Assembly (NCBI GenBank): GCA_044892505.1
Contig: CM097882.1
Coordinates: 496,620,001 to 496,684,000 of the forward strand
From: Schmidtea nova
Lineage: Eukaryota
Direction: 5' to 3'
Length of the DNA stretch: 64,000 nucleotides
Translations under genes and position numbers: made by a program
Notes under the pieces: model-generated
Told to the model about the DNA's origin: nothing
The model's database searches: none
What the model saw: the letters and a program-made list of their open reading frames with translations, nothing else
Part shown: positions 1 through 64,000 of the stretch, in pieces
Numbering within the stretch: position 1 is the stretch's first letter
Layout: each line of letters starts with the position of its first letter

Positions 1-175
1 TCCCCATTCTTGGATCCATTAAGCCGTTTTCTACGGGTTTAGAAAAAGCATCATATATGTCGTGATTTGTAACTTTAACGTGACTCTGTTGTACTAAATC
101 TTCGCTGGAATTTATTCCAAATTCAATAGAACATACAGTCTTATCTTCGATGCCGGATTTGACTAGAGACTTCAT
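1..175 (-). CDS. POLR3A: RNA polymerase III largest subunit (RPC1), 5' end; continues beyond window start
   Basis: Manual translation from ATG at 175: MKSLVKSGIEDKTVCSIEFGINSSEDLVQQSHVKVTNHDIYDAFSKPVENGLMDPRMG. This resembles the RPC1 N-terminus (I..I.FG..S..D...QS.V.V...D.Y...G..DPRMG). RPB1-type assignment is less likely but not excluded from 58 aa. Confidence 0.8.
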   Translation of the reverse strand, partial: MKSLVKSGIEDKTVCSIEFGINSSEDLVQQSHVKVTNHDIYDAFSKPVENGLMDPRMG

Positions 176-1668
176 ATAGAAACTTTTTTAACTTCCGAAC
201 CAAAAATATCGAAAACTAAAAAACGAAATTTCCCGAACAATTAATACTCCCCAATTCGACTATTTAAACAAATCTCCAAATCAAACCTAAAAATTCTCAA
301 ATCTAAAAATATCTCCAATTAAACCTAAAAAACAATTCAATTAAAATCAAATCCAATCAATTAAAACTCTACCAATTCAACATGCGCACACAGACGCTGA
401 CAAGTTACTAGTAGCGCACACAGACGCTTATAAGTAATTAAATATAAAAGTATAAAGGTAAAAAATGCGCACACAACAACCAAACGGCCAAAGTTTGTTC
501 AGGCAAACTTTGGCTGAAACAGATAATAATAATAAAAAAAGATCAAAGGTGAAAAAAGATAATTATNNNNNNNNNNNNNNNNNNNNNNNNNNNNNNNNNN
601 NNNNNNNNNNNNNNNNNNNNNNNNNNNNNNNNNNNNNNNNNNNNNNNNNNNNNNNNNNNNNNNNNNNNNNNNNNNNNNNNNNNNNNNNNNNNNNNNNNNN
701 NNNNNNNNNNNNNNNNNNNNNNNNNNNNNNNNNNNNNNNNNNNNNNNNNNNNNNNNNNNNNNNNNNNNNNNNNNNNNNNNNNNNNNNNNNNNNNNNNNNN
801 NNNNNNNNNNNNNNNNNNNNNNNNNNNNNNNNNNNNNNNNNNNNNNNNNNNNNNNNNNNNNNNNNNNNNNNNNNNNNNNNNNNNNNNNNNNNNNNNNNNN
901 NNNNNNNNNNNNNNNNNNNNNNNNNNNNNNNNNNNNNNNNNNNNNNNNNNNNNNNNNNNNNNNNNNNNNNNNNNNNNNNNNNNNNNNNNNNNNNNNNNNN
1001 NNNNNNNNNNNNNNNNNNNNNNNNNNNNNNNNNNNNNNNNNNNNNNNNNNNNNNNNNNNNNNCATTGATTATTTTTTATTTTCGTTTTTTAAGGCACTTA
1101 TGTGCTATTTATTTTGTTGTTGTTTTTTAGGCACTTATATGCCATTATTTCCCACAAAGAAGCACTTATGTGCATATGTTAGTTTTGTTTTTCTTTAAAA
1201 CTGTTTTCATTATTTCAGGAAAACTAATCCACAGAAGAAAAGCACAAGCTACCCCTGATGAAAGAATCCAATCCATCACAAGGATTTTTTAAAAAATTAC
1301 AATCACCATGCGCGGTTGCAACGGAAAGTAATGATTTCTGGCCTACAAAAAGGACAGCCGAAAACATACGAACAACCACGATGAATGATGCACTTTGTTG
1401 GATGATTTCACAAACTGTAAGGTTTTTTTTTAATTATGAACTATTCTATATTATTGATAAAAATTATTATTTTATTAAATTTTTCCTCTTTAAAATTTCC
1501 TCTTTTTTATTTTAATTTTTATTAATAAATTAAATATTTACCTGATTTTAAAAATTTCGTTTATAAAAACAGTATAATATAAATAAAAATGAAGTATAAT
1601 TAATTTGTTAAATTTTTTGTGTAAATAACGAAATAGTTATTTTTAAATTTTGACAATTTTTTATTTTA

Positions 1669-2720
1669 GGTACAATTTATCCTAATCATTGTCGATCGAT
1701 AATACATGGAACTAATTGCACCAAATAATGATGCGTTATTAATTAACAACTCATTTTTATTTAGCATATTTTTATGCCAAACTTGCGAGTCTCTAAATGT
1801 TATCCCCTATGAGAATTTTTTCAATGATCACAGGGATCATTTAGGTAATTTGAAAATAAAAAAAAGAAATGATTTTAAAAACGTAAATATGACAATACGC
1901 ATGTCATTATTAATTTTGATATAAATCATTAAAATGAATCTGAAAAGGTTTAATGTAAGAGAAATTATATTACCTGATTCTATTTTGGTGAAATTGAATT
2001 CGGCATTAAATGAACTGGGAGATGACAAAATTCAATTTGGCATCAATGTTGAATTCATCAAATATTGTGAAACGAAAGAAGCAACCTTATTAAATAGAGC
2101 AATAATATTATTAGAAGACTTTCTCAAAGAAAGAATCCGAAAGCAAAACGAGAAAATATTTAATAAAATGCTTGAAGTGTTTTTTATTGTTACTAAATAA
2201 GCACTAATAAGCCGAGTATCAGTTCATAGTTATATACCTACATCTCGAGCTTTAAAATTAAAGATGAATTAGAAAGCGAGTCACTTACTGCTAACTCTGA
2301 AACATACGGATAACCTCTGTTTCACATACAGTGTTGTGGCGATAACCAAATATAACGACATTTATGGGAACAGAACTAGTGTTGTAAAATATACAGAGTT
2401 TATGAAAAAAACTGGTATATGATGAAAGAGATTTCCCGATGAAATTAAAGTATATAAAGAAATTCGTGCGTCAAAATCCGGAAATTGCAATCAATGTCTT
2501 ATTATATCATGGTAATAACTTTCAGAATTTTGAGGACGAAGATGCCATTTTAAAACATTCCAATTAAATATAATATATTAAACTAAAGTAACTAGAGGTA
2601 CACCGATATATTTACTAATGATTGAATATGGGGAGAAATTTCACTATACTGCAGTTGTAAACCTGCAAAGATTAATGAACACAGGAAGAGCAACTGCCAA
2701 TTGTCCGGTCAATAATGATG
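1669..2720 (+). pseudogene. Degraded Polinton-type element remnant: Cys/His zinc-finger exon, terminal-protein-like region and vOTU-like N-terminus of pPolB
   Basis: Fragments GTIYPNHC..NC, FLCQTCESL..YENFFNDHRDHL, IILPDS..KIQFGINVEF, DNLCFTYSVVA, FPMKLKYIKKFVRQNPEIAINVLLY and FHYTAVVNLQRLMN are collinear with the copy at 21100-22420. Contains stops and frameshifts. Confidence 0.75.
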
Positions 2721-5700
2721 TTATTACTAATCACTACCAACTTGGTTGATCAGATTCACTATTTAGATTGTCATGATTGGATGAGTTATTTATATTATAG
2801 GCTAATTCATTTTATCGATTTATTTTAGGTTTTCATCTTTTCTCTCGTTTATTGTTTGGATTTCATATCTTTTCCGGCCTCTCTCACAGATCGTTGGAAT
2901 TTTTTATCGCTGAAGAATTTTTATATGAAGATGCATTTGTAAGTTTTGGTTCAAATATATGTTTTAGATTTGTTTTATCGTCTTATTATGTACTTTTGAT
3001 TACTTAAGTTAAATACGCAATTTTATCTCCTAAAGATGTTTCTTCGCAAATGTAAATGTTAAATTGTGATTGACTGTTCGATTCGTAGTAATTTAATCAG
3101 AGGAAATATTCAGAGAATAATCAAAATATTTATGATTTCAGATCTTAGATATTACTTGTCGTTCATCACAAAACTCGCATCCCATCTTTTCATCATTGCT
3201 AACTTCGCTAATATTTCATGCATGTTCCTGATATTTAAAGGAGAATTTACTTAAAACACCAAAAAAATAAATTTTTAAGGAAAACAAGATCTTAAATATA
3301 AAAATCTTGCGGATGAACTTCCATGCAATTCTCTCACATCCTCATGAGTATGAGACAAGACTTCGATACCGCGTCGACTGCATGGGGTTGGAAAGTTCAG
3401 GAAAAGGCCCTCCAAACTTGTGAACCCACACTGACTACCTGCATCGCAACAAGCTGGTAAAACACAACGAGTTAGCGACTCGGGAGATCAAGAAATTGAA
3501 AGAAACAAAGTTCATTTTAGTGGAAGCGGTAATTTTGTCATTTATCGAAAAGTTGAATGGATCTCATCCGAAAAATCTTTATTTCTCCATAAATAGCATA
3601 AAAGAAAATAGACATAGACAACCAGGGCATAGACCAGTGACGAATAAAATCAAATTAGGACAACCAAAATATCAAACCGATATTCCTTGTATACACGGAA
3701 TGATATCGTTTTTTCGAAAATTTTAACAGTGATGCGCCTCAATATTTTGAACTCCGAGAGTTTTTTCCTGTATCTGAAATAGAATATTCTCAAAGTTTTC
3801 GGAATAAATCTCAATTCTTTGCGGACATTACTCAAATTCTCAAGAGTCTTAAGATTAATGAAAATGACATCTCTATTTATACCATTTTCACAGCATTTAA
3901 TTAAATTGATTCAGTAAAACAAATTTTTCTAGATTGTTCTTTCTGTTTAATTTAATTTAAAAAAAAAATATTTTATTTTTACTAAAAATAGGTTTGTATA
4001 TATACATAAAATTTTATTTTTTACATGAATATTAACTACTTTGATTTTAATTTTTACCATTTTTAAATTTATAATATCAAAATTAAGATAATTAATTATA
4101 AAATCTTTTGAAGTTTTATATTTACATAATTCTTTAATGATTTTTTTGTTTTGCTTGTGTTTTTTCATGGTTACTTCTTGCATTTGTTCAATTTACATTT
4201 TATTTTTATTTTAATTAATTTTTCCAGTTTTTTTAATTATTTTTATTTATTTGGTGATTGCTCAGATATTTGAGTATACTTCTGGCACGATCTCTACATG
4301 CTATGTCTGCAATTGCTTCCAAATTAATGGGATTTAGTTTTTGCCAACACTGGTTTGGCTTTTCCTTTGTTTACTCTGATTCTGAACTAAAGATTTGTCT
4401 AGTTGAAATATTGGTTATATTTCTTTGAATTTTTCTTTCCTTTCAATTGATTTGTGATCAGTATTTATATAAATTTCAATAGTTGTGGTACCACACTAGT
4501 TTTGAATCGATTCATTTATTTTAAAATTTGTNNNNNNNNNNNNNNNNNNNNNNNNNNNNNNNNNNNNNNNNNNNNNNNNNNNNNNNNNNNNNNNNNNNNN
4601 NNNNNNNNNNNNNNNNNNNNNNNNNNNNNNNNNNNNNNNNNNNNNNNNNNNNNNNNNNNNNNNNNNNNNNNNNNNNNNNNNNNNNNNNNNNNNNNNNNNN
4701 NNNNNNNNNNNNNNNNNNNNNNNNNNNNNNNNNNNNNNNNNNNNNNNNNNNNNNNNNNNNNNNNNNNNNNNNNNNNNNNNNNNNNNNNNNNNNNNNNNNN
4801 NNNNNNNNNNNNNNNNNNNNNNNNNNNNNNNNNNNNNNNNNNNNNNNNNNNNNNNNNNNNNNNNNNNNNNNNNNNNNNNNNNNNNNNNNNNNNNNNNNNN
4901 NNNNNNNNNNNNNNNNNNNNNNNNNNTTATTATCAAAATAATATATAATAAATATTTATCAAAAAATATAAAAATAAATAATTTATATCTAAAATACCTA
5001 AAATGTGATTTTTATTTCTAGTAAAGTTTTAGTTAAAAGAATAGCATTCCAGAAATAGCTAAATTTAAGATAGAGTTTTCTATTTTGTCAGAGAAATCGG
5101 AAGTAGATTTTTTTGATATTTGCTGATACATCAGACGATAGAAAATATTTAAGGCACCAAAGACGAACCAGTAGCCTTCTTGATATCATTGGATTGACTA
5201 GCATTTAGGGGTATGTACATACAAAAAATATTTTCATTAGATTAATTTTATCCTAACAGTGAAAACAGTTTGGAAAAGATTATTGAGTGATTCTAAGAAA
5301 ATGGAGATGTAAAGTAAATAAATGTATTGTAAATATTAATTTGTTTTGAATATTATCATGTTTTAAATTCATTTTCCCTACAAGCTATCTGACAATTAAT
5401 TATTTGAAAATATTATTGAAAATACTTCCGAGATTTAATGGAAATTTTGACGTTAATGAATGGTTTACTACACCAAAGAGCATAAATTACGGGTAAGATT
5501 AAAAAATAAGGTTATCTATAATTATATATAAATAAATATAAACCTACTTCAAATAATATCAAGAATTAGGTGCTTATACCGTAGAAGAGCAGAAAAATAA
5601 ATTACGAAAACACATACACAGCACAGCTTTGTGCATAAATTAAACGCAAATTGGCTTATTACGGACATTTAAAATTTAATAAAAATGATTTTTGGAAATT

Positions 5701-8246
5701 TTTTCGATATTTCGGATGTTATTAATGATTCTCATGAGTATGCTCATGAGATCTCATTGCAAGACATAAATTATCATTTAAATAAAATTTACACTTAAAA
5801 TAAACATTTTAAAAAAATAACCATTTAAAAAAATTAGAAAAATCCTCAAATTTTTATGAAAAAGCTTAATTATATTTAATTTAAAAATTAAAATACCAAT
5901 ATAATATTAAAATATTTAAAATAAAACAAAAACTTACTAAATTACTGCCAACTACACTTGCTGTCTCTCATTTGCACGTAATAAGTGACAAGTGAAACCT
6001 TATGCAAATTACAGGGCTTCAAATCTTTGGGTAATATATTGCCTTTTAATTAAAGATCCAGTGTTTCAAAATTATGTGTGATCGAAACAAGAAAGAATTG
6101 AAGATTTTCAATATAGTAGCAGCGATTGGTGAATGAATATGTAGCTTTCAAACAATTAATTAACATCAAGTTTTAGCACAATAACAATATTGAAAATCAC
6201 TTGGCGAAAATTCTAAATCTGGCTGAATAAGTAAAAGATAATTTAAAATGTATTTTTATTTCATGTTTGCCGAATGAAATTTCAAAAATAATTAGTAAAA
6301 TATAGTTAGAAATCGCTGAATGAATTATTTTTTATTGCAAGACAGTTAGCAGCTTAAGTGCTGGATAGAGCGAAGATCTTTGTGTCCGTAGAAAAGGAAA
6401 GTAGAAAAAGATATGTTTTATTTGTAAATAGACATCTCAATTTGCTAAATATTGTCATTAAAATCAAATAACGTGTTTGAATTGCAACAAAAAGAAACAT
6501 CAAAGTTCTATAGATCGAAAAAAGAGAATTAAGATTAAGACTTACAGATTAACAGTGAGATGAAGAGACGTCTTATTGATAATAGATGTAGTACAACAAT
6601 TATTCGAGGCAATTATAGGGGTCCTTTATCGGAAGTATTTAGAGTCAGATTATATTAATGAGAAGGTATTACAGCTATTTCAGTTGATAACAAATTTTGG
6701 AAGGTAAGATGTTTATATTATCCAAAAAATGTTAAATGGTTATGTACCAATTACCTGAATGAATGTTATATCAAAGCTAGGTGATATTAAATTAGCAGAT
6801 TCAACGATTTTTGGTTGTGAGAAACTTTATGTTCAAGTTTAGAGTCACTTATTATTGAAAGATAATTTTTGCACAAAAATTAATTAGCATTTGGAAGTGA
6901 AATCGACTTAGTGTGATTCAACTCCTATAAATCTTCTTAACATCCAATATAAAATGAGCTGATATGATGAAGCATGAAAGGCAATTCAAGAATCGATAGA
7001 TAGCTTGGATAAGTCCGTATAATGTTGAAAAATTGGCGAACGTGTTTGGAGCGGTATCAATATTTAGAATCATTCAATAGAATAATTAAAAGATTCGCCG
7101 GAATTCCATTTTGGAAATACAATAATCCATGAAAAATTACGGTAGATTCGTTCCACCTTATAGGAAAGCTCATTGTTGGAGTACTCCCGTATAACGCACT
7201 AATAGAACTACATATAATAAGCTATGTACAAAGCATTCGCGTTTAACTTTTCTCGTAATATGGATGGTTTAAATCGAACATTTAAAGACACACTGTGTTA
7301 TGAACAAAATAGTTCAAAATGTTTTAAGTCTAAACGAAAATGTCCATGTATTGACGATATTTTTGTAGATACATCAGTGGTAAAATAATAAGGTAACTCA
7401 TTTATTAAAACATGGCTTATTATTAGTAAAAACAATCCGGTCAGGGTATTAAGTATTGATCTATCAATTCAAAACGAGAAAACTACATAGAGAAAGTATA
7501 CCGTATATGTTAATGCTGTATATTTTTATCGTGATCATTTTTTTATTTTTATTATTGTTATTGTTATTATTGTGACCGCTTTGATTATGGTGGGCATCCA
7601 TGTGGACACCGGTTAACCCCCATTTTTATTTATGACGCAATAATACTTAAAATAATAATTAAAAAGAAAAGCGAAATTTTAATTTTTAAAAAATCAATTA
7701 GATAATAACAACGAATTAAATTACAAAAGGAATTAGAATAAACCATAGAAAATTGAAAATTGATTGGAAAAAATACCAAGAAGAATTTAAAATAATAACC
7801 AAGGAAAGAAAGAACTAATCCAATCCGCTAAAAGAAAGTAGTGATAACTGAAATTGACAAGGAACCAAAATACCGAATACAAACAACTATTAAAAAAATC
7901 CTATTACCACAAATCGGAGATAAATATATAAATTTTCAGTGAAAAAAGTCGTTTTAGAGATTTCTATAGAAGGGATACAGTGTTACAAAGACATACAAAT
8001 TTAGAAAATTCTCACAAGTTCATAATGGTTATTATGTGATACTTGCGAAAAATATAGTTGTTTCAAAAATCAATGAAAAAATTTAATGAATAGAAAATTA
8101 ACGTATAAATAAAAATTTTGTTTTAATAAATATTTTTATGTATTTAAATGATCTCTCTAATTTTGTTTTTGCCGTAAAATGAATTGTAAAAAATATCAAA
8201 AATTGTATAAATAACTGGTTATTATTTTAATAATAGCTCAACTAAC

Positions 8247-8846
8247 CTTTAATTGTAGTTTAAACGACTCATTTAATACGATATCCACAAGTCTATCCAT
8301 TGGAATTCCATTAGGATCAGCCTTATCCTTGGTATACCACGACAAAACGACAACTCCGACACCTGTATATCGAATCATTGTCAAATGCTGGCGAATAATT
8401 GTAATATTTCTCGATGAATACAATCCCAGAGCTGGATAGAAATCAGATCCTATATCATCAGGAGGATAATGCCCGGCTTGACTGTATTCGCTGATTAATC
8501 CTTGATTCCAATGTGGAACTCTCTTGTGATTCCAATGTATCCATTTCCCATCTGATTCTACATTTCCAAACCAAGCATAATAAAATATATGAAAGTTATA
8601 ATTGACAGAAGTAGTGGTGTAATTAAAATTCCAATTTATCTCTAACGGTTTTGCAGTTATATTATTAGTGGAAGTGAAATTATCGTTTTCCACACGATTT
8701 TTAATACTATCTTCATCGTTTTTATTATCAAATGTATCTTTTTCAGATGGAATACTTATGTAAACTCCTACGAAACATAGTACAATTATTATGGGTATTA
8801 GGAATTGTTTGAGTTTTTTAACGGGAATACTTGATAGAATTGTCAT
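8247..8846 (-). CDS. MANEA: Glycoprotein endo-alpha-1,2-mannosidase (GH99), exon 1
   Basis: N-terminal TM anchor followed by FHIFYYAWFG, WIHWNH, PPDDIGSDFYPALGLYSS, HL.MIR..GVGVVVLSWY. Splice donor AAG|gttagt at 8246. Downstream exons were not found in sequenced bases. Confidence 0.9.
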
Positions 8847-10721
8847 TTTCCATATTTAATGAAATAAAGTTATTTTAAATAATAGCACTAGAAATGTTTT
8901 TTTATTGAAAATAAAATGCGTAGTAAAATAATGATATTACAAATCAGTGATTTAAAATTGCTTTGTCAATTAAATATTTAAACAACACTGATTTTTCTTT
9001 GATAATTCAAGGTATAACTGACTAAACGACAAAGAATTAAGTATACAGCGTTTTTCATTTGATAGTTTAACCTTAGTATTTAATAGTGATAATTTTTCAT
9101 TTATTAGTTTTTTATAGTAATTTTGATAATTTATTTATAATTATGTTTTAGAAGAATTTTAATACAAAATAAAATAAAATTGATCAAACAACAAAGACTG
9201 ATGTATATAAAATTAATTTGTATTAAAATTCATTATGAATGAATTATCACAATTACCAAAAAACACTAATAAATAAAAGATTATAACTATCTAATGAAAT
9301 TGTTGTGTTGGGTATATCATCCTCTTATACATTCTTATTTCCGGATCACACGCTGAGTTTCTTCATACCTTTACTCTTCCAGGAAATTTCAGTAGCCCTA
9401 ACTTAGGTACCTGAAACAGCTCGCTAGTTATTTTGTTGGTATCCTATTCAGCAGAGTACAGTTGTCAAATTGGTAAGCCTTGGCTCCAAAACTACTATTC
9501 TAACTAACTCTGCTGTCCAGGTTCTGACTACATCGCTCTTTCATCATTTTGTTTGTGCTAAACCCGTTTATGCTTTTAGCTCATTGCTTTCTTACCACAC
9601 AACTCATTGAGATTGATAATTATTTGGAGAGAAAATGGAAGTTGGTTTTAAAATCACTCTTTGATCTGCTCTTCGCACCTCCTCTTGTGTTTCTTTTTGC
9701 TTGATCTCTTAGGTACTTTAGCGTTAACTATGATGCCTCTTAACGGTTTTGTGATAGGCTCATCCAATTACAAATTCTTATTTGTCAACGGATTGGTGAT
9801 TAAGGGCTACTCGACAGTTCCTCAGTTTTAATTTTGTCACGTATGACTTTTTATGCATTCCTTTATGTACAATGAAATGAAGTAACTTGGCTATAATTCG
9901 ACTATCCAATCTTGCAATTCTTTTTGGGCGCGTCAATCCTGTTTGGTATTTAACAATTAGTCGGCACTGTTTGTCTGACTCCTTGGTGTTCTTATAGAAT
10001 CGATTCAAAAAATACCCAACATATCAAGATTTATTCGAAAGTATGACACTATTTACATTAACTATTTGACACGACTCTTGATAATAATAAGTCTCTTTAC
10101 ACAATTTCAAAAACTTTTATTCTCACTGCTTTTCCGATTGAGTGGAGAAATATTTTCTTTTCCGATACGCTATAAATTATTAATTTGATTCAAACTGCTA
10201 CAAATTCTCGACATTTCGTATTGCGAGTATTTAAATAACTTTTGTCTTCGACCACTCTGGCAAATTTTGGAAATTGCCTCTTCTTTTTATACTATACAGA
10301 TTGATGGATTTTTCTAATCTGATTAGGTTGCCTGATGGGTGCCTTTAAAGTTGACACTATTTATTCTAGTTCATTATAATAAATTTGTAAATTACTTTTC
10401 CATCAATTGGGCTTTTCAGGTTTTGTTTAAAATCAAGTTTTTGGGGGTATTTGTTTGATTTTTTAAGTTTATAACTATATTTTTAAATACAACACGAATT
10501 TCTGCTATTATTTAAACAATTTCTTTTTTATCTTTGAGGATATTTTTGCAAGCTTGAAGTTATAATTCAATAGAGAATATTCATACACAAGCATTCAATA
10601 AATATTTTATATTTTAATTTTCAATCATTATTGAATGTAAAATATTTAATTTATTATTTAGTTTATAATTTTATTATCTAATTTTCTTATAGTGCTTAAA
10701 TCCATTAAAACTGAAATTTAC

Positions 10722-11378
10722 TGTAGTGCCTTAAATTATAAATTTCTTATTTTTAAAATTAATTAACTTATTAAATAATTATTGAATGAGAGATTTAAAT
10801 GGCATTGTTTTAATATTTACTTTTTTCGACATACTTTTTCAAATAAATCCAACATGGTCCAACAAGAACTCGCTATTTTTAATTCAAAATCAAGAAAGAA
10901 GTCAAATGAAATACTTTCAAATCCAAAAGTTGTGACGAATCAGAGATCTGTGGAAATACCGAGTGAAAAGAAGCTATCTGAATCGAATACTTATAAACTA
11001 TTGGATCGTGTCAATAATAATCATCAGTCATTGAATACAGGAAGTCTTTCATCTTCATCTCAGTTATGTACTCCGCTTGAAATGGCAAATTCTCATTTAC
11101 TCCAACAATTTCAAAACAATCCCCAATATTACTCGTTACTAAACATTCCTAATGAGTCTTTGACTTTCCGTGGCTGCATTATGAATCAGAGTGAAACCGA
11201 TAAAGAATTCAACCAAAAACCATTGAACCCCAAACAAACATGTGGAATGTACAAACATTGCCGAATCCCAGCACGATCAATCAAACCAACGAGTTAGGCT
11301 GTCAAAGATGTCATCAATTTCATTTTCGAATATATATTATTTTTATCTGTCTTATATCAAGTTGATTGTTTTCTTACA
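10722..11378 (+). repeat. 5' LTR (TG...CA, about 657 bp)
   Basis: Starts TGTAGTG and ends CTTACA, immediately before the PBS. Its first ~345 bp are repeated at 15885-16228 with about a dozen differences. Confidence 0.85.
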
Positions 11379-11380
11379 AT

Positions 11381-11394
11381 TAGTGTCAGAAGTG
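11381..11394 (+). promoter_or_regulatory. Primer-binding site, tRNA-Leu type
   Basis: TAGTGTCAGAAGTG has one mismatch to TGGTGTCAGAAGTG, the complement of the tRNA-Leu 3' end. It lies 2 nt after the LTR. Confidence 0.75.
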
Positions 11395-11622
11395 ACAAAC
11401 GTAAGTTTCATACCTTTCTCATGTAAATGTTTAACTTTGTCATCTATATCTTTCATTCGTAAAATATGTATAATGTTTTTTTGCAATTTTATTGAAATTT
11501 TTAAAAGCAATTTTCATTTTCACATTTTTAAAATTACAAAAGCAGTTTCGCCCACCTTTTCAGACCCCATTTATCTCCAAAACGACACCCTCAAAAGTTT
11601 GAATTTGCCAAGCCCACCTTCA

Positions 11623-12679
11623 ATGGCAAACAGCAAACTTAACATCATCGTACGTTACAACAACATTCTACATATAGTAAAAGTTACCCCGAAAAACTTC
11701 TTTAGGGACATAAAACATTTTTTTCAATAGAAAACAACGATTTCTATATCTCAAATAACAGAGTTCCTATCACAGATCCTCTTTCAGTTCCGATAAATTC
11801 AATAATCACACTCTTTGTACGGACAAGAGGCGGTTCCAAAACAAATAATGTCGATAACCCTTCCACAACCATAGGCCGCACTCAACTGATTTTCTTAGAT
11901 GTCGTCGGCACCCCATCATCTTGGTTCCGAATTTTGAAGCACACACAAAAGCCATTCCCAAATCCAGACAAGATCTTCTCTTAGATGCAATACCCGGCGA
12001 GTTAATGTCAAAATTAGGCTCACAAATAGCTGAAGAGTATTACTCAGAAACCCCATACGAATCAATCAAGGGGTCATACTAAAAAATATTTACCCACGCG
12101 CACTTCAGCGATCAAAAAGTTGCCAAACCCACCCTATACGCCGGCCAAGCCCCATCATCCTTTTTATCGCAACTAGTACGTGAACTCGAGGCAGCTAACA
12201 CCGGTCTATCGTAAAACAATGCTGTCCTATGTCATCATTTTTTAACAGTTCTCCCACATCACGTACAGTCCGCACTCTTCGTCGTCGATTCCGATGATCC
12301 ATTTCATCTAGCAAAAATCGCTTATAAGTTGGTCACACGACTACCTGTCCAAAACATACCACCTACCATCACATCAGTTTCCTACCCTTCAATACAGGAA
12401 CATATATCTTCTTTGACAGAAACAGTCAATGCGCTTTTCAAATCATCTCAACCAAATGTACGCTCCCAAAGAAACGACAAGTCGAATTCTTTTCCACTTC
12501 TGACTTGTTTTTCACAAGAAATTCTCTTCCGAAGCAAGAACATGTCATATCGGATGTTCATGGCCAAACCCTTCTATCACTTTGAGAATCATTCCTATTT
12601 GTATCTATCACAACTATTTCGGTTTACACGCACAAAAATGCCTGGCAGGTTGCACTTTTGTAAACCGTCCCTCAAATAA
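11623..12679 (+). pseudogene. gag with N-terminal ubiquitin-like domain (frameshifted)
   Basis: ATG at 11623; 1-nt slip in a T run near 11718-11724; ...SIITLFVRTRGG, then gypsy gag motifs PSSWFRIFEA, PYESIK, APSSFLSQL and FLTVLPHHVQSAL. Confidence 0.75.
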
Positions 12680-12799
12680 ATCACACGACAAAATTTATTC
12701 CAATTCTCCACAAAAAAACTAACTTCGTTGTCTGCTAACCCTGGATTTTCAGGCGGCGTCCTTGCAATCAGCAATTTTTTCACTGTTGAAGCAAACTTC

Positions 12800-15612
12800 G
12801 ATTCCAGCTCATCTATTGATTTTCTTGTCGATTCCGGCTAGTCATTTTCAATCCTTCCAACAACTTTCACACCAGATTTCAAATCTCCGTTCGCTGTCTT
12901 AGCCGCCAAAAGCACGCCGAGTCAATTTTTGGGAACAAAAAAAACTTTCATTCACAATACCAACATTAGACTCAACTTTCATTGACATTTTCCACATATC
13001 AGACACGATCCACCCACTACTAGGCTCCGATTTCTTATGCAAACAATCCATCATGGTAGATTACAAAAACCGCAAGTTGTTCACTTTAAAACAAGACATC
13101 GACTAAACATTAAAAAATTCATCGTCGAATGTAGCATCAGTCTCGACCCAGACATTACCAGTGACACAACTAAACTCGATTCAACAGATTTTTACGACGG
13201 AAAAGGCTTAACACACATTGCACATCAACCAATCAGTTAATCCAGATACAATGCACGACATGATCAAAATTATTACTAACAAATATCCAAATCTCATCAC
13301 TTAATCAACTACCATACCTCCCACTACCCTGTCGACTCACTTTATTCACACATTACCATGCATACCACAACACAATCGAGCCAGATCTCTCTCTTCCACC
13401 AAACTCGACGCTTTCAAAGCTGAATTCGTTATTCTAGAAAACGCGGGCATTATACGTATTGGGCTTCACCAATAGACGTAGTCACAAAAAAAGATGGATC
13501 ATTTAGACCTTGGTGAGATAATCGACAACTCAATCAACTAACTGTGCACGACGCATACCCAATGACACTCATAAAAGATGTAATAACACGCTTTTCTCAA
13601 TCTACCGTGTTCTCAACTATAGACCTCTCAAAAGCATACCACCAATTTCCCATTCATATCGACAACGTCCCAAAAAAAGCCATCACTACACCATTCGGAA
13701 ATTTGGACTATATGGTCTCAGAAATGCAGCTCAGTCCTTAGGGCGTTTCATGGATACAATTTTTCGTGACGTTCCTAACACTTTCGCATACCTCGATGAT
13801 ATTATCCTTGCGTCATCTGATTGAGGCAGCCAGGCGGACGATTTACACACGGTCCTTGACATATTAAACAGCCACAATTTACAGATAAACGTGAATAAAT
13901 GTATTTTTTTATCAACTGGTCCGACAAAACATGTGAATCATTCAAAAAAGTAAAAGGCGCTCTAGCCAAGGTCAACACTCTTCACTACCCGCCTCACGAC
14001 CTTCCATTCACCCTGACAACTGATGCATCCAATATTGCTGCAGGCGCAGTCCTTCACCAAATTAAGGACAGTATCTCACTACCCGCCTCACGACCTTCCA
14101 TTCACCCTGACAGTATCTTCACTACCCGCCTCATGACCTTCCATTCACCCTGAGAACTGATGCATCCAATATTGCTGCAGGCGCAGTCCTTCACCAAATT
14201 AAGGACAGTATCTCACTACCAAAAGAATTATTTCGAGAAAATTCTCATTGGCAGAGTCAAAATACAGTGCATTCGACAGAGAATTACTTGCTATTTTTTT
14301 GGCAGTCAAACATTTCAGTCACATTGTAGAAGGAAAGCAATTCACAATCTTTACTGACCACAAACCTCTCATCCATTGCCTCACCATGAAATACCCATCG
14401 AACAGAGTACACCGTCAGATAACATACCTATCAACTTTCGACATTAAGTTCATTTACGTTTCGGGTAAAGATAACGTAGTCGCCGATTATCTTTCTAGAA
14501 ACATTTCTGCATCAATTTCATCTACCCCGGTGTTTACCCAACAAATTCTTCGTTCAACTCCACCAATTACAGCTGATCTTGTCCGTTTTAAAAACTCGCT
14601 CGAGATAATTGACGGTATACATTACGACACAACGTATAAAAACACTCTCAGACCAATTTTACACTCGTCACTTAGAAAAGAAGCATTATTCGCTATTCAT
14701 AATCTGCATCACCCAGGAAAAAAGTCCAAATACCACCTCATACGACAAAAAATCACCTGGTTCTCATTATTCAAAGACATAAAACAGTGGGTTTCGGAAT
14801 TTTAAGGCTGCCAACAACACAAAACGAACAAACATACTAAACCACCAATCACACCATTCCCAATTGGTTCAAGATTCGACATACTCCACATCGACTTAGT
14901 AGGCAAACTTCCCGCTGACGATAGATTCTGCTACATCCTGACAATGATCGATAGGAAAATACGGTGGTTTCAAGCCGTCCCAGTTTCCGACATCTCTGAA
15001 AAAACGGTCGCACACGCCTTAATATCCACCTGGTTTTCACGTTATGGAATTCCAACCGCCATAATCACAGACTAAGGAACACAATTCGAATCAGATCTTT
15101 TCGAACAGTTCACCACCATTTACGAACCAGATCATATCACTCACAAACAAACGGTCTTGTAAAAAGCACCCATCGTACTTTAAAGTCATTCCTCAGAATA
15201 CTCTCGATGACAACTTCATGGACCAAAGCATTACCATTCGTCTTGCTTGGTTGACACAACACACCCAACCGCTCAAGTGGCGTGTCACCTTCACAACTTT
15301 TATTCGATTAAACACCTTCATGTCCAATGAACTCATAGACCTCCAGAAAGACTCGCCACTAGAGGAGATCAACCTCACCCGCAATCATTTTCTGAGTCTT
15401 GATACAAACCCATCTTTCACATACTCCACTTCATACCAACCGTTTATACCACAATCACTTTCTTCCGCCACCCACGCATGAATGAAGACAATTGACTCAT
15501 CAAACTTCAAAATTAGATACAAAGGCCCTTTTCGCATCATCGAACTATACAAAAACACGGTGAAACTAGAAATTGATAACAATCACATTATGGTCCACCT
15601 ATCACGATTATA
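12800..15612 (+). pseudogene. pol (PR-RT-RH-IN), disrupted
   Basis: FLVDSG*, DAYP, FSTIDLSKAYHQ, AITTPFG, YLDD, RNase H and integrase motifs are spread across frames. Part of RT is deleted and part of RNase H is tandemly duplicated. Confidence 0.9.
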
Positions 15613-15884
15613 ATCCTTTTGCACCCTTGAGTGTGACGAACTACCAAATTATCATATCACAAAAGAAAATCTTATAGAGGAAGACATTCTAGAAGGCACG
15701 GAACAACTGATGACTCTTACAAACACGTCCAATTTCCTACGTCCTCAAGACAACCCGCTATTCTTTTCAAGACGAGCACACAAACTCCCTCAATACCTCG
15801 TCAATTATGACCTTCAGTGACTTAATCAACACTTTAGCCCCTTTTGTAGCTTAGAGACGCTCCGCGTACTTCGGCGGGGGCTAA

Positions 15885-16228
15885 TATAGTGCCTTTAATT
15901 ATAAATTTCTTTTTTTTAATTAATTAACTTATTAAATAATTATTGAATGAGAGATTTAAATGGTATTGTTTTAATATTTACTTTTTTCAACATACTTTTT
16001 CAAATAAATCCAACATGATCCAACAAGAACTTGTTATTTTTAATTCAAAATCAAGAAAGAAGTCAAATGAAATACTTTCAAATCCAAAAGTTGTGACGAA
16101 TCAGAGATCTGTGGAAATACCGAGTGAAAAGAAGCTATCTGAATCGAATACTTATAAACTATTGGATCGTGTCAATAATAATCATCAGTCATTGAATACG
16201 GGAATTCTTTCATCTTCATCTCAGTTAT
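15885..16228 (+). repeat. 3' LTR, truncated by Penelope fragment
   Basis: Follows the G-rich tract CGGCGGGGG (15872-15880). Matches 10722-11067, then switches to Penelope sequence. Confidence 0.85.
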
Positions 16229-16790
16229 AGAAAGTCGACTGATACTAGCCTGAATACTACTCCTGAGAGTTTTTGTGAATTTAAATGTAAGAGGAATATG
16301 GTTACAGGATTGGTGTTTCGTGCTTGGTCCTTATCTGCTACGTTTGTTAATTCAGTAAAAGTTATTGGTGCCTTGGTTGAGTTGTTTCTTAAAAATGGTT
16401 ACTCTAAATCTTTTCTTGAGAAAATTTCAAAAGTGACTGTGGATAAGTTAGTGATGAATTCTAAATATTTTTGTATGGGTGTGTCTGAGGTATCTATTGA
16501 TATTGATAAAAGTACTTTATTAATTTCGGAAAGTGACAAAATTCAATCTTACCACACTGAGCCGAAATATATGTTGGTATTGCCTTATTCTTAGGGCTTC
16601 AGAGAATTTAAGTATAAGATTCTCAAGCATCTAGACAAGGATCAATTTAGGATTGTTTCCAAGTCTTGCAAAGTTAGGAGTATGTTTTCTAATAAATGTC
16701 CAACGCCACTCGGTTTGTGTTCTGAGCTCGTGTATCAATTTTCATGTAATAGATGCATTATCACATACATTGTCGAGACTGTCCGTCATA
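16226..16790 (+). mobile_element. Penelope-like element fragment (RT thumb plus start of GIY-YIG)
   Basis: YRKSTDT..., LVFRAW, LFLKNGY, LVLPY, LVYQFSCNRC..TYI.ET.RH. Confidence 0.8.
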
Positions 16791-17260
16791 TTAATAGATT
16801 TTTCCTCTTATTGTCTGCATTTTATATTTAAATTTTCCAAACCTCTATATTTGAATTTTTTTGAATTTAATTATATCTCTTTGAAATGCCCTTGTATTCA
16901 CTGTACTATCTCTTTTCTTCGTTTTCTTCATTTTGTCTTTATAAAGCCACATGTTTTTAACACAATAGTAAGTGTGCGATTTCGCTGACTTCCTCTTTAG
17001 TGTTAATTTTTGGGTGTTTGTCTCTAATGAGAATAGCTTCTTTAAGTCTGAGATTTCTTTCGTCATTTTCGCTTGTCAAAATTCTCACTGTTATTAATTT
17101 TTCCTTATTTTCTGTCTGACATTGTTGAAGATGTCTATATACAGATGACTTTCCACCGAGATCAAGATCTTCCTTAATTCTCTGATGCAAAGTCTCAAGG
17201 GTGCTCCCGATATAAATTTCTTCGCACTTATTACACATGATGCTAATCAAAATATATTAA
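16791..17260 (-). mobile_element. Penelope-like element 3' fragment (GIY-YIG endonuclease)
   Basis: ORF 16957-17250: CNKC..IYIGST...L.QRIKE, SSVYRHL, LKEAILI, P.IN. Confidence 0.85.
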
Positions 17261-17339
17261 TCAAATATATTAATTTTTTTCGATTTTTTTCAAAACATTA
17301 AGAATAACATGGTTAATTTAAAGCCCACGCACAATTTAC

Positions 17340-17830
17340 ACATAAAAAAGGTCGACTTGGGAAAATTCCAAACATATAAAAATGGTCAGAATTAAATAAT
17401 TTCTAACTAAATCAACGGAAAATTGAACGACGAATGAAAAAAAGGTCAAAAAGTAGAAACATGAAAAATTGGTCTCGTCCTATCAAATTTTATACGTAAA
17501 AAGGGTTGACTTTCACAATTTCCAAAATTTTAAAAATGGTCAAAATTCAATTATTTTTATACCAATCTACTGAAAATTGAACGAGGAACAAAAAAGGGTA
17601 AAAAAGTAAAAACATGAAAAATTGGTCTTCATCCGATCAAATTTTGCACATAAAAAAGTAGACTCTCACAATTTCCAAAATTTTAAAAATGGTCAAAATT
17701 CAATAATTTTTATATGAATCTACTGAGAATTTAATGGCGAACAAAACACTGTGAAAAAAACCAAAACATGATAAATTGGTCTCATCCGACCAAGTTTTAT
17801 ATGTAAAAACCTTACTCTCACAATTTTCAA
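17340..17830. repeat. Tandem array, ~153 bp unit, about 3 copies
   Basis: AAATGGTCA(G/A)AATT recurs at about 17381, 17535 and 17688. AAAACATGAAAAATTGGTC recurs at the same period. Confidence 0.8.
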
Positions 17831-18359
17831 AAACTTAAACAAATAAACAAAATTATTTTTAACCTTTATGTATAGTCCTTGGATCTTTTTGAGAACTATT
17901 TCGAACAAATAAACTAAAGAATAAATTATTATAAAAAAATACTCTTACTTTTAGACATTTTCAAATCTTTGCAATCAAGTACTAACTATTAATACAAACA
18001 ATATTTATTTAATTAATTAATGTATTTATTTCATTAATTATATTTTCACATAATTTTTATAATTTTAAATTTTAATTCCAACAGAAAACCTTTGTCGCTC
18101 CAAAATAGATTAATACACATGGCAATAAATTTCTGTAGGTGTAATGACGGTAATATTTTGGGATTGAACCATAAACTAATAGCTCTAAATCAGTTAACCA
18201 ACAAATTAAGTACTCGCTAACCAACTACTTATACACACCGGATGACTCATAAATTACATCATCGATGACTCATTTCAAATTTGAATTTTATGACATTACT
18301 AGGTAGTTAATGGCTCTTTGGCGCACTTCAAATTCTACCCTTCCCCCTAGAAAAAAAAT

Positions 18360-18760
18360 GTTCTCTGCGTTAACGGGCCACTATGTTTTTCTGGCCATTT
18401 TTGTATTGTCGGTCTTTTGTACAGGTGCGTTAGCGGGCCATTATGTTTTTGGGTCGATCTTTTGTATTGGAAAATTTTTTTCGGTCTTTTGTACAGGGAT
18501 TTTGAGCTCCGAGATTTTTCTCGGGCAAAAAGAGACTCTGGTATTTTGTACATGGAATTTTGGTCGAGGTTTTTGTACAGCATTTTATACTCAAAGATTT
18601 TTCTAGGGCAAAAATGGATTCTGGTATTTTTGAATTAAATTACAAATTTTAATGGTAAATAAAAACACGTGTAAAATACATTGAAATTATTTTGAATAGG
18701 ATTTTCAAATCCCACAATTTCTCGGACAAAAAGAGACTCTAATAATTTTTATACAGAAAT
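18360..18760. repeat. Short GC-richer repeats downstream of pPolB (possible element terminus)
   Basis: GCGTTA(A/G)CGGGCCA twice; TTT(T)CT(C/A)GG(G/A)CAAAAA three times; TTTTGTAC repeatedly. Confidence 0.6.
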
Positions 18761-19174
18761 TTTCAAGAAATTTTTATGTTAAATAAAAACTCGTGAAAAT
18801 TTATCAAAATGTTAAATAGATTTAAATGGTTTTTATTTCTATGGTAAAATACAAAGACAAAAGAATGACATAATATTTAAAATTTAAGGAAAAAAAGGGT
18901 AGAATCAAGGCAATGTGAGAGTTGAAATGACACAATATTTAAAATTTATTAAAAAGGGTAAAATTAATTTTTTGGAGAAATCAGAGTTGGTAAATTTTTA
19001 AATATAAAATTAAATTCTTTTTCACAAAATGAAATTCTTTTTTTCACAAAATTCTTCCTTAAACCAATAAAAGTCTTAACTAATAAAAAGAAAAATTTTT
19101 AACTAATAAAAAGAAATATTTTTAACTAATAAAAATTTAAATAAATAAAAAGAAACATTTTTAACTAAATTTTA

Positions 19175-22091
19175 TTAAAATAAATCCTCTTCATCGTCTT
19201 CTTTTGTAACTTGATTAAATTCTCTGTCATCAATGTCTTTATAATGCCAGTATGCACAACTTTCATTTTTTTCCCACCCAAACCCTTTTATCATCATTAT
19301 TAGTTAGTGCAATTTTTGAATTTTTAAAGCTATATAACTGATGATTTTTTGTACCTATTCTAAATTGTGGTACACTAATCTCTGAGTTATTTAAATAACA
19401 TTTTACATATGAATCGTGGTCTATTTTAGTTTCCTTTAATGTTGCTCCCTTAGCTTTTGTAATATTAGTTTTACCCAACAAGCTGTAACATTTTGGTCTA
19501 AGGAAAATCCACTCATCATATCCTTCACCCTTACATTCATCTTTGAATTTCCCAATAACAGAATCCAATTTCTTGCTGTATAGTGGGTGATCAGTTGGAT
19601 AATTTGATGTATCTAACAAGTTATCATTTTTCATTTCATTTAATAATATTTCTAATTTTTAATTTCTAGAAAAAACAAATCTGTATCGCCTGCTACGATA
19701 TTTATCTGACAACTATATTTGTCGAGATATTTTTGTAAATCTTTGCATTGTAATTCGTACATTCGAAGTTTTGATAAATCAAGCACTGATTGTCTAATAT
19801 AACTCGGTCTATCTAATCAAATCGAATCTGGATTTAATAAAGCAGCAACTAAATTATCGTCGATTTTAATAGATTTTTTGAAAGAAGGTTTTGATGTATA
19901 TTTAACTAGTTTTTTCTCCGTTGAACATAATTTTAAATTCATTCTTCTTTTAAGATTTTCCACTATTTTGCCATACAGACTATTATTGAGTAATTTGAAA
20001 AAGTTTTTATCTAAAGTATTAGTACTTTTCGCCCGCAATTCAGTGTTGGTGTCTATATATATTTTGAAAATTGGAGATTGTTCAAATTTAACTGCTCTAT
20101 TTACCTTTGTGACTTTAACACCAAGTTCTAAATATAATTGAATTAATCGCCAATGAATTATATAATTATTTTTAGGGTAATGAGTCAATAGTAATTTTTC
20201 TACTTTTGAACCTCGTGGTTTCATTTTTTCTGCAGCTACCGGGAAATCATCCAAGAAATCATGAATTTCAGGAGGTATTTCCAAATCTACTTCTAAGGTG
20301 TAACCGTATGATATAGATTCAAGATTTAGATTAATACAGTCATGCAAAATATTATCTAAATTATCCGTCACCCAACTAAATGTTCGTAAGGTAAAGGTTC
20401 ACTTAAAGCCCATCCGTAAAGATTATTTATATAGATATACAATAATTCTGTATTTTCATCGGTTTTAACGAAGTTTTTATTTACAAAAGTTAAACCTCCT
20501 CGAATTCCCCCTTCATAAAAGCTAAACATTTCATTTTCTGTTATTAATTCTATTGGTTCATCTAAAGTCATTAAAGAAGATGACCAAGACATGCCAGGAA
20601 TACCGAAGTAATTCAATGGCTCTAATCTATTGTGAGCTATAGATTTGGTTCGAAATTGCTGAATGAAATCAGCCAAAAGAAAGCAATCAAGTTTCAAATA
20701 AGTCATCATATAATCTAAAAGAGTAACACAGTTTGTTTCTGTCCAAATCAGTTGTGCCTTTTCATATTCTTCTTTTGAAACAACTTTCCAGATTGGTGGT
20801 AACTCATAAGTATTCTCAAGTACTTCTAAACTTGTAGCAAAGCTATATGGAAAAATACCCTTTTCAGAAACAATAGTTCCATTAAAAACCGAATTTGCCA
20901 AAGGTAAAGATTTCAACGTTTTCACTGCCTTTGCCAAAGAATCATTCACAAACTGGTATGAGTCTATAAATCTTAAACTAATCTTGCCAACCTGAGCTAT
21001 CAATGAAATAAAATTTTCAGTTGTAATAGGTATACAACCCAATGACCAATTCTTGAACTTATTTAATCCGTGTTTAAGAATATGGTGCATATCGTATCCT
21101 TTCAAGTTATGAAAAACTATTGGTAAAAACGATAATTTATTTTGTTAAACCATTTATAAACAAATGCTTTGGTGACAATTCATTAAACGTTTTAAATTTA
21201 TAATAGGTACATAATGATATTTTTACCCTACATTTAATAACAATAAATTTATAGTTTTTCCTTCTATTACTTTTGACCGATGAATAATATCCAAATGAGG
21301 ATGTTTTAAAATATAATCATCTTGCTCTTCATTAGTTTTATTATTATAACATAGTACATTTATGATCAATCTTGGATTCTTTGCCTCGAATTTTCTGATA
21401 CTATTTAATTTCATTGGCATGTCTGATATATCATATTTAAGCTCTGACAAAAAATTTGTATATTATTATACTCTTTCTCTATCTCTAGATATTAAATCAT
21501 ATTTTAATATAGCTAAAATGCTATATAAAAAACATAAATTGTCCTTATTATCGATGTTTAATATACATCTCTTTCCTTTTAATCCTTCAGGAGTTTTTTA
21601 ATGCTTCTAGCTGCTCACCTACTTATATTGGATATCTTAATTACAACAAAACTTATTTCATTAATACGATTAAGTACCCAACTGCTACCTAATTCCGCAA
21701 ATGAAGTTATCTTTTCATTCAATTTTTTAATTCCCTCTTCGAAAAATGTCTGTGTCAGAGGTTTTGCACTATTGGAAATATTGTTTCTTTTAATTTCTCC
21801 ATCTTTCTCAAATTCAACACAGATACCAAATTGTATCTTCACATAGCCTATTTCGTTAATTATTTCTATTAATTTATTAATTAATGATTGTGGAAAAATA
21901 ATTTGCTTTATATTTAAATCACTAGTGTCAATTTTTAAAATCCTATGCGATCCATTTAAATCACTTTCAATGACAGAGAGAGGTTCTATAACACTTCCTC
22001 CAGTTTGATAAAATCCAACGTTCCAAAAATCTTCAATCTCTTCGACCGCTTCAATTAAAATCTTGTTTTCATCCGTTTCGTCCGCTTCCAT
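19175..22091 (-). pseudogene. Polinton/Maverick-type protein-primed family B DNA polymerase (TP-vOTU-exo-pol), disrupted and internally deleted
   Basis: KIQFGICVEF..GSSWVL, NIDNKDNLCFLYSILA, YHYVPI, IVFHNLKGYD, FIDSYQF, KGIFPY, DCFLLAD, IRGG, NNLYGWAL, YTLEVDL, KLLNNSLYGK, GDTD-like remnant, FLRPKCYS, KAKG, DDKR. Multiple stops and frameshifts. Confidence 0.9.
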
Positions 22092-22151
22092 CGCTTCTAA
22101 TAAAATCTTGTTTTCAATCTCTTCTTGTAAATTTTGTGATTTCTTGATTAT

Positions 22152-22864
22152 TTATTTGTTCAATTTAATCTGTTTATTATTTGTAGGGTTTTGAGTCAAG
22201 TTTGGTCTTTTAAATAATTTTATTTTCTTAGACCTATATTCATTTAAATGATCCTTATGTTCATCGTAAAAATTTTTATATGTAAGGGGTTGGGAAGTTT
22301 GGCATACGGGACATATATAATAGCGAATTTTATAATAAGAGTGTCCATAATATTGCTCCATTGATCGATGACAATTATCGTTGTGGTCAGTTGAAAAGCA
22401 ATAATTTGGGTATAAAGCACCTATGAATTTAAAGTAATGTTAAAAGAAATAATAATATTATTATCAAAAATATATAATTACAAATATTTTACTAAAGTTA
22501 TTTACTAAATTAATTAAAATAACTATCAAAATATAATCAAATTAATTAAAATTAATCTATACTTACATTGAACATTCAATACCACATCAGGTATAACTCC
22601 ATTATTCATAATATTCTCATTATTAATAATCTCAGCTTGTAAGGTAGTTTGTTCAGTCATATTTACATCACCTAAAGTAAAAGTTAAATAATTTACTAAC
22701 TTAATGATTAAGTACCATTCTCTTCCGCATTTTCTAACATCGAATTCCCAATTGAATTATTGATATTACCTAAATTAATACTAAATGATAATAAATTAAA
22801 AAATAAATTTACCATTTTCTTTTCCACTTTGGTTTTCGTTCATAAAACTTGTTATAATGTTCAT
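22152..22864 (-). CDS. Four-exon 159-aa Cys/His-rich protein (putative zinc finger) upstream of pPolB
   Basis: Exons 22864-22813, 22769-22716, 22671-22567 and 22420-22152 are joined by phase-1 GT-AG introns of 43, 44 and 146 nt. They give a 480-nt uninterrupted ORF with YICPVC...F..EHKDH. Confidence 0.7.
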
Positions 22865-23429
22865 TTTAAATGTTTATTATTTGTTAAAGTGAATAATGAA
22901 TGAAAAAGTATTGTTTATATATCAAAGTTATTACACACATTACCTTTGACCAATAAAAATCGAGTAAGGGGTAGGAAATTTATTCTTATCAGCCAATCAG
23001 AATCGAGTAAGAGGCAGTAAAGGTATTATTATCATCAAATCAAGTTCAAGAAAATGATAGAGAATTATGACTAAATATATATTACGTTGCAGTATTTTAA
23101 AAAACTTTAAAAGTTATTTCAGCAAATTATAATTTACATCAAATTTATAAAAAATTTCAATGAATTGCATACATGTCATAATATTAAAATTATTAGACTA
23201 AATATTTCAGTGAATTACATCTAAATTATATTACATTTCAATAATTACGTCAGTTATAAAAATTATTTTAATTAATTTTGATAAAATACGTTAGAATTAT
23301 CAATAACACACACAAAACTTTTATAATTTTCATTAGTATATGATAGAAAATTAAATTATATCTACACATGATTACAATAAATATTTGATAAATCTATGAT
23401 AAATAGCCGAAAAAATCCAGCATTTTATT

Positions 23430-24070
23430 ACAAAACACGTGTGCATCACAAACATATCGATATACCTCATTTTTAATAAAGCTATTTTGTAGGCAATTAA
23501 AATTTATCTATATGTAATTACAATGAAAACTCACTAAAGTTATTTTAAATAGCTAAAAATTACAAAATACGACAACTTTCATATTTCTAATCAAGCCATT
23601 TTGTAGAAAATTAAATTTTATCTCTACAGTATTACAATGAAAACTTATTAAAAATTACTTTATATAGACGAAATATGGAAATTTAAGTACATGTGTGTGC
23701 ATTAAAACACACCAACAAACTAATTTTCTAATCAAGCCATTTTATAGGAAATTAAATTTTACTTATACTTTATTACAATGAAAAATACATAAAGTTACTT
23801 TATATTGTTAAAAATTTGAAAATTCAAAATAAAACACGTGTGCATCGCAGAATACGACAACCTTCAGATTTCTAATAAAGCCATTTTGTAGACAACTAAA
23901 TTTTATCTATACAATATTACAATGAAACCCCAAAAGAGTTATTTTATTTAAGTGAAATATACAAATTTAATTAAAAACACGTGTGCACAACACAATACGC
24001 AACAATTTAAATTTTGGATAAAGCCATCTTGTAGAGAATTAAATTCTGCCTATACATTGTTACACTGAAA
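23430..24070. repeat. Tandem array, ~143 bp unit, about 5 copies
   Basis: AAGC(C/T)AT...GTAG..AATTAAA.TT...TTACA.TGAAA recurs at roughly 123-144 bp spacing. AAACACGTGTGCA is present in several units. Confidence 0.8.
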
Positions 24071-24257
24071 ACCTGATCATATCCAGATAAAATGTCAAAA
24101 AGTACGTGAGAAAAAACGGGAGAGTAGGAGGAAGTGTGGACGGGAGGAACATATTTTTTTTTGAAAAAATTTTAAGTTTTTTGAAATTTTTGAAATTTTG
24201 TCAAAAAATTTGAATTTTTAAAAATTTTGAAAAAAAAAATTTAATAACTCATCGTTT

Positions 24258-24782
24258 TCAAAAAAAATCTGCACTGACCACGTTTCTTGAGACTAACGCC
24301 ACGGAATTATATTCCATTTGCATCATCGACCTTGCCTGATGCACAACCTCGTCCATTGTCATTGTTGTAATCTTGGAACTGGCCCTGAGAAATTTGGCTA
24401 CCTCTGATGAAAGACCAGTAATAAATGCACATCTCAGCGTATCATCCCCATTGATGTTTGCCAACGAAAGTAATCGGAGTAAATTTGCCAAGAAATCGTC
24501 TACCGGTTCGTTGCACCACCTTCTGTTTCGAAACAATTCGAAAGCAGTAAAACAGTCCATTGAATATGCACTAATTAGTGCATTTTTAATAGCTCCGGCA
24601 TTCTTCTTCTGATCTTCGGATAGGTTTTGGTAAACTGCGAATGCTGCAGCATTGAGAAACAAAAGAAGGACATCAGCGATCTCGTCCACCTTCTGTAGCT
24701 TAGACACTAGTTTCACCTTCATCAGCCATTGAATTACATCTCCATCTCCAGAGAATACCGAGATTGATTTTAATTTGTCCAT
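24258..24782 (-). mobile_element. Truncated Ty3/gypsy-type gag ORF (174 aa)
   Basis: FSGDGDVIQWL.KV.LV.KLQ, LFL...AFAVY, EPVDDFLA.L.RL, AFITGL. The ORF ends at a junction with a T/A low-complexity tract. Confidence 0.75.
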
Positions 24783-24797
24783 TTGGCCCGGATATCT

Positions 24798-24879
24798 TGA
24801 AGAGAAGACAAATCTAAATTAACGAGATTAATGTTTATTACTAATCAAAATCACTATTTATAAGTAAATATATGTTACA
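24798..24879 (-). repeat. Putative short LTR (82 bp) upstream of gag
   Basis: Minus strand reads TGTAACA...TATAAATA...AATAAA...CTCTTCA and ends 16 nt before the gag ATG. No second copy is present in the window. Confidence 0.5.
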
Positions 24880-25903
24880 TTTCACTGTCGAGTACCGTGG
24901 AAACTGCCACCATAGGATGCATATCTTGCATCGCAACTTGTGACTAGTGAGGTAATCATTCGACACTCCACATAGCACACGTTATATAACAGTTAATAAT
25001 TACACAACACGCATCCATATTAAAATAGAAATTTTGATTGAAACCATTACAAGTGTATTTGAATTTTTAAATTGGTAAATTTTATTGTTCTATAAAATTT
25101 GAATTAAAACAAGATTTTTTCTTATTTATCAATATAGCAAGTGCACACTCAGACCTCAACACATTTATATATAATAGTGTTACCACATATAACTGTATTG
25201 ATGAAATATTAATTTCATGAAATCTTTTAAAAAATTCAATATTATTTTTTAATTATTTGGCGCCTTATTTTAGCACAGTTATCATATTGGTTGGAACAGC
25301 TCTGTCGGGGATCATTGCAAAACCAAACCTGGCCCTTAAAACAATTGAATTATTATCACCGTCACGGAATGAGAACATTCCATCAGCCTCCAAGATAATC
25401 AAACAAAATAGGCCAAGAAAGACCAAGCGAGCATTCAAGAAGAGTTAAAAAGAAGCTACATCAAAAATTTAGGTATTTCACGAGCACTTGCGATAACATT
25501 GATTCGCCAGAATGAAAAAATAGTGATGTGTAATTTTGAATTTTGATGGAATTTTTTTATTCTGTAATTTATCTTATTTAATTTTATTCTATTCTATTAA
25601 TGGTTTGATTTTCTAGAATTTTTCTTCTTATTATATTTAAAAATTTAATTATTATAATTATTAATAATGAAATGCAAACTGAATTTTTCCTTTGATAATA
25701 GAAAATTGGATCAAATGACATCACCATAGGTTTTGAACAAATAAATAATGGAAATAGCTAAAAATAGAGAAAAGAGATGAGAAAACGAGCGCAGATCTTC
25801 TATCGATAACCCTTGAATTCAACGTGAAACTTGGTAAATTATAGTTATGAACCAGTCAGAGCTCCCTTTTTGTGAGTAGCGATCTATTGGGCACAGTACC
25901 AAC

Positions 25904-25959
25904 GTTGCCTAGCGACGGGTAACCAATAATCAAAATGATTTTACGGTTGCTAAGGGAAC
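25904..25959. promoter_or_regulatory. Two candidate RFX X-box motifs
   Basis: GTTGCCTAGCGAC (25904-25916) and GTTGCTAAGGGAAC (25946-25959), about 0.8 kb upstream of the calcineurin ATG. Confidence 0.45.
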
Positions 25960-26725
25960 CTTGTAACATAGTTTTTCACCCACTAGTAACCTAGCACTTG
26001 TGAGTTTTTAATTAAGCGCATCCTAATTTAAATTGAATTGCCATTTAAGGGCCACAATGAATTTCTTCGTCCACATTCTATTTTCTGGGTTTTAATAAAA
26101 ATCTTTTATTGTACGGTTAAGTTTCTCCTTTACTCGCCTGTTGTTTCTCAATATTTTTCTTTATTATTTCTATTATTTAATTTTAATTTTGCTCTTTTCA
26201 GGTTGACTTACCATTTTTATGTCCAAAATTTTTGAATCTTTTACTGGTACCTAATGCAATATTTTTAATGCATTTAGACACCGCATTATTAAGAGTGACA
26301 ACTCTTTCTTGTTGATTAATTTAAACAATTTTATTCACTTTCTGGTTAAATGTCCATCATATTTACAATAATTTGCCATACATTTTTAACACTTATAATT
26401 AAAAAATTATATTTTCATTGATTATTTTAATAAATAATTTTGCAATTAGTTCACAATAATAATAACAATATTAATATCAATATTAATAATTGATCAAAAT
26501 TAATTTTCATAAAAAATATTTTCAAAACCAAAATTTCAATAAATGATCAACATTCACATAATAAGTAAAAAGAATTTTTACTTAAATCTTAAAATAATAC
26601 ATTATTCATAAATTTTTCAATATTATAATTTTTTATTAGAAAATTGTTCTAATCAACTATTGTTTTGTAAATTATTCAACTACTCTTATATGTATTATTG
26701 ATTAAATAATATTATTTTTTTATAA

Positions 26726-61684
<34,959 letters not shown>

Positions 61685-62169
61685 GTAATTAAATTATTAA
61701 ATTATTTTTTCATAATTACAATCAATTGAACAATTTTATTATCTTATATTTACAAATTTGTTACAAATATGTCAAATTAAAACTCGAAGTTTTTGTTATT
61801 ATTACTTTCTTGTAGTTAATTCTGACGGAAGGTGCTATTAAATTAATTTTGTTTCGGTTATTATTATTTTTTTTATTATTACTAATGTATCCAGAAAATT
61901 ATAAATTATGCTATAAATTATAAATACTATTAGTCCGTGTATTTATATTCAAAAAATCTTTTATATTAATTATAATAAGAATGTAATGTGTGTGCATATG
62001 GAGTAGTTGTGCACTCATAGTTATCCTTGGATGAGTCACCTACTGTCTAAGTCTAGTTTCTACAGACACGTCGCATTTTAATATAAATCCGAACTATCCA
62101 CATAGTTATTGTCATTGTTATATAGTTATTCACACCATGATCAAGTTTAAAGATGCAGTTTCTACTCAA

Positions 62170-62635
62170 AGAAAATCTATTTTTGGCTTCGGTTGAAAGT
62201 GGAAAGCATTCAGTTGATGAAATTACTTGTAAAATTGGCGTTAGTAAACGCACAGTGTAGCTTGTGACGAAAGCTGGTGTCTCAAATACAGCTAGAAAAG
62301 GTGGTTGTGGACGCAAGCGTTGTACGTCTGTCATTACTGGTCGTGTAATTCAACGTAAAGTCTTAATAGATCCACAGATGGTTGTCATCGTACGATATCA
62401 ATCATGATTTACGCCAAAGTAAAGTTTTTATCTCATACAAGACTGTAGGTCATTGTAAAGAGGCGCCTACGTGTCAATATCGTGACAACCAAACAATGCA
62501 TCTGTGCTATTGCCGTAGAAGTTTGGTCAAAGGACGTTTCTCTGAGATATTCCGGAAACATTTTTCACGAATGACTGATCAAGAACAGGTGGTGATACGG
62601 GCGAAAGGTGGACACATCAAATATAAGTGGTTTTT
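62170..62635 (+). mobile_element. Tc1-like transposase remnant (internally deleted)
   Basis: N-terminal HTH-like KIGVSKRTV..RKGGCGRKR.TS, and the C-terminal VIRAKGGHIKY typical of Tc1 transposases. Ends not identified. Confidence 0.65.
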
Positions 62636-63100
62636 CATATGTTCTACACACTTATTGTATGGTCTTGTTAAATTGATTTATTACATGATTTGTCTTACTA
62701 AATTGCTTTTTCAGTGAACAGCAAAAATTTATACCTCTTAATTTCAAATAACTAAATACAAGTTAGACTTGTTTGCAAAACGAAAAGAAGAATGACAGTT
62801 AGATTGTCCCTTACTATATGACTTTGAAAAGATTTATTTTTTTGTTAGATAGAGGTTCTCTATCTAAAGATGTTGTTACAGTGTAACAAACGACCATATT
62901 TATATTGGTTGGACAATTTGTGTCAATCACTTAAAACTTTTTCAATGTAAAGATTTTTTTATTTTCGGGAAATTTATTCAGAAATTTCATTTAATATCGT
63001 TTCGGTTAAAAAAGCTATATGTATATGTGTGTATAATTCTGAATTATATATATTTTAAATGTAAAGTGCTATGTCATTCAAAGCATTTTTAATTGAAACT

Positions 63101-63267
63101 ATTCAACATACTTTTCGGCACTGACTTTGTATTGAATATGGTAAAGGAAAATTTTAATTTGTTTTAAAGTTACCAATATGTCGGAATTTCCAAACCGCAG
63201 AGGCGGAACGATAATTCAGACCATCGTCATTCAAATTATTCAACATACTTTTCGGTACTGACTTTGT
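63101..63267. repeat. 30-bp direct repeat, two copies ~137 bp apart
   Basis: ATTCAACATACTTTTCGG(C/T)ACTGACTTTGT at 63101 and 63238. Confidence 0.8.
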
Positions 63268-63610
63268 CTTAAATAGGGCAAATGAAATTTTTTATTTTGT
63301 TGTCTGAAAATATACGAAATCGTAAAAATATCTAAGGTGACGAATATTAATAAGAATATCATTCACATATATTACATTTATTTCTCAAAATAGTTTTCAG
63401 TTAAAAATTTCAAAAAATTACTGAAAAGTCGAATGAGTTTTAATAAATTTGTATAGTTTTTCTACCCAATCATTTGAATGTGTTTAAGTACTTATATTAA
63501 ATAAACAGAAAATTTCATATATTTGCTAATCAATTAAAAGACAAGTAAACATCATTGTTATTTGTTTCTGAATTTGTCTATAATTTTATCTAAAGATATA
63601 ATATATATAA

Positions 63611-63641
<31 letters not shown>
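63611..63641. repeat. (AGAT)n microsatellite
   Basis: Direct reading of the sequence. Confidence 0.85.
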
Positions 63642-64000
63642 TAACCACATTTAGGCTATATCAACCACCGCCCAATACGTCAATTCCAAAAATTAATCAT
63701 ACTAAATTGATTTTTCTGGCCACAAATGCTTCAACCTGATATAGATTTACTTATATAATACTATTACATGAAGTCAGTCTCGTCCAGGCAGCAAGATGTA
63801 TCTATACAGTAAATAGCATTACTATAATGATCTCCACACGAAGTTAGGCCACATACCACCGCATCTGAGTGAACATAAGAGCATATTCTGCTGCCGCTTT
63901 GTGAACAAAGTTGTTGATATCAAAATCTGTAATATTGACGAAGAAATGAAACTGCAGTTGTTACTTTCTTACATTTGAGGCGAACTTTGTACAAATTTAA

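Follow-up and report, generated by a model that had tools for sequence, protein, structure and literature searches.

The four exons at positions 22152 to 22864 of the window, by which we mean the whole 64,000-nucleotide stretch of Schmidtea nova DNA analyzed here, most probably represent the 5' end of a predicted-spliced pPolB gene, lying in a decayed arm of a palindromic, high-copy element that is likely integrated in trans. The reading frame, the architecture, the ends, the target duplications, and the absence of other genes are all observed directly: a spliced-type 5' structure is fused to pPolB, and duplications of the integrase type flank an element that has no integrase. The element is a new, polymerase-only palindromic derivative rather than an autonomous Polinton, and works like one half of one. 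The initial annotation had taken the same exons, which lie next to a dead polymerase, for a spliced gene in its own right, with a regulatory or early role and possibly retained by the host. Its introns look real and its suggestion of a fusion was well founded; the separate regulatory gene did not survive comparison with other copies.

Reading frame at the window locus

From the ATG at 22864 on the minus strand, a 159-residue product can be reconstructed in the window sequence by way of three GT-AG introns of phase 1 (43, 44, and 146 nt), and the sequence confirms both this four-exon structure, as first proposed, and the presence in the product of the quoted Cys/His and tail motifs (Table 1). 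The open chain by itself is no better than chance. It is contained in a search for GT-AG introns of at least 30 and at most 250 nt, in which 1,236 three-intron chains end at the same stop, so that the open frame alone proves little; support for the model comes from conservation.

The stop at 22152-22154 is a lesion of one decayed copy and not the end of a separate gene. It lies in the same frame as the ORF at 22151-21615 and directly abuts it, so the overlap of a few codons that had been described between the two frames is in fact a stop that immediately precedes the second. At this site, 16 of 19 other fetched copies have a sense codon, 2 have a stop at the same codon, and 1 is frameshifted. 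Of the 149 best-matching copies in a protein search with exon 4, 148 read beyond the window stop into a longer open frame, which extends to at least 1,200 codons in 96 of them. The first 109 codons are open in 30 of 45 distinct copies, the remainder having the same stop (2) or other stops (13). The description of the gene as intact therefore fails, its stop sitting inside the pPolB frame, and what had been offered only as an aside, an ancestral fusion, holds for nearly all copies and for metagenomic relatives, in which the long pPolB frame begins with the Cys/His exon.

The window locus is one of hundreds of copies. A DNA search of the host genome (1.25 Gb) listed 40 scored copies at 93-100% identity, and searching with the exon 4 protein yielded 150 scored matches, or at least 150 near-identical copies, a set that favors young copies since the best-scoring ones were sampled.

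Table 1. Features of the element arm in the window, with the evidence for each
Feature	Positions	Strand	Evidence
Exon 1 and predicted start codon	22813..22864	-	ATG in 56/58 copies; pN/pS 0.27
Intron 1, 43 nt	22770..22812	-	GT in 58/58, AG in 54/58 distinct copies
Exon 2, 54 nt	22716..22769	-	Window chain and copy comparison
Intron 2, 44 nt	22672..22715	-	GT in 57/58, AG in 56/58 distinct copies
Exon 3, 105 nt, Asn-rich leader	22567..22671	-	Window chain and copy comparison
Intron 3, 146 nt, phase 1, splits first Cys codon	22421..22566	-	GT in 58/58, AG in 56/58 distinct copies
Start of last exon, two Cys/His modules, pPolB N-terminal domain, predicted zinc-binding	22155..22420	-	Invariant residues, model
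Premature stop creating apparent 159-aa gene	22152..22154	-	Same frame as ORF 22151-21615
pPolB body, broken	19178..22151	-	PF03175 matches; stops, frameshifts, ~570 bp gone
Outer end, degenerate AGTAG-type terminus	18298..18365	+	Matches the two termini of young copies in alignment
Subterminal short repeats, ~71 bp in other copies	18366..18675	+	Staggered self-matches
~143-bp tandem repeat array, inner side of arm, variable unit number	23324..24078	.	Unit counts compared among copies
Start of central segment, of the type shared with L027/L028; element breaks off	24085..24267	.	Alignment

Predicted introns

The three introns are probably real, a judgment that follows from the conservation of the splice sites and of the acceptor position across copies and families. 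Their GC contents are 9, 18, and 11%, respectively, against 27-32% in the exons. Donors and acceptors are kept in nearly all of 58 distinct copies (Table 1), among which the length of intron 3 varies freely (129-146 nt in the common classes of other copies) and the exon lengths only rarely. Within the 86% subfamily, where exon 1 is altered by +3 nt, one copy retains all six splice sites and another has its last acceptor shifted.

The last acceptor can be followed further still. In 13 of 13 host-genome copies of diverged families, the polymerases of which are only ~60-69% identical, AG|G is found exactly 17 nt ahead of a conserved Y/F-C, after an AT-rich tract. All six metagenomic motifs are without this acceptor and have instead a Met and a Cys just upstream, with the Cys codon exactly at the junction position in two of the six. 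In one-piece relatives, short phase-1 introns, most of them 40-57 nt long, follow one another in a run that ends in T|GTAAG. Their internal exons, on splice chains chosen by eye from lists with many other candidate sites, are of 81-162 nt and are multiples of three in three copies, with one exception in a fourth, a listed L290/L291 exon of 68 nt. In four sequencing runs of unrecorded kind, all of one study, coverage extends over introns as well as exons, and of the 15 joints listed (of 37) none coincides with an intron, a result that speaks neither for nor against splicing. Host splicing would join the Asn-rich leader to the two-module Cys/His domain with which a pPolB of ~1,330 residues would begin.

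The Cys/His module and the polymerase

The two modules have the pattern C-x6-C-x4-H-x3-C, followed by C-x2-C...F...H-x2-H, and nine aligned relatives all keep residues C7, H12, C16, C36, F50, H54, and H57 of exon 4. A structure model, with pLDDT >90 at residues 21-60, places strands and then a helix here, and the module is likely to bind zinc. Fold searches with the model in the PDB and BFVD gave nothing at E ≤ 0.001; the best matches were to C2H2 fingers, weak at E ≥ 0.67, and the His spacing here is H-x2-H. Pfam returned no match to a classical C2H2 zinc finger on the module. Judged from sequence, the motifs are an N-terminal module of the pPolB clade: of 81 database homologues of the N-terminal half of pPolB, 9 match the Cys/His exon at their N terminus (E ≤ 3e-4), and none outside the family matches exons 1-3. 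In the metagenomic contig L128, both modules open the pPolB frame; in a second, L129, the Cys/His ORF is free-standing, upstream of its pPolB.

That the adjacent polymerase is broken was correctly recognized. We count seven stops, including that at 22152-22154, four changes of frame, and a loss of ~570 bp between 21159 and 21130, which removes residues ~425-616 with their Endonuclease VII-like stretch and recurs as a gap in every alignment of the window with other copies. What is left is 87-97% identical in amino acid sequence to a long-frame copy in which polymerase motifs A, B, and C are present. Two window ORFs match PF03175 (E 1.7e-18 and 1e-7), a domain also carried by homologues of pPolB. 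The full-length frame gives no PF03175 match, its only Pfam matches being to Endonuclease_7, below the curated cut-off (E 8e-5 and 4e-4, the latter at residues 573-609). For residues 1-420, there is no call from Pfam, NCBIfam, or Atlas and no match to an OTU-like domain, the best Atlas score of 0.87 being a lead only. PDB sequence searches with pPolB and with the capsid described below found no match, and the label "TP domain" that had been attached to this region was returned by no tool applied.

The palindromic carrier element

Among the 150 best matches, 116 are arranged head to head in 58 pairs with a spacing of 3.5-7.7 kb, and no pair is tail-to-tail or on the same strand. Each of the ten young pairs that were fetched is one insertion, 12.6-16.5 kb long, bounded by AGTAG...CTACT and by a 6-bp direct duplication of the target; the terminal inverted repeats span 6.3-7.5 kb. 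The sole long ORFs in these elements are those of pPolB, one per arm; integrase, ATPase, major and minor capsid, and protease genes are absent from all ten complete copies and from behind 20 further sampled ends of this family (here termed A), 17 of which lead into pPolB and 3 of which break off. For one variant of the end motif, the host genome contains 503 exact matches, with 0 for the control.

The arms of one element show 0-2 mismatches in their outer 5.3 kb; different elements differ by 9-37 mismatches in 3.8 kb. Each arm carries 4-15 units of the ~143-bp repeat, the number of which is the main source of length variation among copies and is unequal between the two arms (7/11, 15/9, and 5/7). 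Between them lies a unique center of ~260-300 bp, the same in unrelated insertions. The same four sequencing runs of unrecorded kind cover all 30 bins across the center of one young copy, and no contig spans it; this coverage is not counted as support for the palindrome.

The window holds one arm, from 18298 to ~24267, and no second one. Many of the older copies, nearer to that of the window, are incomplete and have inverted repeats of ~0.2-3.5 kb; those with both ends still carry the 6-bp duplication, in a survey that left out L069-L073. Of 20 broken pairs, 7 share lesions between their arms and 13 differ in open-frame length. In copies examined individually, both arms have the same stop in L007/L008 and the same deletion in L013/L016. 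One frameshift occurs in all four arms of two elements from different sub-lineages; it may mark a site prone to mutation or an error that the assembly repeats, and a reading of it as the mark of an inherited defective lineage was dropped. At L035/L036 and L039/L040, inversions run into the flanking DNA and there is no target duplication. These are possibly element-seeded rearrangements or assembly artefacts, and some pairs thus have another origin.

The B family and one-piece relatives

A search of the host genome with the integrase of L128 gave 110 matches, many in inverted pairs ~7,016 bp apart. These are only 59-63% identical to the query, and all seven that were fetched have ends or genes of a sister family, here termed B, with which the A-family ends share only AGTAG. 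Six of the seven are complete palindromes with genes for ATPase, integrase, a penton-like protein, and capsid, and no pPolB; the seventh is interrupted. This B2 form (L218-L235; e.g. G000:C1:17,243,516-17,257,751) is 13.3-14.2 kb long, with arms ~99.8% alike, one penton-like gene, a protease gene at the center, and 6-bp duplications in five of five copies checked. Its integrase, ATPase, and protease are supported by Pfam, and its capsid by 56% identity to an ORF of L128 together with an Atlas lead (score 0.98; 15% of the members of the matched cluster carry PF21738). A B1 form (L278-L283, L320, and L321) has the same ends, is 14.6-14.8 kb in three complete copies, and contains 3.5-3.9-kb inverted repeats with a TBP-like gene, remnants of protease or capsid genes, no integrase, and a central pPolB that is 62% identical to that of the A family. 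B1 and B2 share their first 1,843 nt at 96-98%.

The B end motif has 245 exact matches. Among 100 places listed, 32 B end pairs enclose integrase only (15), pPolB only (12), both (1), or neither (4), and two of the last four proved to be structural once fetched. Complementary segments with matching termini are thus found in the B family; for A ends, 0 of 20 sampled leads to a complementary structural segment. One B-ended element of 16,159 bp (C1:41,160,174-41,176,332; ends L260 and L261) is flanked by a 6-bp duplication and contains a pPolB and an integrase match in convergent order; it is a candidate one-piece parent or recombinant.

One-piece relatives with repeats of ~0.9-1.4 kb are also present in the host genome, although the seven fetched are mostly frameshifted, and two metagenomic loci, L128 and L137, are one-piece Polintons in which Pfam identifies an integrase and an ATPase. 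A ubiquitin-conjugating-enzyme-like ORF is present in L128, as is a TBP-like gene (PF00352, E 1.7e-18; L128:11333-11806), which occurs in host-genome relatives too. The integrase gene of the one-piece L284-L297 and L216 has a GT-AG intron of 44 nt (41 nt in L216) at the same site in eight of eight, and that of B2 has none there. Searches for Pox_A32 (4 matches) and DJR (126) led to other Polinton families; none of seven regions fetched from them had A-family ends. A pattern scan of IMG/VR gave 86 matches, none of them confirmed. A polymerase tree of 16 rows leaves the A, B1, and one-piece lineages and the base unresolved and does not place the A family inside any sampled family; eight metagenome loci, four short genome rows, and six of nine P proteins were dropped from it (anchor motif missed or <300 aa).

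Origin of the palindromes

The A family would arise by copy-back, in which the pPolB end of a one-piece Polinton is copied onto itself and the inverted copy replaces the integrase/capsid half. Folding of the displaced strand would give a ~7-kb hairpin whose origin is intact, and this would account for the near-identical arms. pPolB would replicate the element, and a retroviral-type integrase, supplied by the palindromic B2, by one-piece relatives, or by other Polinton families, would insert it in trans. The B family would serve as a precedent, both reciprocal copy-back products being present in the same genome together with a candidate parent. Fold-back replication fits the lesions that are shared by both arms, although arm identity could also come from gene conversion after insertion. 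No one-piece parent with A-family ends was found at the 20 ends sampled. A tentative extension, which we regard as possible but clearly less probable, is that this Polinton lineage is a multi-part, self-complementary system of ~14-kb fold-back segments, carrying either a spliced polymerase or integrase and capsid, that complement one another in trans across different ends and are limited by packaging. In such a system the A family would be the segment that carries the polymerase alone and has come to outnumber its helpers; that the shared size of ~14 kb reflects a packaging limit is speculation.

That a separate regulatory gene has stayed intact next to a dead polymerase, whether kept by the element or by the host, is now largely refuted and scarcely credible. 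The 159-aa frame is open in the window copy, two of 19 other copies do stop at the same codon, and L129 has a separate Cys/His ORF, but both same-stop copies are damaged elsewhere in the exons (one has lost a Cys and the other has a frameshifted exon 2), and the best matches read past the stop with a single exception. The proposed comparison of selection with pPolB, run as pN/pS on non-independent pairs, gave 0.49 for exons 1-3 (span 0.27-0.71), 0.45 for exon 4, and 0.53 for the downstream polymerase; with values equal on either side of the stop, nothing singles out the 5' part. Moreover, in a copy that retains ~94-95% identity to young ones, a lesion-free stretch of 0.7 kb is nothing unusual. 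Retention by the host founders on the same pN/pS values and on the at least 150 near-identical copies, which do not describe a domesticated, low-copy gene.

The remaining alternatives concern the palindromes, as opposed to the copy-back product that we favor. It is unlikely, although somewhat less so than the others, that the A family is the polymerase segment of a two-part Polinton with a same-ended structural segment that was missed; the sister B family is split in exactly this way and its forms share their first 1,843 nt, yet none of the 20 sampled A-type ends leads to structural genes, and all seven elements fetched from the integrase search had B-type ends or genes. Head-to-head recombination at or after insertion, followed by gene conversion, would make the palindrome something other than a replicating form. 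Such an origin would accommodate the inversions into flanks at two loci, the many single-arm or partial copies, and the 13 broken pairs with unequal open frames, and is nonetheless improbable, given that in all ten young pairs (and also in L021-L023, L024-L026, and L053/L054) the palindrome as a whole lies within a single 6-bp duplication, that the same center recurs across unrelated insertions, and that the 150 matches contain no tail-to-tail or tandem pairs. Very improbable is an assembly artefact from fold-back long reads, to which one might attribute arms that are 99.9% alike, the 99.6% inversion extending into the flanks at L039/L040, and the inability of short-read contigs to bridge a whole element. 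Against this, the left and right flanks differ and carry the direct 6-bp duplication, the symmetry stops exactly at the element ends, the center is non-palindromic, and the repeat numbers differ between arms.

Comparison with known systems

Published accounts present Polintons as one-piece elements whose terminal repeats are short and whose core genes lack introns; the replication of Polintons has been deduced rather than observed. The A family resembles Polintons/Mavericks in its pPolB, AGT-type ends, 6-bp duplication, and total length, which is within the vertebrate range, and its one-piece relatives, in the host genome and in metagenomes, carry the integrase, ATPase, capsid, and protease of Polintons. 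The A family itself has none of these four. Intact vertebrate elements are 12.7-24.6 kb long (PMC8097293; 10.1101/2023.08.22.554363), and vertebrate Mavericks have terminal repeats of 46-1,447 bp and intronless genes (Barreat and Katzourakis 2021, PMC8097293), whereas the 6.3-7.5-kb repeats of the A family hold an entire pPolB, giving two polymerase genes. Nematode elements are described as having intronless core genes and cargo genes with introns (10.1101/2022.07.12.499685); unlike these and the vertebrate elements, the A-family pPolB has predicted introns. Introners are reported in Maverick-Polinton-like proviruses of dinoflagellates (10.1101/2025.03.18.643946), and are likewise introns within Polinton-like elements, but recent and transposon-made; the A-family positions are instead conserved across families at ~60% protein identity, the last splitting a conserved Cys codon.

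An HNH insertion marks some pPolB2 (Jeong et al., 10.1101/2023.08.22.554363), and the PolB of Alpha-class adintoviruses is a pPolB with an inserted HNH nuclease (Starrett et al., PMC8502044). The present protein is like them in combining a PF03175-type polymerase with a below-cut-off Endonuclease_7-like stretch, and unlike them in its predicted spliced Asn-rich leader, its two Cys/His modules, and the lack of an OTU match in Pfam. Bidnaviruses are bipartite, with matching segment termini and a pPolB (PMC8502044). Like B1 and B2, they split polymerase and structural genes between segments with matching ends; the B forms differ in integrating with target duplications and in being internally palindromic, and the structural form has an rve integrase and a double-jelly-roll-like capsid. 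The A family has no matching second segment.

In copy-back or snap-back defective genomes of linear viruses and in self-complementary AAV, one end of the parent is duplicated in inverted form, the termini are kept, and a helper is needed. A elements differ from snap-back genomes in that they are integrated, outnumber their parent, and have an open polymerase frame, of predicted spliced type, in both arms. The literature listings searched showed no published description of palindromic or split Polintons. Passages of PMC8532177, PMC6431247, and 10.64898/2026.10.13.758929 describe no palindromic pPolB architecture, and the last of these treats repeat-bracketed replicase modules.

Implications

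A young, abundant family with a mirrored polymerase, found beside reciprocal forms, would be a natural record of strand-displacement or fold-back intermediates. Together with the B forms, the A family points to integration in trans, and B1 and B2 suggest a route from one-piece to bidnavirus-like segmented genomes. The conserved introns of pPolB and of the integrase of its relatives point to long residence in the nucleus; because of such introns, ORF-based annotation truncates these genes. Long palindromes, present in their hundreds, could in addition seed rearrangements of the host genome.

Neighboring features of the window

On the outer side of the arm, a decayed LTR retrotransposon at 10750-16210 has RT, RNase H, and integrase-like frames and ~300-bp direct repeats that are 97% identical. 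It is followed by a Penelope-like remnant at 16196-17256, with a GIY-YIG match (E 3e-4), and by 153-bp tandem repeats at 17345-17839 that adjoin the element end. At the break of the element, a 186-aa minus-strand frame (24258-24818) is gag-like by eye and has no Pfam match. Host gene exons with a PPP phosphatase motif, which we take from that motif to belong to a calcineurin/PPP phosphatase, are found at 26865-27420, and their 59-nt intron (27125-27183) is the one host intron against which the proposed match to host mini-intron size was checked.
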